Counted from the stretch's first letter, positions 1 through 64,000 are shown. The stretch is 64,000 nt of DNA from Rhizobiaceae bacterium (GCA_013214695.1 JABSRX010000001.1:1610-65609); one strand, 5' to 3'. The notes: generated from the sequence alone by a model not told the origin. A program made the numbers and translations.

Positions 1-2
1 AC

Positions 3-515
3 ATGCGCGAGGGGCACCTGGCAACCCATAAGCAGACAGAAGACCTGACTGAGATCATCAAAGGCCGTCTGGACAATACGTTGGATCACCTCAGCGGTAA
101 GGATTTATCCGTCGCAAGCCATCTGCAACCCGACCTATTGGTGGAGTGCGACCGCTTCCGCATCGGTCAGTTGCTCGACAATCTGCTTCAAAACGCAGCC
201 CGCTACACCGACGCGCCCGGCAAGATACTGATCAGCACCCGATCGCTGGACGGCAAGAATGGTCTGTCCGACCGGGTCGAGATTTGCGTTGAAGATTCGC
301 CCCCCTGCCCACCGGCATCGGCACGCGAAAAATTGTTCGACCGGTTCTACCGCGTAGAACTGTCGCGCGACCGGCGCTATGGCGGATCTGGCCTTGGCCT
401 GTCGATCTGTCGGGAAATCGTTTCGGCCCATCATGGAACAATTTCCCTTGCGCCGTCCGAACTGGGTGGCCTGAAAGTATCTGTCATCCTTCCCAACAAG
501 CAGCCTCAAACATGA
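3..515 (+). CDS. Sensor histidine kinase, C-terminal catalytic (HATPase_c) part; the 5' end lies outside the window
   Basis: The ORF is open to the window edge. It has an N-box LLDNLLQNAARYT, an F-box FDRFYRV and a G2-box GGSGLGLSICREIV. Its stop overlaps the ATG of the next gene (512-515). Confidence 0.9.
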   Translation: MREGHLATHKQTEDLTEIIKGRLDNTLDHLSGKDLSVASHLQPDLLVECDRFRIGQLLDNLLQNAARYTDAPGKILISTRSLDGKNGLSDRVEICVEDSPPCPPASAREKLFDRFYRVELSRDRRYGGSGLGLSICREIVSAHHGTISLAPSELGGLKVSVILPNKQPQT

Positions 516-1204
516 CTGAAAAACCCCACATCATCGTCATCGAAGACGAAACGACGCTGGCCGGTGTCATCAAAGACTATCTGGTCGATGCCGAAATGAA
601 AGTGACCCTGCTCCACGATGGAACGGCTGCGGTGCAGACCATTCTGGGCGTCCAGCCGGATCTCGTCGTGCTTGACATCATGCTGCCTGGCAAGGATGGC
701 ATCACGATTTGTCGCGAGGTGCGGGCGCAAAGCGAGGTGCCGATCATCATGGAGACCGCCAAAGTCGACGAGATCGACCGGTTGCTCGGCCTCGAACTGG
801 GCGCCGACGACTATCTGTGCAAACCTTTTTCACCGCGCGAACTGGTGGCGCGGGTCAAGGCCGTCTTGCGGCGCACCCGTGCGGTCGGGTCCAACGACGC
901 GCCGGACACGTCAGGAAGCGATCGTCTGCAACTGGATGAAGAAAAGTGGCTGACCAGGCTGGACGGCACCAGCATCAACCTCACCCGGCGAGAATTTCAA
1001 CTGCTGCTGGTGCTGCAGAAGAGCTCCGGGCGGGTCTATTCCCGGGCCCAACTGCTCGATGCGGTTTTCCACGACGATGCCGATGTATTCGACCGCACCA
1101 TCGACAGCCACATCAAGAACCTGCGTCAGAAGCTCAAACAGGTCGCGTCGGACTTCGACCCCATCCGCTCGGTCTATGGAGTCGGCTATGCCTATGAGCC
1201 GTAG
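512..1204 (+). CDS. OmpR/PhoB-family response regulator (BaeR-like), receiver plus winged-helix domains
   Basis: Receiver motifs are present: IIVIEDE, the phospho-acceptor context VVLDIMLPGKDG, and KPFSPRELVARVKAVLRR. The C-terminal trans_reg_C motif is LTRREFQLLLVL...GVGY. It is coupled to the upstream kinase. Confidence 0.95.
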   Translation: MTEKPHIIVIEDETTLAGVIKDYLVDAEMKVTLLHDGTAAVQTILGVQPDLVVLDIMLPGKDGITICREVRAQSEVPIIMETAKVDEIDRLLGLELGADDYLCKPFSPRELVARVKAVLRRTRAVGSNDAPDTSGSDRLQLDEEKWLTRLDGTSINLTRREFQLLLVLQKSSGRVYSRAQLLDAVFHDDADVFDRTIDSHIKNLRQKLKQVASDFDPIRSVYGVGYAYEP

Positions 1205-1391
1205 GGGGCCGGTCTCGTCGCAAAATGATCCACACGCCTTCACAAAGCCTGCACAATTCCTCCAAATCGGCTCCCATTTGACGCCCTAACGTGGTCCTCA
1301 TTGAACAGACCACGCTTCGTTCGATCGAGCATTCGCCGCAATCGCCGCTGCGCCTGCACAGCCAAACGGACAAACTGAGAAAGGCTTCCAG

Positions 1392-2252
1392 ATGCCCCGT
1401 TCAAATTTTGCTCTCAAATGTCACGGCGCCGTCGGTTCTGCTGCCTCTGCAGCTGCGACCGCCGCTGCCGGGTTGATGGCCATGTCGATGCTGGTTTCCC
1501 CGGCGCAGGCCCACAACAACAAGGTGTCGATTACCGTGAAGGGCAATCAGCGCTGCATCGTTTCCAACGGATTGCCCAATCACAATACGGGGCAGTTTCC
1601 CAACAGCGGCAACCCGCACCGGATTTCGGAACAGAATGTCCGGCTGTGTGTGACAACCAATCCGCGCAAGCGCAGCAGTGCACGCAAGGTACGTGGTTCG
1701 ATCGGTGTCGGTATCAACGGCGTCCAGTTCCGCCCCGGCACCGCCGATTACTATGATCCGAACAGCCGCCGCGGACATAGCCGCAACCGTTCATCGGGCT
1801 GGAACCTGGATGGCTTGGGTGCTGCGCAGATGCTGGGCATGGATTCCAACAATGCTCATGTCGACCAGCGCGGTCTCTACCACTATCACGGCATATCCAA
1901 TGCGCTGGTCCGTTCCGGCAAGGGAACGCTGATCGGCTGGGCGGCCGATGGTTTTGAAATCCACTATGTCGGCAGCAAAGTGCGGTCCGGCTACCAGTTG
2001 AAAAAGGGCACCCGCCCCTCAGGCCCCGGAGGGCGCTATGACGGCACCTATGTTGAGGACTGGCAATATGTCGGCGGCGCCGGCAAACTGGATCAGTGCA
2101 ATGGCGGCAGCTTGAACGGCAAGTTCGTCTATTTTGCCACCGAGACCTTTCCTTTCCTGCCGCACTGTCTGTGGGGCAGCGTGAGCCGCGACTTCGCACA
2201 GCAACGCGGCGGTGGCGGCGGCGACCGTGCTGCATTCCTGCGCAACAATTAG
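1392..2252 (+). CDS. Secreted YHYH-domain protein (function unknown, predicted periplasmic)
   Basis: An Ala-rich N-terminal signal peptide ends in AQAHN. The eponymous GLYHYHG motif is present. A Gly run (GGGGGD) lies near the C-terminus. Confidence 0.7.
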   Translation: MPRSNFALKCHGAVGSAASAAATAAAGLMAMSMLVSPAQAHNNKVSITVKGNQRCIVSNGLPNHNTGQFPNSGNPHRISEQNVRLCVTTNPRKRSSARKVRGSIGVGINGVQFRPGTADYYDPNSRRGHSRNRSSGWNLDGLGAAQMLGMDSNNAHVDQRGLYHYHGISNALVRSGKGTLIGWAADGFEIHYVGSKVRSGYQLKKGTRPSGPGGRYDGTYVEDWQYVGGAGKLDQCNGGSLNGKFVYFATETFPFLPHCLWGSVSRDFAQQRGGGGGDRAAFLRNN

Positions 2253-2494
2253 CGGCAGGGCGCGCAACCGGCCAACCGTCGCAACGGACCGCGCAACGCC
2301 TCAGCGCGGCGGGGCCCACCGGCCGAGGCTCAGGCCGTCTGCCGCGGTCGCTCAGCCGGCACGCGCTGCACCTTCACAGCGCCCCGTCGCAATCATCAGA
2401 TCACTGGACGATGCCGCACCGTGCGCGGTGGCGTCCGTGCATGCGTGCCTGCCCGAGGAGCATTTGTTCGCCCCTAGACTCCTCATGCACGCTC

Positions 2495-2532
2495 GGCCGC
2501 CACACCAGGTCTGCTTTATCGGTGTGGCGGCC
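2495..2532. terminator. Perfect 12-bp stem hairpin between convergent genes (YHYH gene and matB)
   Basis: ggccgccacacc (2495-2506) pairs with ggtgtggcggcc (2521-2532) across a 14-nt loop. A second small hairpin, cttgcg/cgcaag, follows at 2535-2552. Confidence 0.5.
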
Positions 2533-2552
2533 ACCTTGCGTTTTAGCGCAAG

Positions 2553-4076
2553 TTAGCTCGCAAAAAGTCCGGCCAGTTGATCACGCAGCACGTTTTTCTG
2601 AACCTTGCCCATCGTATTGCGCGGCAGTTCTTTCACCACCTCGATATGCTTTGGATGTTTGAAACGGGCCAGATGCGGCCGAATGGCTTCGCCCACAGCA
2701 TCCTGGTCGAGTCCCTCCCCTGAAGCCACCAGAACGGCCACCACCGCTTCGCCAAAGTCAGGATGCGGCACGCCGATCACGGCGCTCTCCAAAACACCTT
2801 CCTGCTCGTCCAGCACCAGTTCGATCTCCTTCGGGTAGATGTTCAGCCCACCGGAGATGATCAGGTCCTTTGACCGTCCGACAATGTGGAGATAGCCGTC
2901 GGCATCGATCTTGCCCAGGTCGCCGGTGATGAAATAGCCATCGGCTTTGAATTCCGATGCTGTCTTTTCCGGCATGTTCCAATAGCCGGCAAAGACGTTG
3001 GGGCCTGTCACCTCAATCATGCCAACCGCTTCAGCCGCACATTCGGCGCCGCTGTCCGGGTCGCAGACCCGTACCTTGGTGCCCGGCAGCGGGAAGCCGA
3101 CCGTGCCGGCGCGGCGTTCCCCGTCATAGGGATTGGAGGTGTTCATATTCGTCTCGGTCATGCCGTAGCGCTCCAGCACACGATGGCCGGTGCGCTCCTC
3201 AAACTGAACATGGGTTTCGGCCAAAAGGGGCGCGCTGCCTGAAACAAACAGGCGCATGTGAGTCACTAATTCGCGGGTGAAACGGTCATCATCCAGCAGC
3301 CGCGTGTAGAAAGTTGGCACGCCCATCATGGTGGTGGCCTGCGGCAGATGGGCGATCATGTCGTCGACCTTGAAGGCCGGCAGGAAAATCATCGATGCAC
3401 CTGAAAGCAGGGTAACGTTGATCGCCACGAACAAACCGTGGGTGTGGAAGATCGGGAGCGCGTGCAGCAGCACATCCTGGTCGGAGAACTGCCAAAGATC
3501 GACCAGCGCCTGCGCATTCGACAGCAGGTTGTCGTGGCTTAGCATGGCGCCCTTCGAACGCCCCGTTGTGCCGGACGTATAGAGAATAGCAGCGAGATCT
3601 TCTGCCGATCGATCGACATTGGCAAAGGCTGTCTCGGCCTCTCGTGCAGCGGCAACCACCGTGCCCGAAGCCCAACCGTCGTCGCCAGTTGTGCCAAGGG
3701 TTTCCAACCGACACGCGAGCGACTGAGCCATTTCCTGATAGGCGTCCTGGTCCTTGGGATTGCAGACCAGCAAGCGGGCGCCGGAGTCGCCGACGAAATA
3801 GGACACTTCAGCAGCGGTGTAGGCGGTGTTGAGCGGCAGGAACACAGCACCGGCGCGAACGCAGGCGACATAGAGCAAGGCGGCTTCCAGTGATTTCGGC
3901 ACCTGAACGGCAACGCGATCCCCGGGTTTCACCCCGCTGTCGACCAGCCAATTTGCCAACTGACCGGAAAAATCCAGCGCCTTGCCGTAAGACCAAGATT
4001 CACCATAGGGCAGAACCGCCAGGTCGCGGGACGCATACATCTTTCCAAACAGCCCATCAAACAAGTGGTTGGTCAT
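2553..4076 (-). CDS. matB: Malonyl-CoA synthetase (AMP-dependent acyl-CoA ligase family)
   Basis: AMP-binding signatures are present: ILYTSGTTGRSKGAMLSH, YGMTET and GDLG. The N-terminus and length fit rhizobial MatB. It shares a 4-bp overlap with the upstream malonyl-CoA decarboxylase gene. Confidence 0.85.
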   Translation of the reverse strand: MTNHLFDGLFGKMYASRDLAVLPYGESWSYGKALDFSGQLANWLVDSGVKPGDRVAVQVPKSLEAALLYVACVRAGAVFLPLNTAYTAAEVSYFVGDSGARLLVCNPKDQDAYQEMAQSLACRLETLGTTGDDGWASGTVVAAAREAETAFANVDRSAEDLAAILYTSGTTGRSKGAMLSHDNLLSNAQALVDLWQFSDQDVLLHALPIFHTHGLFVAINVTLLSGASMIFLPAFKVDDMIAHLPQATTMMGVPTFYTRLLDDDRFTRELVTHMRLFVSGSAPLLAETHVQFEERTGHRVLERYGMTETNMNTSNPYDGERRAGTVGFPLPGTKVRVCDPDSGAECAAEAVGMIEVTGPNVFAGYWNMPEKTASEFKADGYFITGDLGKIDADGYLHIVGRSKDLIISGGLNIYPKEIELVLDEQEGVLESAVIGVPHPDFGEAVVAVLVASGEGLDQDAVGEAIRPHLARFKHPKHIEVVKELPRNTMGKVQKNVLRDQLAGLFAS

Positions 4077-5389
4077 GACTCTTCTTTCTCCACAATGCGC
4101 TGCATGGGCGCTGGAATTTTGGCATTCGCCAGTTGCGCAACCGACTTAGACGCAATGACATCGCCGGTATGAACAAAGGCTTCGTGCTGGCTTTCGACTT
4201 TGGGAATGTCATAGAGATAATTGACCATCACACCAAACGCGTTTTTCAACCCATTGGCTGAAATATCGGCCAGAGCGTGCAGTTCGTGCACCGCGGCTCC
4301 GTTGCTGAGATGGAAACGCGCCACCGGATCCAGAGGCAGACCATCCTGGCGCTTGGCGGTGAGCAGATATTTGGCCGCCAGCGAGCGCAGTTGATCATTG
4401 TTGGCTTCCAGGGTTTGCGGATCATCCAGCGAGGCGACAAATTCCTGCGAAACCGGCGAGTCTCCACCCTTCAGCCAGCGCACCAGACCGGGCAGCGGCG
4501 ACAGGGTTACGAAGGTCTTCAACTGGGGCAGTTCGACCGACAGATCGGCGACCACCTGCTTGATCAGAAAGTTGCCGAAGGAAATGCCGCGCAGGCCTTC
4601 CTGGCAGTTGGATATCGAGTAAAAGACGGCGGTGTCCACATCGTTACGATCCAGCTCACTGCGCTCGTCGCGCAGCACGTCCTGGACAGATCTTGGAATG
4701 CCCCGGCACAGGGCGACCTCGACAAAAACCAACGGCTCATCCGGCATGGAGGGATGAAAAAAGGCAAAGCAGCGGCGGTCATCCGGTTGCAACCGGCGCC
4801 GCAGATCATCCCAATCCTGGATCGCGTGCACGGCTTCATATTGAATGATTTTCGCCAGGATATTGGCCGGACTGTGCCAGGAGATGGGCCGAATGACCAA
4901 AAAACCACGGTTGAACCAGGAGGTGAATAGGTGGGAGAAATCGAGGTCCAGACGTTTCAGGTCCGGATGGGTCGATAAAAGGTTCAGCAACTCCTTGCGC
5001 ATTTCAACCAGCGCCGACGTGGCGCCGGGCACATGGTTCAACCGCCGCAGCAATTCCTGTCTCGGAGCTTCCGCAGCGTCTGACAAGGCCGCGAGATTGG
5101 CAGCGCTTCGATCTTCACCATAGGCCCGGGCAGCTGTTTCAACCGCCTCAACATCAATGTCCATCTGGGAATTGAGAAACTGAAAAAAGGACAGTCTGCT
5201 GGCATCATCCATCTGCTGATAGCGCGTCAGGATGGCCGATCCGATACGACGGCTCGATACTTCGCCCATGCTGGACAGCAATTCGCTGCACAGTTGCTCG
5301 ACCTCTCGGTCGTCGCTGACACCGGAAAAGATCGTTCCCCGGTCGAGGATCGATGCAATCAGGTCACCCAGAAAACCGGAATTCTTCAT
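4073..5389 (-). CDS. matA: Malonyl-CoA decarboxylase
   Basis: The MCD-family blocks are FFHPSMPDEPLVFVEVAL, ISNCQEGLRGISFGNFLIKQV and TLSPLPGLVRWL. Its stop overlaps the matB start (4073-4076). Confidence 0.9.
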   Translation of the reverse strand: MKNSGFLGDLIASILDRGTIFSGVSDDREVEQLCSELLSSMGEVSSRRIGSAILTRYQQMDDASRLSFFQFLNSQMDIDVEAVETAARAYGEDRSAANLAALSDAAEAPRQELLRRLNHVPGATSALVEMRKELLNLLSTHPDLKRLDLDFSHLFTSWFNRGFLVIRPISWHSPANILAKIIQYEAVHAIQDWDDLRRRLQPDDRRCFAFFHPSMPDEPLVFVEVALCRGIPRSVQDVLRDERSELDRNDVDTAVFYSISNCQEGLRGISFGNFLIKQVVADLSVELPQLKTFVTLSPLPGLVRWLKGGDSPVSQEFVASLDDPQTLEANNDQLRSLAAKYLLTAKRQDGLPLDPVARFHLSNGAAVHELHALADISANGLKNAFGVMVNYLYDIPKVESQHEAFVHTGDVIASKSVAQLANAKIPAPMQRIVEKEES

Positions 5390-5422
5390 CTGTTGCCTCG
5401 CATTCTGCCAGCACGGCGGAAC

Positions 5423-5809
5423 CTATTTCAGCACCACCCGCTTGGCTCCAAGCTGCGTTTCAAAGGACGGCGAGCCCTCATTGACCAGCCACTTGCGCAA
5501 CGTGAAAGTCCGAATACCCTCTGCGTGCATGGGATCATTGCGCGCCAAGTCGCGGGCATCGTCCATCGATTGCGCCCTGTATATAATAAGTCCCGCCCCA
5601 ATCATCTGTTCGCCGGTATCATCGGACAGCGGACCGGCGAGAAAAAGGCGCCCCGCCGCTTCCATCTCCTTTTGATAGGCGAGATGGCGCGGCAGCGTTG
5701 CCTGCAGTGCATCCGGTGCGGCTGCCGGCGTCGATTCTACGACAAACAACTCAAACGCCAGTGACCCGCGCTCGCGGGCAATTTCCTTGTATTCTTCCCA
5801 CAGGGGCAT
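5423..5809 (-). CDS. YciI-family protein
   Basis: About 128 aa with a YciI-like core (RHLAYQKEMEAAGRLFLAGPL...IIYRAQSMDDARDLARNDPMH). I chose the ATG at 5809, which is preceded by GGAG; the longer track ORF starts at 5848. Confidence 0.7.
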   Translation of the reverse strand: MPLWEEYKEIARERGSLAFELFVVESTPAAAPDALQATLPRHLAYQKEMEAAGRLFLAGPLSDDTGEQMIGAGLIIYRAQSMDDARDLARNDPMHAEGIRTFTLRKWLVNEGSPSFETQLGAKRVVLK

Positions 5810-5864
5810 GGCTTCAACTCCGAGGTTCCATTTCGGGCACCATAACAATCAATTCCCCAAATGA

Positions 5865-5878
5865 AAATATCGATATTT
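5865..5878. promoter_or_regulatory. Perfect 14-bp palindrome (AAATATCGATATTT) in a divergent promoter region, next to a sigma70-like TTGACT-N18-TATTTT
   Basis: Read directly at 5865-5878. TTGACT lies at 5881-5886 and tatttt about 18 nt downstream. It sits between the YciI gene (-) and the RutE-like gene (+). Confidence 0.4.
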
Positions 5879-5973
5879 ATTGACTAATATTCAAAAATGT
5901 GGGTATTTTGATCGCAAATGGAATGACCCGTTGCGCCTCTCGGTGGGCCAACAAGACCAAAGCGGAACAGTGA

Positions 5974-6624
5974 ATGTCGGATCTGGAAGCCCTGCGAAAC
6001 CAAGCACAACAGGATATTCGAGAGCTGCGCCAGCAGATCAATCATCTCGATCAACCGGCCATCGACCTCATTTTGCAACGCGCACGGTCCCATTATGCCT
6101 GGCAGGACCGGCCCGTCTCTGAAGATCAGATCAAACGCTTGTACGAAATCACCAAAATGGGCGCCACCAGCATGAACAGCTGTCCGGCCCGTTTCGTGTT
6201 CGTCACCTCCCCGGAAGGCAAGGACCGGCTGGCCAAGGCGCTCAAACCGGCCAATGTTGCCAAATTGATGGGGGCGCCGCTGACCGTCATCGTCGCCTAC
6301 GATCCGGAATTCTGGCGCGAATTGCCAAAGCTTTTCCCGCATGAAGACCGCCGCGGGCATTTCTCCGACAAACCGGCCTTTGCCGAGGAAACCGCGTTCC
6401 GCAACTCAACCCTGCAGGGCGGTTATTTGATGATCGCGGCCCGGGCCATGGGCCTGGATGTCGGTGCCATGTCCGGCTTCAGCAATGCTGCCGTTGATGA
6501 GGAGTTCTTTGCCGACTCCACACTGAAATCAAATTTCCTCTGCAATATCGGCTATGCCGATGAATCCGCGCTGTTCCAGCGGTTGCCACGCTTCGAATTT
6601 GACGAAGCGTGCTCATTTGCGTGA
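5974..6624 (+). CDS. Nitroreductase-family protein, RutE-like (putative malonic semialdehyde reductase)
   Basis: Length and blocks match RutE/YdjA-type nitroreductases: RSHYAWQDRPVSEDQIKRLYEI, SMNSCPARFVFV, GYLMIAARAMGLDVGAMSGF. Confidence 0.75.
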   Translation: MSDLEALRNQAQQDIRELRQQINHLDQPAIDLILQRARSHYAWQDRPVSEDQIKRLYEITKMGATSMNSCPARFVFVTSPEGKDRLAKALKPANVAKLMGAPLTVIVAYDPEFWRELPKLFPHEDRRGHFSDKPAFAEETAFRNSTLQGGYLMIAARAMGLDVGAMSGFSNAAVDEEFFADSTLKSNFLCNIGYADESALFQRLPRFEFDEACSFA

Positions 6625-6646
6625 AGCTGTTGTTGGAGACCGGGAT

Positions 6647-7114
6647 ATGGCACTGAATATTCGACCCAAAACAACGGTAAAGCTGAAGGCAACGGCTGAA
6701 TGTCCGTCGCACTCGTTGTCGGAAGTTGCGGTGCGTGATCTGGTATTTGCCATCGACGAGCCCATCGAACGGGACGGCACCAACAAGGGGCCTACCCCCA
6801 CTGACACCGCCATCGCCGCATTGATTGGCTGCACCAATGTCATCGGACACAAATGCGCCAACAGCCTGGGCATCGATATCGGCCACCTCAATATCTCGGC
6901 CGTCGCTGACTTCGATCGCCGGGGCGTGACCCTGGCCGAAGAAATCGACGTCCCGTTTACCCAGATCGCCCTGAAGATCGAAACCGGGGAAGTTGTCTCT
7001 CAGGAAGATCTGGATCGTCTGGCAGCGGAAGTTACCAAATTCTGCCCATTGTCCAAACTGTTCCGTCAGGCCGGCACAGTGATCAACGAGGAATGGGTCT
7101 CTAAACCAAGCTAG
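6647..7114 (+). CDS. OsmC/Ohr-family protein
   Basis: OsmC-like blocks are present: GPTPTDTAIAALIGCTNVIG and KFCPLSKL (two conserved Cys contexts). The ATG at 6647 follows GGAGAC; the longer track ORF (6554) overlaps the previous gene. Confidence 0.75.
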   Translation: MALNIRPKTTVKLKATAECPSHSLSEVAVRDLVFAIDEPIERDGTNKGPTPTDTAIAALIGCTNVIGHKCANSLGIDIGHLNISAVADFDRRGVTLAEEIDVPFTQIALKIETGEVVSQEDLDRLAAEVTKFCPLSKLFRQAGTVINEEWVSKPS

Positions 7115-7160
7115 TCGGCAGCGTCACTTTGCGCGCATGCCATCAACAGGGAGGAAAACA

Positions 7161-8264
7161 ATGTTGAAACAAGCACTGAAAACGACACGCAGAGGCCTGC
7201 TTGCAGGTGCTCTTGCAGCAGGCACAGCCCTGTCGTTCAACGCCGCACCGGTGCATGCCGCGGAGACGATCAATGTGATCGCCATCGACGGTTATCCGGC
7301 CCGCGCCATGTGGGTGAAGGAGTTTTCCGGCTTCTTCATTCCGCGCGTCAATGAACTGCTGGCAGCCAAGGGCAATTATGAAATCAACTGGCAGGAAGCC
7401 TATGGCGGCACCATCGTCAAGCCGCGTGGCGTGCTCGAAGGTATCAAGCTGGGCCTGGGCGATATCGGCATTGTGACAACCATCTTCCACAACTCGAAAC
7501 TGCCAAGTCAGGGCATTTCCGCGGTGACGCCGTTCATTTCGGCTGACGCCCGCGTGGTGGCCAAGGCGGTTGACGAAATTGCCAAGGAATTCCCGCAGAT
7601 GGCGGCCGAGCTGGACGCTGAAAATCAAGTCTATCTGGCAACTGGCGTGGTGCTCGACACCTATCAGATGTTCTCCAAGACACCGATCAATTCACTGGCC
7701 GACCTGCAGGGCAAGAAAGTTGCCGGCGCCGGTTACAACCTGCGTTACCTGGAAGGCATCGAAGGAGCAGCCGGCGTACGTGGCGGCCTGCCGAACTTCT
7801 ACAACATGCTGCAGACCGGCGTTGTCGACGCGGCTATGCTGTGGCCAGAAGCGGCCAAGACCTTCAAGATCGCCGAAGTTGCTCCTTACATGCTGAAAGC
7901 GGATCTGGGCGCGGTGAACTCCAAAACCGTGACCGTCAACAAGGACGTTTGGGCGAAGCTGCCTGACGAAGTCAAAGGTGTTCTGCAACAGGTTGCGGTT
8001 GAATATCGTGACCATGTGGCAGGCGTTGCCATGGACCGCGCTGCGGCTTCCCTGGATGCCTACAAGGCCGGTGGCGGCACGGTTGTTGAACTGTCTGCCG
8101 AAGCCCGCGCAGCCTGGGCCAAGTCAATGCCGAACATTGCTGCTGACTGGGCCAAGAAGCTGGACGGTGCCGGTGCACCTGGTTCCGATATGCTGAAAGC
8201 CTACACAGCCAAGCTGAAGGCTGCTGGCCAGAACCCAGTCCGCGACTGGGCCAGCGAACTTTAA
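7161..8264 (+). CDS. TRAP transporter substrate-binding protein (DctP family), Tat/Sec signal
   Basis: The signal is TTRRGLLAGALAAGTALSFNAAPVHA. The ATG at 7161 follows GGGAGGA. It is followed by DctQ- and DctM-type genes. Confidence 0.85.
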   Translation: MLKQALKTTRRGLLAGALAAGTALSFNAAPVHAAETINVIAIDGYPARAMWVKEFSGFFIPRVNELLAAKGNYEINWQEAYGGTIVKPRGVLEGIKLGLGDIGIVTTIFHNSKLPSQGISAVTPFISADARVVAKAVDEIAKEFPQMAAELDAENQVYLATGVVLDTYQMFSKTPINSLADLQGKKVAGAGYNLRYLEGIEGAAGVRGGLPNFYNMLQTGVVDAAMLWPEAAKTFKIAEVAPYMLKADLGAVNSKTVTVNKDVWAKLPDEVKGVLQQVAVEYRDHVAGVAMDRAAASLDAYKAGGGTVVELSAEARAAWAKSMPNIAADWAKKLDGAGAPGSDMLKAYTAKLKAAGQNPVRDWASEL

Positions 8265-8303
8265 CGAAACAGGGCGCGGCAAAGCGGCGGAGAGGCATAA
8301 TCG

Positions 8304-8924
8304 ATGAACGAACTCATTCACCGAATTACCGCGCCCGTTGTCTCCGTGGCGATCGTGTCAAACGCGATCGGCACGTTGGTTATCTTCCTTTTGGTCGGCA
8401 TCATGAATGTCGATATCATCGCCCGCGGGGTGTTCCATGCACCGCTGCGCGGCGTTGTTGAAATTGTCATTTTTTCTCTCGTCCTGATCGTCTTCCTGCA
8501 GCTGCCCGACGTAGTGCGCAGCAACCGGTTGACTCGATCGGACGGATTTTTGGTGTTTGCTGAAACACGATTTCCCAATTTTGCCCACTATGCATCGCGG
8601 ACCATCGACCTGGTCGCCGGCATCTTCATGGGCCTGATCGCCTGGACCGTCTATCCGGAATTCGTCGAGTCGATCGAAACCTGCCACTTTATCACGCCAC
8701 CGGAATTCGGTGCGCCGCCGACGGGTGAGTTCTTCACCGATCTGGCCGCCGCCTTTGCGCGCTGCGAATATTTCGGCACGCCTGGCATCTTCACCGCCCC
8801 CTGGTGGCCGGCGAAGCTGGCGATCTTTTTCAGTGTCACCCTGTGCTGCATCATCTTCGTGCTGAAGGCCCTGACGGGCAAACGCAAGCCGGTCCTTGTT
8901 GATGAAAGTGAGAGCCCGGTATGA
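8304..8924 (+). CDS. TRAP transporter small permease (DctQ family)
   Basis: A polytopic hydrophobic protein lying between the DctP and DctM genes. It shares a 4-bp overlap with the large permease (8921-8924). Confidence 0.8.
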   Translation: MNELIHRITAPVVSVAIVSNAIGTLVIFLLVGIMNVDIIARGVFHAPLRGVVEIVIFSLVLIVFLQLPDVVRSNRLTRSDGFLVFAETRFPNFAHYASRTIDLVAGIFMGLIAWTVYPEFVESIETCHFITPPEFGAPPTGEFFTDLAAAFARCEYFGTPGIFTAPWWPAKLAIFFSVTLCCIIFVLKALTGKRKPVLVDESESPV

Positions 8925-10231
8925 GCCCCGTTGAAATTGGCGCCCTGTCGGTCGTCGCCATTGTCGCCATGGTCTATATGGGGGTCTACATCCCCGTCGC
9001 GTTGGGCCTCGTGTCCTTCGTGTCGATCTGGATCATCAGCGGCAAATCCATCCTTGCCTTCAACTTTCTGAAGATCGCCGTCAGCGACGGGGTGACGGAA
9101 TATCCCTTTGCCACCATCCCCTTATTCACCGTCATGGGGCTGCTGGTGTCTCGAGCCGGGCTCGGGACGGACATTTATGCGGTGATGAACCGCGCCTTCC
9201 GGGCACTGACCGGCGGCATCGGCATGGCCACCGTTGGCGCCAATGCGGTGTTTGCCGCGGTGACCGGTTCGTCGATTGCCTCGGCGTCGGTCTTCACCCG
9301 TATCGCCGTGCCGGAAATGCGCAAGCTGAACTACAACAAGCGCTTCGCGGTGGGTGTGGTTGCTGGCTCCTCTGTGCTCGGCATGATCATTCCGCCCAGT
9401 GCCATGCTGATCATCTATTCCTTCGTGTCCGAACAATCCGTCGGCGAAATGTTCCTGGCCGGTATCGTGCCGGGCCTGTTGCTTACGGTTGCCTATATCG
9501 CCTGGATCTACGTCTCCGGCAAAATTCGCCCGGCCTATCTGGGTTCCAATATTGACCATGGCGACGATATTCCGATGTCGCTGTATGAGATCCTCGACAA
9601 GACGGTGCCCACCGTAGCGCTGATCCTGATCGTGCTGGGTGGCATTTACACCGGTTGGCTGACGCCGGTGGAGGCCGGTGCGGCCGGTGCACTGGCGGCC
9701 TTCCTGATCGCCGTACTGCGCCGCAGGATGACCTGGCAGAGCCTATGGGAAACCGCTATTGAAACCGGCCACATCACTGCATCGATCCTGTTCCTGATCA
9801 CCATGGCCTCGCTGTACAGCCGCATGCTCGGCTATGCTGGCCTGCCCAACCAGCTCAATGAAGTCTTGCAGACCTACAATCTCGGCTTCGTCGAAGTGAT
9901 GATCATCTATGTCGTGCTGATGCTGTTCCTGGGCACCCTGCTCGACACTGCCTCGATCATCCTGATCGTCGTACCCCTGTTCATTACGCTGGTGGAAGGC
10001 ATGGGCATGAGCCTCGTATGGTTCGGCATCGTCACCGTGATTGGTGCCGAGATCGGCCTGCTGACGCCGCCGCTGGGGATATCCTGTTTCGTCATCAAAT
10101 CCAGTCTCAATGACCCGGACATCACGCTGAAAGACGTCTTCTTCGGCGCCTTCCCCTTTGCCGTGATCATGCTGCTGGTGCTGATCCTGATCATTGCCTT
10201 CCCGGTCCTGTCGACCGGAATTCTCAACTAA
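8921..10231 (+). CDS. TRAP transporter large permease (DctM family)
   Basis: 436 aa with about 12 TM segments and typical DctM blocks (GGIGMATVGANAVFAAVTGSSIASA, GIYTGWLTPVEAGAAGA). Confidence 0.9.
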   Translation: MSPVEIGALSVVAIVAMVYMGVYIPVALGLVSFVSIWIISGKSILAFNFLKIAVSDGVTEYPFATIPLFTVMGLLVSRAGLGTDIYAVMNRAFRALTGGIGMATVGANAVFAAVTGSSIASASVFTRIAVPEMRKLNYNKRFAVGVVAGSSVLGMIIPPSAMLIIYSFVSEQSVGEMFLAGIVPGLLLTVAYIAWIYVSGKIRPAYLGSNIDHGDDIPMSLYEILDKTVPTVALILIVLGGIYTGWLTPVEAGAAGALAAFLIAVLRRRMTWQSLWETAIETGHITASILFLITMASLYSRMLGYAGLPNQLNEVLQTYNLGFVEVMIIYVVLMLFLGTLLDTASIILIVVPLFITLVEGMGMSLVWFGIVTVIGAEIGLLTPPLGISCFVIKSSLNDPDITLKDVFFGAFPFAVIMLLVLILIIAFPVLSTGILN

Positions 10232-10252
10232 TCCAACCAAGGGAGATGCGCG

Positions 10253-11125
10253 ATGCGCAACGTCACCTCTGAAACGATTACCAAAGCCTTCCTTGACTAT
10301 TGCAGCGACGATACCGATCCGCGGCTGAAATTCGTCCTGGAGAAGCTGGCGACCCATTTGCACGACTTTGTCCGTGAGACCAATCTGACTCACGACGAGT
10401 GGCGCAAGGGGCTGGAGCTGCTGTATGCTGCCGGTGAAATCTCGACGCCGGAACGCAACGAGTTCATCCTGTTCTCCGATGTGCTCGGCCTGTCGTCACT
10501 GGTCGATATGGTGAACTCCCCCGACGATGGCACTCCGTCCAGCGTGTTGGGCCCATTCCACGTGCTTGGCGCGCCGGATGTTCCGGTCGGTGCCGACCTG
10601 AAGGGCGACAACGAAGGCACGACTGTTGTGGTTGGCGGCATGGTGCGCACCCCCGACGGCGCGCCTATCGAAGGCGCTGAGCTGGAAATCTGGCAGACTG
10701 CCGATAACGGTCTTTATTCCAACCAGGACGAGGCCCAGCCGGAGTACAATCTGCGCGCCCACATGACGACGGGGGCGGACGGACGCTACCTGTTCTCCAC
10801 CGTGCGTCCGGCGCCTTATACGGTCCCAGACGACGGGCCGGTAGGTGAATTGCTGAACAATACTGGCCGCCATCCATGGCGTCCGTCCCATCTGCACTTC
10901 ATCGTCACCGCTCCGGGCTACGGCACGCTGGTCACCGAAGTGTTCCCAAGCGATGATCCCTATCTGGATGAAGATCCGGTATTCGGTGTGCGCGAGCAAT
11001 TGGTGATGGAGTATCAGAAGCGCGAGTCGACCGACGGCCTGCCCGATGATTTGGTCGCCAAGGATCAACTCGATACGCCCTATTACATGGTCGACTTCGA
11101 TTTCGTGCTGTCCGACAACCGCTGA
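10253..11125 (+). CDS. Intradiol ring-cleavage dioxygenase (hydroxyquinol/catechol 1,2-dioxygenase family)
   Basis: The N-terminal dioxygenase_N region is NEFILFSDVLGLSSLVD. The catalytic region is GPFHVLGAP, WQTADNGLYSNQD, YLFSTVRPAPYTVPDDGP and RPSHLHFIV. Confidence 0.85.
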   Translation: MRNVTSETITKAFLDYCSDDTDPRLKFVLEKLATHLHDFVRETNLTHDEWRKGLELLYAAGEISTPERNEFILFSDVLGLSSLVDMVNSPDDGTPSSVLGPFHVLGAPDVPVGADLKGDNEGTTVVVGGMVRTPDGAPIEGAELEIWQTADNGLYSNQDEAQPEYNLRAHMTTGADGRYLFSTVRPAPYTVPDDGPVGELLNNTGRHPWRPSHLHFIVTAPGYGTLVTEVFPSDDPYLDEDPVFGVREQLVMEYQKRESTDGLPDDLVAKDQLDTPYYMVDFDFVLSDNR

Positions 11126-11183
11126 GCTTGCTTGATCTATCCGGTCGGACAATAGTGGGTCTTCGCAAACGCGGGGATGCTCC

Positions 11184-11810
11184 ATGGCCAATCATTCACA
11201 AACCAAACGCGCGCTGATCGAAGGGCGTGCCGCGCTGATTGTTATCGACATTCAGGCCAGCACCTTCATCGACGACAGCGCTGTGCGGTCAATCGACAAC
11301 ATGCCAGGCTACAAGGAGCGCATGCTGCAGGCCCGCACTGCCATCGATAAAGCGCGCGCCCGCAATATCCCGGTGATTTTCATCCAGGAAGTGCATCGTC
11401 CTGATCTGATCGACTTTGGACGCGAGCTGGATGGCGACGAGGATGTGCATTGTCTGGAGGATGATCCGCGCACCGACATTGCAGTCAAGGAAATGGACTT
11501 TCGTCCCAACGATTATCTGATCCGCAAGCGCCGCTATTCGGCGTTTTTCGGCACCGACTTTGAGATCCTACTGCGTGGCCTGAAGATCGACACCCTGCTG
11601 CTGGTCGGTGGCCTGACCGATGTTTGTGTTCACTACACATTTGTTGACGGCCACCAGAGCGATTATTATTGCCGCGTCATCGAAGATTGCGTAGCAGGTT
11701 CAAGCCTGGAGGCCCACGAGGCGTCGTTGAAAGCAATGGAGTATTTGCAGACGGGCGCCAGATGCTCGCTGGAGGATGCCTTGCGCGCGATGGACTTGGC
11801 CGCGGTTTAA
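11184..11810 (+). CDS. Isochorismatase-family cysteine hydrolase
   Basis: Motifs are ALIVIDIQ, RKRRYSAFFGTDFEILLRGLKIDTLLLVGGLTDVCVHYT (catalytic Cys context). Confidence 0.8.
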   Translation: MANHSQTKRALIEGRAALIVIDIQASTFIDDSAVRSIDNMPGYKERMLQARTAIDKARARNIPVIFIQEVHRPDLIDFGRELDGDEDVHCLEDDPRTDIAVKEMDFRPNDYLIRKRRYSAFFGTDFEILLRGLKIDTLLLVGGLTDVCVHYTFVDGHQSDYYCRVIEDCVAGSSLEAHEASLKAMEYLQTGARCSLEDALRAMDLAAV

Positions 11811-11817
11811 AACGAAA

Positions 11818-12540
11818 TTAGTCGTTTAACTCATCACTCAGGAACTTGCTGGTGCGGCGATAGTGTTTGACCAGAAGGTCGGCGGCGAGGTCGGCATCGC
11901 GGGCCAGCACTGAGTCACAAATCGCGCTGTGCTCTTCGGCAATGTCACGGGCCGGATAGGCCTTGGTGCCGGACAGCTGGCGGTAGCGAATGGCCTGATC
12001 ATAGAGTTGATCGCAGAATTTCAGCAGCATGGACGAACCGCATTCGCTGATCAGCGTCATGTGAAAGTGCTTGTGCTGGGCTTCCCATTCCTTGTTGGCA
12101 ACGAAATGATCTGAAGCCTCGGAACGGGGCATGCGCGACAGGCGGTAATTGGCCAGCACCACACGCTCTTCCCATTCCGGCGATCCGTTGGCGATGGATT
12201 CCCGCAAGGCGCGCTCTTCCAGCCAGCACCGGGTTTTTAGCAATTCCTCGAATTCCTGCGCGCTGACGTCGGAAACGCGGAAGCCGCGCTGGTCGATGCG
12301 CTCAACGAAGTGATCGGAGGTCAACAGGCTCAGGGCCTCGCGGATGGGCGACGTGCCGACATCGTATTTGCGGCGCAGTTCTTCAATCTTCAATTTGCGT
12401 CCCGGTTCCAGTTCGCCGGAGATGATGTCTTCACGCAGCCGCATATAAGCGCGGCTGGTCATCGATTCCGAACCGACACCATCCGGCGCGTTGGCATCAT
12501 CCAACGCCGGCGCATCACTGATTTTCAATGGATCACCCAT
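11818..12540 (-). CDS. GntR-family transcriptional regulator with FCD ligand domain
   Basis: The N-terminal wHTH is AYMRLREDIISGELEPGRKLKIEELRRKYDVGTSPIREAL. The FCD domain is helical and carries conserved His residues (HKHFHMTLI...). Confidence 0.9.
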   Translation of the reverse strand: MGDPLKISDAPALDDANAPDGVGSESMTSRAYMRLREDIISGELEPGRKLKIEELRRKYDVGTSPIREALSLLTSDHFVERIDQRGFRVSDVSAQEFEELLKTRCWLEERALRESIANGSPEWEERVVLANYRLSRMPRSEASDHFVANKEWEAQHKHFHMTLISECGSSMLLKFCDQLYDQAIRYRQLSGTKAYPARDIAEEHSAICDSVLARDADLAADLLVKHYRRTSKFLSDELND

Positions 12541-12825
12541 AGGAATTGTTCGCCTGTTTTCCGTCCACCCAAATCAAAGCGCCCGTTTTGGCCCCTGATC
12601 CGCGGAGAACACCTCTACCCGGTTTGACCAGCATTTACACTGCGACACGATCCGCTGTCCTTCTTGTATTGCCCGAAAACCCACATTCGCCAACTGCAGT
12701 TTTATATGCTGCGGCAATGTGAACACCGACAACGCTGACACCACGTGTTGCCAACGGACTGGGATCGGCCTTAAAATGCCGATATTTGAGGCCGAGATCG
12801 CCCCTTACGGTGATTTTATAGATAT

Positions 12826-12847
12826 TTTTGCAATTTTGCAAAATATA
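12826..12847. promoter_or_regulatory. AT-rich TTGCAA-N4-TTGCAA repeat (tttttgcaattttgcaaaatat) in the GntR/FAH divergent intergenic region
   Basis: Read directly. It lies 68 nt upstream of the FAH-family ATG (12915). A CCCGATatgATCGGG palindrome lies at 12869-12883. Confidence 0.35.
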
Positions 12848-12914
12848 TCGTTTTTATTTTCGGCCAAACCCGATATGATCGGGCAACGTCAATGACAAAA
12901 GATTGGGAACCGCT

Positions 12915-13781
12915 ATGCGTTTGGTGGCATTTAAGGGAGCCGATGGCTCGCGGGTTGGTGTGGTCAAGGAAGATGGTGTGATCGACCTCACCGCAGTTGA
13001 TTCCAACGCCCCCCGTACGATCGCCGCGGCCATCCGCGAAGATCGCATGGGTGAACTGGGCGAACTCGCCGCCAAGGCCGATGCGGGCAATCGCCTCGAC
13101 TACGACTCGCTGGATTTTGAACTGCCGGTCGCCGACCCGGGCAAGATCCTGTGTCTGGGCCTCAACTATATGGACCACGTGGCGGAAGGCCCGTTCAACA
13201 AGCCCGACTTTCCGGCCATTTTCATGCGCAGCCCGACCTCGCTGGTGCCGCATGGCAAGCCGATCATTCGACCGCTGCAGTCCGAGACCATGGACTATGA
13301 AGCCGAACTGGCCGTGATCATTGGCAAGAAGTCTCGTCACCTGACCCTGACAAATGCGCTGGACGCAATTGCCGGTTACAGTTGCTTCAACGACGGGTCC
13401 GTGCGCGAGTATCAGCGCCATACGATTCAATGGACGATGGGCAAGAACTTCGACCAGACCGGTCCGTTTGGCCCGGTCGTCGTGACGCCGGACGAATTGC
13501 CGGAAGCCGCCCATGGATTGAAAATCGAGTGTCACTTAAACGGCGATACGGTTCAGTCGAGCACGACGGATATGATGATCTTCAAGGTTGCGGAAACCCT
13601 GGTTTACATCACCGAAGGTTTGACGCTTGAGCCCGGCGATGTGGTGATGATGGGAACCCCATCAGGCGTTGGCCATGCCCGCAAGCCGCCCCTATGGATG
13701 CGCGATGGCGACACCGTCGAGATCGAAATCGAAGGCATCGGCGTTCTGCGCAACCCGATCCAGGACGACGTCACGGGCTAG
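12915..13781 (+). CDS. Fumarylacetoacetate hydrolase (FAH)-family hydrolase/isomerase
   Basis: FAH blocks are present: KILCLGLNYMDH, DYEAELAVIIGK, NDGSVREYQ and MMGTPSGVG. The first ATG is at 12915. Confidence 0.85.
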   Translation: MRLVAFKGADGSRVGVVKEDGVIDLTAVDSNAPRTIAAAIREDRMGELGELAAKADAGNRLDYDSLDFELPVADPGKILCLGLNYMDHVAEGPFNKPDFPAIFMRSPTSLVPHGKPIIRPLQSETMDYEAELAVIIGKKSRHLTLTNALDAIAGYSCFNDGSVREYQRHTIQWTMGKNFDQTGPFGPVVVTPDELPEAAHGLKIECHLNGDTVQSSTTDMMIFKVAETLVYITEGLTLEPGDVVMMGTPSGVGHARKPPLWMRDGDTVEIEIEGIGVLRNPIQDDVTG

Positions 13782-13800
13782 AGTCAGCTAGTACAGCCAG

Positions 13801-14523
13801 CTAATACTGATCATGCCGCTTAACCCATGCCATGGGATGCGGCAACGCTTCTTCGTCGCGGCCTTTCGGCAGCAGATCGAGATACTGATAGGCGACATTC
13901 ATGTTGTCGAGCCCGCGGGCGTAGCAAGAATAAGTGTGGTAGATCATCCCGTCGCCGCCGCTGCCAAGCGCAAAAATGCTGATGCCGGGCGCTTCGCTGG
14001 CCGGGAAGGTCGTTTCATGGAAGTTGTAAAAGACCTGACCACGTTGCATTGCGTCGTCTGTGAACGAGGCCTGGTAGTCGTGGTTGAACGATGAACCCAG
14101 GCTCGAGACCCAGTCAAAACGCCATCCCATGCGTTTCTTATAGGCAGTGATCTTCTCCAGCGATGTGTTGGAGACACAGACAAAGGCAGCATCGCGGGCT
14201 GCCAAATGCATTGTCGTCCCGTCAAAGCCGTCGGCCCAGAAGGAACAACTGGGACAGCCCTCCTCCCAGTTTTCACCCATCATGAAGTGCTGCACGATCA
14301 GTTGGGATTTGTCGCCAAACAGGTCGGCCAGCGTCTTGCGCCCCTGATCAGTCTCGAACTGATAAGTCTCGCTGACCGCCACCCAGGGCAATTGCCGGCG
14401 TTTGGCGCTGACGGCATCGCGTTGCTGCAGCAACGCCTTTTCCTCGTTCAGCAGAGAGCGGCGCGCCTCCAACCATTGTTCTCTCGTTGCAATATCTGCC
14501 TGCATTTGATGTTCCTCCGTCAT
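13801..14523 (-). CDS. DUF899 (thioredoxin-like) family protein
   Basis: The blocks EQWLEARRSLLNEEKALLQQRDAVSAKRRQLPW and CPSCSFWADGFDG are typical of DUF899 as I recall it. It is the last gene of an overlapping three-gene operon. Confidence 0.75.
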   Translation of the reverse strand: MTEEHQMQADIATREQWLEARRSLLNEEKALLQQRDAVSAKRRQLPWVAVSETYQFETDQGRKTLADLFGDKSQLIVQHFMMGENWEEGCPSCSFWADGFDGTTMHLAARDAAFVCVSNTSLEKITAYKKRMGWRFDWVSSLGSSFNHDYQASFTDDAMQRGQVFYNFHETTFPASEAPGISIFALGSGGDGMIYHTYSCYARGLDNMNVAYQYLDLLPKGRDEEALPHPMAWVKRHDQY

Positions 14524-14960
14524 TCGATTTGGGCGGCCAACCGTTCCAGTTTGCGCAAGGAGGAGGTCCAGCCCTCATTGTGGTTCCGACTGCTTTCATC
14601 ATCGGGTAAGCCGCTATGGGTGAGGACAAAACGCGCGCCGCCGCCGGCATTCGGCACCACCTCAAAACGCACGTGGGACTCGTGCCCACGCCGGTCCTGA
14701 TCATCGTGCCAGCCCCAAGTGAACTCGACCGTCTTGGGCGGGTCAGTGCGCAGGACTTCACCGCTGACTTTGAACGTGTTGCCTTCGGCATTGACCATGG
14801 TCGATGACCAATTGCCAGGGCGGGACAGATCCAGGTCATGATCACCAATATGCACCCCTTCCGGACCCCACCATTTCAACAGGTGCTCGGTATCGGTCAA
14901 AAAGGCGAATACCGTTTCCACATCTGCAGCGAAAACCCGCTCCATCACCAGTTCGCTCAT
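14520..14960 (-). CDS. SRPBCC/AHSA1-domain protein
   Basis: 146 aa with FAADVETVFAFLTDTEHLLKWWGPEG, typical of the Aha1-like SRPBCC fold. It has 4-bp overlaps on both sides. Confidence 0.7.
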   Translation of the reverse strand: MSELVMERVFAADVETVFAFLTDTEHLLKWWGPEGVHIGDHDLDLSRPGNWSSTMVNAEGNTFKVSGEVLRTDPPKTVEFTWGWHDDQDRRGHESHVRFEVVPNAGGGARFVLTHSGLPDDESSRNHNEGWTSSLRKLERLAAQIE

Positions 14961-15286
14961 TTCTTACTCTCCTGTACTAACGCCCATTCCAAACGATCCA
15001 GGCTGTTTTGCCAGAACTCGCGATAGGACATGGACCAGGCTCCAATCGACTGCACCGCCTCCGGGCGGGCGGAATACAAACGCCGCTGTTTGTCGACACG
15101 CTGATGTACCAAGCCTGCCGACCGCAGAACCTTCAGGTGTCGCGATACGGCCGGTGCCGATATCGACGTGCCTTCCTGAATATCGCCGGCCGACAGCTCG
15201 CCTTCCTTCAACAGGCGTTCGACGATGGCAAAGCGCGTATCGTCGCCAAGCGCGGCAAAAGTGTTGATCAGGTTGGACATCATCAT
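14957..15286 (-). CDS. ArsR/SmtB-family transcriptional regulator
   Basis: The HTH_20 core is FAALGDDTRFAIVERLLKEGELSAGDI...VSRHLKVLRSAGLV. It is the first gene of the ArsR-SRPBCC-DUF899 operon. Confidence 0.85.
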   Translation of the reverse strand: MMMSNLINTFAALGDDTRFAIVERLLKEGELSAGDIQEGTSISAPAVSRHLKVLRSAGLVHQRVDKQRRLYSARPEAVQSIGAWSMSYREFWQNSLDRLEWALVQESKK

Positions 15287-15396
15287 GCCTTTAATTTATA
15301 TTTCTGTTAATTAACTTATTTGTTAAATATAGAACTGTCAAGCGTCCTCCACGCCCCGCCGGCGGCAGCGATATCGGTTCCGTATGGAAGGAAGTT

Positions 15397-16341
15397 TCAG
15401 CCCTTGGGATGTTCCGGCAGTCCGGGCCGACCTGCCTGATCTGGGTTCAGCGCGACATATTCGGCTTTCAACGCAGCGGAGCCCGAGATTTCCCGATCAT
15501 GGCGCCAGCCGGGCGGCATCAGCAGATAGGCCAGTCGGGTACGCATCGTGATGCCCGGCTGGAATGCGTCCTTGAACATGCTGACCCATTCATGGATGGC
15601 AACTTTGAAAGGGTTGAAGGTCGCAATATTGCGCACCAGTCCATAGCGCGGCACGTCCTCCTCCAGTTCTTCTACAAAGGTGCCGAACATGCGGTCCCAG
15701 ATGATCAGTGTGCCGGCATAATTGGCATCCAGGTAACGCGGGTTGGTGGCGTGATGGACACGGTGATGAGACGGCGTGTTCATCACTGCCTCGAACCAGC
15801 GCGGCAGTTTGCCGATGGCCTCCGTATGGATCCAGAACTGATAGAGCAGATTGATTCCGCCGACGAAGACGATCAGGGCTGGATGAAATCCGAGCAGCAC
15901 CAGGGGAATGCGCAGGACAAACATGCCGGTGAAAACGCCGGTCCAACTCTGCCGCAGTGCGGTCGACAGATTGTAGTGCTGGCTCGAATGGTGGATGACA
16001 TGTTCGGCCCAGACCCAGCGACAGCGATGGGCGATGCGGTGGTAAAAGTAGTAGCGCGCGTCATCAATGATGAAGCAGGCGAGGATCCAGTACCACTCAA
16101 ACCCGATCGTCCAGATCCTGAACTCATAGGCCCAGGTCAGGACCCCATAGGCGACAAAGCCGAAGATCAGACCCGACACCACATTGCCCACCCCCATCAG
16201 CAGACTGGTGGTCGCATCGCGGGTCTCAAACCCATCGACCCGCTTCATCCGTTTAAGAACATAGAGCTCCAGAAAGATCAGCGCCGCAAAGGCGGGAATG
16301 GCCAATTGGGTGACATTGGGAAACGTCGGCACGTTCAGCAT
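15397..16341 (-). CDS. Sterol desaturase/fatty-acid hydroxylase-family membrane di-iron enzyme
   Basis: Histidine boxes HRIAHRCRWVWAEHVIHHSSQHYN and PSHHRVHH sit within a polytopic protein. Confidence 0.85.
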   Translation of the reverse strand: MLNVPTFPNVTQLAIPAFAALIFLELYVLKRMKRVDGFETRDATTSLLMGVGNVVSGLIFGFVAYGVLTWAYEFRIWTIGFEWYWILACFIIDDARYYFYHRIAHRCRWVWAEHVIHHSSQHYNLSTALRQSWTGVFTGMFVLRIPLVLLGFHPALIVFVGGINLLYQFWIHTEAIGKLPRWFEAVMNTPSHHRVHHATNPRYLDANYAGTLIIWDRMFGTFVEELEEDVPRYGLVRNIATFNPFKVAIHEWVSMFKDAFQPGITMRTRLAYLLMPPGWRHDREISGSAALKAEYVALNPDQAGRPGLPEHPKG

Positions 16342-16763
16342 CAGGCGGCCTCCTCGATCAGGCTTTCAAGCCGTTCCGCCAGGGCGGACCGTTCCTCTTC
16401 TTTGATCAAAGCAATAGAGACTTTGGGTAGTGTGAAGTCCCGCAACGACAGCTGCAAACCATTCTGCGTCGCAGCAAGCCCGTAGAAAACCGGCGCATCC
16501 AGCTTCCGCGTCACCAGTTTGTCCCCCATTTGCAGAACCAGGCCACCCTGCTTGCGATCACTGGAGAAGACGACTGCCGTGCGCCCATCATCGGCGACGA
16601 TGCACTCTGCCAGATCGAAAGTCTGATGGTCCTGTTTAAACCGCAACATGGCCTGGTCGGCAGTTAAGGGCGCAATTTCCCGCGAGCCGCCGCTGAAGTG
16701 AACGGCGGCAATGATCACGGTCAATCCGACGACCACCAAAATTGCCAGGATGTGCAGCGGCAT
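16341..16763 (-). CDS. Hypothetical N-terminally membrane-anchored protein (140 aa)
   Basis: It has a single N-terminal TM segment (LHILAILVVVGLTVIIAAV). It shares a TGATG 1-nt overlap with the downstream hydroxylase gene and starts 14 nt after the upstream hydrolase gene. I recognise no family. Confidence 0.55.
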   Translation of the reverse strand: MPLHILAILVVVGLTVIIAAVHFSGGSREIAPLTADQAMLRFKQDHQTFDLAECIVADDGRTAVVFSSDRKQGGLVLQMGDKLVTRKLDAPVFYGLAATQNGLQLSLRDFTLPKVSIALIKEEERSALAERLESLIEEAA

Positions 16764-16777
16764 TGCGGCGTTTCCTC

Positions 16778-18784
16778 TCAGAGCAGGTTACGATCAATAT
16801 GATCGTCAAAGTGGCGGTCAAACACCAGTTCGTCGTTCAAATAGGCGCGCAGATGGGCGGTGGTGTGAAACTGGTTTGCGTCGCTGGTCAATTCGGCTTC
16901 TGCCTCGGTCCGCCACATCTGGCCATCGCGTCCGCCAACCTGCTCCCATCGGGACGTACAGCGGGCCGACAACGGATCTTGCGGGTGGATGAAAAACTGC
17001 TCCGACAATTGGGTGCCGGAAATCAGGCCGTGTTCAAGATCGCGGTTTTCACCCGCGTCGGAATGCACATTCATGACGATGGTGCCGTCGTCCTGGGTTT
17101 CGAATGTACGCAAATATTGCGCGGCGCGCAGGTTTTCGCAATTCCACGGCGCGGCTCCTTCCGGCTCTTCAAAGGTCCATTCAGTTGCATCGCTGTGTGG
17201 TCGCATCGGCAGGCTGACCTGCCCAGATCCAAGCGTCAGGCAGGCCGGTTCGGCCGTCGCCGACGGCGATGGCCAGATAAACGGCCAATAGGCGTTGCTG
17301 ATGGCAACGCGCAACCGGTGTCCCGCCGGCAGATGATAGGCGCATTGATCGAGGTTCAGCGTCACCTCAAAGCTCTCTCCCGGGATCAGTGCGCTGGGGA
17401 ATTCATGGGACTCCCGGTGGCACAGATTGAGACAGCCGAAGGTTATGAGACTGACTTCGCCATTGGGGCGGATGTCGCACAGCCGGACCACAAGCTGGGC
17501 CTGAGGCTGATCGGACCGCAGCGCCAGTTTGATTTGCGGTCCGCCGACAATATCCACCGCCTCGGTAAAAACATCCGTGTCAAAACAGGCGGACTTTTCA
17601 TCGTCCGGCCGTTGATCGGCGGGCAGTTCGTCGCTGTAGGCGAAAGGGAAATACTCACCCGATTGCAGACCGCAATCGGGCGGCGAACAGACGGTCACAT
17701 CCAGCATTGACGCTTTGTCGCCAAGAGTGTCACCGGGCATCAAATGGTAGGCTTGCGCTGCCTGCGGCGGCCATTCTTGATCTGCGATCCAGCGGCCTGG
17801 GCGGCTGTCATACCAGCGTTTCGGCGGCAGCGAATCCATCACATAGGCACGGTAGGCCGGATCATCTTCCACCCCTGTCGCCTCTCCTTTCAACCATCGA
17901 TCCCACCAGCGCTTGGCTTCCTGCAGAAATCCAATCGTCGGCTGAGGCCCGGCATAGTGGGGATATTTGTGGTTCCAGGGGCCGACAATGCCTTTCACCG
18001 GCGCGTCGAGGTTTTCAACCAGATGGGAAATCGTATTGCGATATCCGTCGTGCCAACCGCCAATGCTCAGCACGGCGGCCTGGATAGTGCTGTAATCTTC
18101 GCAGACCGAGCCATGCTTCCAGAAAGCATCGCGATGCTGGTGGCGCAGCCATTCCGACAAGTGCCAGGGCTGGTGGTTCAACCGGTGCAGCCACATATCC
18201 TGCCATTTGTCGCCGACCAGCGCCGGATCCGGTGGCCGCGACATGTAGGACAGCATGGTTGACGACCAGCCAAAATGCTCCAGCAACAAACAGCCGCCCT
18301 TGTAGTGAATGTCGTCGGCGAACCGGTCGACCGTCGAACAGATGGTGATGACTGCCTTCAGGGCCTCGGGACGGCGGGCCGCCACCTGCAACCCGTTAAA
18401 GCCGCCCCAGGAAATACCCATCATGCCGACATTGCCGTTGCACCAGGGCTGGGCTGCCGCCCAGGCAATCACGTCACAGGCGTCCTGCAATTCCTGCTCC
18501 AGATATTCATCTTCCAGCAGGCCGTCCGATTCACCGCTGCCGCGCATGTCGGTTCGGATACAGGCATAACCGTGGCCCGCCATCCAGGGATGGGTGAACT
18601 GATCACGCACGATGGTGCCGTCGCGTTTGCGATAGGGCAGATGTTCAAGGATCACCGGTACCGGATTTTGCACGGCATCGGCTGGCATCCAGACCCGCGC
18701 CGAAAGGCGGCAGCCATCGGGCATTTCGATGCCCCAGTCCGCGTGTTCAACAACCTCGCGCGGAAACTCCGTCCTCACTTTCAT
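16778..18784 (-). CDS. CocE/NonD-family alpha/beta hydrolase (X-Pro dipeptidyl-peptidase S15 type)
   Basis: The blocks are LPYRKRDGT, the nucleophile elbow GMMGISWGG, and a C-terminal beta-sandwich region. The ATG at 18784 gives MKVRTEFP. Confidence 0.85.
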   Translation of the reverse strand: MKVRTEFPREVVEHADWGIEMPDGCRLSARVWMPADAVQNPVPVILEHLPYRKRDGTIVRDQFTHPWMAGHGYACIRTDMRGSGESDGLLEDEYLEQELQDACDVIAWAAAQPWCNGNVGMMGISWGGFNGLQVAARRPEALKAVITICSTVDRFADDIHYKGGCLLLEHFGWSSTMLSYMSRPPDPALVGDKWQDMWLHRLNHQPWHLSEWLRHQHRDAFWKHGSVCEDYSTIQAAVLSIGGWHDGYRNTISHLVENLDAPVKGIVGPWNHKYPHYAGPQPTIGFLQEAKRWWDRWLKGEATGVEDDPAYRAYVMDSLPPKRWYDSRPGRWIADQEWPPQAAQAYHLMPGDTLGDKASMLDVTVCSPPDCGLQSGEYFPFAYSDELPADQRPDDEKSACFDTDVFTEAVDIVGGPQIKLALRSDQPQAQLVVRLCDIRPNGEVSLITFGCLNLCHRESHEFPSALIPGESFEVTLNLDQCAYHLPAGHRLRVAISNAYWPFIWPSPSATAEPACLTLGSGQVSLPMRPHSDATEWTFEEPEGAAPWNCENLRAAQYLRTFETQDDGTIVMNVHSDAGENRDLEHGLISGTQLSEQFFIHPQDPLSARCTSRWEQVGGRDGQMWRTEAEAELTSDANQFHTTAHLRAYLNDELVFDRHFDDHIDRNLL

Positions 18785-18872
18785 AGCGCACCCTTTTTTG
18801 CCGACCATGTCGCGTCATTCATACCGCCACGAAACAATACCTGTTACCGCTTGTCGATAGGCTGGGACGAGA

Positions 18873-19841
18873 ATGATGCAACTGACACGATCGGCAACGA
18901 CAATTGGCGTCACCTGCGCCGCGCTGGCTTCAACCGCGTTCACGCTGAACGATGTTGGCATCAAATTCCTGTCCGGCGACTACCCGCTGCATCAGATCGT
19001 GTTTGTGCGTACCCTGGTGGCCCTAAGCCTGACGGTCGGGCTGATCATTCCGCTGGAAGGTGGCTTCTCCCTGCTGAAAACCCAACACCTCAAGATGCAT
19101 CTGCTGCGCGGCCTGTCGGTGGTCATCGCGAACATGGTGTTCTTTATGGGGCTGGCTGCCCTGCCGCTGTCGGAAGCCACCGCGATCTTCTTCGTCTCAC
19201 CGCTGGTGATCACCGCATTTTCGGTGCTGTTTCTGGCCGAGAAGGTTGGCTTGCGCCGCTGGATGGCGGTGTTCGCCGGTTTGATCGGCGCACTGGTGAT
19301 CATCCGCCCCGGCACCGATGCGTTTCAGGTCGCAGCGATCCTGCCGGCCATCGCGGCTGTCGCCTATGCCTCGCTGCATATGATGACCCGCAAGATCGGG
19401 CGTTTCGAAAAGGCCTCCACCATGGCCTTTTACACCCATATGACGTTCCTTGTTGTCAGTGCTTGCGTCGGTCTGATCGCTGGTGACGGCGCCTACGCCA
19501 CCGCCATTCACCCATCGATCGAGTTTCTGACCCGCCCGTGGGTGATGCCCAGCGAACGGGATCTTTGGGTGATGTTGGGGGTCGGCCTGGCCAGCGGCAC
19601 TGGTGGCTATTTCATCACCCAGGCCTACCGCGTCTGCGAGGCCGCGCTGATCGCTCCGTTCGAATATCTGGCCCTGGTGCTGGCGATCTTTTGGGGAATT
19701 ACGATCTTTGCCGAGGTTCCCGACTTCTGGGCCTGGACGGGGATCCTGCTAATCCTCGGGTCCGGCCTGTTCGTGCTGTGGCGCGAAAGCGTGTTGAAGA
19801 AACGGCTGGCGCTGGAGCGCCCGATGCCCCGCAACCGCTGA
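18873..19841 (+). CDS. DMT-superfamily (EamA) transporter
   Basis: About 10 TM segments with duplicated EamA halves. Confidence 0.8.
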   Translation: MMQLTRSATTIGVTCAALASTAFTLNDVGIKFLSGDYPLHQIVFVRTLVALSLTVGLIIPLEGGFSLLKTQHLKMHLLRGLSVVIANMVFFMGLAALPLSEATAIFFVSPLVITAFSVLFLAEKVGLRRWMAVFAGLIGALVIIRPGTDAFQVAAILPAIAAVAYASLHMMTRKIGRFEKASTMAFYTHMTFLVVSACVGLIAGDGAYATAIHPSIEFLTRPWVMPSERDLWVMLGVGLASGTGGYFITQAYRVCEAALIAPFEYLALVLAIFWGITIFAEVPDFWAWTGILLILGSGLFVLWRESVLKKRLALERPMPRNR

Positions 19842-19873
19842 TCTTCCTTCCAGAGTAACGCAACCAAAAAAAA

Positions 19874-19899
19874 TCGGCGGCTGGTTGCCCAGCCGCCGA
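19874..19899. terminator. Bidirectional terminator hairpin between convergent genes
   Basis: An 11-bp perfect stem tcggcggctgg/ccagccgccga with loop ttgc. An A8 run lies on the plus side upstream, which is a T-run for the minus-strand SBP gene. Confidence 0.6.
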
Positions 19900-19927
19900 C
19901 TTAATGTGTTTGCTTAGCGGGTTGCGC

Positions 19928-21547
19928 TTATGCGAACCACCAACGCTCGGCAATCTTGTTACCGTCGTTCTGCCAGTTGGCAGCAACGTCAGGACCGTGC
20001 GTGACGGACTTGTTGTGCGCCAGAATGTAGTTGGCCCACATGGCAACGATGGCACCGCCGTCGTCGTGCAGCAGCTGCTGCGCTTCGAAGTACTGAGCCT
20101 GACGCTTGGTTTCGTCGGTTTCAGCACGCGCCTGAACAACAACTTCGTTGAAGCGATTGGCCGCGTCTGTGCCGCGCCATGCTGTATCGTTCCATGTGTT
20201 GTCTTCAGTGTAAGCGGAAGAGTACATCCAGTCCTGGGTTGGGCGACCGCCCCAGTAACATGCACACCAGCCTTTTTTGTTCCAAACGTTGGACCAGTAA
20301 CCGTCGTTAGGCTCACGCACCAGTTCAATCTCGATGCCGGCCTGTTTGGCGGAAGCAGCGATGAGCTGACCAGCGTCAACGGCGCCAGCGAAAGCGGCGT
20401 CAGCAACAGACAGCTTGATTGGGCCGGAATGACCGGACTTCTTGTAGTGCTCAGCAGCTTTTTCAGGATTGAATTCGCGCTGTGCGATGGTGTCATTGAA
20501 GAACGGCATTGCAGCGTTCACTGGAATGTCGTTACCGGCAACACCGTGACCCAGCAGGATCTTGTCGACCAGTTCCTGACGGTTGATGGCATATTTCAGT
20601 GCCATGCGCAGGTCGAGATTGCCGAATGGCTCAACGTCGAGACGCATTGGGAACGTGTAGTGCTGTGTACCTGTGGTTTCTAGGATTTCAACAACTGGCA
20701 CGCGGCCGAGCAGAGCAACTGTCTTCGGATCGATCGCATCAGCGATATCCACGTCACCGTTCAGCAGCGCGCTCTGGCGAGCTGTTGGGTCGACAACCGA
20801 CAGAAGAGTTGTTTCGTCGAAGTAAGCGCTGTCTGCCTTCCAGTAGTTTGGATTGCGCTTGAACTCGGCGCGCACACCAGCGTCGAACGACTGCATGACG
20901 TAACCACCGGTGCCGTTGTCAGTCGCTGTCACGTCAACATTGCCGTTGCCGTCAGATGCCATGATCATGAAGTGATAGTCACTGACGATGTATGGGAAGT
21001 CAGCGTTACCTTCGTTCATCTTGAAGATGACGCGGTTGTCACCGTCTTTGGTAATGTCCTTCACCGCGCTGACCAGCGCCTTAGCAGCAGACTTGGTGTC
21101 AGCACCACGGTGGATGTTGAAGGTGGCGATGACGTCGTCTGCAGTCAGTGTCTTGCCGTTGTGGAAAGTCACGTCCTTGCGCAGGTTGAACACCCATTCG
21201 GTTGCGTCTGCACCTGGCTCGAAGCTCTCGGCCAGTTCCGGACGCAGTTTACCGTCGGCACCGATCTCGGTGAGGTGGTTACCGCGGGAATAGATGACGT
21301 TCTGTGTGAAGCCGTTGGAGGAGGTCGACGGATCGATGGTGTCCGTTGTACCGCCGTAGCCGGTTGCGTGGCGCAGCGAACCACCTTTTTTAGGTGTCGC
21401 AGCCAACACGTCGGTGGCCATGGTTACTGCGGTTGGCAGTACCACACCTGCGGCCAGCATAGATGTAATAAATTGACGGCGGTTGATGCCGCCAGATGCG
21501 AGTTTTTCGGATTGCTCGCGCAGAAACTCCGTTTTCATATCACGCAT
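19928..21547 (-). CDS. ABC transporter substrate-binding protein, family 5 (peptide/opine/nickel type), Tat signal
   Basis: A twin-arginine signal (GGINRRQFITSMLAAGV) and a 539-aa family-5 architecture. It is transcribed divergently from the permease genes. Confidence 0.9.
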   Translation of the reverse strand: MRDMKTEFLREQSEKLASGGINRRQFITSMLAAGVVLPTAVTMATDVLAATPKKGGSLRHATGYGGTTDTIDPSTSSNGFTQNVIYSRGNHLTEIGADGKLRPELAESFEPGADATEWVFNLRKDVTFHNGKTLTADDVIATFNIHRGADTKSAAKALVSAVKDITKDGDNRVIFKMNEGNADFPYIVSDYHFMIMASDGNGNVDVTATDNGTGGYVMQSFDAGVRAEFKRNPNYWKADSAYFDETTLLSVVDPTARQSALLNGDVDIADAIDPKTVALLGRVPVVEILETTGTQHYTFPMRLDVEPFGNLDLRMALKYAINRQELVDKILLGHGVAGNDIPVNAAMPFFNDTIAQREFNPEKAAEHYKKSGHSGPIKLSVADAAFAGAVDAGQLIAASAKQAGIEIELVREPNDGYWSNVWNKKGWCACYWGGRPTQDWMYSSAYTEDNTWNDTAWRGTDAANRFNEVVVQARAETDETKRQAQYFEAQQLLHDDGGAIVAMWANYILAHNKSVTHGPDVAANWQNDGNKIAERWWFA

Positions 21548-21780
21548 TCAGTTTTTCTCCCATTTGGTTTTTGTTGGACTCACGGCCCTGGGCCGGATTC
21601 CTGACCTCAGCGAAACACACAGAACATATAAATGCAATTAACAGGCACCCCCTGAAGTCAAAAAAATTGATGGACTGAGTGACAATTTGTTTTGAACGCC
21701 TGTTTACAGGCAGGGTTCGCTTCGCTTAGCCTGATTGCAGGGAAGCGGCGCAGATCGCTCCCTGAAGTATTTTACAAGAG

Positions 21781-22767
21781 TTGGGGAGGCTCTTTTTGCA
21801 TCCGGTTCTCTATACAGTTTTGCAGCGCTTGGGATTAGGCCTGCTGACACTGTTCATTGTCTCCATCATCATTTTCTCATCCATCGCAATGCTGCCGGGC
21901 GATTTCGGCGAACAGGTACTGGGTCAGCAGGCGCTGCCGGAAACCGTTGAAGCATTCCGCAAAGAACTCGGCCTCGATAAGCCCGCCTATATTCGCTATA
22001 TCGACTGGATTGCCGCCGTGTTGCAGGGCGATCTCGGGACATCGTTCTCGGGCCGTGCCTCCTCCGGCAGTGACCAATCGCGCAGTGTCTGGGAGCTGGT
22101 TGGACCGCGTCTTTCCAACACGCTGTTCCTGGCTGGCTTTACCGCCATGATCGCGGTGCCCTTGTCTTTGTTCCTCGGCATCACCGCGGCGCTGAAGCGC
22201 AACTCGGTCTACGACCGCTCGGTCAATGCGGTAACGTTGACGACGATCTCGTTTCCAGAATTCTTCCTGGCCTACCTGCTGATCGTTTTCCTGGCCGGCA
22301 TCTTCCCGACCCTGTCAAATGTGACGCCGGATATGGATCTCGGCGAGCGGATCACCAAGATCGCCCTACCGGCCCTGACCATGACCCTGGTTATCGTGGC
22401 CCATATGATGCGTATGACGCGGGCGGCGCTGATCAACCTTCTGGCCAGCCCCTATATCGAGATGGCCCAATTGAAAGGTGCCTCGCGTACCAAGGTGATC
22501 ATCAAGCATGCCCTGCCGAACGCCTGGGCACCGATCGCCACAGTTATCGCCTTCAACCTGGCCTATCTGGTCGTTGGCGTGGTGGTTGTTGAAGTCGTGT
22601 TTGTATATCCCGGCATCGGCCAATTGATGGTCGACTCGGTGAGTTCCCGTGACATTCCCGTTGCTCAGGCTTGCGCGCTGATCTTTGCCGCAACCTACAT
22701 CCTGCTCAACCTGCTGGCTGACGTGATCGGCATTGTTACCAACCCGAGGCTGCTGCACCCAAGATGA
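21781..22767 (+). CDS. ABC transporter permease (DppB/OppB type)
   Basis: Polytopic, BPD_transp_1 type. The start is uncertain: TTG at 21781 or TTG at 21796. Confidence 0.8.
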   Translation: MGRLFLHPVLYTVLQRLGLGLLTLFIVSIIIFSSIAMLPGDFGEQVLGQQALPETVEAFRKELGLDKPAYIRYIDWIAAVLQGDLGTSFSGRASSGSDQSRSVWELVGPRLSNTLFLAGFTAMIAVPLSLFLGITAALKRNSVYDRSVNAVTLTTISFPEFFLAYLLIVFLAGIFPTLSNVTPDMDLGERITKIALPALTMTLVIVAHMMRMTRAALINLLASPYIEMAQLKGASRTKVIIKHALPNAWAPIATVIAFNLAYLVVGVVVVEVVFVYPGIGQLMVDSVSSRDIPVAQACALIFAATYILLNLLADVIGIVTNPRLLHPR

Positions 22768-23699
22768 CCGAAGAACCTCAATCATATTCCGCAGCTGGTG
22801 AAGTTGCTCAAGTTAAGTTGCGCCGCGGCCTTGGCGAGCGCACATGGATCGCCCTGAGAAAGGCGCCCCTGTCGGCCTGGTTCGGCATGATCGTCATCGC
22901 GCTTTACGCGTTCGTCGCGATCTTCGGCCCCTATCTCGCGCCCTATGGCGAGGCCCAGGTCTTCGCCAAGGCAGATGAGCCCTGGTCGATGTTGGGTGGT
23001 GATCCGGCCCACTTCTTCGGCACCGACCAGATCGGTCGTGACGTGCTCACCCGTCTCATTTATGGCGCGCGAAACACCATTGGTATCGCGCTGCTGACGA
23101 CCATCCTGTCCTTCCTGATTGGAGGCAGTCTGGGTTTGATTGCGGCGATCAACCGGTCTTGGCTCGATCAATTCCTCAGCCGCGGTGTCGACGTGCTGAT
23201 GTCGATCCCCAGCCTGATCTTCGCACTGATGTTGCTCAGCATCTTCGGCTCGTCCATTCCGTCGCTGATCCTGATCATCGCGGTGCTCGACTCAACCCGC
23301 GTGTTCCGCCTGACCCGCTCGGTCGCCGCCAATGTGGTGGTGATGGACTATGTCGAGGCTGCCCGATTGCGCGGTGAGGGGCTGGGCTGGATCATGGGCA
23401 AGGAAATCCTGCCCAACATCATGCCGCCTCTGGTGGCGGAGTTCGGCCTGCGTTTCTCCTTCGTCTTCCTGACCATTGCTTCCCTCTCCTTCCTCGGCCT
23501 GGGCATCCAGCCGCCGACAGCGGACTGGGGATCGATGGTGCGTGATGGCTCCCGTTTCATTCAGTTCGTGGCCTATGACTGGACACTGGCTCTGCCATCG
23601 CTGCTGCCAGCCGGCGCGGTTGCGCTGCTGACGGTTGCTGTAAACTTCGTTGTGGACTGGTTCCTGCACAAAACAAGCGGATTGCGCGATGACCACTAA
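22764..23699 (+). CDS. ABC transporter permease (DppC/OppC type)
   Basis: The N-terminal region precedes the motif GTDQIGRDVLTRLIYGAR. It shares a 4-bp overlap with the upstream permease. Confidence 0.85.
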   Translation: MTEEPQSYSAAGEVAQVKLRRGLGERTWIALRKAPLSAWFGMIVIALYAFVAIFGPYLAPYGEAQVFAKADEPWSMLGGDPAHFFGTDQIGRDVLTRLIYGARNTIGIALLTTILSFLIGGSLGLIAAINRSWLDQFLSRGVDVLMSIPSLIFALMLLSIFGSSIPSLILIIAVLDSTRVFRLTRSVAANVVVMDYVEAARLRGEGLGWIMGKEILPNIMPPLVAEFGLRFSFVFLTIASLSFLGLGIQPPTADWGSMVRDGSRFIQFVAYDWTLALPSLLPAGAVALLTVAVNFVVDWFLHKTSGLRDDH

Positions 23700-25317
23700 T
23701 TCAAATAAGCGCGGCGCCAAGGGCGACATTCTCATCGAAATGAAGAATGTCGAGATCGACGGGTTCAGCGATGAACGCTGGCACAAGATCGTCAAGGGCG
23801 TCGATCTGACTCTGCGCCGTGGCGAGGTGATGGGCCTGATCGGTGAATCCGGTGCTGGCAAATCCACCCTCGGTAAGGCTGCCATGGGCTATGCCCAGCC
23901 CGGATGTAAGATCAGATCCGGTTCCATCATGTTCGACGGCATTGATCTGATGGCCGCAACGGAAGCTGAAAAACGCCAATTGTGGGGCTCCCGCATCGCC
24001 TATGTGGCCCAGTCGGCTGCCGCCTCTTTCAACCCGGCACACCGGTTGATCGATCAAACCGTTGAAGCAACGGTCGATCACGGCATCAGCGGAGAATCTG
24101 ACGCCAAACAAGACGCAGTCGGCCTGTATGAATCCCTGCAATTGCCGGATCCCGGCAATATTGGCGGCCGTTATCCGCACCAGGTGTCGGGTGGACAGCT
24201 GCAGCGCATCATGACCGCCATGGCGATGTCGCCGCGTCCGGACCTGATCATCTTTGACGAACCGACGACCGCGCTCGACGTAACGACCCAGGTCGAAGTG
24301 CTGGTGGCGATGCGCGACATTGTCGAGAAGTTCAACACCGCCGCGATCTACATCACCCACGACCTTGCCGTGGTCGCCCAGATGGCCGACTTCATCAAAG
24401 TGCTGCGCTACGGCGAAGAGGTGGAAGAGGCTGAAACCCGCAAGATGCTGAGCCAGCCCGAAGAGGACTATACCAAGTCGCTTTGGTCAGTGCGCGCCTT
24501 GCACAAGGACGAAAGCCCGTCAGACGACATCGCCCTGTCGATCAAGAATGTTGATGCTGCCTATGGCAACACGGTCAAAGTGCTGCATGACGTGTCCATT
24601 GACATTCCTCGCGGACGCACGGTTTCGGTGGTCGGCGAATCCGGTTCCGGCAAGTCCACGACGGCGCGCGTGATCACCGGTCTTCTGCCACCAATGACGG
24701 GCTCGATCGAGTTCAATGGCGAAACGCTGCCAAACGCCCTGAAGGACCGCAGCAAGGATCAGCTCCGGCGCATCCAGATGATCTACCAGATGGCTGACAC
24801 GGCGATGAACCCGAAGCAGACGGTGGCCGATATCATCGGGCGTCCGCTGGAGTTCTATCACAACCTGAAGGGCAAACAGCGCGATGACCGCATCATCGAG
24901 CTGCTGGAAATGATCGAGCTGGACGAGAGCTTTATGGACCGCCTGCCGGGCGAGTTGTCCGGTGGTCAAAAACAGCGCATCTGTATTGCCCGCGCCCTGG
25001 CCGCTGAACCTGAAGTGATCATCTGCGATGAGGTCACCTCGGCGCTGGACCAGATCGTGCAGGAAGGCATTTTGAAACTGCTGCTGCGTTTGCAGAAGGA
25101 GTTGAACATCACCTATCTGTTCATCACCCACGATATTGCGGTGGTGACAGCGATCTCCGACGAGATTGTTGTGATGTTCCAGGGCCAGGTGGTCGAGCAG
25201 GGGCTGAAAAGCAAGATCCTGGCGCCGCCTTACCCGGACTATACGCAATTGCTCCTCTCTTCCGTCCCGGAAATGGATCCAGACTGGCTGTCCAATCTGG
25301 TCGAGGAACGCGGCTAG
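23689..25317 (+). CDS. Fused double ATP-binding protein of the ABC importer (DppD-DppF fusion)
   Basis: It carries two Walker A sites ([18 protein letters not shown]), two signatures ([16 protein letters not shown]) and two Walker B sites (IIFDEPT, IICDEVT). The ATG at 23689 overlaps the permease stop. Confidence 0.9.
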
Positions 25318-25332
25318 CAGCCTGGCATTTTT

Positions 25333-26205
25333 GTGAAAACCACGCCGCTTCAACAGAGTTTTGGAGTTGAGATTGCCGACGTCGATCTGCGCGATCTAAC
25401 GGCAGATCACCTGTATCCGGAAATCCGCCAGGCCTTTGAAGAACACTCGGCCCTGTTGTTTCGCGGCCAGTCGCTGGACGATGACAGCCACACGAAACTG
25501 GCTGAACTGTTTGGTCCCCTGGAAAACCGCGATGCCATGGCAGCGGGCCGGGACGTTGAGTTTGAAGTGCCCGCCGTCACCAATGTGCTGGAAGATGATA
25601 CGGTTTCGGACGCACATAGCCTGCACACGCTGAACCTGCAGGGTAATATGCTGTGGCACACCGACAGCACGTTTCTGCCGGTGCCGGCCCTGTCGAATAT
25701 TCTGACGGCGAAAGTTGTGCCGTCTTCCGGTGGTCAAACTGAGCTGGCCTCGACCCGCGCCGCATGGGCTGCCATGCCCGAGGACATGAAAGCGCCGTTG
25801 AAAGACGCCATCATCTGGCACCGCCTGTCCCACTCCCGCAGCAAGATTTCCAGCGAACTGGCCGCTCAAAGCGAAATGACCCAATGGCCGGACCGGCCGT
25901 GGCGGGCGATCTGGCCCAATCCGGTCACTGGCGACGAATCCCTGTTCATCGCCTCCCACGCCTTCGCTATCGAGGGCATGGGCCTGCAGGAAGGTCAGGA
26001 AATCATCGAAGCGGCCATCGAATTCTGCACCCGGCCGGAATTCGTCTACAGCCACAGCTGGTCGGTGGGCGATGTGTTGATCTGGGATGAGCGCTGCACC
26101 CTGCATCGGGGCACGCCCTGGCCCTATGAGGAGCCGCGCACGCTGAAGAGTATTTGCTGTTCGGTCACCGAGCGCGATGGTTTGGCCAGCGTTAAGATTG
26201 TGTAG
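25333..26205 (+). CDS. TauD/TfdA-family Fe(II)/2-oxoglutarate dioxygenase
   Basis: The metal triad context is WHTDSTF plus HRGTPW. A GTG start lies 15 nt after the ATPase gene. Confidence 0.8.
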   Translation: MKTTPLQQSFGVEIADVDLRDLTADHLYPEIRQAFEEHSALLFRGQSLDDDSHTKLAELFGPLENRDAMAAGRDVEFEVPAVTNVLEDDTVSDAHSLHTLNLQGNMLWHTDSTFLPVPALSNILTAKVVPSSGGQTELASTRAAWAAMPEDMKAPLKDAIIWHRLSHSRSKISSELAAQSEMTQWPDRPWRAIWPNPVTGDESLFIASHAFAIEGMGLQEGQEIIEAAIEFCTRPEFVYSHSWSVGDVLIWDERCTLHRGTPWPYEEPRTLKSICCSVTERDGLASVKIV

Positions 26206-26213
26206 CCTCCGCC

Positions 26214-26642
26214 TCAAACAGCATTCAACAGCAGGCTCGTCTCGCTGTTCAGTACGCCTTTGATCTCACGGATTTCCCGCAGCACCCGGTCGAACTCCGG
26301 CAGGTTGACGGTTTCGATCTGCGCCACCAGATCCCAGGTCCCGTTGGTGCTGTGCAGCGAGACGATGGCTGGCATCTGTTTCAGAAAGCGGGTCACGGAC
26401 CGCGTCATCACTCCCTCCAGTTCAATCATCATCACAGCCCGGATCATGTCAGCGTCGGCAGCGGCAGCCGCATCGACTTCGATTGTGAACCGCTGAATGA
26501 CGCCCGACTGGGTCAGCCTGTCGAGTCGGGCCTGCACCGTGGCCCTTGATTGACCCAGGGTCTGCGCCAGGCGCGTGATCGACGCGCGGCCATCCTGTTT
26601 GAGCGCGGTGAGCAGCCTTCTGTCTTGCAGCGTGAGATTCAT
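26214..26642 (-). CDS. Lrp/AsnC-family transcriptional regulator
   Basis: The HTH LQDRRLLTALKQDGRASITRLAQTLGQSRATVQARLDRL is followed by an ACT-like C-terminal domain. The ATG is at 26642. Confidence 0.85.
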   Translation of the reverse strand: MNLTLQDRRLLTALKQDGRASITRLAQTLGQSRATVQARLDRLTQSGVIQRFTIEVDAAAAADADMIRAVMMIELEGVMTRSVTRFLKQMPAIVSLHSTNGTWDLVAQIETVNLPEFDRVLREIREIKGVLNSETSLLLNAV

Positions 26643-26768
26643 TTCGAACAATCTGACAATTTTGTTTAGCAAATTGCCTATTATTATATCTATTTTGTTC
26701 AAATCTCCAACTTTTTGCTCACTCCTCAATCAGAGATCCTGTTACCACGGTCAACGCAGGATCAAATC

Positions 26769-27704
26769 ATGTCGCAAAAGCTCGCTCTTATCGGTGCTCC
26801 CGTACAGTCCGGCGCCAGCCAGCCCGGTTGCGTCATGGGTCCCGAGGCCTTTCGCACCGCTGGCTTGGCTGAAACGCTGCGGGCGCTTGGACATCACGTG
26901 GAAGATCTCGGCAATGTCGACCGCCGCCCCGTCGACGACCGCACAAGCTGCAACCCGGCGGTCCATGGCCTGAACGAAACCGTTGGCTGGGCCATGGCTC
27001 TTGAAAACCAGGCCTATGAGGCCTGCCAGAGCGCTGACGTGCCGATCTTTCTAGGCGGCGATCACAGTCTGTCGATCGGCACCGTGCCCGGCGTCGCGCG
27101 TCACGCCGCCAATGGAAACCGCCCGCAATTCGTGCTCTGGCTCGATGCCCATCCGGACTTCCATTCCCTCGCCAGCACCCAAAGCGGCAATCTGCACGGC
27201 ACCCCGGTTGCGTATTTTTCCGGACAGGACGGTTTCACCGATGCTTATCCCGAACTGGCGGCAACGGCCACCGTGCCTCCGCAAAACATCTGCATGATGG
27301 GCATCCGCTCTGTCGATCCATCGGAGAAACAGGCGCTGAAGGAAAAGTCGATCGACGTCCACGACATGCGCAGCCTAGACGAACGCGGCGTCGCCGCGCC
27401 GCTGCGGGAATTCCTCGCCAGGGTCGAGGCCGCAGGCGGGGCGCTGCATGTCAGTCTGGATGTCGACTTTCTGGAACCCGCCATCGCCCCGGCCGTCGGC
27501 ACGACCGTGCCCGGTGGCGCAACATTCCGCGAAGCCCATCTGATCATGGAAATGCTGCATGACAGCGGGTTGGTCACGTCGCTTGATCTGGTCGAACTGA
27601 ATCCGTTTCTCGACGAACGCGGCCGCACCGCCAATCTGATGGTCGACCTCTGCGCCAGCCTGTTTGGCCGCACCGTGCTCGACCGCCCCACCCAAAGTCA
27701 TTGA
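26769..27704 (+). CDS. rocF: Arginase
   Basis: Ureohydrolase Mn-binding blocks are present: GGDHSLSIG, LDAHPDFH and SLDVDFLEPAIAP. Confidence 0.85.
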   Translation: MSQKLALIGAPVQSGASQPGCVMGPEAFRTAGLAETLRALGHHVEDLGNVDRRPVDDRTSCNPAVHGLNETVGWAMALENQAYEACQSADVPIFLGGDHSLSIGTVPGVARHAANGNRPQFVLWLDAHPDFHSLASTQSGNLHGTPVAYFSGQDGFTDAYPELAATATVPPQNICMMGIRSVDPSEKQALKEKSIDVHDMRSLDERGVAAPLREFLARVEAAGGALHVSLDVDFLEPAIAPAVGTTVPGGATFREAHLIMEMLHDSGLVTSLDLVELNPFLDERGRTANLMVDLCASLFGRTVLDRPTQSH

Positions 27705-27718
27705 AAAGGAGAATTGAG

Positions 27719-28807
27719 ATGACCAACCACGCCCCTGCCCCTTCGGCGCTCGCCATGGTTCCCTTTGTCAGTGTTGAAAACATGATGCGCATCGTCAACA
27801 CGCTCGGTGCCGCCCATGTGCTGGAACAGATTGCCGCCTATATCGAAGCCGATTTCCTGCGCTGGGATCAGTTCGACAAAACCCCGCGTGTCGCCGCCCA
27901 TTCCAAGGAAGGGGTGATTGAGCTGATGCCGACCAGCGACGGCGAGACCTATGGCTTCAAATATGTCAACGGACACCCGGCCAACATGGCGCGTGGTTTT
28001 CAGACCGTGACGGCCTTCGGCCTGCTCGCCCGCGTCGACAACGGCTATCCCATTCTGCTGTCGGAAATGACCGTCCTGACGGCCCTGCGCACCGCCGCCA
28101 CTTCGGCGGTTGCCGCCAAATATCTTGCCCCAAAAGGTGCCCGCACCATGGCAATGATCGGCAATGGCGCGCAATGCGAGTTCCAGGCCCTGGCCTTCCA
28201 GAAAATCATCGGCATCGACACGGTGCGGCTGTTCGACATCGATCCCGCGGCCACCAGGAAGGCCGCACGCAATCTCGCAGGCAGCGGCCTGAACGTCATC
28301 GCCTGCACGTCCTCACAGGAAGCCGTCTCAGGTGCCGAGATCATCACCACCTGCACCGCCGACAAGCAATATGCCACCATCCTGACCGACAACATGGTCG
28401 GCTCGGGCGTGCACATCAACGCCATTGGCGGCGACTGCCCCGGCAAGACGGAACTGCATAAAGACATTTTGCTGCGCAGCGACATCTTCGTTGAATTCCC
28501 ACCCCAGACCCGCATTGAAGGCGAAATCCAGCAGTTGGACGCCGACCATCCGATCACCGAGCTGTGGCGGGTGATCGCCGGCAAACAGGCCGGCCGGACC
28601 AGCGCCGATCAGATCACCCTGTTCGACAGCGTCGGTTTTGCCACCGAGGACTTCTCCGCCCTGCGCTTCATCCGCGACCAGTTGGAGCCCACCGGTCACT
28701 ATGTCGAACTCGACATGTTGGCCGATCCCGATGACCCGCGCGACCTGTTCGGCATGGTACGTCGGGCTGCGCCGTCGCCGTCCCGTCCCTGGCTCACCGC
28801 CAGTTGA
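27719..28807 (+). CDS. ocd: Ornithine cyclodeaminase
   Basis: OCD/mu-crystallin family blocks are LTALRTAATSAVAAKYLA and GNGAQCEFQALAF. The ATG at 27719 follows AAAGGAGA. Confidence 0.8.
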   Translation: MTNHAPAPSALAMVPFVSVENMMRIVNTLGAAHVLEQIAAYIEADFLRWDQFDKTPRVAAHSKEGVIELMPTSDGETYGFKYVNGHPANMARGFQTVTAFGLLARVDNGYPILLSEMTVLTALRTAATSAVAAKYLAPKGARTMAMIGNGAQCEFQALAFQKIIGIDTVRLFDIDPAATRKAARNLAGSGLNVIACTSSQEAVSGAEIITTCTADKQYATILTDNMVGSGVHINAIGGDCPGKTELHKDILLRSDIFVEFPPQTRIEGEIQQLDADHPITELWRVIAGKQAGRTSADQITLFDSVGFATEDFSALRFIRDQLEPTGHYVELDMLADPDDPRDLFGMVRRAAPSPSRPWLTAS

Positions 28808-28888
28808 CGCTGAGTTGAGCAAACGTTTTCGAAATGAATTGGCCCCGGCGGTGATTGCGCGGTAGCCTGTCGCCGGGTTCAATCGGAG

Positions 28889-30145
28889 ATGGTGCAGCAC
28901 ATGGCAACCGGGCTTTTTATGGCGGCGGCCTTTGCAATGGCCTATTCGATGCTTGCCAAGCGGCTGGAATCCACCATTTTGACCGCGCCAATCCTGTTTC
29001 TGGGTTTCGGCTATCTGCTTTCAACCACCGGTGTGATGCCAACCGAAGGCGCCGAAACGGCGCTGCATCTGGTGGCCGAGACAACGCTGATCATCCTGCT
29101 GTTTCTCGACGCCGCGCAAACCGATCTGAAGGCACTGAAAACCCGCCATGTCTGGCCGTTTCGCATGCTGCTCATCGGCTTGCCGCTGGCGGTGATCATC
29201 GGCGCCCTTGCCGCCTGGCCCCTGCTTGATCATTGGCCGATCTTTGCCGTGCTGTTGCTGGCAGCGATACTCGCGCCAACCGACGCGGCGCTCGGGCAGT
29301 CGGTCATCTCCAACAAGGCGGTGCCGGAACGGGTGCGCCGGGCGCTGACTGTGGAAAGCGGTCTCAATGACGGCCTCGCCCTGCCGCTGATCCTGCTGCT
29401 GACCAGCCTGACCGCCAATGTCATGGCAAACGACGCCACAAACTGGCTGCTGTTTGGCGCCAAGCAATTGTTGCTCGGCCCCCTGGTTGGCGCCGCCATG
29501 GGCTTTGCCGGCGGTCATATTCTACTGTGGGCCAAGAAATACGACACCACGTCTGACACATATGAAGGAGTGGGCGCCCTCGCCCTGGCCATCTGCTCCT
29601 ATATCGGCGCCGACATAGTCGGCGGCAACGGATTCATCGCGGCCTTTGTAGCTGGCCTCGCCTTCGGGGATCTGGTCGAAAAGCGCTGCAAGTTCATTTT
29701 CGAATTCACCGAAAGCGAAGGCCAGGGACTCAGTTGGGCAGCCTTCCTGATGATCGGTCTCGTGCTGGTGCCGGAATCCATTCATCATCTGGACGGCCCG
29801 ACCCTGGCGCTGATCCTGATCAGCCTTGTTATCGTGCGGCCGCTGGCGATCTGGCTGTCCCTGATCGGCACCGATGCACGACCTCTAACCCGTCTGTTTT
29901 TCGGCTGGTTTGGCCCGCGTGGTCTCGCCACGGGCCTGTTTGCCTTGATGGTCGTTGACCGCATCAGCGGCGGCGGCGGCGACCACGGCGGTGGCGGCGA
30001 TGAAGCCAACCTGGCTGCAACCTATGGCGAGCAAGTTCTCCACATTGCCGTCAACACGGTCTGGATCAGCGCTGTACTGCACGGCATCACGGCCGCGCCC
30101 GCGGCCCGCCTGTTCGGCCGACTTACCAGAAATTCAGAAGCTTAA
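28889..30145 (+). CDS. Cation:proton antiporter (Na+/H+ exchanger family)
   Basis: Polytopic, with ILAPTDAALG and ESGLNDGLALP motifs. It contains a Gly-rich insert, GGGGDHGGGGDE. Confidence 0.8.
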   Translation: MVQHMATGLFMAAAFAMAYSMLAKRLESTILTAPILFLGFGYLLSTTGVMPTEGAETALHLVAETTLIILLFLDAAQTDLKALKTRHVWPFRMLLIGLPLAVIIGALAAWPLLDHWPIFAVLLLAAILAPTDAALGQSVISNKAVPERVRRALTVESGLNDGLALPLILLLTSLTANVMANDATNWLLFGAKQLLLGPLVGAAMGFAGGHILLWAKKYDTTSDTYEGVGALALAICSYIGADIVGGNGFIAAFVAGLAFGDLVEKRCKFIFEFTESEGQGLSWAAFLMIGLVLVPESIHHLDGPTLALILISLVIVRPLAIWLSLIGTDARPLTRLFFGWFGPRGLATGLFALMVVDRISGGGGDHGGGGDEANLAATYGEQVLHIAVNTVWISAVLHGITAAPAARLFGRLTRNSEA

Positions 30146-30982
30146 ACGCGGGTGCCGGTTGACGTCCTTGTAGAGCAAATAGCGAAACGGGCCCGGGCCA
30201 CCTGCATAGCAGGCCTGTGGGCAAAAGGCGCGCAGCCACATGAAATCACCGGCTTCCACTTCGACCCAATCCTCATTGAGCCGGTACACCGCTTTACCTT
30301 CCAACACATAAAGCCCGTGTTCCATTACATGGGTCTCGGCGAAGGGAATAACCGCGCCGGGCTGAAAGGTGACGATGTTGACATGCATGTCATGGCGCAT
30401 GTCATCGGGCGCGACAAACCGGCTGGTTGCCCATTTCCCCTCGGTCCCCGGCATGGGGATCGGCTCGACATCGGCCTCGTTGACGACAAATGCTTCCGGC
30501 ACATCAATGCCATCAACCTGCTCATAGGCTTTGCGGACCCAATGGAAGCGCACCGGTGAGTCTGCCTTGTTGTGGGCACGCCAATCGCCCCCCGGTGGAA
30601 TGTAAGCATAGCCGCCCGGTGCCATCTCATGCTCTTGGCCGGCAATCGACACGGTGAGTTGCCCTTCGACAACGAACAGGACGGCCTGGGCCGATGGATC
30701 GGTATCCGGCTTTTCGCTGCCGCCACCGGGCAACACTTCGACAATGTATTGCGAAAAGGTCTCGGCAAAGCCGGACAAGGGCCGCGCCAGGATCCAGGCC
30801 CGCGTCTTCTCCCAAAACGGCAGATTGCTGGTAACGATGTCGCGCATCGTGCCTTTCGGGATAACCGCATAGGCCTCACGGAACATCGCGCGGTCGGTCA
30901 CCAGGTCGGTTTGCGGTGGATGACCGCCATCAGGCGCATAATAGCTGCGGCGCGTTTGGCGGTTTGCTGACTTGTCTTCCAT
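30134..30982 (-). CDS. allE: (S)-ureidoglycine aminohydrolase-like bicupin
   Basis: It is co-linear with my memory of E. coli AllE/YlbA. For example, ETHVMEHGLYVLEGKAVYRLNEDWVEVEAGDFMW aligns with [34 protein letters not shown]. The ATG is at 30982. Confidence 0.75.
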   Translation of the reverse strand: MEDKSANRQTRRSYYAPDGGHPPQTDLVTDRAMFREAYAVIPKGTMRDIVTSNLPFWEKTRAWILARPLSGFAETFSQYIVEVLPGGGSEKPDTDPSAQAVLFVVEGQLTVSIAGQEHEMAPGGYAYIPPGGDWRAHNKADSPVRFHWVRKAYEQVDGIDVPEAFVVNEADVEPIPMPGTEGKWATSRFVAPDDMRHDMHVNIVTFQPGAVIPFAETHVMEHGLYVLEGKAVYRLNEDWVEVEAGDFMWLRAFCPQACYAGGPGPFRYLLYKDVNRHPRLSF

Positions 30983-31115
30983 CAACACGGTTCCAGAATT
31001 GGGCTTTGGTTGTTCCCAGCATAGCGTCATTTGCTGAAAACTTCATTGATTGAATTTGTCCGGCTGTTCCGGCTACGCTCGTGTCTCAGTTCACACACGA
31101 TGGCGGGCCTCTCTT

Positions 31116-32006
31116 ATGGAAAAGATCAGCATCCAGTTCACCCTGTTTTCCGCCTTTTACGCGCCGCTGATCGCCACCATGTCCGGTGGCTTTTTGCGCC
31201 AGGAAGGACTGGACGCGGACTGGTCGGTCTCACCACCCGGCGTGTCCGCCATCGCTGCGTTGGAAGACGGATCGGCACAGGTTGTTCAGTCGGCCCTGAG
31301 CCAGAGCTTTGGCCCCCTGACCAATGGCATCCGGCCAGACTACGCACATTTTGCCCAGGTCAACGAGATGGACGGATTCTTTCTAACCGGACGAGACGCG
31401 GACCCGGATTTCCAATGGTCGAAACTGGAAGGGGCATCGGTCGTGTTGTTCGGCGGTGGGCAACCGCTGACCATGTTCAAATTTGCCTGTCACCAGGCTG
31501 GGATCGATTTTGCGAAAATCGACGCCATCCACGTGGGCGGTGCGGCTGATATGGACAAGGCGTTTCGCGATGGTCAGGGGCACTATGTTCAACAGCAGGG
31601 GCCGTTTCCCCAGCAGTTGGAAGCCGACGGCATCGGCCACATCGTTGCGCAGGTGGGGCCAAAAGTAGGCCCTTGCGGGTTCTCCAGTCTGGTGGCGATG
31701 CGCGACTGGCTCGACACAGATATGGCCAAGGCCTTTGCGCGCGCCTACAGCAAGACCAGACGCTATATGAACGAAGAGCGTGCCGAAGAAATCGCCAGAG
31801 CGCAGAAATCCTACTTTCCGAAGATTGACCTCGACGTGCTCACCGCCTGCATCGGCACCTACCAAAAGCTCGGTAACTGGACACCTCATATCGACATCAC
31901 CGAAGCCGCCTATGAGGCCACGCTGGACATTTATCAGTTCGCCGGCGGGCTGGAGCAGCGCTTCGCCTATGACGATGTTTGCGCGCGCCCGCCTGCCCTT
32001 GCCTGA
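31116..32006 (+). CDS. Cytoplasmic NMT1/THI5-like (periplasmic-binding-fold) protein, function unknown
   Basis: It has no signal peptide. The overall pattern resembles NMT1/ABC-SBP-like proteins, but this is a weak recall-based call. Confidence 0.4.
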   Translation: MEKISIQFTLFSAFYAPLIATMSGGFLRQEGLDADWSVSPPGVSAIAALEDGSAQVVQSALSQSFGPLTNGIRPDYAHFAQVNEMDGFFLTGRDADPDFQWSKLEGASVVLFGGGQPLTMFKFACHQAGIDFAKIDAIHVGGAADMDKAFRDGQGHYVQQQGPFPQQLEADGIGHIVAQVGPKVGPCGFSSLVAMRDWLDTDMAKAFARAYSKTRRYMNEERAEEIARAQKSYFPKIDLDVLTACIGTYQKLGNWTPHIDITEAAYEATLDIYQFAGGLEQRFAYDDVCARPPALA

Positions 32007-32055
32007 CGATCATGGGCATCTAATTCGTCGCGTGAACACAATTCTAGAGGCGGTG

Positions 32056-32952
32056 CTATTCGCCCGGCAGTTTCAGGCCGACATTGCGGGCATAGACCTT
32101 GGCCACCGCCGCATCGTCCTCCTGCCCGAGGCCCGAACCTGAAGCGGCAAGAAATTGCTGCAGCGCAGCGGCGGTGATCGGCGCCGAGAACTTGGCCGAA
32201 CGGGCGATGTCCAGCACGATGCCCAAATCCTTCGGCCAGATATCAACGGAACTGTGCGGGGTGTAGTCGCCAGCAACGATATGCGGCGCCCGGTTTTCCA
32301 ACATCCAGGAGGTGCCGGCGCATTTGCTGATCACCTCGAGAAACTGATCCGGCTCAATGCCCTGGGTCATGCCGAATGTCAGCGCCTCTGCCATTGTCGC
32401 GATGTGGACACCGGCAAGCAGTTGATTGACCGCCTTCATCGCCGACCCAGCACCGGCCGCGTCACCGAGCTCGAACACCGTTTCTGCGGCCGCATCGAGG
32501 ATCGGCCGGGCCGCAGCAAAGGCTTCCTTTGTGCCCGAAGCCATGAACGACAACTGGCCTTGCATGGCTTTCACCGATCCGCCCGACATCGGCGCATCGA
32601 GATAATGCACGCCGCGCTGGGCACACCGCGAGGCCATGTTTCTGGCAAATTCCGGCGGCACCGTTGCGCAGGCCACAACCACGGAACCGGACTTCATTTG
32701 TGGCACAATACCATCTTCGCCAAACAACACAGCCTCGGTCTGCGCCGCGTTCAGAACCACGACCACGGCGCCGTCGAGATCCGGTGCAACGTCGCCAAGT
32801 TGGCCGTCGCCGCCGCCCTGCGCCTTGAAGCGGGCGACAGCCTCCTCGTTCAGGTCATAACCACAGGTAGTGTGACCGGCATTGAGGATTGAGCTGGCGA
32901 TGCCAAAGCCCATGGATCCAAGGCCGATTACGGCATAGTTCTTGTTCGTCAT
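32056..32952 (-). CDS. 3-hydroxyisobutyrate/tartronate-semialdehyde reductase-family NAD(P) oxidoreductase
   Basis: It has the N-terminal Rossmann motif AVIGLGSMGFGIA and a HIBADH-type C-terminal domain. Confidence 0.8.
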   Translation of the reverse strand: MTNKNYAVIGLGSMGFGIASSILNAGHTTCGYDLNEEAVARFKAQGGGDGQLGDVAPDLDGAVVVVLNAAQTEAVLFGEDGIVPQMKSGSVVVACATVPPEFARNMASRCAQRGVHYLDAPMSGGSVKAMQGQLSFMASGTKEAFAAARPILDAAAETVFELGDAAGAGSAMKAVNQLLAGVHIATMAEALTFGMTQGIEPDQFLEVISKCAGTSWMLENRAPHIVAGDYTPHSSVDIWPKDLGIVLDIARSAKFSAPITAAALQQFLAASGSGLGQEDDAAVAKVYARNVGLKLPGE

Positions 32953-33021
32953 AGCTGAGCCAAATTGGTGCGAAGAATTGCCCTGTTCTCACCACATCGG
33001 AGGACAGACCTCAACCGGTTT

Positions 33022-34140
33022 TCAGAGCAGGGTGTGCACGTGATTGGCAATCGCCAGGCTGGCTGTCAGCCCGGGCGACTCAATGCCGAAAAGGCCGACC
33101 AGACCCGGCAGGCCGTGGTCTTGCGGCGTCCAAAACCTGAAATCAGCCGCCGGTTCGCCAGGCCCCACCAGTTTGGGGCGAATGCCGGAATAGTCCGGCT
33201 CGAGACTGCCGTCCGGCAGGTTGGGCCAGTAGGAGCGGATGGCCGCATAGAACTTGTCGCCGCGGCGCGGATCGACCTCGTATTCCAACCCATCGACCCA
33301 TTCCACATCTGGTCCGAACCGCGCCTGTCCTCCCATGTCCAAGGTCAGATGCACACCGAGGCCACCGGGCTCCGGCACCGGATAGATCAGATGCGAAAAG
33401 GGCGCGCGGCCGTTGAGGCGGAAATAATTGCCCTTGGCAAACAGGGTTGGACGCACATTCTGGGCGGCCGGTGCGGCGCTGGCTGAGGCAAAGACGGAAC
33501 TGTGCAGGCCACCGCTGATAATCAGGTTGCGGCAGGTCAGTACCATCTCCACGTCGCCGGAAAAACAAACGCGAAAGCCGCCGCCGCCCTCGCCGCCGCC
33601 GCCGCCGAGCGCTTCCCAGGATTGAGCGGCGGTGTTGAACGCGATCTGGCAACCGTGCGCTTCAGCATCTCCCTGCAGGGACAGCATATAGGCATGGCTG
33701 TCGATGATACCGGTTGAAGGCGAGTGCAGGCTGGCCACTGCGCCCAGATCCGGTTCAAGCGCCAAGGTTTCGTCTTCGGTCAACAACCGTAGATCATCGA
33801 CCCCATTTGCTGCGGCCTTTTCGCGGATCGATTGCAGCGTTGGAATCTGGTCTGGATGGCTGGCAACAATCAGTTTGCCGAGGCGCTTGTGTGGCACGCC
33901 ATGGCTGGCGCAATGGGCGTAAAGCAGATGCTTTCCCTCAACGCATAATCGCGCCTTAAAACTGTCTTTTGGATAGTAAATGCCCGCATGGATGACTTCG
34001 CTGTTTCGCGCGCTGGTTTCACTTCCAATGATGTCGTTCTTTTCAACGACAAGTACATCCTGTCCTGCCATGGCCTGCTTGCGGGCGATTGCCAGGCCGA
34101 CAACTCCGGCGCCAATGATCAGCGTTTCAATATCGTGCAT
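33022..34140 (-). CDS. FAD-dependent oxidoreductase (L-2-hydroxyglutarate oxidase/DAO-like)
   Basis: The blocks are LIIGAGVVGLAIA, the dinucleotide fold SETSARNSEVIHAGIYY, and C-terminal ESPGLTASLAIA. It contains an unusual GGGGGEGGGG insert. Confidence 0.75.
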   Translation of the reverse strand: MHDIETLIIGAGVVGLAIARKQAMAGQDVLVVEKNDIIGSETSARNSEVIHAGIYYPKDSFKARLCVEGKHLLYAHCASHGVPHKRLGKLIVASHPDQIPTLQSIREKAAANGVDDLRLLTEDETLALEPDLGAVASLHSPSTGIIDSHAYMLSLQGDAEAHGCQIAFNTAAQSWEALGGGGGEGGGGFRVCFSGDVEMVLTCRNLIISGGLHSSVFASASAAPAAQNVRPTLFAKGNYFRLNGRAPFSHLIYPVPEPGGLGVHLTLDMGGQARFGPDVEWVDGLEYEVDPRRGDKFYAAIRSYWPNLPDGSLEPDYSGIRPKLVGPGEPAADFRFWTPQDHGLPGLVGLFGIESPGLTASLAIANHVHTLL

Positions 34141-34228
34141 CGATGTTTTCGCCAGCGGGACTTGATGCAGCATCTGTGGCAGAAGCACCCAAGAGAGGCA
34201 ATGTCGATGGGCGACTTTCAGGATTCAA

Positions 34229-34265
34229 AGCAAAAAGGGCGCGCTGATCGCTCAGCCCGCCCTTT
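34229..34265 (-). terminator. Rho-independent terminator downstream of mucR
   Basis: On the minus strand the stem aaagggcg/cgcccttt is followed by TTTTTGCTTTG. Confidence 0.6.
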
Positions 34266-34345
34266 CTGTAGATATGCCCAACCCGTTTCTTCCTCAAATT
34301 GGCCCGAACGAAATGATTCGGAAAAACGGGGATTTTTTCCTGAAA

Positions 34346-34759
34346 TCAGGAGCCTTTTGGCTTGCGACCGAGGCCGATTTCCTTGGCCAGCTTCGAACGA
34401 CGCTCGGCATAGGCCGGCGCGACCATTGGATAGTCCGGTTTCAGGTTCCATCGGGAGCGATATTCGTCTGGTGTCAATCCGTGATGTGACATCAGGTGAC
34501 GTTTCAGTGATTTAAACTGTTTTCCACACTCCAGGCAGACCAAATGATTGTCCTGAATGGACTTTTTGATCGAGACGGCCGGCTCCTTCTTTTCGGGCTC
34601 AGCGCTCACTGAAGTGGCGGAAAGTGAATTTACAGTTTGAAATGTAGTCGTTATCAGTTCAGGAAGTTGAGCTGCGGCTGTTGGATTATTACTGACATAC
34701 GCTGAGACTATCTCAGTCGTTAATTCAGTTAAAAATGCGGTGTTGTCTGTTTCTGACAT
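34346..34759 (-). CDS. mucR: Ros/MucR-family zinc-finger transcriptional regulator
   Basis: The hallmark is CLECGKQFKSLKRHLMSHHGLTPDEYRSRWNLKPDYPMVAPAYAERRSKLAKEIGLG. Confidence 0.95.
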   Translation of the reverse strand: MSETDNTAFLTELTTEIVSAYVSNNPTAAAQLPELITTTFQTVNSLSATSVSAEPEKKEPAVSIKKSIQDNHLVCLECGKQFKSLKRHLMSHHGLTPDEYRSRWNLKPDYPMVAPAYAERRSKLAKEIGLGRKPKGS

Positions 34760-34837
34760 TAAAGTTTACCCCGTTGTGCCGCAGACGACCGCAGCATATC
34801 GATACCAAGTTAAAAAAACCAGTGACTTTTTGCTAAT

Positions 34838-34886
34838 CCCAACAAAATAGTAGAAGTTTGTTTTTCATTTCTTAGATTTTGTTGGG
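34838..34886. repeat. 11-bp perfect inverted repeat (CCCAACAAAAT ... ATTTTGTTGGG, 27-nt spacer) in the AT-rich mucR upstream region
   Basis: Read directly; the arms are 34838-34848 and 34876-34886. An adjacent tandem direct repeat TAAGTCAC lies at 34895-34902 and 34905-34912. Confidence 0.5.
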
Positions 34887-35109
34887 CGAATGTATAAGTC
34901 ACCTTAAGTCACATCTAAACATGCGTTCAACATGTCGTCTCCGTCGTGGCTAAGATTTTCATAATGACGCAGGGTAAACTGATTTACGTCTTAGGTATTC
35001 GGGGCCAAGTCTAGGCCAATTGCCGTGTCTAGAAGTCGACAAAGTCCACCATTGTCATAACTTAAATGCTGTGGTTATTGATCAGCATCGCGTTTTACGC
35101 AGCGTCATC

Positions 35110-36201
35110 ATGAGGAAACATGCCGTGTCACAGGGAATGTCTCAGGCAAGACCGTCCAATGCACCCTTAAATGTGGCCTTGATTGGCCTTGGCATGGTGG
35201 CTGAAACGCATCTGCGGGCCATCGCAGACCTGAGCGAAACGGTCACTCTTCGCGGTGCCTATGCCCGCAGCGAAAAGAGCACCAGTCAATTTGCCCAATT
35301 GTCCGCTGATCTGCTGCCAGAGACCCCAATTATCTACGAATCAGTCGGCCAAATCGCGGCGGATGAAGCGATCGATTTTGCCGTTGTGCTGACGCCTCCC
35401 AACGCCAGAGCGGACATCATTGCTCCGCTCGCGGCGGCGGGCAAACATATCCTGATGGAGAAGCCCATCGAACGAGACAGCCAGGCTGCGTCAGAGATCG
35501 TCAAACTGTGCGAGTCGGCCAAGGTGCTCAATGGCGTGGTCTTTCAGCATCGGGTGCGCGCCGCGTCCGTGGAGTTGGCCCGGTTGATCGATTCCGGCGA
35601 TCTGGGCCGGTTTTGCGTGGCCGAAGTCAATGTGCCCTGGTGGCGCGACCAGGCCTATTATGACGAGCCGGGACGCGGCACTTATGCCCGCGATGGTGGC
35701 GGCGTGTTGATTTCTCAGGCGATCCACACCCTTGACCTGCTGCTCAGCCTTGTCGGCGATGTTTCGCAGGTTCAGGCGATGGCACGCACAACGCGGCTGC
35801 ATGATATGGAAGCCGAGGACTTTGTCACCGCCGGTCTGGACTTTGCCGACGGCGCAGTCGGATCGCTGACCGCCAGCACGGCGAGCTATCCCGGTGATGC
35901 CGAATCAATTCTCTTGCACTTTGACCGCGCCAGTGCGCTGTTGAAGTCGGGCGTTTTGAAAGTGGACTGGCGCGACGGGCGCTCACAAACTTTTGGCGCC
36001 AGCGCGACAACAGGCGGCGGCGCCGACCCGATGGCGTTCACCCATGACTGGCACAAAGATGTGATTGCTGATTTTTGCAGCGCCATCACCCAAGGCCACG
36101 CCCCTCTGGTGCCGGGCGCGGAGGCGCTGAAGGTGCACCGACTGATCGACGCCCTGATTGCCTCTTCCCGCACCCAGAAGGCCGTTCAGGTCACCAACTA
36201 G
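35110..36201 (+). CDS. Gfo/Idh/MocA-family oxidoreductase
   Basis: It has VALIGLGMVAETH Rossmann and GKHILMEKP motifs. The start is uncertain: ATG at 35110 or 35137. Confidence 0.8.
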   Translation: MRKHAVSQGMSQARPSNAPLNVALIGLGMVAETHLRAIADLSETVTLRGAYARSEKSTSQFAQLSADLLPETPIIYESVGQIAADEAIDFAVVLTPPNARADIIAPLAAAGKHILMEKPIERDSQAASEIVKLCESAKVLNGVVFQHRVRAASVELARLIDSGDLGRFCVAEVNVPWWRDQAYYDEPGRGTYARDGGGVLISQAIHTLDLLLSLVGDVSQVQAMARTTRLHDMEAEDFVTAGLDFADGAVGSLTASTASYPGDAESILLHFDRASALLKSGVLKVDWRDGRSQTFGASATTGGGADPMAFTHDWHKDVIADFCSAITQGHAPLVPGAEALKVHRLIDALIASSRTQKAVQVTN

Positions 36202-36212
36202 GAAAACTTATC

Positions 36213-37235
36213 ATGTCTGACCGCCCCCTCCGATTTGCCGCTCTTGGATTGGACCACCGCCACATCTACGGCATGGCAGAAAACATGCAGGATGTTGGCG
36301 GTGAATTCGTTGGCTGGTGGACAAAGGGCGATCCCGGCACGCTGGACGGTTTCAACAAACGCTTTCCCGAGGTGATCGAACGGCGTTTTGACGATTACCG
36401 GGAGCTGCTGGAAGACGAGTCCATCGACCTGATCCTGATCGCCGCCATTCCCTGCGATCGTGCCGCCCTGGCCATCGAAGCCATGCAACATGGCAAGGAC
36501 GTGATGGTCGACAAGCCGGGCTGCACGACCCAACAACAGTTGGATGCCATCAAGGCTTGTGTCGCGGAAACCGGTAGGATCTGGTCGATCAACTTTTCTG
36601 AACGCTTTGAAGTGGCCAGTGTCACCAAGGCCGCCGAGTTGGTTCAACAAGGTGCCATCGGCAAGGTGGTGCAAACGGCAGGACTTGGCCCGCACCGCCT
36701 GAACCGCGCGACGCGACCGGACTGGTTTTTCGACAAGCCGTCCTATGGCGGCATCATTTGTGACATCGCCTCCCATCAGATCGATCAGTTCCTGTATTTC
36801 ACCGGCTCCGAAGACGCCGAGGTGACCATGGCGAGCGTTGGCAATTTCGCCAATCCGGGTGATCCGGGACTGCAGGATTTTGGACAATTGTCGCTGACCA
36901 GTGATCAGGGCCACGGCTATATTCGCGTCGACTGGTATACGCCGGATGCTCTGCCGACCTGGGGCGACGGTCGACTGACGATCTTGGGGACCGAAGGCTA
37001 TATCGAGCTGCGCAAATATGTCGACGTGGCCCGTGAGGACACGACCGACCACCTGTACCTCGTCAATGGGACGCGCTGCGAGCATATCGATTGCCGCGAC
37101 GCCGGATATCCCTACTTTGCCAATCTGGCCAATGACATCCGCAACCGTACCGAAACCGCCATGCCACAGGCACACTGTTTCAAGGTCATGGAACTGGCAT
37201 TGAAAGCCCAGCAGATGGCGGAAGCGGCATCATGA
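36213..37235 (+). CDS. Gfo/Idh/MocA-family oxidoreductase, degenerate dinucleotide motif
   Basis: FAALGLDHRHIYG replaces GxGxxG, and GKDVMVDKP replaces EKP. The ATG lies 11 nt after the previous stop. Confidence 0.75.
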   Translation: MSDRPLRFAALGLDHRHIYGMAENMQDVGGEFVGWWTKGDPGTLDGFNKRFPEVIERRFDDYRELLEDESIDLILIAAIPCDRAALAIEAMQHGKDVMVDKPGCTTQQQLDAIKACVAETGRIWSINFSERFEVASVTKAAELVQQGAIGKVVQTAGLGPHRLNRATRPDWFFDKPSYGGIICDIASHQIDQFLYFTGSEDAEVTMASVGNFANPGDPGLQDFGQLSLTSDQGHGYIRVDWYTPDALPTWGDGRLTILGTEGYIELRKYVDVAREDTTDHLYLVNGTRCEHIDCRDAGYPYFANLANDIRNRTETAMPQAHCFKVMELALKAQQMAEAAS

Positions 37236-38305
37236 GCACCCCCCGTAAAGTCGCCATTATCGGCGCCGGAATCGGCGAACAACATCTGGCCGCGTATCGC
37301 AATCTTCCCGAGCGCTTTGAAGTCGCCGTGCTCTGCGACCTCGACTTGCAGCGCGCTGAATCTATCGCTGGCGATGACCCATCGCTCAAGCTGACCGACG
37401 ATTTCCAGTCGGTGTTAAATGACCCGGAAATCGAACTGATCGACATTTGCCTGCCACCACATCTGCATTTTGAAACGTCGATGGCAGGATTGGAACACGG
37501 CAAACATGTGGTGTGCGAGAAACCGCTGGTCAGTTCGCTGCGCGATGCCGATCGGCTGGCAACTCAGGCAAAGAAGTTCGATCGTATTCTCACGCCGGTG
37601 TTCCAATACCGCTATGGCATGGCGACGGCCCAATTGCGGGCGCTGATTGAAGCTGGGCTGGCCGGGCGCCCGCTTGTTGCCAGTATCGAGACCCACTGGA
37701 ACCGGCAGAAAGACTATTATGCCATTGCCTGGCGCGGCACCTGGGCGGGAGAACAGGGCGGCGCGGTGTTGGGGCACGCCATCCACAATCACGACCTGCT
37801 GTGCGCCTTTTTTGGACCGGTCAAACGCCTGTCCGCGCTCGCCACCACGCGGGTCAACGACATCGAGGTCGAAGACTGCGCATCGATTTCGTTTGAAATG
37901 GAAAATGGCGCGCTGGCGTCCAGTTCGATAACACTGGGCGCGGCGCAGGACACGACGCGGTTGCGCTTTGTTTTTGAAGGCCTGACCGCGGAAAGTGGCA
38001 GCCTGCCCTATGCGCCAGCCGAAGACGTTTGGCGGTTTTCGGCGCGCGGCCAGGTCAGCCAGGATCAGGTCGATGAATGCCTTGCGGCAGTGCCGGAAGT
38101 CGGCAGCGGATTTACCGGATTTTTCAGTGCCTTGGCCGACCGTCTAGATGGTGACGGTGGCCGGGTTGGCGCGGCAGTGACCTTGGAGGACGGGCGCCGT
38201 TCGCTGGAGTTGGTTTCCGCCATCTACCACGCTGTGCGTACGTCCCGTATCGTGGAACTGCCGCTGGGAGCGGACAGCCCGCTCTATGAAGGCTGGACGC
38301 CCTGA
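37232..38305 (+). CDS. Gfo/Idh/MocA-family oxidoreductase
   Basis: It has VAIIGAGIGEQH and GKHVVCEKP motifs. It shares a 4-bp overlap with the upstream gene. Confidence 0.8.
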   Translation: MSTPRKVAIIGAGIGEQHLAAYRNLPERFEVAVLCDLDLQRAESIAGDDPSLKLTDDFQSVLNDPEIELIDICLPPHLHFETSMAGLEHGKHVVCEKPLVSSLRDADRLATQAKKFDRILTPVFQYRYGMATAQLRALIEAGLAGRPLVASIETHWNRQKDYYAIAWRGTWAGEQGGAVLGHAIHNHDLLCAFFGPVKRLSALATTRVNDIEVEDCASISFEMENGALASSSITLGAAQDTTRLRFVFEGLTAESGSLPYAPAEDVWRFSARGQVSQDQVDECLAAVPEVGSGFTGFFSALADRLDGDGGRVGAAVTLEDGRRSLELVSAIYHAVRTSRIVELPLGADSPLYEGWTP

Positions 38306-38312
38306 GGCGTCC
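38295..38312 (+). terminator. Hairpin spanning the stop codon of the third oxidoreductase gene
   Basis: The stem is ggacgcc-ctga-ggcgtcc. A T-rich tract (ttattttct) follows about 10 nt later, so this is weak as a canonical terminator. Confidence 0.35.
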
Positions 38313-38349
38313 GCTCAACATTATTTTCTGATGGTCGCGCGCCGCGCGC

Positions 38350-38377
38350 CGCTCGCCGCTCGCCGCCCGTCGCTAGC
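38350..38377. repeat. Heptamer tandem repeat (CGCTCGC CGCTCGC CGCCCGT CGCTAGC), copy 1
   Basis: Read directly and preceded by GCGC. The terminal CGCTAGC unit contains the TAG stop of a minus-strand ORF. It has the same architecture as 46590-46624. Confidence 0.8.
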
Positions 38378-38528
38378 GGGAGACGATTTTTCCGGCAGCG
38401 TCGATGAGACGGAAGGCAGCACGGCTCAGCGAATAATCCATGCCAGCGTCAGTTGGCTGATGGTTGGCAACCCGGTGGTCCGAAGCAATGGTCGGACGCA
38501 ACAGATTGGTCATAGCAAATGGGTTCAT
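38373..38528 (-). CDS. Unannotated small ORF, 51 aa (MNPFAMTNLLRPTIASDHRVANHQPTDAGMDYSLSRAAFRLIDAAGKIVSR)
   Basis: The ATG is preceded by GAGGGAGGAT with about 7-nt spacing. It lies in an otherwise empty 520-bp gap and is below the 60-aa track cutoff. I recognise no family. Confidence 0.45.
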   Translation of the reverse strand: MNPFAMTNLLRPTIASDHRVANHQPTDAGMDYSLSRAAFRLIDAAGKIVSR

Positions 38529-38828
38529 ATCGGGATCCTCCCTCTTCGTGTCTGATGTGTGGCGATCACATAGGGCCGGGCGGCTGATTCAACGAATGCA
38601 AAGATTGCGGGGGAGCCATGCAAAAACCGCGAGTCTTTGGCCCATTTCATGCGCTTTCCCCCAATCACAGCAGCAGTTAACGGGGCTTTCAGTTAAAATT
38701 GGATCGAAGCGATCAAAAAATGGGACTTTTTGCGCAAGGTTGGGTCAACCTTCACTTGTTAACCATTCAGGACCTGAGCCCACTGCGGCAGATTTCTATT
38801 TGGTTGAAAGGCCAGATTGGGGCGCTGA

Positions 38829-41456
38829 ATGGAATTTCCAATTCCAGAAAATGAGGACGAACGTCTGGCCAGTTTAAGCCAGTTGAACCTCATTGATGGG
38901 CCTGCCAATCGAGAATTGGACGCAATCGTCAAGCTGGTGGCGACAAGCCTCGATTGCGCCTCGGCGGTGGTATCCTTGCTCGACAAGGATTTCCAATGGT
39001 TCAAGGCCAAGGTCAATCTGGATCCGGATCGCACCGAGCGCAAAGACGCCTTTTGCAACCACACGATCACCGAAAATGATGTTTTTGTCGTTGAAAACGC
39101 CCTTGAGGATCCACGTTTTCGCGACAATCCCCTGGTGACCGATCTGCCAGGGATACGTGCCTATGCTGGCTGCCCCATTTCGATTGATGGTGAGCATGCG
39201 CTGGGCGCGCTTTGCGTGTTCGATTACGAACCGCGCAGTTTTACGGCAGCCGAACTGGAGCGCCTGAAGAGCTACACATTGGTTGTCGAAGGCCTTCTGC
39301 GCAGCCACGAAAGTTCAAGGCGGGTCAGCCGGGCCATTGCGCTGGCAGAAGAAAAGGAAGCGGAATCCAAGCGCAATTTGATGCGCCTGCAAAAGATCAC
39401 GTCCGCATCCGGCATGGGGGGCTGGGAGCTGTATTTTGCCGAGGAGAAACTGCTCTGGTCGTACCAGACAAAGATCATTCACGAGGTGCCACCAGACTAC
39501 GAGCCGTCGCTCGACACCGCGATCAACTTCTACGCCCCTGAAGCCCGCGAGACCATTCAATCGGCCGTCGAGCGCGGCATTGAATTTGGTCAGGGCTGGG
39601 ACCTCGAATTGCCACTAATCACTCATCGCGGCCGCAGCATTTGGGTCCGGGCAGTGGGGGAACCGATCAAGCAGGACGGGGAAGTCGTCGGCGTGATGGG
39701 GACGTTTCAGGACATCACCCAGGAGCGCAAGGACCGTGAACGGTTGCGAAAATCCGAATTGCTGGCACGGGAACGCTCCGAAGAACTGGACGTCACCCTG
39801 GCCAACATGAAACAGGGCGTCAGCGTTTTTGACAGCCAGGGCAAACTGCTGCTGTGGAATGACAAGTATATTCAGATCTTCGAAAAGCAACCGCAGGAGA
39901 TTTTCAAGGGTGCCACTCTTCGAGACCTCGTGTTGGCGGAAAAGGCGCGCGGCGACTTCAAGGGTGACGTTGACGAAATGATCGCTGAACTGAACGCCGA
40001 TCTGGAGACCGGCAAGACGGTGCGGCGTCAGTTTGAACTGAAAAGCGGACGGATCATTTCTTCGGTGCACGCGGCAATGCCAGGCGGCGGCTGGGTTGGT
40101 ACCCATGACGACATCACCCTACAGGAAAAGACCTCACGCCAGATCGCCCATGCGGCCCATCATGATCCGCTGACCGGGCTGGCCAATCGAACCAAGTTCA
40201 ACATCGAAGTGGCGGCCGCTGTTCTGCGATCCAAGCATCACGGTCAAAGAGCCGCCGTCATGCTCATCGATCTCGATGGTTTCAAAATGGTCAATGACGG
40301 GTTTGGCCACAATACCGGTGATGAATTGCTTAAGGGCGTCAGCGAAAGACTGTTGGCGAGCGTTCGGCCCAATGATCTGGTGGCCCGTCTTGGCGGCGAT
40401 GAGTTCGCCGTCGTTCTGGAATGCGCTCCCGACGTGACGACGCCCATCCACGATATCGCCGAACGGGTCCTGTCGGCGCTTGAACTGCCGTTCCTGATTG
40501 GCCGTAAGGAAATCATGATCAGCGCCAGCATCGGTGTCTCGTTTATCGAAGACGACGAAAACCCGGTCGAGACGGCAATGGGCAACGCCGATTGCGCGCT
40601 CTACAAGATCAAGCAGGAGGGCAAGCGCGGCTACCGGGTGTTTGATCTGCAGATCAATATGGAAGTGACCCAAAAGCGGGTGCGCGAACTGGATCTGCGG
40701 GAAGTCACCAAGCTCAAAGCCTTTGAACTTCATTACCAGCCCATCCACGCCATGGGCGACAGCGAAATCTCCGGATTTGAAGCGCTGATCCGCTGGAACA
40801 GTCAGGACCACGAAGTTCAATATCCCGATCAGTTCATTCCGATGGCGGAAGATCTCGGCCTGATCCAGGAGATCGGCGATTGGGTGATCCGGTCCAGCAT
40901 CGCCCAGGCGAAGGACTGGCCCGATCATTTGCGCCTGGCCCTGAACGTGTCACCACGACAGCTGGGGCGCGGACAATTGTTCCAGGTGGTGCGCGACACC
41001 TTGAAGCTGCACAACTTTGACAGCAACAGGCTGGAACTTGAGATCACCGAACATGCAATGATCCAGGACGACGAGGCGACGATCACGGAACTGCGCGATC
41101 TGAAGGAACTGGGTGTGCGTATCGCGCTCGACGATTTCGGCACCGGCTATTCATCGCTCAGCTACCTGCATCGCTTCCCATTCGACAAGCTGAAGATCGA
41201 CCGATCCTTCATCAACGGATTTGAGACCAATGACCGCCGTGCCAACATCATTCGCGCCATCGTTGCCATGGCCGTCAGCCTCGGTATCGAGGTCACCGCG
41301 GAGGGTGTCGAGACCGAGGATCAACTGCTGCTTCTCAAGCTGATGGGCTGCACATTTGCGCAGGGCTATTTCTTCGCAAAACCCATGCCGGCGGACGCCA
41401 TTCCCATTCTATGCGACGATGGGAAAAACGAATCACTTGCAAGGATCAGCGCTTAA
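38829..41456 (+). CDS. GAF-PAS-PAS-GGDEF-EAL signalling protein (c-di-GMP synthase/phosphodiesterase)
   Basis: The N-terminal GAF region is ENEDERLASLSQLNLID. The GGDEF site is intact (RLGGDEFAV). The EAL motifs are intact (FEALIRW, DDFGTGYSSL, KIDRSF, EGVET). Confidence 0.95.
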   Translation: MEFPIPENEDERLASLSQLNLIDGPANRELDAIVKLVATSLDCASAVVSLLDKDFQWFKAKVNLDPDRTERKDAFCNHTITENDVFVVENALEDPRFRDNPLVTDLPGIRAYAGCPISIDGEHALGALCVFDYEPRSFTAAELERLKSYTLVVEGLLRSHESSRRVSRAIALAEEKEAESKRNLMRLQKITSASGMGGWELYFAEEKLLWSYQTKIIHEVPPDYEPSLDTAINFYAPEARETIQSAVERGIEFGQGWDLELPLITHRGRSIWVRAVGEPIKQDGEVVGVMGTFQDITQERKDRERLRKSELLARERSEELDVTLANMKQGVSVFDSQGKLLLWNDKYIQIFEKQPQEIFKGATLRDLVLAEKARGDFKGDVDEMIAELNADLETGKTVRRQFELKSGRIISSVHAAMPGGGWVGTHDDITLQEKTSRQIAHAAHHDPLTGLANRTKFNIEVAAAVLRSKHHGQRAAVMLIDLDGFKMVNDGFGHNTGDELLKGVSERLLASVRPNDLVARLGGDEFAVVLECAPDVTTPIHDIAERVLSALELPFLIGRKEIMISASIGVSFIEDDENPVETAMGNADCALYKIKQEGKRGYRVFDLQINMEVTQKRVRELDLREVTKLKAFELHYQPIHAMGDSEISGFEALIRWNSQDHEVQYPDQFIPMAEDLGLIQEIGDWVIRSSIAQAKDWPDHLRLALNVSPRQLGRGQLFQVVRDTLKLHNFDSNRLELEITEHAMIQDDEATITELRDLKELGVRIALDDFGTGYSSLSYLHRFPFDKLKIDRSFINGFETNDRRANIIRAIVAMAVSLGIEVTAEGVETEDQLLLLKLMGCTFAQGYFFAKPMPADAIPILCDDGKNESLARISA

Positions 41457-41520
41457 CTGCAATTTTATGCGCTGAATCAAGTCTCTGAGAGCTTAAAATC
41501 AACAGGATTAATGTCGCGAT

Positions 41521-41570
41521 TTGGCGAAATTCGGCCAAATATGGCGAAAATAAGCACGAATTTGCCAATT
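41521..41570. promoter_or_regulatory. Phased TTGGC/GCCAA-type repeats (TTGGCGAAAT, GGCCAAAT, TGGCGAAAA, TTGCCAATT)
   Basis: Read directly. The units begin near 41521, 41533, 41542 and 41562, at spacings of roughly 9-20 bp (about one to two helical turns). They sit in the lower-GC spacer downstream of the GGDEF-EAL gene. Confidence 0.3.
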
Positions 41571-41789
41571 TAGCCGCCCGGACTCTTGTCAATTTACGCT
41601 TGGTTAACCACACTCAACTCACATTTCAGGTTTGGAGTTCGCGTAATCCTGGAGTGTGAAGTTGACGGCTCAAAGAGTACTGAGGGGACCGGTAGTTTCG
41701 GAGCCAGAGTCAGCGCATCAGGGGGCGGACACCATCTTCCTTTTGATGATCGAAACGAAACATTTTGATTGGTCCGGGGGGACAATCTG

Positions 41790-42059
41790 ATGCACACAAA
41801 GACGAACGAAATTCACGAAGAAAAGATCGTTGAGGCTGTTCGATATGCGATATCGACACGCTTCTGCCTGGACGAACTGTCGCGCCTTCTGGTGATGGAG
41901 GGTGGTGTCGACCTCGACACGTTGGCCCGCATCATTCGGGAAAACCGTGGCGAGGATGCGATGTCCGAGAATGCGCCGGTTGAACCGGAATTCATTTCCG
42001 ATGCCGCCAACGACACCGGTCCGCTTCGTAATTGGTTTGGACTTAAAACGGCGGTCTAA
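41790..42059 (+). CDS. Hypothetical protein, 89 aa
   Basis: The ATG follows GGGGGGA (8 nt). Third-position GC is moderate. I recognise no family. Confidence 0.4.
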   Translation: MHTKTNEIHEEKIVEAVRYAISTRFCLDELSRLLVMEGGVDLDTLARIIRENRGEDAMSENAPVEPEFISDAANDTGPLRNWFGLKTAV

Positions 42060-42092
42060 CGAAACCGCACCACTGCTTGGACCCAAGCGGCT

Positions 42093-42335
42093 CTAGCCCG
42101 GTTTCCTGTTCTGGGAACCTGAAACCGTGCGATGGGCCGATGCATGCAGATGCTTGTCATCGCCCGTCAGTTGGGCAACCAATGCGTCCACCGCATCCAC
42201 CACTTCGCCCGCCGCCACATATTCGCGTGAATTGATCCTGGCCGACATGCAGACAGACAGGGCTCCCGTTCGGCCTGCCCGCAGGTTGCTCAAAGTCGTG
42301 TGAATGTCGATCGTGCTGCGGCGCGGTTTGGTCAT
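42093..42335 (-). CDS. Hypothetical protein, 80 aa
   Basis: Third-position GC is high, like the neighbouring genes. An AGGAA sequence lies upstream of the ATG. It is divergent from the DUF2793-like operon. I recognise no family. Confidence 0.5.
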   Translation of the reverse strand: MTKPRRSTIDIHTTLSNLRAGRTGALSVCMSARINSREYVAAGEVVDAVDALVAQLTGDDKHLHASAHRTVSGSQNRKPG

Positions 42336-42678
42336 GGGATGATTCCTACTATATCTAGGAACTTATTCCTATGATGGTTACGGGTCAACGCCAATTTCAG
42401 CCGTCCTGAAAATTGTTTGATGCCGTCGTTCAGTGATGATCATAGAACGGGGCTGTGCCTTTAGCGGGTATAAATCAGTTGAACGACAGGTCGACTGACA
42501 TGAAAAAGATCGTTTTGCGCAAACAGGCCAAAGATTGGCAAAAAAAGCTGTCTCGACCACTCATAATTATGCAGGGTTGAGCTCAAATCACCAAAAACGG
42601 CCACCCAACTTATCCTCGCGGTCCACACCTGCCTCATAGTTGCGAACAGTCAATTCGCAGCCCACACGAGGCGGAACC

Positions 42679-43380
42679 ATGTCCGAGAGCACATCCAATC
42701 TGGCCCTGCCCTACATTTTGTCGGCACAGGCGCAAAAGCACGTCACCCACAACGAAGCATTGCGCCATCTTGATGCACTGGTTCACCTGAGCGTCGTTTC
42801 AAAAACTCAGGCAACACCGCCCACCGATCCGCCGGATGGGGATCGCTACATCGTCGCCAGCGGCGCATCCGATGTCTGGGCGGGTAAGGAAGATGCCATT
42901 GCCGCTTTTCAGGACGGAGCATGGGCTTTCCACCAACCCAAGCCGGGCTGGTTGGCCTGGATACAAGATCAGGCAGGGCAGGAAGTCTTTGATGGGGCCG
43001 CCTGGATTGATCCGGGCAAAATCGTGCCGAGCGCTGCCCACACGATCAATCGAACAATTGACGAGCACCTCAGCTTGGCTGGTGAAATAACGGTTGCGGC
43101 AACCGAAATACCGGATCGCGCCATAGTGCTGGGGGTATCGGTGAGGGTGCTTGAGACCATTGAGGGCGCAACCTCGTTTGATGTCGGCATTGAGGGAGAC
43201 ATCGCCAAATTTGGCGGCAGTCTGGGCACGGCCGCTGGCAACACCAATATAGGCGTGATCGGCCCGCACGCCGTCTACGAGCCGACACCCATACAGCTCA
43301 CCGCCAATGGAGGCCCCTTCGCCAGCGGCACAATCGCGCTTGCCCTGCACTTCATCCAGTGCGGGCCGCCGGCGCTTTGA
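42679..43380 (+). CDS. DUF2793-like protein, 233 aa
   Basis: The N-terminal NLALPYILSAQAQKHVTHNEALRHLDAL matches my recollection of the DUF2793 signature. It has no signal peptide or TM segment. Confidence 0.6.
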   Translation: MSESTSNLALPYILSAQAQKHVTHNEALRHLDALVHLSVVSKTQATPPTDPPDGDRYIVASGASDVWAGKEDAIAAFQDGAWAFHQPKPGWLAWIQDQAGQEVFDGAAWIDPGKIVPSAAHTINRTIDEHLSLAGEITVAATEIPDRAIVLGVSVRVLETIEGATSFDVGIEGDIAKFGGSLGTAAGNTNIGVIGPHAVYEPTPIQLTANGGPFASGTIALALHFIQCGPPAL

Positions 43381-43393
43381 TCGGGATCACCGC

Positions 43394-43705
43394 ATGACCG
43401 ACACTATCTGCATTCAGCGCGGACAATGGCTGCCCCTGCGCTTCACCTTTTGGGCCGATCCGGAGAAAACCACCGGCGTGGATCTGCGTGACTCGACCGT
43501 CACCGTCAGCGAATCCAGTCTGGAGGCCCTGAGCCAACTAACACCGACGCCCACCGAACCAGAGAACGGCATCGTCGAACTGACCATCGGGGAAGAGCAC
43601 AGCCTTCAGCTCGACATAGGTCGGGTCAATTGGTTCAAGCTGGAAGTCCAGTTTGCCGACACCAACATCCTCACGCCGAAAATCTGGATCAAGGCCGATG
43701 GCTGA
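43394..43705 (+). CDS. Hypothetical protein, 103 aa (beta-rich)
   Basis: It starts 13 nt after the upstream stop and overlaps the downstream start by 8 nt. I recognise no motif. Confidence 0.55.
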   Translation: MTDTICIQRGQWLPLRFTFWADPEKTTGVDLRDSTVTVSESSLEALSQLTPTPTEPENGIVELTIGEEHSLQLDIGRVNWFKLEVQFADTNILTPKIWIKADG

Positions 43706-45317
43706 GTGCACCGCAGTAACGCTCGAAGTGATCAACCCGCAGGGCACCACGCTCACCGTCGAGGTGCTGGAGCCAAAGGCCGCGCAACTGGAGGTCGACC
43801 TGCAGGCGGGCCCGGCCATTGTCGACGTCTTTGTAGCTTCCCTTAACGAAGGCAGTGGCGGCACGGACACGGAGACCGTTCAAACCATCGCGGCGGGGTC
43901 GACGCTTGGCCTGCAACAGGAGCTGTTGGCGCTGCAAGGACAACCGGCTCTGACGATCCTGGCGGTCGGGGCGACCAATACCGGGCGTGTTCAAGGCGTC
44001 TCTCTCGGCGCCGGCAATGTCATCGAGGTCTATGCCTCGGGCACCGCCTTCACAGCGGGCAGCGTTCTGTACAGGGAATTCATGGAGCTGGGTGAACCGA
44101 TTTGCTTAACCGGTCTGTCAGACGGGGCGATCATCACGTCGACGCAGGGCTTTTACGGGATCAGCGAACAGGCCGACGAGTCTCAGAACGAATACGGCCC
44201 TATGCCCCTGTTCTCCTACGGCCTGTCCTTCGACTTTTCCTTCCTCTACGGCTTTCGCGACTTTGATCAGGACGATGGCTTGATCCATGTGATCAACGGG
44301 CCGTTGGACAATCGCATCACTCTCACCCTGGGCGACGGCACGGTGGTGCTCGAGCAACAGGAGATTCCGCTCGCCCCCTGGGAGAAAACCGTACTGAGCG
44401 GCAATGGTGCTCAGGAATACATCCTGCGCGGCACAAACCGCATGATGGCCGGGGTGCAGGCCGGGATGATTGACGGCAGTTTCAAGGACAATCGCCTGAT
44501 CATGCCGCTGACCCATGACGGCATCACCTGGCCGCGCAAAGGTTTCCTGTCAGCGCCGTTCGATGACACGCTGGTCGACTATTATGTGCGCGACGGGATC
44601 AGCGGGTCACTCAATGACGGCGCCGGTGTATCACCTGGATCACCAGTCGACATCGCGTTGGCGCCACCGATTGGCACCGGCGCCAACGACATTCGCTATC
44701 GGCCCAATGGCGCCACGCGGTTTCGCGCCAAGGGGTTGATTTCCGCCTTTTCCGGCGCCGACGGGTTCGGCTCCGAGGCGACCCCGTTGATGCCCGTCAC
44801 CGCCATGGCGCAGGTGACCGCGCAGCCCTTCATCATAAGCGATGCCAATAATGGCGGCTATTCCGGAATCGCCCTGGCGTCCTGCTGCGAATGCGAAGCC
44901 AAGGTCTATGAGTATGACGCGCAGGGCGAAGGACTGGTTCTCAAATATGACGTCGCCCTCACCCGCCAATCAGTGAGCCTCGACTCCCCGGAAAAACAGT
45001 ACCATCCGGCCGCTGCCGCCATTTCCAACGAAACGGCCCATGGCGCCATCGAACTGCAAGGCGCGTTAAAGCCCGGCGTCATTGTTTCCACCGCCCCCAT
45101 TATGGTGATCGCCCAAAACGGCGATCCGGATCTGCAACCAGAAATCCGCAGTCAAAACGGCACGACGACGGCGTCCATTAAAACCAGCGGTGACGAAACG
45201 CTGATGCTGGGATGGATACCCGATCAGCTGAGAGCGCAGGTCACAACCGATGCAAACGGGTTTCTGCGGCGGCGCCAATTGGATGGTGCCGGGCTGGAAA
45301 GCTGGCCGCTGGCATAA
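43698..45317 (+). CDS. Hypothetical protein, 539 aa, G/T/S/V-rich, no recognisable domain
   Basis: It is a long ORF with host-like codon bias. The ATG at 43698 overlaps the upstream gene. It has no signal peptide, TM segment, P-loop or catalytic box. Confidence 0.7.
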   Translation: MAECTAVTLEVINPQGTTLTVEVLEPKAAQLEVDLQAGPAIVDVFVASLNEGSGGTDTETVQTIAAGSTLGLQQELLALQGQPALTILAVGATNTGRVQGVSLGAGNVIEVYASGTAFTAGSVLYREFMELGEPICLTGLSDGAIITSTQGFYGISEQADESQNEYGPMPLFSYGLSFDFSFLYGFRDFDQDDGLIHVINGPLDNRITLTLGDGTVVLEQQEIPLAPWEKTVLSGNGAQEYILRGTNRMMAGVQAGMIDGSFKDNRLIMPLTHDGITWPRKGFLSAPFDDTLVDYYVRDGISGSLNDGAGVSPGSPVDIALAPPIGTGANDIRYRPNGATRFRAKGLISAFSGADGFGSEATPLMPVTAMAQVTAQPFIISDANNGGYSGIALASCCECEAKVYEYDAQGEGLVLKYDVALTRQSVSLDSPEKQYHPAAAAISNETAHGAIELQGALKPGVIVSTAPIMVIAQNGDPDLQPEIRSQNGTTTASIKTSGDETLMLGWIPDQLRAQVTTDANGFLRRRQLDGAGLESWPLA

Positions 45318-45350
45318 AAAAACAGGAACTGACGCGCAATTGTCAGTTCC
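45316..45350 (-). terminator. Rho-independent terminator for the minus-strand small ORF; the hairpin also closes the plus-strand operon
   Basis: A perfect 9-bp stem ggaactgac/gtcagttcc (45325-45333 and 45342-45350). On the minus strand it is followed by TGTTTTTTTAT. Confidence 0.7.
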
Positions 45351-45377
45351 CGCTGATTGTCTTGGAGGGTATCAGGT

Positions 45378-45509
45378 TTAGTGGAAGTGACCGTAGAGTT
45401 TCTTTTGGGTCTCGACTTCCTGAAATCTTGGGCCGTCCTTCTGATCGGCGGCGACGGCAATGGCGAGGCAGCACAAAGTTGCCGCGGTGGTGATGAAGAT
45501 CAAGGTCAT
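45378..45509 (-). CDS. Unannotated small hydrophobic protein, 43 aa (MTLIFITTAATLCCLAIAVAADQKDGPRFQEVETQKKLYGHFH)
   Basis: A GGGAG sequence lies 6 nt upstream of the ATG. It has an N-terminal TM or signal-like helix. A canonical terminator lies 28 nt after the stop. Confidence 0.5.
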   Translation of the reverse strand: MTLIFITTAATLCCLAIAVAADQKDGPRFQEVETQKKLYGHFH

Positions 45510-45779
45510 TTTCTGCTCCCTGGCTTGTGGTGTTGAGAATTTCTCTCTTCGCTATGTTGCTAAGATGGGGCTTTTTGCGCCAATTCACAGTGCGCTTTCG
45601 CACACAGAGAAATTTTTGTTTATTTTCAACATATTGGTACTGTATTTTTTGCCCACAACAGTGCAAAACTACCAGCTGCGCCGTCATTGATCGCTCACAA
45701 ACCCCCTTTATTGTAGATGGGTTCCTTAGTAGGTCGACGCCTAAACCCGGCGATTCGCCAGCCAACCCAGACGGATTCC

Positions 45780-46583
45780 ATGACCCATCCCAACAGCGAT
45801 ATTGATCGGCGGCTCAACTTTGCCAAAACCCTCGCCCATGAAGCAGGCCAGTTGGCACTGAGCTATTTTCGCTCGATCGGCGATCTGGAAGTCAAATCCA
45901 AGGGGGTTCAGGACATGGTGTCCGATGCCGATCTGAACGTTGAAACCTTCATCCGTGACAAAATCGCCGATGCGTTTGCCGAAGATGGCATTGTCGGTGA
46001 GGAACACGGTGTTGTGGAAAGCCAGTCAGGCTTCACCTGGGTGATTGATCCGATCGATGGCACGTTCAATTTCGTCAACGGCATTCCTGCCTGGTGCGTG
46101 ATCCTGGCCTGTGTTCAGGATGACAAAACCAAGATCGGGGTCATCTGCGAACCCAATCATGGGGAACTCTATTGGGCGGCCGAAGGGATGGGCGCGCATC
46201 TCAATGAAACACCGATCAAGGTCGCTCAGGCCAAAGGTCTGGATGAGGGCAATACCGGCCTTGGCATGAATTCAAGAACACCGGGACATTCTGTGACCCG
46301 ATTTGTCGAATTGCTGGCGGATCGGGGCGGCTTGTTCTATCGGAACGCGTCGGGTGGCCTGATGCTGGCCTATGTCGCCGCCGGGCGGTTGATCGGTTAT
46401 GCCGAGCACCACATGAACGCTTGGGACTGCCTGGCAGGTCAGATGTTGATCGCTGAAGCTGGCGGCAAGATCGAGCAGCAAAGCGCCAACGCCATGCTGC
46501 GCGATGGCGGTCGCGTCATTGCTGCCGGAGAAGCCATATTCGACGAATTGGTGGCCATGGCCGACGCGAGCTTTACCGCCTAA
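45780..46583 (+). CDS. Inositol monophosphatase-family phosphatase
   Basis: The motifs are VGEEHG, WVIDPIDGTFNF and WDCLAG. Confidence 0.9.
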   Translation: MTHPNSDIDRRLNFAKTLAHEAGQLALSYFRSIGDLEVKSKGVQDMVSDADLNVETFIRDKIADAFAEDGIVGEEHGVVESQSGFTWVIDPIDGTFNFVNGIPAWCVILACVQDDKTKIGVICEPNHGELYWAAEGMGAHLNETPIKVAQAKGLDEGNTGLGMNSRTPGHSVTRFVELLADRGGLFYRNASGGLMLAYVAAGRLIGYAEHHMNAWDCLAGQMLIAEAGGKIEQQSANAMLRDGGRVIAAGEAIFDELVAMADASFTA

Positions 46584-46589
46584 CGGCGC

Positions 46590-46624
46590 CGCTCGCCGCT
46601 CGTCGCTCGTCGCTCGTCGCTAGC
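46590..46624. repeat. Heptamer tandem repeat (CGCTCGC CGCTCGT x3 CGCTAGC), copy 2
   Basis: Read directly and preceded by GCGC. The terminal CGCTAGC unit contains the TAG stop of the PhyH-family gene. Confidence 0.8.
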
Positions 46625-47450
46625 CTGTGGCCTTATCGGTACCGGCGTAAAGGATCGGCTGTTTGGCAATGACGTCGTCGCGGCATAGCTTGAAGTCGGC
46701 CTCGTTGAGACGGCCGCGGGGCGAACCGGCGACCTTGAAATTCTGCCAGCGATCTTCACCGGCGACATGGGCCACCAGGGACTTGGTGTCGTCGAGCTGT
46801 TTCATCGATGCCTTGATATAACGAATGGCGCTGCCGATGCGACGGTCGCTGGTCGAATTGGGACCGGAAGCGTGGAACAGGTGTCCATGATGCAGGCTGG
46901 CCTGACCCGGCTTCAATTCCACCGCGACCGCATCGTCTTCGTCGACGTCGACAGTGATTTCCTGTCCGCGGGTGAGCAGGTTGTCATCGCTGAACGTGTC
47001 CACGTGCTCGACAATGCTCTGCTTGTGACTGCCGGCGACAAACTTCATCGCCCCACTGGCAACGCTGACATCGGACAGGGCGACCCAACAGGTGGTTTCC
47101 TCGGCGTCGTCCAGGCCCCAATAGGTCAGGTCCTGATGCCAGGAGACTATTTTTGTCGAATTCGCTTCCTTGATGAAAAGCGCGGCGCTCCAGACCATCA
47201 GGTCCGGGCCGAGCACCCGGGACGCCGCATCGATCAATGTCGGGTGACGGATCAGCGCGTCGAAGGAAGGCAGCAGCCGATCCGGATAGCCTTTCAGCAA
47301 GGCAAGACGTTCTGGATCGTCGGCCAGCTCTGCTTCCGCCGCTTCGAGATCGTCTCTGATCTGCTGGGCTTCCTGCGGTGTGAGGACGTCCAGTGGAAAC
47401 ACGAAACCGTCTTCTTCATAGCGTTGTTCGAGACTTCTTGCTTCGCTCAT
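46620..47450 (-). CDS. Phytanoyl-CoA dioxygenase (PhyH)-family Fe(II)/2OG oxygenase
   Basis: The PhyH-type pattern is EEDGFVFPLDVL, WHQDLTYW and HHGHLFHASGPN. A GGGAGGA SD lies inside the 3' end of the upstream kinase gene. Confidence 0.8.
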   Translation of the reverse strand: MSEARSLEQRYEEDGFVFPLDVLTPQEAQQIRDDLEAAEAELADDPERLALLKGYPDRLLPSFDALIRHPTLIDAASRVLGPDLMVWSAALFIKEANSTKIVSWHQDLTYWGLDDAEETTCWVALSDVSVASGAMKFVAGSHKQSIVEHVDTFSDDNLLTRGQEITVDVDEDDAVAVELKPGQASLHHGHLFHASGPNSTSDRRIGSAIRYIKASMKQLDDTKSLVAHVAGEDRWQNFKVAGSPRGRLNEADFKLCRDDVIAKQPILYAGTDKATG

Positions 47451-47451
47451 T

Positions 47452-48387
47452 TCATCCTCCCGAGTTCTGCAATAAAAGTTCAACTTCTTCGGCCGTTGGC
47501 ATTGACGCCGCCGCCCCGGCACGGGTCACGGACAGGCCCGCTGTGGCACACCCCAAGCGTACCGCTTCTTCAATGCCGAGGCCGCGCGATAGGCCAACGG
47601 CCAATCCACCATTGAATGCGTCGCCCGCCCCGGTCGTTTCGACCACCGGGCCGGCCGTGATCGCCGGCACGTGAATCGTCTGTTCCGGCGAAACCAGCAG
47701 CGCGCCTTGTTCACCCAAAGTGATGATCGCGGTACCGACGCCGTGGTCGAGCAATTGGCCGGCAGCCTGTTTGGCGGTGTCAACGGAAGACACTGGGATA
47801 CCCGTCAGCTCACCCGCCTCGGTTTCGTTGGGGGTGATGAAGTCGCACAGCTTCAGAACGTCCTGATCCAGCGCCATGGCGGGGGCCGGATTGAGAATGG
47901 TCTGCACCTCGGCCTGCTTGGCCACTTCCAGCCCACGTTTGGCGGCCGGGAGCGGCTGTTCCAGCTGGGTCATGAACACGGCTGAGGATCTGATCAGGTC
48001 GGCATTGGCATCTATATCGCCGGGCGCAATGTCAGAGGCGGCGCCGGGGCAGATGATGATCGCATTGTCACCGCTGGCCTCTTCGACAAAAATATACGCG
48101 GCGCCCGTGTAGGTTGAGGCGTCGCGGACGGCGGCGCTCTTGACGCCGGCCTTGCGCCAGGTGGCCTCGGCCATGTCGGCAAAAGCATCGTCGCCTAGAC
48201 GGGTCAGCATGGTGACATCCCCACCAAGGCGGGCGATGGCAACCGACTGATTGGAGCCTTTGCCACCGGGTCCAAGGGCAAAGGAGTTGCCCAAAATGGT
48301 CTCGCCCATGCGGGGAGACCGGTCAGCTCGATAGGTAGTGTCGGCGACAAATACCCCCAATACGGTGATGTGCCCCTGTTGCGTCAT
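47452..48387 (-). CDS. PfkB-family carbohydrate kinase (ribokinase-like)
   Basis: The motifs are GPGGKGSNQSVAIARLG and the ATP site TTGAGDAFNGGLA. Confidence 0.85.
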   Translation of the reverse strand: MTQQGHITVLGVFVADTTYRADRSPRMGETILGNSFALGPGGKGSNQSVAIARLGGDVTMLTRLGDDAFADMAEATWRKAGVKSAAVRDASTYTGAAYIFVEEASGDNAIIICPGAASDIAPGDIDANADLIRSSAVFMTQLEQPLPAAKRGLEVAKQAEVQTILNPAPAMALDQDVLKLCDFITPNETEAGELTGIPVSSVDTAKQAAGQLLDHGVGTAIITLGEQGALLVSPEQTIHVPAITAGPVVETTGAGDAFNGGLAVGLSRGLGIEEAVRLGCATAGLSVTRAGAAASMPTAEEVELLLQNSGG

Positions 48388-48486
48388 GCGGCTGCTCACT
48401 TGGCCATTTTGTCTGATCACAGACCTTCAGATCGCAAAGCCTAAAGGTGGATTTTCGTCCTGTCCATTTGCAAATGACGTCGATGC

Positions 48487-49707
48487 CTAGCGCTGGCCGA
48501 GACGCACTGGCAGCGACGTATAGCCGCGAAAGCGGGCCAGCGGCATGCGCACCGCCACGCCGGCCGGCTCCATGTTCGGAAAGCGCTGAAGCAGGCGGCC
48601 AAAGGCGATTTTACCTTCATAGCGCGCCAGGGTCGCGCCGAGGCAAACATGAATGCCGGTGATGAAGGCGATGTGCCGGTTTGGCTTGCGGGTGAAGTCA
48701 ACTTTGTCGGCGTTGCCGAAGATGCGCTCATCGCGGTTGGCGCTAGCGATCGACGTATGAATATAGGTTCCCTTGGGAACCAGCCCACCGCTGAATTCCA
48801 CATCACGGGACGCCACGCGATTGCCGATTTGCAGCGGGCTTTCATAACGCAAAATCTCTTCGACGGCGCTGCTGACCAGGTCTGGCTGTTCGATCAGCAG
48901 TCTGTATTGGTCGGGATGGTCGAGAAACATGCCGACCCCATTGGCCATCAGGCTGGTAGTGGTTTCATGGCCAGCGTTGAGCAGAAAGATGCAGTTTTGG
49001 ATCAACTCTTTCTGGCTCAGCCTGCGCCCCTCGAATTCGCCGAATATCAGGGCCTCCAGCACCTCTCCCTGCCCGGCGCCTTCCGGGTTTTTGCGGCGAT
49101 GATCAATCAACTCACCAAGCATGGCGCCGAACTCGTCGACGGCGTGATTGCCCTTCTGCATGCCCGCCTGCGAAACCACCGGGTCCAGCGCCCCCAAAAT
49201 GGCCAGCGAATAACCGCGCAGTTTGGACCGATGCTCTTTCGGCACGCCGAGCATGAAGGAAATCACCTCGGTTGGCAGCCGCATGGCAAAGGCGGAGACG
49301 AATTCGACTTCATCGTGGTCCAACAGATCATCCAGCAGATCATCGACGATCTGACCGATCAGCGGTTCCATTTCGGCCAGTTTGCGTGGCGTAAACGCGC
49401 TGGCCAGCAATTTGCGCACTGTTGTGTGGTAAGGCGGATCATTGAACACCAGGCTGGTCGTGTGATGGGTATAGAGCGATCCATCGCCGAACTTCTCGGC
49501 AAAGGGTTCGGTCTTGTCGGAGATCATGGTCCGGTCTTGATAGACCTGCTGCACGTCTTCATAGCGGGTCAGATAGACCGACCCGTCCGGGTTCCAATGA
49601 ACCGGGTCGTGCTCGCGCAACCGTTTGAGCGTCGGATGCGGGTTCTGGATAAAGGCGGGGTCATCGGCGTTGAGATCAAAGTCCAAGGCGGCCTGTCGTT
49701 CGCTCAT
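48487..49707 (-). CDS. Cytochrome P450
   Basis: The heme-binding loop is FITGIHVCLG, the I-helix is LLNAGHETT, and an EILRYESP (ExxR) motif is present. Confidence 0.9.
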   Translation of the reverse strand: MSERQAALDFDLNADDPAFIQNPHPTLKRLREHDPVHWNPDGSVYLTRYEDVQQVYQDRTMISDKTEPFAEKFGDGSLYTHHTTSLVFNDPPYHTTVRKLLASAFTPRKLAEMEPLIGQIVDDLLDDLLDHDEVEFVSAFAMRLPTEVISFMLGVPKEHRSKLRGYSLAILGALDPVVSQAGMQKGNHAVDEFGAMLGELIDHRRKNPEGAGQGEVLEALIFGEFEGRRLSQKELIQNCIFLLNAGHETTTSLMANGVGMFLDHPDQYRLLIEQPDLVSSAVEEILRYESPLQIGNRVASRDVEFSGGLVPKGTYIHTSIASANRDERIFGNADKVDFTRKPNRHIAFITGIHVCLGATLARYEGKIAFGRLLQRFPNMEPAGVAVRMPLARFRGYTSLPVRLGQR

Positions 49708-49833
49708 CTCAACCTGATCCTCCCCATTTGGCACAACCGCCAATAATATGCGCACATATGATAAGCATGCTTGTCGCTTGGGGAACCGAGCGATACGCTG
49801 CCCCCCTATTCGAACTGCATCAGGCTAAGCTCG

Positions 49834-50301
49834 ATGGTGGATATCAGCAAGATGCCCGGTCATTTGATCCGGCGTTTGAACCAGATTTCGGTCTCCGTTT
49901 TTGCCGATCATATGACGCGCGCCGGCCACGATTTCACGTCGGTGCAATTTGCTGCCCTGTCCACCATATCGGCCAATCCCGGCCTGGATCAGGCGACGCT
50001 TGCCGGCTTGATCGCCTATGACCGGGCCACCATGGGCGGCGTGGTCGACCGGCTGGAAGCCAAGCAGTTGCTGAGGCGTCAGGTCAGCGCAACCGATCGC
50101 CGCGCACGACAGCTCTTCCTGACCGAAAAAGGCGAGCAAACACTCGCAGCCCTGGTGCCGTTGGTGTCTGACCTTCAGCACGACATCCTGCAGGGATTGG
50201 ATGATCTTGAAAAACAGCAGCTGTTGGCGCTGCTGGAAAAAGCGACAGATGCCGGCAACCGGCTCAGCCGGGCGCCGCTGCAGGACAAAACGCCATCGTG
50301 A
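49834..50301 (+). CDS. MarR-family transcriptional regulator
   Basis: The wHTH is FAALSTISANPGLDQATLAGLIAYDRATMGGVVDRLEAKQLLRR. It is divergent from the P450 gene. Confidence 0.85.
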   Translation: MVDISKMPGHLIRRLNQISVSVFADHMTRAGHDFTSVQFAALSTISANPGLDQATLAGLIAYDRATMGGVVDRLEAKQLLRRQVSATDRRARQLFLTEKGEQTLAALVPLVSDLQHDILQGLDDLEKQQLLALLEKATDAGNRLSRAPLQDKTPS

Positions 50302-50343
50302 GCAGAACGATCAACCATTCACCGCCGAGGGGAGCACGCCCAA

Positions 50344-51120
50344 ATGACCAAAGCCGCACAAATCGCTGAAAAACTGAAAGCCGATTGGCTGGATCGAAAG
50401 CCCTACGAAACCCTTGGTGGCTCTTTGGCACCTGATGACCTCGCACAGGCCTATGAGGCACAGGCGGCGTTTCAGGCGGCGATGCTGGAGCGACGCGGCG
50501 CCATTGTCGGCCGGAAGATCGCCCTATCCAACAAGGCGCTGCAGGAAATGTGTGGCATTGACCAGCCGGTGGCCGGTGGCATTTTCGAGCATGAACTGCA
50601 TCAGGCGCCGACCCGCATTGCGACCGGTGATTTCATCCGTCTGGGTTTGGAATTTGAACTGGCGCTGGAATTGGCGAAGGACGTGCCGCCGCAACAGAAG
50701 GAACATACAGCCAGTTCCGTTCGCGAGCTCGTTGCCAATGTGCGTCCGGCATTCGAACTGATCGAGGACCGGGACGCCGACTACCGCTATCTGGATGTGA
50801 TGACACTGGTCAGCGACAATGCCTGGTGTGGCGGCGTGGTGCTTGGGTCCCCGATTGAAAACTGGCGCGAGCTGGATCTCGACGCGATCGAATCTACCGT
50901 TGTGCAGGCCGGTGTCGAAGATAAGGTGACCAATACCGGCACGGCTTCGCCGCTGACATTCCTCGCCTGGGTATTGAACCATTTCAGCGGGCGCGGCCTT
51001 TCTCTCAAGGCTGGTGAGCATATCATCACGGGCTCCGCGGCACGCACCCGGTTTCCGAAAAGCGGTGACAAGTTCGCCTATCATGTTGCCGGCGCCGTGG
51101 TGGAAATCGACGTCGACTGA
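50344..51120 (+). CDS. 2-keto-4-pentenoate hydratase/2-oxohepta-3-ene-1,7-dioate hydratase-like (FAH fold)
   Basis: Its length and pattern (GRKIALSNKALQEMCGIDQP, EFELALEL, GEHIITGS) resemble MhpD/HpcG-type hydratases. Confidence 0.7.
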   Translation: MTKAAQIAEKLKADWLDRKPYETLGGSLAPDDLAQAYEAQAAFQAAMLERRGAIVGRKIALSNKALQEMCGIDQPVAGGIFEHELHQAPTRIATGDFIRLGLEFELALELAKDVPPQQKEHTASSVRELVANVRPAFELIEDRDADYRYLDVMTLVSDNAWCGGVVLGSPIENWRELDLDAIESTVVQAGVEDKVTNTGTASPLTFLAWVLNHFSGRGLSLKAGEHIITGSAARTRFPKSGDKFAYHVAGAVVEIDVD

Positions 51121-51194
51121 ACGGCAATCATCATCTGGTCAAATCCTTTGGCCATGGATAGATTCGACCAGAGATTCGAAATGGAGCCCCTGCC

Positions 51195-52490
51195 GTGTTC
51201 GACGCCCTCAAACGCCTTTGCCGATCCGATTCCCGATTGAAACAGTTTTTGGTGGTCGGGCTTCTGGCGCCGGTCCTGTCCAGCGGGCCGTTGCTGAACA
51301 GCGCACTAGCCCAGAACAAGGCGAAGGTAGAGCGGCAGTTTCAATCCTGGCTGGCCAAAGAAATCTGGCCTCGGGCGCGGGCTGAGGGCGTCTCCAGACG
51401 CACATTCAACCGCGCCTTTTCTGGCGTCACGCTGAACTGGAAACTTCCCGGACTGGTGCCGCCGGGCTCGCCGCCACCCAAGAAGCGCAAACAACGTCAG
51501 TCGGAGTTCGGATCCCCGGGCAAATATTTCAATTCCGGCACCGTCAATCCAGCCACCCGCATTGGCCAGCAAATGGCCGGTCAATTGTCACAGACCCTGA
51601 CCAATATCGAGCGTCAAACCGGCGTGCCCGGCCGCATCGCCCTGGCCGTGTGGGGACGTGAAAGCGCCTATGGTCGAGCAAAGATCCCGCACAATGTGTT
51701 CCAGGTGCTGGGCACCAAGGGTTTTATGAGCACACGGGCGAAATATTTTTCGCGTGAACTGGTCGCTGCCCTGAAGATCGCCCAATTGGGCCATGCCCCG
51801 TCCAGCGCCATGAAAAGCAGTTGGGCCGGGGCCCTTGGCCAACCGCAATTCATGCCGACCAGCTTCCTCAACTATGCCGCCGATGGTGATGGCGATGGGC
51901 GGGCCGACATCTGGCGCTCGCAGGCCGATACGCTGGCCTCGATTGCCAATTATCTGGCCTTGCATGGCTGGGTTCCCGGGCGCGATTGGGGGTTTGAAGT
52001 CAACCTGCCGACTAGTGTGTCCTGCAGCCTGGAAGGGCCGGACCAGGGCCGCAGCATTGCCGACTGGGCGGCGATGGGCATCACCCGGGTGTCCGGGCGC
52101 CCGTTCCCAGCTCATGAGCGGCGAGGCGTTGGCTATTTGATGATGCCGGCGGGGCGCGATGGCCCGGCCTTTATCGTCACGCCGAATTTTTATGTGCTGA
52201 AGAAATACAATACCAGCGATCTCTATGCCCTGTTTGTCGGTCATATTGGCGATCGCATTCAATACAACGTCAAGGATTTTGCCGGTCGGTGGGGCGAAGT
52301 CGGTGGCTTGTACCGCTCCGACATTGCCGCCATGCAGCGCACGTTGATCAAACAGGGCCATGACGTGGGCGGTGCCGATGGTCTGCCAGGCTACAAAACC
52401 CGCCGCTCCATCGGCCGTTGGCAGGAAGCCAATGGGCGTCGCGCGACCTGTTTTCCCAAGGCGAGCATGAAGGCGGCGCTGATCCGCTGA
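51195..52490 (+). CDS. Lytic murein transglycosylase (MltB-like) with C-terminal peptidoglycan-binding domain
   Basis: The blocks are GRESAYG, GALGQPQFMPTSF, DGDGDGRADIW and C-terminal LIKQGHDVGGADGLPGYKTRRSI. Confidence 0.85.
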   Translation: MFDALKRLCRSDSRLKQFLVVGLLAPVLSSGPLLNSALAQNKAKVERQFQSWLAKEIWPRARAEGVSRRTFNRAFSGVTLNWKLPGLVPPGSPPPKKRKQRQSEFGSPGKYFNSGTVNPATRIGQQMAGQLSQTLTNIERQTGVPGRIALAVWGRESAYGRAKIPHNVFQVLGTKGFMSTRAKYFSRELVAALKIAQLGHAPSSAMKSSWAGALGQPQFMPTSFLNYAADGDGDGRADIWRSQADTLASIANYLALHGWVPGRDWGFEVNLPTSVSCSLEGPDQGRSIADWAAMGITRVSGRPFPAHERRGVGYLMMPAGRDGPAFIVTPNFYVLKKYNTSDLYALFVGHIGDRIQYNVKDFAGRWGEVGGLYRSDIAAMQRTLIKQGHDVGGADGLPGYKTRRSIGRWQEANGRRATCFPKASMKAALIR

Positions 52491-52518
52491 AGGTCAAAAA
52501 GGGCGCTCAACCTTCCAA

Positions 52519-52565
52519 GTTTGCAAGCAGCAATTTGCAAAATGCAATTCGTTTGCAAAATGCAA
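52519..52565. promoter_or_regulatory. Direct repeat TTTGCAAAATGCAA x2 plus an upstream GTTTGCAAG
   Basis: The copies lie at 52534-52547 and 52552-52565, with a third TTGCAA at 52521-52526. The region is a lower-GC spacer. Confidence 0.4.
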
Positions 52566-52760
52566 AACCGAACTTCCCTTAGTACTCTGATTTAATTCAG
52601 TTATTTTTTGGCCCACTTCTTGCGCATTCACAGGTGTGAAGATCACCGGGGGCACGTTTTTACGGTGATCGACACAGCCCTGCTCAATTCCCAACGCATC
52701 CCCAGCCAATTGAGCAGGGCACCCAACCACAAGAAGGTACAGCGCAACAGGCCGAACAAA

Positions 52761-53057
52761 ATGGAAGATGTCGACGAACGAATAAGCAACTATGAAAGGT
52801 CCGTGAGACGGCTGCAACGTTTGATGGAGACGGGAAGTCCAGCAGAAAACAGGCTTCACGAGGTCGAAACGATCGTCTCAAGCGCCTTTGATGCCTTGCT
52901 CAATCACGATCTGGAATCGTCCGAGGATCTGCTGGGGCGGGTTGACTACCTGCTGAAGCTGATCCGGGCGACACACCCGGATGACTCGATCTTGCAACGC
53001 ATGGTCGACACGCTTTGGAAGGACATCGTTCTGCTTCAGGCGCGTCAACACCACTAG
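52761..53057 (+). CDS. Hypothetical helical protein, 98 aa
   Basis: The ATG is at 52761 (MEDVDERISNYERS...). Third-position GC is host-like. I recognise no family. Confidence 0.45.
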   Translation: MEDVDERISNYERSVRRLQRLMETGSPAENRLHEVETIVSSAFDALLNHDLESSEDLLGRVDYLLKLIRATHPDDSILQRMVDTLWKDIVLLQARQHH

Positions 53058-53072
53058 AGCCGACGTCCGGGC

Positions 53073-53453
53073 TTATTGAATAACGGCTGTTCCTGAATAG
53101 CCATCGTCGCGGCGCCAGCGCAGTTTTTTGGCACCAGCTTTTTCCAGCGAAAAACAGAAGGTCTGTCCGCGATACCATGTCGGGAACTTCTGGCAGAGGC
53201 GGTCCGACTTGACCCACCATTTACCGGTTTCCTTTGGCGCAAAGAAACGTGCCAGTCCCAGCGCGGTGCCATCGCCGGTGACCCGGCGGCTGGAGGCATA
53301 GCGCAAAGGAAAGGCGCCCCAACTGGTCTGCAACAGAACCTTTTTCCCGCTGATCAGCCGGTTGATTTCGTTGCCCGACAACTTTTTGGCCGCAACCGGA
53401 CCCTGACAGACCGCAACGATGAGTGCTGCTCCGCACAAAGCCTTGAGTTTCAT
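53073..53453 (-). CDS. Secreted hypothetical protein, 126 aa
   Basis: It has a clear signal peptide (MKLKALCGAALIVAVCQGPVAA). I recognise no family. Confidence 0.6.
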   Translation of the reverse strand: MKLKALCGAALIVAVCQGPVAAKKLSGNEINRLISGKKVLLQTSWGAFPLRYASSRRVTGDGTALGLARFFAPKETGKWWVKSDRLCQKFPTWYRGQTFCFSLEKAGAKKLRWRRDDGYSGTAVIQ

Positions 53454-53611
53454 TCCGGTCTCCTAAATTCGGTCCAAACCAGGTTTGGGTTCATTGAGTT
53501 GAGCCACTTAGACCGACAAGTGTGGCTTGCACAGGTCAAAGGGCTGCGACCAAACGGCACACAGCCATTAGCGTTACTTGAAGAGTCTACGCAAAGCGCC
53601 CCGAATTGGTT

Positions 53612-54205
53612 TCAATTGGAGCGGAAATTTTCCAGTTTCCAGGTCAGATTGGCTTTCACGGTCGACCATTCCGACGCGATGATCGAATAGGCCGCTGTAT
53701 CCCGGACCGAGCCATTGGCCATGATCATGTGGGAGCGCAGAACCCCGTCGAATTTGGCACCCAGGCGCTCGATGGCGCGACGGCTTTGAACATTGGCAAA
53801 ATGGGTTCTGAATTCGACGCAGATGCAGTCCAGATCTTCAAAAGCATGTTGCAGCAGCAACAGTTTGCATTCGGTGTTAAGCGGCGTTCTTTGAACCGAT
53901 TTGCGGTACCATGTCGAGCCGATCTCCAGCCGTTTGTGGGCCTGTTCAATATTCATATAGGTGGTCATGCCTACCGCCTTGCCGGAAGCGTTGTCGATGA
54001 TCGCGAACGGCAGCATGTTGGACAGCGACAGGCGTCTGTCGATTTCGGCCGCCATGCCAGCGCCATCCGGGATCATTGTATACCAAAGCTTGTGCAGCTC
54101 GCCGTCGGCGGTGGCCTCGACCAGATCGTCATGATGCGCGTGCGACAGCGGCACGACCGAAACATAATCGCCCTTCAATGAAATTGGCGTCGGCCAATCT
54201 GCCAT
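53612..54205 (-). CDS. GNAT-family N-acetyltransferase (RimJ/RimL-like)
   Basis: The blocks are LEIGSTWYRKSVQRTPLNTECKLLLLQHAF and NVQSRRAIERLGAKFDGVLR. Confidence 0.8.
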   Translation of the reverse strand: MADWPTPISLKGDYVSVVPLSHAHHDDLVEATADGELHKLWYTMIPDGAGMAAEIDRRLSLSNMLPFAIIDNASGKAVGMTTYMNIEQAHKRLEIGSTWYRKSVQRTPLNTECKLLLLQHAFEDLDCICVEFRTHFANVQSRRAIERLGAKFDGVLRSHMIMANGSVRDTAAYSIIASEWSTVKANLTWKLENFRSN

Positions 54206-54305
54206 GCTCACCCCCGGGTTGTGAAATCTCAACTGCGCGATACTGGCACAGCTGAAAAGAACACAAAACACAAATTGTCAGGTGAGCTTCTGAATGGACG
54301 CTGCC

Positions 54306-55145
54306 TCAGCGATTGGGTGGCTTCCAACCGGGCCGTCGCAGCAAATAGCCGAACGCCTCAGTGATGCTCCTCGATCCGAATAGGTCCCTGAACAGTTGCG
54401 GCCATTCGGAAAACCAGACCTTGATCGGATTCTGACTGTCGAAGTCCCGCTTCAGGCCGTAGCGCGGGGTTTCTTCTTCCATCTGAAACGTGTTCCAAAT
54501 CCGGTCCCAGATGATGAAAATACCGCCGTAGTTCTTGTCGAGATACTTGTCATCGCAGCCATGGTGGACGCGGTGGTGGGATGGGGTGTTCATGAACCAT
54601 TCCAGCGGTCCCAGCTTGCCGATCAGCTCGGTATGCAACCAGGTCTGGTAAGCCAGCACGGATATCACACCAAAGATGATCGCCTGTGGGGGGAAGCCCA
54701 GGAATGCCATGGGCAGATGGGCGACAAGAGACCAAACACCTTCCAGTGGCCCAAATCGAACGGCGGTGACAATGTTCATGTCCCTTGAAGAATGGTGGAC
54801 AGCATGCTGTGTCCAGAGCAGACGAATCTGGTGGGCGATGCGATGCTCCCAATAGTAGGTGAGATCGGCCAACACGACCACAAGAAGAACGCTCCACCAG
54901 GTCAGTGGAATGGACCAGGGAAGCTGCTGCGCAATAATCCAATAAAGAGAGTAGGCACCCGTCAAAATAAAGGTTTCCACGACGATGTAGGGAATCTGAG
55001 TTGAGGCACTGGCCAGCATTTCCAGGAAGGTCTTGGCTTTCAGATTTCCTTTGAAGATCATTTCTGCAATCTCGATCAGCAGGATCGCAGCGCCAATCAA
55101 AAAGAAGGCTTCATCGACCTGCACTGTCCAATCGGCCAGGTTCAT
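54306..55145 (-). CDS. Sterol desaturase/fatty-acid hydroxylase-family membrane di-iron enzyme
   Basis: The histidine boxes are HRIAHQIRLLWTQHAVHHSS and PSHHRVHHG. It shares a 4-bp overlap with the upstream TetR gene. Confidence 0.85.
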   Translation of the reverse strand: MNLADWTVQVDEAFFLIGAAILLIEIAEMIFKGNLKAKTFLEMLASASTQIPYIVVETFILTGAYSLYWIIAQQLPWSIPLTWWSVLLVVVLADLTYYWEHRIAHQIRLLWTQHAVHHSSRDMNIVTAVRFGPLEGVWSLVAHLPMAFLGFPPQAIIFGVISVLAYQTWLHTELIGKLGPLEWFMNTPSHHRVHHGCDDKYLDKNYGGIFIIWDRIWNTFQMEEETPRYGLKRDFDSQNPIKVWFSEWPQLFRDLFGSRSITEAFGYLLRRPGWKPPNR

Positions 55146-55699
55146 TTACTCATTCCTTTCAAACCATTGCTGAATGTGCGCCAGGCCAAGTCGGCGGCCT
55201 GGTTTGATGTGGCGTCGCCCGCGCGGACCATCGACCATGCTGCATAGATGAGGCTTTCATAAGTTTCGGCGATCCACTGGGTCGGAAGTGCCGGATCAAA
55301 GAGGCCTTCCTGTTTGGCAAGCTCGATGTCCCGACATAGCTCAGAGCGACTTTTGCGGTAGGCCTTGGCCACCTCGTCGTCGACCTGCAAACCTTCATTG
55401 GCAAGAAACCACTGGCGGTTGGCGAGAGGCACAATGGCCTCCAGAGATAAGCGAAAACCCTCTTCATAGCTCTGAGCATCAGCCGTTGCTTGCGCAACCG
55501 CATGATCAAGCTCTGCCATGGCGATTTTGGCAAGGGCTCGCATCAGTTCCAGGCGGCCTGGAAAGTGGCGATGCAATGTTGCGCGCCCAACGCCGGCTCG
55601 GGCGGCCACATCGCCAAGCGCAGCGCCGGGGTTTTCGGCGAAAACAAGAAATGCCGCCTCGATGATGGCATCACGGGTGGAGGGTCTGATCTGATTCAT
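55142..55699 (-). CDS. TetR-family transcriptional regulator
   Basis: The N-terminal HTH is TRDAIIEAAFLVFAENPGAALGDVAARAGVGRATLHRHF. Confidence 0.85.
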   Translation of the reverse strand: MNQIRPSTRDAIIEAAFLVFAENPGAALGDVAARAGVGRATLHRHFPGRLELMRALAKIAMAELDHAVAQATADAQSYEEGFRLSLEAIVPLANRQWFLANEGLQVDDEVAKAYRKSRSELCRDIELAKQEGLFDPALPTQWIAETYESLIYAAWSMVRAGDATSNQAADLAWRTFSNGLKGMSK

Positions 55700-55823
55700 G
55701 AGACATATATGTCTCATTTGATACACTAATTCAAGAGGCATCAGATTATTTCTTGACCGGTTAATGAAAGGCGCTGACCCAAGGCTTGTGAAGCCTCGCG
55801 AATTGGCGAAAGATCGCCCACAA

Positions 55824-56672
55824 ATGTCGGATAGTCAGAACCTGCCGAAGACCGAGGCGGTCTGGCAAAAGTCCAGACAGGCAAGACAAATCGGCGGGGA
55901 GGTCGCGTTGGCAAAGTCAAATGTGGAGAAGGTCGAAGCGCTGCTGAAGAGCATCGAGACGGGTGAAACCGACGCCGTCGCTATCGTCGATGAGGCCAAC
56001 TATATTCAGCACAACCCGCAAACCCATGAGGGCAGCGAAGGGCTGGCAACGTTGTTCAAGCGGCTGTCCAAGACCGAGCCCAAGGTCAACATGGTCCGCG
56101 GCTTTGAAGACGATGACTACGTCTTCGCCCACATGGAATATGACTTTTCCAGCCGCAAAATCTGCTTTGAAGTGTTCCGGTTTGAAGGCGGGCGGGCCGT
56201 CGAGCACTGGGACAATATTCAAGCCCGGACCGGGCCCAACGATTCTGGCCATTCCATGGTCGACGGAGCAACGCAGGCTACCGATCTGGACGCAACTGAA
56301 GCAAACCGCGAGCGGGCGCGGCAGTTCGTGGAAACGGTGCTGATCGGCAAAGCCTATGAGCAACTCGGAGCGTTCATCAACGCGCAAGACTATACGGAAC
56401 ACAATCCGCGTCTGGGCGACGATATCGCTCTTCTGGCCGCAGAACTGCAGCGTCAATCTTCAGAAGGGCCGGTGATCGACTATCAGCGGCTACACCGGGT
56501 CCTTGCCCAGGGCAGCTTTGTCCTGTGTGTCAGCGAAGGACGTTTGGACGGTGCCCACACCGCCTTTTACGACCTGTTTCGATTGGCCGATGGCATGATT
56601 GTCGAGCATTGGGACACGACGGAAACGGTCGCACCAAAAGCTGATTGGAAGAACAATAACGGAAAGTTCTGA
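55824..56672 (+). CDS. Tandem SnoaL-like/NTF2-fold protein
   Basis: It has two repeats of a SnoaL-like pattern, YIQHNP...VEHWD and YTEHNP...VEHWD. The start is uncertain. Confidence 0.55.
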   Translation: MSDSQNLPKTEAVWQKSRQARQIGGEVALAKSNVEKVEALLKSIETGETDAVAIVDEANYIQHNPQTHEGSEGLATLFKRLSKTEPKVNMVRGFEDDDYVFAHMEYDFSSRKICFEVFRFEGGRAVEHWDNIQARTGPNDSGHSMVDGATQATDLDATEANRERARQFVETVLIGKAYEQLGAFINAQDYTEHNPRLGDDIALLAAELQRQSSEGPVIDYQRLHRVLAQGSFVLCVSEGRLDGAHTAFYDLFRLADGMIVEHWDTTETVAPKADWKNNNGKF

Positions 56673-56697
56673 GATCTGTGGTGAAAGGTCGAACGGA

Positions 56698-57933
56698 TCA
56701 GCTCCAGTGTTTGCGCAGGCGCCGCAGCGACAAGCCAACCACGCCGATAACGATCGGCACTGAAATCATCAGCGACAGGTTCAACGACAGCGGCAACCAG
56801 CCCTGGGCTGACATCGCCTTGAACACGTAGCTCAGCAAGCCAACGGAATAGTAGCTGATCGCGACAATCGACAGTCCTTCCACCGTCTGCGAGATCAACA
56901 GCTGCTGGCGGTGACGTTCGTTCAAGGTCTGCAGATTTTGCTGGTTCGCCTGACTGGTTTCCACTTCGATGTGCGTGCGCAGCAGGGACAGACCGTTGGA
57001 GATTTCATTCGACAGATGTTTGAGGCGTTCTTCGAAGCTATTGATGGTGGCAATGGCAGGGTCCAGACGGGCCCGCACGAAGCCCGAAATGGTCTGCAAC
57101 TCGCCGGAGGGCACTTCGTCCAGGGAGGCCAACCGTTGAACGGCGAGATTGTAATAAGCGCGGCTGGCCGAGAACCGAAACCGCGTAGCGGTGCGCAGGG
57201 TGTTCATTTCAGTGGCGAGCTTTGAAAATCGGTCGATCAGTTTCCGGTTTCCGCCCGCTTCCGCCAGCATCCCGGTCATCGACAGGACGAGTGCGTCAAG
57301 TTCCCGTTCCAGCGCCACCAACTCGCCCTGCTTGGCCCGACTGGCTTCCAAGCCCATCAGAGCAAGCACCCGATAGGTTTCCATCTCCAGCAAGCGTTGT
57401 ACCCGACGCCCCAATTCATGCCCACTCATCTTCGGAGCACAAATGACGAAATGCTGCCGCAGATGTTCATCGGGCAACAGGGACGTACGCACTTCCATAT
57501 CGCGCAAAGTGCCACCGAGAGGCCGATGGCTCGGGTCCAGTGCGTTGGTCAACCCGATTTTGGCGGCGATGAAGTCAATCTTGATGTCGGAGAGCAGATC
57601 AAGCCTGTCCAGACCAAGGACATCTGCCATGGCACCGGGGTCAATCCCAGGTCCCTTGGCACGGCTGACCAGGGTACAGGTCAGGAACTCGGTGTGGATC
57701 TCCAGTTTGACCACGTAACCATCGACCGTGCCGAGCACAAAGCGTCCATCGTCGCTTTGCTCCACGACCGTGATTGCCGCGATGATTTGATCCTTGGTGT
57801 CGCCTGTGAGCTGAAGCGCGATGTGATGCAAATGGGTGCAACCGGTGAGGTCCAGAGACGGACGCGCATGGGCTTCCGCCAGTGCTGCCGCGCGGTGGTC
57901 TAGGTCCAGTTTGTTTGAAACTGCTTCACTCAT
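56698..57933 (-). CDS. DUF3422-like membrane-anchored protein
   Basis: It is about 410 aa with a soluble N-terminal region (HRAAALAEAHARP...) and two C-terminal TM helices. This is a recall-based family call. Confidence 0.5.
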   Translation of the reverse strand: MSEAVSNKLDLDHRAAALAEAHARPSLDLTGCTHLHHIALQLTGDTKDQIIAAITVVEQSDDGRFVLGTVDGYVVKLEIHTEFLTCTLVSRAKGPGIDPGAMADVLGLDRLDLLSDIKIDFIAAKIGLTNALDPSHRPLGGTLRDMEVRTSLLPDEHLRQHFVICAPKMSGHELGRRVQRLLEMETYRVLALMGLEASRAKQGELVALERELDALVLSMTGMLAEAGGNRKLIDRFSKLATEMNTLRTATRFRFSASRAYYNLAVQRLASLDEVPSGELQTISGFVRARLDPAIATINSFEERLKHLSNEISNGLSLLRTHIEVETSQANQQNLQTLNERHRQQLLISQTVEGLSIVAISYYSVGLLSYVFKAMSAQGWLPLSLNLSLMISVPIVIGVVGLSLRRLRKHWS

Positions 57934-57968
57934 TTGCAGTTGATAAACCCAGTCGGCTTACCGGACAA

Positions 57969-57997
57969 TAAAAAAGGGCCGCGACAAATCGCTGCCC
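57969..57997 (-). terminator. Rho-independent terminator downstream of the ArsR gene
   Basis: On the minus strand gggcagcga-tttg-tcgcggccc (one mismatch) is followed by TTTTTTATT. Confidence 0.6.
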
Positions 57998-58038
57998 AAT
58001 CAGACCATCCCGTATCGTTTCGAGCGCAGGATCAAGCG

Positions 58039-58365
58039 CTATTCAGGCTTGCAGAACATGTCATAGAGAACCGGAATAATGCTTTTGATCCGGTCATCGG
58101 CCAATGAGTAATAGACCGACTTGCCTTCGCGTCGGGCGTCGACAATGCCCTCAAGACGCAGACGGGCCAGTTGTTGCGACACCGCTGCCTGACGGGCCGA
58201 GAGCATTTCTTCCAGTTCAGTGACAGAGCATTCGCCTTCAGCCAAGCGGCACAAGATCATCAATCGACCTTCATGGGCGATGGACTTCAGAAAGGCGGTT
58301 GCCTCACGGGCGCTTGTCGCCATTTCCTCGACGTCAAAGTCAAACTTGAATGCTGCGGAGCTCAT
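58039..58365 (-). CDS. ArsR/SmtB-family transcriptional regulator (BigR/YgaV-like)
   Basis: The motif is FLKSIAHEGRLMILCRLAEGECSVTELEEML...VSQQLARLRLEGIVDARREGKSVYYSL. Confidence 0.9.
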   Translation of the reverse strand: MSSAAFKFDFDVEEMATSAREATAFLKSIAHEGRLMILCRLAEGECSVTELEEMLSARQAAVSQQLARLRLEGIVDARREGKSVYYSLADDRIKSIIPVLYDMFCKPE

Positions 58366-58484
58366 TTGTGCTGTCCCACCACGCTATCAGTGTTTCGGCT
58401 CTGGCAATATTTGGGGCAACTGCCCAGGCAATTCCCAAAAGGGCCCAACCTACTTGCCGCCATTAAACAAGCGAATGGTGGCAC
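58362..58484 (-). CDS. Candidate Cys-rich leader ORF, 40 aa (VPPFACLMAASRLGPFGNCLGSCPKYCQSRNTDSVVGQHK)
   Basis: A GTG start lies 6 nt after GGAGGAG. Its TGA overlaps the ArsR ATG (ATGA). It has 5 Cys residues. The codon bias is unconvincing. Confidence 0.3.
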   Translation of the reverse strand: MPPFACLMAASRLGPFGNCLGSCPKYCQSRNTDSVVGQHK

Positions 58485-58585
58485 GAGGTTCTCCTCCCAT
58501 ACAAAAGAAAACGCCTTTGGGATAGGGGCACTTTTTCGTGTTGTATTGCGGAAAGATCGTACAGACCCAGGTCAAGCCTGGCGGC

Positions 58586-59776
58586 TTAGATTGTTTCCCA
58601 AACACCACCGCCCTGATTGGATCTGACCGATGCGTGGATGAAGCGCACGCCCTGTGCGCCATCTTCCACATCCGGCAGGGACAGCCAGGTTTCAGGGACA
58701 TCGACGCCATCGCGCCTGGCTGCAACGGCCATAGCAAATTCCGTATAGAGGTTGGCCCAGGCTTCAATCAGACCTTCGGGAAATCCACGCCCGGTGCGCA
58801 CCAGGCGCTCGGTTTGAGGCGACACGCCGTGGCCGTGGCCGCGGCTGATGATCTGGTCCGGCTCACCAAAGCGATTGATCCTCAACCGCTCACAATCCTC
58901 CATGTCCCATTCCAATCCACCTTCGGACCCGAACACCCGCAGCCGCAGTCTGCCGCGATTGCCCGGTGCCAATCTCGTGGCCATCAAAGTGCCGGGCACA
59001 TTGCCTTCATATCTGGTTGCCATGAAGACGGTGTCTTCAAGCTGTTTTGGGGCACCACAGACATGGAAATCGGCGCGCAATTCGGTCATCGCCAGCCCAC
59101 TGACGAATTGCGCCAAATGGAAGGCATGGGTTCCGATATCGCCGACGCAACTGGTCGGCCCGGAAATTTTCGGATCCAGGCGCCATTTGACATGCGGCGC
59201 ATCGGCCGCGTTTTCCGGGGTCATCCAGTCCCGCATGAATTCGACATGGATCTGGTTGATCTTGCCCAAAGTGCCCGCTGCAACAATTTCCCGGGCCTGA
59301 CGGACCATCGGATAGCAGGACATCACATAGGACACACCGAATACGGAACGGACGGTTTCGGCCTGACGGACCAGGTCCTCGGCTTCCGCCAACTCATTGG
59401 TCAACGGCTTGTCGCACAGGACCGAAATGTCCGCCGCCATGAACGCCTTTGCTGCCGGATGATGCATGTGGTTCGGCGTGGTGATCATGACGGCATCGAC
59501 ACCGTCTTCTCGCGCCGCCTCGGCCGCAGCCATGGCCTCGAAACTGGCATAGGCGCGATCCGGATCAATGAACCATTCGGCCGCCCGGGCCTGCGCCTTT
59601 TGGGGATCAGACGAAAGCGCCCCGGCCACCACGTCCCAACAATTGCTCATCCGCGCTGCCATTGCCTGCGTTGCGGCGATGCGCCCTCCCCCGACTATGC
59701 CAAGCCGCAAACGGCGTGACAGCTTTGGAAAGGGGCCGTTGAAATCAAGCGTTGAAGGAAGAAGTCTCTCGGTCAT
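58586..59776 (-). CDS. Gfo/Idh/MocA-family oxidoreductase
   Basis: The motifs are LGIVGGGRIA and ISVLCDKP. Confidence 0.85.
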   Translation of the reverse strand: MTERLLPSTLDFNGPFPKLSRRLRLGIVGGGRIAATQAMAARMSNCWDVVAGALSSDPQKAQARAAEWFIDPDRAYASFEAMAAAEAAREDGVDAVMITTPNHMHHPAAKAFMAADISVLCDKPLTNELAEAEDLVRQAETVRSVFGVSYVMSCYPMVRQAREIVAAGTLGKINQIHVEFMRDWMTPENAADAPHVKWRLDPKISGPTSCVGDIGTHAFHLAQFVSGLAMTELRADFHVCGAPKQLEDTVFMATRYEGNVPGTLMATRLAPGNRGRLRLRVFGSEGGLEWDMEDCERLRINRFGEPDQIISRGHGHGVSPQTERLVRTGRGFPEGLIEAWANLYTEFAMAVAARRDGVDVPETWLSLPDVEDGAQGVRFIHASVRSNQGGGVWETI

Positions 59777-59797
59777 GGGTGTCTCACGCAAGCTGGA

Positions 59798-60454
59798 TCA
59801 TGCGGGCGGGTGAGCGCCTTCGGGCAGCATTTCAACCGCCATGAAAATCGACGGCTTGATGGTTTCAAACTGATGCCAGGGATAATTGCCTTCTTCATCA
59901 TACATCGGCCGATGAGTCACACCGGGCGCCATCGGCTCTTCGAGATACAGCGTCGACACGTCTTTTTCGCGGCACTGCTGCATTTTACCGAAGCCAACGA
60001 CCTGCGTATGTACTTCGCGGAATCCCGGAACCGGGCAGAAGGCATGGTCGCGATGCAGTCCGACATTCAGGGGCACCGAGCCGGAGTGATACATGGTGAA
60101 ACCAAACTGGCCGACCCAGACCTTGGGCGACATGTAATGGCTGACGCCCCGCAACCGCTCCTCCTGACGGATGTCAAAGGCTGACGGCCAGGTCGCCTTC
60201 ACATCTTCAAACAGTTTTTCATCGTCGGGATAATCGCCAAAGCGCTCAATGACGACGGCATGATCGACGTCGTGGATTTCCGCATTGGCGACGATCACCG
60301 ACTGCAGGGAGGCCAGTGTCTGATCGACGATCCGCACCGGCGTTTCCGCCAGATTGAGCAGGATCACCCTGCCCTCAACCTGATAGGACGCAAGCTGCTT
60401 CAGAATGCGGACGGTGAAAAAGGGTTCGGCAAATTCGAGGGTTTGAACGGGCAT
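59798..60454 (-). CDS. Hypothetical protein, 218 aa (possibly cupin-like), embedded between two oxidoreductase genes
   Basis: Third-position GC is host-like. It has a 3-nt gap to the upstream gene and a 21-nt gap to the downstream gene. It is His-rich (HRDHAF, EVHTQ, HRPMYDEEGNYPWHQ). I recognise no family. Confidence 0.6.
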   Translation of the reverse strand: MPVQTLEFAEPFFTVRILKQLASYQVEGRVILLNLAETPVRIVDQTLASLQSVIVANAEIHDVDHAVVIERFGDYPDDEKLFEDVKATWPSAFDIRQEERLRGVSHYMSPKVWVGQFGFTMYHSGSVPLNVGLHRDHAFCPVPGFREVHTQVVGFGKMQQCREKDVSTLYLEEPMAPGVTHRPMYDEEGNYPWHQFETIKPSIFMAVEMLPEGAHPPA

Positions 60455-60457
60455 CGG

Positions 60458-61609
60458 TCACGCTTCACTTTGTGGGAAATTTTCGGGCAGCGGCTCTGGC
60501 CGCGCACATGTACTGTTGATGTCAACGAAAGCCCCCAGGCCGGGCGATGCCAACATGCTCTCCATGGCTTCATAGACATGGAACGCCATTTCACCGCTGG
60601 CCCGGGGAGGACGTTGATCGCGCACCGCGTAGGCCAGATCGAGCAGACCCAGCCCGCGGGCGTCATAATTGAAACCATGGGTGTTCTCGGCCACCTGCCA
60701 ATTGTCCCGCCCCGTCGGGCGCGGCTGGTGGGTCCAGCGGGCCGTCTGTTTGGTGCGCAACCAGACGTCGCCCTGAAAGATATTGGCACCATGCACCGGA
60801 TCCGGGTCGGGAATGCAGATGGTGCCTTCTTCCCCATAGATTTCAAAGCGCGGTGTCTCGCTGTCCCACACATCGAAGCTCATCATCATCTGACCGATGA
60901 CGCCGGACTCAAACTCGATCAGGCTGAGATTGTGGGTGTCCACTTCCACCGGCATCATGAAGCCGTGGCGCGGACCGTTTTCGATCATGCGCTCCTCGAA
61001 AGTACGGCGCGACAGGCCGGCGACCCGGGCAATCGGCCCGAGGAAGAACACCATGGCTGTGAGGTAATAGGGACCAAGATCCAACAGCGGCCCACCGCCC
61101 AACTGATAATAGAAATCGGGATTGGGATTGTGGCGCTCGGTACCGTGGGTCGGCACAAAAGCCGATACACCAGTTGGCGCTCCGATAGCACCCTGATCAA
61201 TCAGCTTGCGCACGGTTTGCCAGCGTCCACCAAGGAATGTGTCAGGCGCATTGCCGATGGTCAGGCCTTTTGACTGTGCCAGCTTCAACAGCGCTTCGCC
61301 ATCCTTCAGGTCGGTGACAAACGGCTTTTCTGAATAAACATGCTTGCCGGCATTCAGGGCGGCAAATGACACTTCGGCATGGGCCGCCGGAATCGTCAGG
61401 TTGAGCACGCAGTCGATGTCGTTGTCGGCGTAAATGTCTTCGGGAACACAAGCCCGGGCAATGCCATATTGATCAGCTTTGGCCTGCGACTCGGCAATGT
61501 CGAGACTCGCGCAGGCGACAATATCGATGGCCTCAAATGACGTACAATTTTTCAGATAGATATCGCTGATACGGCCGCAGCCAACCAACCCCACACGCAT
61601 CGGCTTCAT
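60458..61609 (-). CDS. Gfo/Idh/MocA-family oxidoreductase
   Basis: The motifs are VGLVGCGRISDIY and GKHVYSEKP. Confidence 0.85.
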   Translation of the reverse strand: MKPMRVGLVGCGRISDIYLKNCTSFEAIDIVACASLDIAESQAKADQYGIARACVPEDIYADNDIDCVLNLTIPAAHAEVSFAALNAGKHVYSEKPFVTDLKDGEALLKLAQSKGLTIGNAPDTFLGGRWQTVRKLIDQGAIGAPTGVSAFVPTHGTERHNPNPDFYYQLGGGPLLDLGPYYLTAMVFFLGPIARVAGLSRRTFEERMIENGPRHGFMMPVEVDTHNLSLIEFESGVIGQMMMSFDVWDSETPRFEIYGEEGTICIPDPDPVHGANIFQGDVWLRTKQTARWTHQPRPTGRDNWQVAENTHGFNYDARGLGLLDLAYAVRDQRPPRASGEMAFHVYEAMESMLASPGLGAFVDINSTCARPEPLPENFPQSEA

Positions 61610-61865
61610 GCAGTTTTGACCCTGTTCTCCTCCGCAGTCCTGGACTGCATCTCCCGCAGCAGTCTTTTCAACGCCGCGGTTCTATATGGCGCATTGGCCG
61701 CACCATAGCCGCATAGCCATTCACCCGTTGCACGATTTCAAAGAAAAATCCCTCCCCATAGGGCTGGCTGTAGAGTTGGTAAAACTGACCGTCCCCCTCC
61801 CCGTCGTAAAGGATGCAGTGTTGTTGCAGCTTCTCAACAAATGAACCCTTCAGGCCAAATCGCGC
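61606..61865 (-). pseudogene. Remnant (C-terminal ~85 codons) of an HPPD-like/VOC-domain gene, 5'-truncated and frameshifted
   Basis: The minus-strand translation is ARFGLKGSFVEKLQQHCILYDGEGDGQFYQLYSQPYGEGFFFEIVQRVNGYA. A 1-nt loss near 61709-61712 then shifts the frame. The shifted frame reads GYGAANAPYRTAALKRLL... and ends in a TGA overlapping the ATG at 61609. Confidence 0.65.
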
Positions 61866-62237
61866 CTGTCCATCGACAATGGCGATACGGAGTGGGAAGG
61901 CAATTTGGTTGCGGCCCATCACAAGCTGAGCGTGATGGAGCAAAAGATGCTGGCCGGTGACGATGACGAGGTGGAGACCTGGAAGCGCTATGACTGGGAG
62001 TTCCATCTGGCGATGATCGCCGCCTGCGGATCGACCAACCTGCTGTCTCTGCACTCGATTCTCTACGACAAGTACCTGCGCTATCAGATGCTGGTGCTGA
62101 CCTATCGCGGCGAAGAAGCCGTCCACGAGCATTTCCAGATGTTCAAAGCGGTTTTGGCGCGCGATGCCGATTTCTCGGTCAGTTGGCTGAAGACCCACAT
62201 TCAAAAAGGGCTGAAACACACACTGGCGGCGATCTAG
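61845..62237 (+). pseudogene. Remnant of a GntR/FCD regulator gene lacking the whole N-terminal wHTH domain
   Basis: Only the FCD part is present (SIDNGDTEWEGNLVAAHHKLSVM...FHLAMIAACGSTNLL...AVLARDADF). It is co-linear with the intact paralog at 11818-12540. An in-frame stop lies at 61842-61844 and there is no ATG. Confidence 0.7.
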
Positions 62238-62244
62238 CGCGGCA

Positions 62245-63273
62245 TCAAATCGATTCCGGCGTATAGGGCATGAAGTCGAGCACCGCGTCGCCAATAGTGG
62301 CGGAACCCGATACGCGGGCCTCAATCATCTTGGCAACGGTCTTGCGGGCGAGCGCTTCGATCGGCGTTGCTATGGCCAGATCAATCCGGCCTTCCAGAAA
62401 GCCAGCCCGCGCTGCTGGACCGACTTCATGGCAGATATAGGCCGGCGCCACACTATCTATGTGTTCCTTCAGGGCTTTCAAAACACCGCCAACACCCCCG
62501 CCACAATGATAGAGTCCCTGGAGATTGGGACAGGCGCGCAGCAATTCGCTGGCCGCCTCATAGGCGATCGCCTCATCGTCCAGGTAGACAATTGAATCGC
62601 GCAGAACTGTCTGCGGCTGATGCTCGCGCATATAGCTGCGGAAGCCGACTTCCAATGCCTCGTGCCCGAGATAGCGGTGAGAGCCGACCAGGATGCCGAT
62701 CTCGCCATCGCCCTTGGCAATCCGCGCCATCGCCCATCCAGCAGTGCGCCCCGCCTTGCGCCCGTCAATGCCGATATAGGGACATGGGACCTGGGTGTTC
62801 AGCCGGCTGAGCAGGGCGAAGACCGCAATGCCCTGTGCCTGGCAGGCCTCAATCTCCTCGGCGATCGATGGGTGGTCGATCGACACCAGCGCAATGGCAT
62901 CCGAACTGGCTTTCAAATCTCTGATTTCGGCAATCAGGGCGTCGGCGGAAAGACTGCCGACAAAGCGAATGTCGGTGCGCACGCGGGCCTGGTTCTGCGC
63001 CTGCGCCGCCACGTCGATTTCCTCGGCCAGCTTTTGGTAAAACCACTTGCTTTGCTTTTGCAAGATGAACGACAGGCGCAGCTCGGGGCCGAGCCCGCTG
63101 ACCCGATGATGCATCAGGGCACGGGCGTGAAAATTCAGGGCGTTTGCCGCCTCCAAAACCCGCTTGGCAGTTTTTTCAGATACCGGTGCCCGGCCGTTAA
63201 TCACCCGATCAACCGTGGCCACACCGACACCGGCACGGTTGGCGACATCTTGAAGTGTGACTCGTTTGCGCAT
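62245..63273 (-). CDS. LacI-family transcriptional regulator
   Basis: The N-terminal HTH is VTLQDVANRAGVGVATVDRVINGRAPVSEKTAKRV, followed by a periplasmic-binding-fold sensor domain. Confidence 0.9.
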   Translation of the reverse strand: MRKRVTLQDVANRAGVGVATVDRVINGRAPVSEKTAKRVLEAANALNFHARALMHHRVSGLGPELRLSFILQKQSKWFYQKLAEEIDVAAQAQNQARVRTDIRFVGSLSADALIAEIRDLKASSDAIALVSIDHPSIAEEIEACQAQGIAVFALLSRLNTQVPCPYIGIDGRKAGRTAGWAMARIAKGDGEIGILVGSHRYLGHEALEVGFRSYMREHQPQTVLRDSIVYLDDEAIAYEAASELLRACPNLQGLYHCGGGVGGVLKALKEHIDSVAPAYICHEVGPAARAGFLEGRIDLAIATPIEALARKTVAKMIEARVSGSATIGDAVLDFMPYTPESI

Positions 63274-63288
63274 CGCTTCTGAGACTTT

Positions 63289-63336
63289 CTATCAGCCCAT
63301 TTTTGATAGCTTTGATAGAAATGATAGATTCTATCA
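63289..63336. promoter_or_regulatory. Array of TGATAG/CTATCA half-sites including the 15-bp palindrome TGATAGATTCTATCA
   Basis: The half-sites are CTATCA 63289-63294, TGATAG 63304-63309, 63313-63318 and 63322-63327, and CTATCA 63331-63336. They lie between the LacI gene and the desaturase gene. Confidence 0.5.
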
Positions 63337-63409
63337 AGCCTACGTTGACCTGTTTGCGCCCCGCGAGTCAAATACCTGGGTTCTCAAGAACTGAGCGAAT
63401 AGTGATCAG

Positions 63410-64000
63410 ATGACCGCAGCCGCGCGCGATTACCGACTGGCCGGACCGAACTCGGGCGACAGCTTTGAGCCTTCGCAATGGTATGCAACTCCTATCTCCC
63501 GCGCACGGTTGAAAGAGCTGATGCAACGCTCAGACCGGCCCGGCCTGATCAACTATTCGCTCTGGCTCTTGGGAATATTGGTTTTCGGCTGCCTGCTTAT
63601 CTTGACCTGGGGGACATGGTGGGCCGTGCCCACGGCAATCATCTACGGAGTCTTCTATGGCTCCGGCGGCGACAGCCGCTGGCATGAATGCGGCCACGGA
63701 ACGGTTTTCAAAACCCGCTGGCTCAACCGTTGGTGCTACCAGCTGGCGTCCTTCCTGTGCCTGCGCAATCCGCATTTGTGGCGGTGGAGCCATTCACGTC
63801 ACCATTCGCACACGATCATTGTCGGCCGCGATCCCGAAATTGCCTTTCCCAGACCGCCCAGCATCACCAAATGGCTGCTCAACCTGTTGTATATTCCAAC
63901 CGCGATCGGCGAATTGAAAAAGATGGTGCTTCTCGCCTTCGGTCATCTGACCGACGAACAAAAGGCGTTTCTACCGGACGGCGAATATCAAAAGACTTTT
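63410..64000 (+). CDS. Membrane fatty-acid desaturase-family protein, 3'-truncated by the window edge
   Basis: The ATG at 63410 stays in frame to the window end, so the ORF is absent from the ORF track. The histidine boxes are WHECGHG and WSHSRHHSH, with TM segments before them. Confidence 0.8.
   Translation, partial: MTAAARDYRLAGPNSGDSFEPSQWYATPISRARLKELMQRSDRPGLINYSLWLLGILVFGCLLILTWGTWWAVPTAIIYGVFYGSGGDSRWHECGHGTVFKTRWLNRWCYQLASFLCLRNPHLWRWSHSRHHSHTIIVGRDPEIAFPRPPSITKWLLNLLYIPTAIGELKKMVLLAFGHLTDEQKAFLPDGEYQKTF

Follow-up and report, generated by a model that had tools for sequence, protein, structure and literature searches.

The three genes at positions 42679-45317 of the window, the 64,000-nt stretch that we analyzed of a 98-kb MAG contig from a marine Rhizobiaceae bacterium, probably constitute a domesticated, phage-derived adsorption module, in which a GTA-type baseplate fibre is joined by a dispensable side-fibre cassette, with a GTA as the likely carrier. 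This reading draws on what homology shows of ORF1 and its domains, on the folds of the other two proteins, on the fibre architecture of the ORF3 family, and on the phage contexts in which that family is found.

Layout and inheritance of the locus

All three genes lie on the plus strand. ORF1 (42679-43380, ATG at 42679, stop ending at 43380) encodes 233 aa, ORF2 (43394-43705, ATG at 43394, stop ending at 43705) encodes 103 aa, and ORF3 (43698-45317, ATG at 43698, stop ending at 45317) encodes 539 aa. On re-reading, the boundaries given in the preliminary description were exact, as were the 13-nt gap between ORF1 and ORF2 (43381-43393) and the 8-nt overlap of the end of ORF2 with the start of ORF3 (43698-43705, ATGGCTGA). 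The three are genuine genes and not chance ORFs. A GAGG, read directly in the sequence, stands 9 nt 5' of the ORF1 ATG, and the promoter presumably lies in the intergenic region upstream (42336-42678, plus strand). Alignment of this region with a relative, L020, revealed conserved blocks, among them ATGCAGGGTTG and TTATCC.CGC. Upstream of ORF1 the plus strand yielded no sigma-70-like site, and the region had no Rfam match.

The trio had also been described as ending at a perfect 9-bp hairpin. The hairpin is present (GGAACTGAC / GTCAGTTCC, within 45321-45354), but it is common to convergent genes, and as an intrinsic terminator it is strong for minus-strand and weak for plus-strand transcription. 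On the minus strand a 13-bp stem is followed by U7 (z = -5.0), 24 nt past the stop of a conserved, convergent 43-aa ORF (45378-45509, minus strand); on the plus strand there is a 10-bp stem without a U-tract (z = -2.5). The hairpin is mainly the terminator of the convergent 43-aa gene. An orthologous hairpin (GGAACCGAC / GTCGGTTCC) follows the DUF2793 gene (the ORF1 homologue) of L090, a genome that lacks ORF2 and ORF3.

The GC content of the trio (0.58-0.615) is host-like compared with that of its flanks (0.56-0.63), as had been noted. Two non-exhaustive checks for phage genes were negative: a few GTA g12-g15, terminase, portal, capsid and integrase proteins, used as tblastn queries, gave no match in the window, and Pfam annotation of the 10 kb on either side of the trio yielded cellular genes only. 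No tRNA gene was found in the 64 kb. All of this agrees with the initial view that the trio is not a recent prophage. Equally, ORF1-3 contain no transmembrane or signal-like segment (the highest Kyte-Doolittle 19-residue mean was 1.38), as previously stated for ORF2 and ORF3, and neither these proteins nor two small ORFs upstream matched the anti-phage defence models of PADLOC.

We then compared the site among relatives. The trio occupies the same chromosomal site in the window, L020 and L021, and, for the upstream flank, in L022; four lineages carry all three genes, and the ORF1 site is shared by 4-5 MAG species. L090, a sister Rhizobiaceae MAG, and L091 have ORF1 alone at this site. The idea that the trio is conserved as one unit thus holds for synteny in the first set of relatives but not for L090 and L091. 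Since L021, which bears the trio, is the sister of L090, the most parsimonious explanation is that ORF2-ORF3 was lost once. Against orthologues in three other MAG species the trio showed a dN/dS of about 0.13-0.25, with dS saturated, and it diverged in the same order as the flanking genes, at a dN 2-3 times theirs. Intact reading frames and translational coupling were kept in at least four species-level lineages. At the level of sequence, these comparisons demonstrated that the trio has been inherited vertically with the host under purifying selection and, as judged from gene content, that ORF2-ORF3 is a separable cassette and ORF1 the resident gene.

Genes that all have phage relatives, at a place with no other phage genes nearby, could also be what is left, without function, of a prophage tail-fibre module that decayed. 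This explanation is very improbable, because the frames are intact at one site in at least four species-level lineages, the dN/dS is 0.13-0.25, divergence is congruent with that of the host flanks, GC is host-like, and the coupling of the genes has been maintained.

ORF1 and the DUF2793 fibres

The assignment of ORF1 to DUF2793, and with it to phage and GTA fibres, was confirmed. ORF1 matched Pfam PF10983 (DUF2793) with 112.4 bits over residues 24-109 (cut-off 27, E 9.5e-33), and its residues 5-231 aligned colinearly over the full length with residues 3-229 of PDB 8GTC_S (E 1.4e-39). As a homologue with a solved structure exists, the label of an orphan without assignable function fails for ORF1. 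The rod, knob and foot of the R4C fibre, and its docking to the megatron protein, have been described (PMC10276861). By homology to this fibre, R4C gp17, ORF1 can be divided into a rod (42679-42789, residues ~1-37), a knob (42790-43035, residues 38-119) and a lectin-like foot (43036-43377, residues 120-233), all on the plus strand. We firmly assign ORF1, on the grounds of homology, to the tail fibres of the RcGTA/R4C type, which predicts that it is trimeric. The foot domain is complete, and ORF1 therefore needs no partner. By itself ORF1, which has more than 2,500 homologues, is routine.

The link to GTAs is indirect and is suggested by several known fibres. The RcGTA fibre Rcc00171 has a DUF2793 domain, is encoded at a remote locus and is needed for transfer (PMC5026251; PMC7296036), and a DUF2793-type fibre gene occurs in 225 of 293 GTA-bearing alphaproteobacteria (PMC10883770). 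In a Xanthobacter-type contig (L089), a 233-aa ORF1 homologue with 51% identity is encoded about 2.2 kb downstream of the GTA genes g12 (DUF2460), g13 (BR0599), g14 and g15 (GTA_TIM/Rcc01698_C), with a DUF4153 gene before it; in phages R5C and R4C the ORF1 homologue directly follows the g12-g15 homologues. Direct evidence for the earlier proposal of a GTA accessory comes from the L089 contig only, the small set of g12-g15 queries having found nothing in the window. The genes after the DUF2793 gene of L089 are not ORF2- or ORF3-like; it is followed by a gene for a 402-aa protein with SGNH-like motifs.

ORF2, ORF3 and their phage relatives

The AF2 model of ORF2 is a single Ig-like beta-sandwich (pLDDT 94.7). 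In a Foldseek search of the PDB its best matches were small chains of T5/DT57C tail tips, the Bas63 connector and the Sf14 neck (E 1e-4 to 8.5e-3, TM 0.58-0.67). The top matches, 8hqz_Q, 8hqz_T and 7qg9_L (E 1.3e-4 to 1.8e-4, TM 0.58-0.62), were closely followed by generic Ig domains, and at a TM of about 0.6 the fold match is generic for Ig domains, antibodies scoring almost equally. By sequence, nothing was found in the PDB or in deposited phages. ORF2 has 13 close homologues, and a profile search added about 50 distant representatives, including tandem copies in proteins of 477 and 4212 aa. We also considered R5C gp069 and R4C_018 (tail terminator) as relatives of ORF2, but neither showed meaningful similarity.

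ORF2-like genes adjoin fibre genes in L014, L027 and L046. L014 has the order DUF2793 protein, ORF2-like protein, 1117-aa protein with CBM5/12 and Laminin_G_3, DUF4376 and muramidase, and the ORF2-like gene overlaps the gene for the 1117-aa protein by 4 nt. Beside an ORF3-like gene, an ORF2-like gene was found in phage contigs L046 (E 3e-17) and L027 (E 2e-11), such partners being present at only a few of the approximately 65 ORF3-like loci. In phage T5, the Ig-like collar protein p132 anchors dispensable side fibres via about 50 N-terminal residues of pb1 (bioRxiv 10.1101/2022.09.20.507954). The T5/DT57C chains matched by ORF2 have 137-140 residues and, going by this length, are presumably p132. 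We propose that ORF2 is a fibre-anchoring adaptor.

ORF3 can be divided into three parts, all on the plus strand. The N-terminal beta-strand anchor (43698-43835, residues 1-46), whose start overlaps the ORF2 stop by 8 nt, was modeled by AF2 as four strands (pLDDT 52-67). It is clade-specific, being conserved among trio orthologues only (L020, and L022 with 40% identity over residues 1-45), and phage relatives have other N-termini in its place, namely collagen, a KISELP/LTDLP fibre motif, or almost nothing. A Gly-rich linker and a conserved helical neck (TVQTIAAGSTLGLQQELLA) follow (43836-43934, residues 47-79). At this point collagen-like repeats (Pfam Collagen) extend over about 100-300 aa in orthologues L021 and L022, whereas the window's ORF3 has only the Gly-rich linker and no Pfam Collagen match. 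The remainder is the C-terminal tip (43935-45317 with the stop codon, residues 80-539), an all-beta domain of an unannotated family with a pLDDT mostly above 90. It shares about 50-57% identity with most phage copies, and across 62 sequences 80 columns are conserved to at least 97% and about 30 polar residues (D, E, R, H, Q, S, Y) are near-invariant.

No match to ORF3 was found in Pfam, PHROG, NCBIfam or PADLOC, in the PDB by sequence profile, or by tblastn among 50,697 deposited phage genomes and 72,556 plasmids. By fold, the PDB gave nothing convincing (best E 9e-4, at a TM of 0.09), and BFVD gave FirrV-1-C4 of a phaeovirus (E 2.9e-30, TM 0.67). Four internal repeats ending in (D/E)-x-x-h-h-P were considered and rejected, since hhalign of sub-alignments and self-comparison gave a probability of 2% or less. 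A possible functional clue from the phaeovirus was likewise dropped because an alginate-lyase paper that mentions FirrV-1 treats FirrV-1-B30, which is a different protein from FirrV-1-C4.

Could the tip be an enzyme? A polysaccharide depolymerase or esterase on the fibre might clear capsule or biofilm matrix as TspA of RcGTA does, a detachable tailspike that is encoded by a further remote accessory gene and is absent outside Rhodobacterales (bioRxiv 10.64898/2026.07.19.739414). Besides this precedent, the very high conservation across phage types and the near-invariant polar residues are consistent with an enzyme, as are the occurrence of family members in an algal giant virus and in a giant-virus MAG, viruses of hosts with polysaccharide walls, and the protein with SGNH-like motifs encoded after the DUF2793 gene of L089. 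However, ORF3 matched no enzyme family in Pfam or NCBIfam and no convincing enzyme fold in the PDB (beta-galactosidases matched at a TM of 0.09), no catalytic motif was recognized, and the protein is not a beta-helix. We therefore regard an enzymatic tip as possible but rather doubtful.

The family to which ORF3 belongs comprises more than 415 homologous clusters. Its domain occurs in at least 59 uncultivated viral contigs (IMG/VR), often behind collagen stalks, and the N-termini of the family include collagen, Mtd_N and phage-tail-repeat (PTR) domains, with matches to tail-fibre PHROGs. ORF3-like genes lie in phage structural modules of L001, L007, L025, L027, L046 and the 59 IMG/VR contigs. 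Their recurrent neighbors there encode proteins of about 115 aa and of 166-533 aa downstream and about 180 aa upstream, none of them ORF2-like, and no DUF2793 gene was found at phage loci with ORF3. Judged by the Ig-like fold, by a family architecture of fibre type and by the phage structural genes around their relatives, ORF2 and ORF3 look like virion accessory proteins and not like ordinary enzymes, in line with the preliminary description.

The position of these genes raises the question of where on a particle the proteins would sit. ORF2-ORF3 might be a spike on the head or neck, with the function that base Rcc01079 and fibre Rcc01080 have as the head spike of RcGTA. The ORF3-like gene directly follows the portal gene in at least 12 podovirus contigs, T7-like and SU10-like ones among them, and in a T7-like contig it lies between portal and scaffold; the order in L046 is ORF3-like, ORF2-like, portal, scaffold, major head protein. 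The fold matches of ORF2 include small connector (Bas63) and neck (Sf14) chains, and in RcGTA, too, the head spike is encoded remotely by two coupled genes (PMC5026251; PMC7296036). If the proteins did form such a spike, one particle would have its tail fibre and its capsid or neck adhesin encoded together at this locus. Nevertheless, this is unlikely. In L027 and L025 the gene is found among tail-fibre and lysis genes (in L025 between a tail-fibre-like gene and endolysin), no RcGTA entry such as the head-spike base was among the top 50 PDB fold matches of ORF2, and ORF2 is Ig-like and not a jelly-roll pentameric base. Moreover, the ORF3 N-terminus (MAECTAVTLEV...) lacks the LGLGL motif or (I/L)-G repeat that attaches Rcc01080 to its base (PMC7296036), and in the window ORF2-ORF3 is fused to a tail-fibre operon. 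The gene order of SU10 does not decide between a head and a tail location for the position after the portal.

One copy of the family, in L005, is a lone ORF3-like gene among housekeeping genes on a 1.68-Mb contig. It raises the prospect that the proteins have been exapted for a cellular role independent of a particle, for example as a released lectin or adhesin, or as a decoy blocking phage or GTA receptors; purified Rcc00171 added to cells does block RcGTA uptake (PMC5026251). This role seems improbable, given that ORF1-3 have no signal peptide or transmembrane segment and no defence-system match, the ORF1 rod, which is predicted to dock on the megatron, is conserved, and the L005 copy retains a phage-fibre N-terminal motif.

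The proposed module and known systems

We propose that ORF1 would form the trimeric tail fibre of an RcGTA/R4C-type baseplate, its knob followed by a lectin-like foot that may bind a surface sugar. ORF2 and ORF3, presumably coupled to one another in translation and co-transcribed with ORF1, would be a separable two-gene side-fibre cassette of marine-phage origin. In it ORF2 may serve as a small Ig-like adaptor or collar that anchors the ORF3 fibre, whose clade-specific 45-residue N-terminus would be gripped by the adaptor or the particle. ORF3 would continue in a short neck, in place of which orthologues have a long collagen stalk; this stalk implies that ORF3 would be a trimer. The 460-residue tip may recognize, and possibly cleave, a cell-surface glycan. 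The carrier would most likely be a GTA encoded elsewhere in the genome, to which the cassette may add a second, dispensable specificity.

Several observations speak against the module. No GTA head-tail cluster was seen in the 64-kb window, no full CtrA box (TTAA-N7-TTAA) occurs there, ORF1 is complete without a partner, and the presence of ORF2 and ORF3 on the same particle is only putative. The place beside the portal in podoviruses is a head or neck position and not a tail position, ORF2-like partners are few, and phage ORF3 loci lack DUF2793. In addition, receptor-binding tips are seldom as alike in unrelated phage types as this one, which shares about 55% identity; such a level would fit an enzyme or a role other than adsorption.

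More tentatively, ORF2-ORF3 might represent an unrecognized class of accessory fibre that was captured and long kept beside the GTA tail-fibre gene in a Rhizobiaceae clade. Its tip would then have a fold absent from the PDB, unusually conserved and common to marine phages of several morphotypes, prophages, FirrV-1-C4 and a giant-virus MAG. Remote adsorption genes set GTA host range and are known almost only from Rhodobacter; at this locus a lineage outside Rhodobacterales may have extended a GTA-type fibre gene with a phage-derived side-fibre cassette, and one natural "knock-out" relative exists for comparison. The ORF3 family is large, all its known members come from uncultivated sequences, and it connects phages to giant viruses of algae. 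With this link and a confident predicted fold without a solved counterpart, it is a target for structural and glycan-binding work. If the tip were a new module that recognizes or cleaves glycans, directed at a surface polymer widespread in the sea, it would be a new receptor-binding fold and a counterpart of TspA outside Rhodobacterales.

Among known systems, the R4C fibre (vB_DshS-R4C, vBDshSR4C_017, PDB 8GTC chain S) resembles ORF1 in length (230 versus 233 aa) and in its rod-knob-foot layout, at an identity of about 41% (tblastn). Rcc00171 shares DUF2793 and, like ORF1, is encoded in the host chromosome away from any head-tail cluster, but it is longer (371 aa) with a bigger knob. Unlike ORF1, neither fibre gene has an ORF2- or ORF3-like gene after it, the next gene in R4C being the tail terminator.

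The cassette resembles T5 p132 and pb1, and also the N-domain of TP901-1 BppU, in that ORF2 is Ig-like and its best fold matches include the 137-140-residue tail-tip chains. The 45-residue anchor of ORF3 recalls the ~50 N-terminal residues of pb1, and side fibre and cassette are dispensable in both. In contrast to T5, there is no p140-like partner at the locus, the ORF2-ORF3 interaction is putative, and the likeness is one of fold at the Ig level (TM ~0.6) with no sequence similarity. Collagen-stalk phage fibres, with their Collagen, Mtd_N and PTR N-termini and interchangeable tips, have the modular build of the ORF3 family, in which the N-terminus is specific to the virion, many members continue in a collagen stalk, and a neck leads to the C-terminal tip; orthologues L021 and L022 have the stalk between an ORF3-type anchor and tip. 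They differ from the window's ORF3, which is without collagen repeats and whose tip is unannotated in Pfam, PHROGs and NCBIfam and has no deposited phage or plasmid match and no PDB fold.

TspA (rcc02623) is a beta-helix glycanase with a CBM-like N-domain, monocistronic and not adjoining a fibre gene, whereas ORF3 has no beta-helix, Pfam or fold match: in the search for a TspA-like right-handed beta-helix with a PF12218-like cap, ORF3 gave no Pfam match at E<=1, and no tailspike or beta-helix was among its PDB fold matches. Nonetheless, ORF3 would resemble TspA in being an extra GTA protein for adsorption or matrix processing that is encoded at a remote locus, is non-essential, and belongs to one alphaproteobacterial order.

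Layout and flanking genes of the trio

The three genes lie on the plus strand exactly where the preliminary description had placed them: ORF1 (42679-43380, 233 aa), ORF2 (43394-43705, 103 aa), which begins after a 13-nt gap, and ORF3 (43698-45317, 539 aa), whose ATG lies within ATGGCTGA and which overlaps the ORF2 stop by 8 nt. Their GC content (0.58-0.615) is like that of the flanks and no tRNA gene was found within the 64-kb window, as had been claimed from the sequence. The lack of a signal peptide or transmembrane helix, noted before for ORF2 and ORF3, extends to the whole trio, since we found no TM-like or signal-like segment in any of the three proteins. A role of these proteins independent of a particle is possible, but the missing export signals speak against it. 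No phage genes were found near the trio, either by tblastn of the window with a small GTA/phage protein set or by Pfam within 10 kb on either side.

The trio had been said to end at a 9-bp hairpin. The hairpin exists (45321-45354), but its U-tract is on the minus strand, where a 13-bp stem is followed by U7 (z = -5.0); read on the plus strand it has a 10-bp stem and no U-tract (z = -2.5). It thus chiefly terminates the neighbouring gene and is at best shared. This neighbour is a 43-aa ORF (45378-45509, minus strand; MTLIFITTAATLCCLAIAVAADQKDGPRFQEVETQKKLYGHFH) with a hydrophobic N-terminus, convergent with ORF3, whose stop lies 24 nt from the hairpin and whose terminator is the only strong intrinsic one of the region. 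The ORF is conserved, with 75% DNA identity in the Rhizobiaceae MAG L090, and is called as a gene in L002, L003, L090 and L091.

Just upstream of ORF1 is a convergent pair of small ORFs of 89 aa (41790-42059, plus strand) and 80 aa (42093-42335, minus strand), with neither a recorded Pfam entry nor a PADLOC match. Each of the five related MAG loci keeps both, even L022, which is without the GGDEF/EAL gene, at 52-82% identity and a dN/dS of 0.09-0.25. The GGDEF/EAL gene encodes an 875-aa GAF-PAS-GGDEF-EAL protein (38829-41456, plus strand), and four of the five relatives keep this neighbour upstream of the fibre gene. Production of RcGTA, the Rhodobacter capsulatus gene transfer agent, is influenced in Rhodobacter by c-di-GMP signalling.

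ORF1, a tail fibre of the DUF2793 type

The DUF2793 assignment of ORF1 was borne out by a profile search (Pfam DUF2793, E 9.5e-33). ORF1 also aligns end to end with chain S of PDB 8GTC (residues 5-231 against 3-229, E 1.4e-39), which is the tail fibre of roseophage R4C (PMC10276861). The R4C fibre consists of a coiled-coil rod (residues 1-35) that binds the fibre-binding domain of the megatron, a knob (36-117) and a foot (118-230) that is a lectin-like beta-barrel, and the RcGTA fibre is 30% identical to it (PMC10276861). The RcGTA fibre, Rcc00171, whose gene lies at a remote locus, has a DUF2793 domain and is needed for gene transfer (PMC5026251; PMC7296036). Of 293 alphaproteobacteria that bear a GTA, 225 have a DUF2793 gene, which co-evolves with the GTA genes (PMC10883770).

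The ORF1 family comprises more than 2,500 proteins, mostly of ~233 aa. In phages R5C, R4C and RDJL-phi1/2, full-length homologues lie directly 3' of genes like g12-g15, the hub/megatron baseplate genes of RcGTA, and a Xanthobacter-type contig (L089) carries a 51%-identical homologue ~2.2 kb downstream of g12 (DUF2460), g13 (BR0599), g14 and g15 (GTA_TIM/Rcc01698_C), with a DUF4153 gene between. ORF1 is of a known type and already explained.

Behind g15 on this contig (8055-13518) come, in this order, genes for a membrane protein with DUF4153, the DUF2793 fibre (233 aa), two proteins of 107 aa and 53 aa, the second with DDDGQL repeats, a 402-aa protein whose motifs (SDSYGQG, GGINDS) resemble those of SGNH hydrolases, and a GH108 muramidase. 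Different accessory genes seem to be gathered at the fibre loci of Hyphomicrobiales GTAs.

Folds, families and gene contexts of ORF2 and ORF3

Both remaining genes had been called unplaceable, which does not hold for ORF2. Its AF2 model (pLDDT 94.7) is a beta-sandwich, and the protein is predicted to be Ig-like and of virion type. Its best fold matches in the PDB come from small chains in phage complexes, namely the DT57C and T5 tail tips (8hqz_Q/T, 7qg9_L; E 1.3e-4 to 1.8e-4, TM 0.58-0.62) and the Bas63 connector and Sf14 neck (E 5e-4 to 8.5e-3, TM about 0.65). Because generic Ig domains score close behind, the resemblance is at fold level only. From the chain length we infer that 7qg9_L is p132. 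The Ig-like p132 collar of T5 is a true structural protein, which anchors dispensable side fibres via ~50 N-terminal residues of pb1 (bioRxiv 10.1101/2022.09.20.507954).

ORF2 has 13 close relatives, to which a profile search across 1.8 billion representatives added ~50 more; most of these are stand-alone proteins of ~100 aa, and some are copies in tandem within proteins of 477 aa and 4212 aa. At one locus (L014) the order is a DUF2793 protein (E 3.3e-12), an ORF2-like protein and, overlapping its gene by 4 nt, a 1117-aa CBM5/12 + Laminin_G_3 protein, with DUF4376 and muramidase next. At another (L016) the ORF2-like gene overlaps its successor by 8 nt, as ORF2 does ORF3. These contexts agree with a role in a fibre module.

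For ORF3 the earlier judgement stands as far as the databases go: there was no match in Pfam, PHROG, NCBIfam or PADLOC, in deposited phage genomes and plasmids, or by sequence in the PDB. The AF2 model (pLDDT 87, pTM 0.82) has an N-terminus of four strands at low confidence (residues 1-46), a helical neck (58-78) and a confident all-beta body (80-539). Foldseek gave no convincing match in the PDB (best E 9e-4 at TM 0.09) and one clear match in BFVD, FirrV-1-C4 (Q6XLX4) of a brown-alga phaeovirus (E 2.9e-30, TM 0.67, 20% identity). More than 415 homologous clusters share about 50-57% identity with ORF3 across ~90% of its length. The family is encoded in only 10 of 185,579 species-representative genomes, all ten of them MAGs, and on 59 viral contigs of IMG/VR, including one giant-virus MAG (L088, 267-1556) at 27% identity. 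With the tip fold in FirrV-1-C4 and a homologous copy on the giant-virus MAG contig, one structural domain is common to phages and eukaryotic giant viruses.

The N-termini of the family vary: collagen repeats, Mtd_N or phage-tail repeats occur, through which many tail-fibre PHROGs are matched; other copies begin with a KISELP/LTDLP-type fibre motif or just 10-25 residues ahead of the neck. In the Rhizobiaceae MAGs L021 and L022 the orthologues share the 45-residue N-terminus and the tip with the window protein, and have 100-300 aa of collagen-like repeats inserted between. Such a modular layout is typical of trimeric fibres. The degree of tip conservation is striking: 80 columns, many of them polar, are at least 97% conserved among 62 sequences. 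An enzymatic tip would be compatible with this conservation and with the fibre model, but the searches gave it no positive support.

The stalk of the L021 orthologue (5101-8049) is ~300 aa long, with two CBM5/12-like motifs (YDVGNTYSRLDLV..., YDNTATYLVDDVV...) interspersed among its collagen repeats, and the ORF extends ~600 nt past the point (7437) where the ORF3-like match stops. An extra 157-aa ORF (8054-8527), absent from the window, follows it.

On at least 12 phage contigs, some with SU10-type head genes, the ORF3-like gene is directly 3' of a ~700-aa portal; on a T7-like contig it lies between portal and scaffold, and in L046 ahead of the portal together with an ORF2-like gene. Such a portal-adjacent position in podoviruses would suit a head or neck spike, with ORF2-ORF3 as the analogue of the RcGTA head-spike base and fibre, Rcc01079/Rcc01080. 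Head-spike features are missing, however, and ORF3-like genes also take a tail-fibre and lysis position, flanked by a tail-fibre-like gene and an endolysin (L025) or following an ORF2-like and a tail-fibre-like gene (L027). In L024 the gene lies between replication genes and terminase. No DUF2793 gene was found at phage loci with ORF3.

Two small partners recur beside ORF3-like genes. A ~115-aa protein directly follows, overlapping or abutting the stop (L010, L031, L040, L044, L047); it gave no ORF2-like (Ig) signal and is possibly a fibre chaperone. A ~180-aa protein directly precedes (L010, L027, L030, L037, L042, L047, L073), with a tail-fibre PHROG match in L027. Neither gene is present in the window.

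A lone ORF3-like gene (L005, 9859-11620) stands amid housekeeping genes of a 1.68-Mb bacterial contig, between dus and cobW, with no phage genes within 10 kb. This copy retains the phage-fibre N-terminal motif (KISELP...). The 46-aa ORF preceding it starts MPSLGLGL, which recalls IALGLGLGL, the RcGTA head-fibre N-terminus that binds its base.

Separability of the cassette and a proposed mechanism

The trio was found in three Rhizobiaceae MAG species, L020 (= L002), L021 and L022 (= L009). In the first two its upstream side has the same GGDEF/EAL gene and two small ORFs as in the window, and its downstream side the same genes for inositol phosphatase, PhyH and PfkB; L022 has only the upstream flank in common with the window. 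The description of the trio as one unit thus agrees with the synteny in these species, but not with a further Rhizobiaceae MAG (L090/L091), which has an identical neighbourhood and a 57%-identical ORF1 without ORF2 and ORF3. There, the orthologous hairpin and 43-aa gene come ~95 nt after the DUF2793 stop. Identity matrices of flanking proteins and ORF1 pair the window with L020 and L021 with L090, with L022 outside both pairs; the simplest history is an ancestral cassette lost once. The trio has 2-3 times the dN of its flanks and a dN/dS of about 0.13-0.25, a rough figure given saturated dS. ORF1 is thus the resident that stays, and ORF2-ORF3 an add-on that was retained for long yet is dispensable. 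The conservation of the trio argues against an inert remnant.

The boundaries of the cassette deletion in L090 look clean. Two IS66-family transposase genes (1-1186 and 4461-5900) lie a few kb upstream of its fibre locus.

We propose, by homology, that the rod of ORF1 trimers would dock on the megatron in a baseplate like that of RcGTA, with the foot binding sugar. ORF2 may be an adaptor gripping the 45-residue N-terminus of a trimeric ORF3, whose conserved tip would add a second binding or glycan-processing activity. We infer these ORF2 and ORF3 roles from the folds, the architecture of the family, the coupling of the genes and the analogy with T5 p132/pb1. The earlier fibre reading was largely right, but "orphan" no longer applies, ORF1 being explained. 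What is new here is the ORF2-ORF3 cassette, its separability, and an unannotated, widely spread tip domain.

The carrier particle would most likely be a GTA, because there are no phage genes nearby, inheritance is vertical, the L089 homologue lies near baseplate genes, and RcGTA offers a remote-locus precedent. This link, for which genes were examined in the window only, is the weakest step of the mechanism. In RcGTA the genes for the fibre, the head spike and the detachable tailspike TspA are all at remote loci. TspA is reported absent outside Rhodobacterales (bioRxiv 10.64898/2026.07.19.739414), which leaves room for TspA analogues elsewhere.
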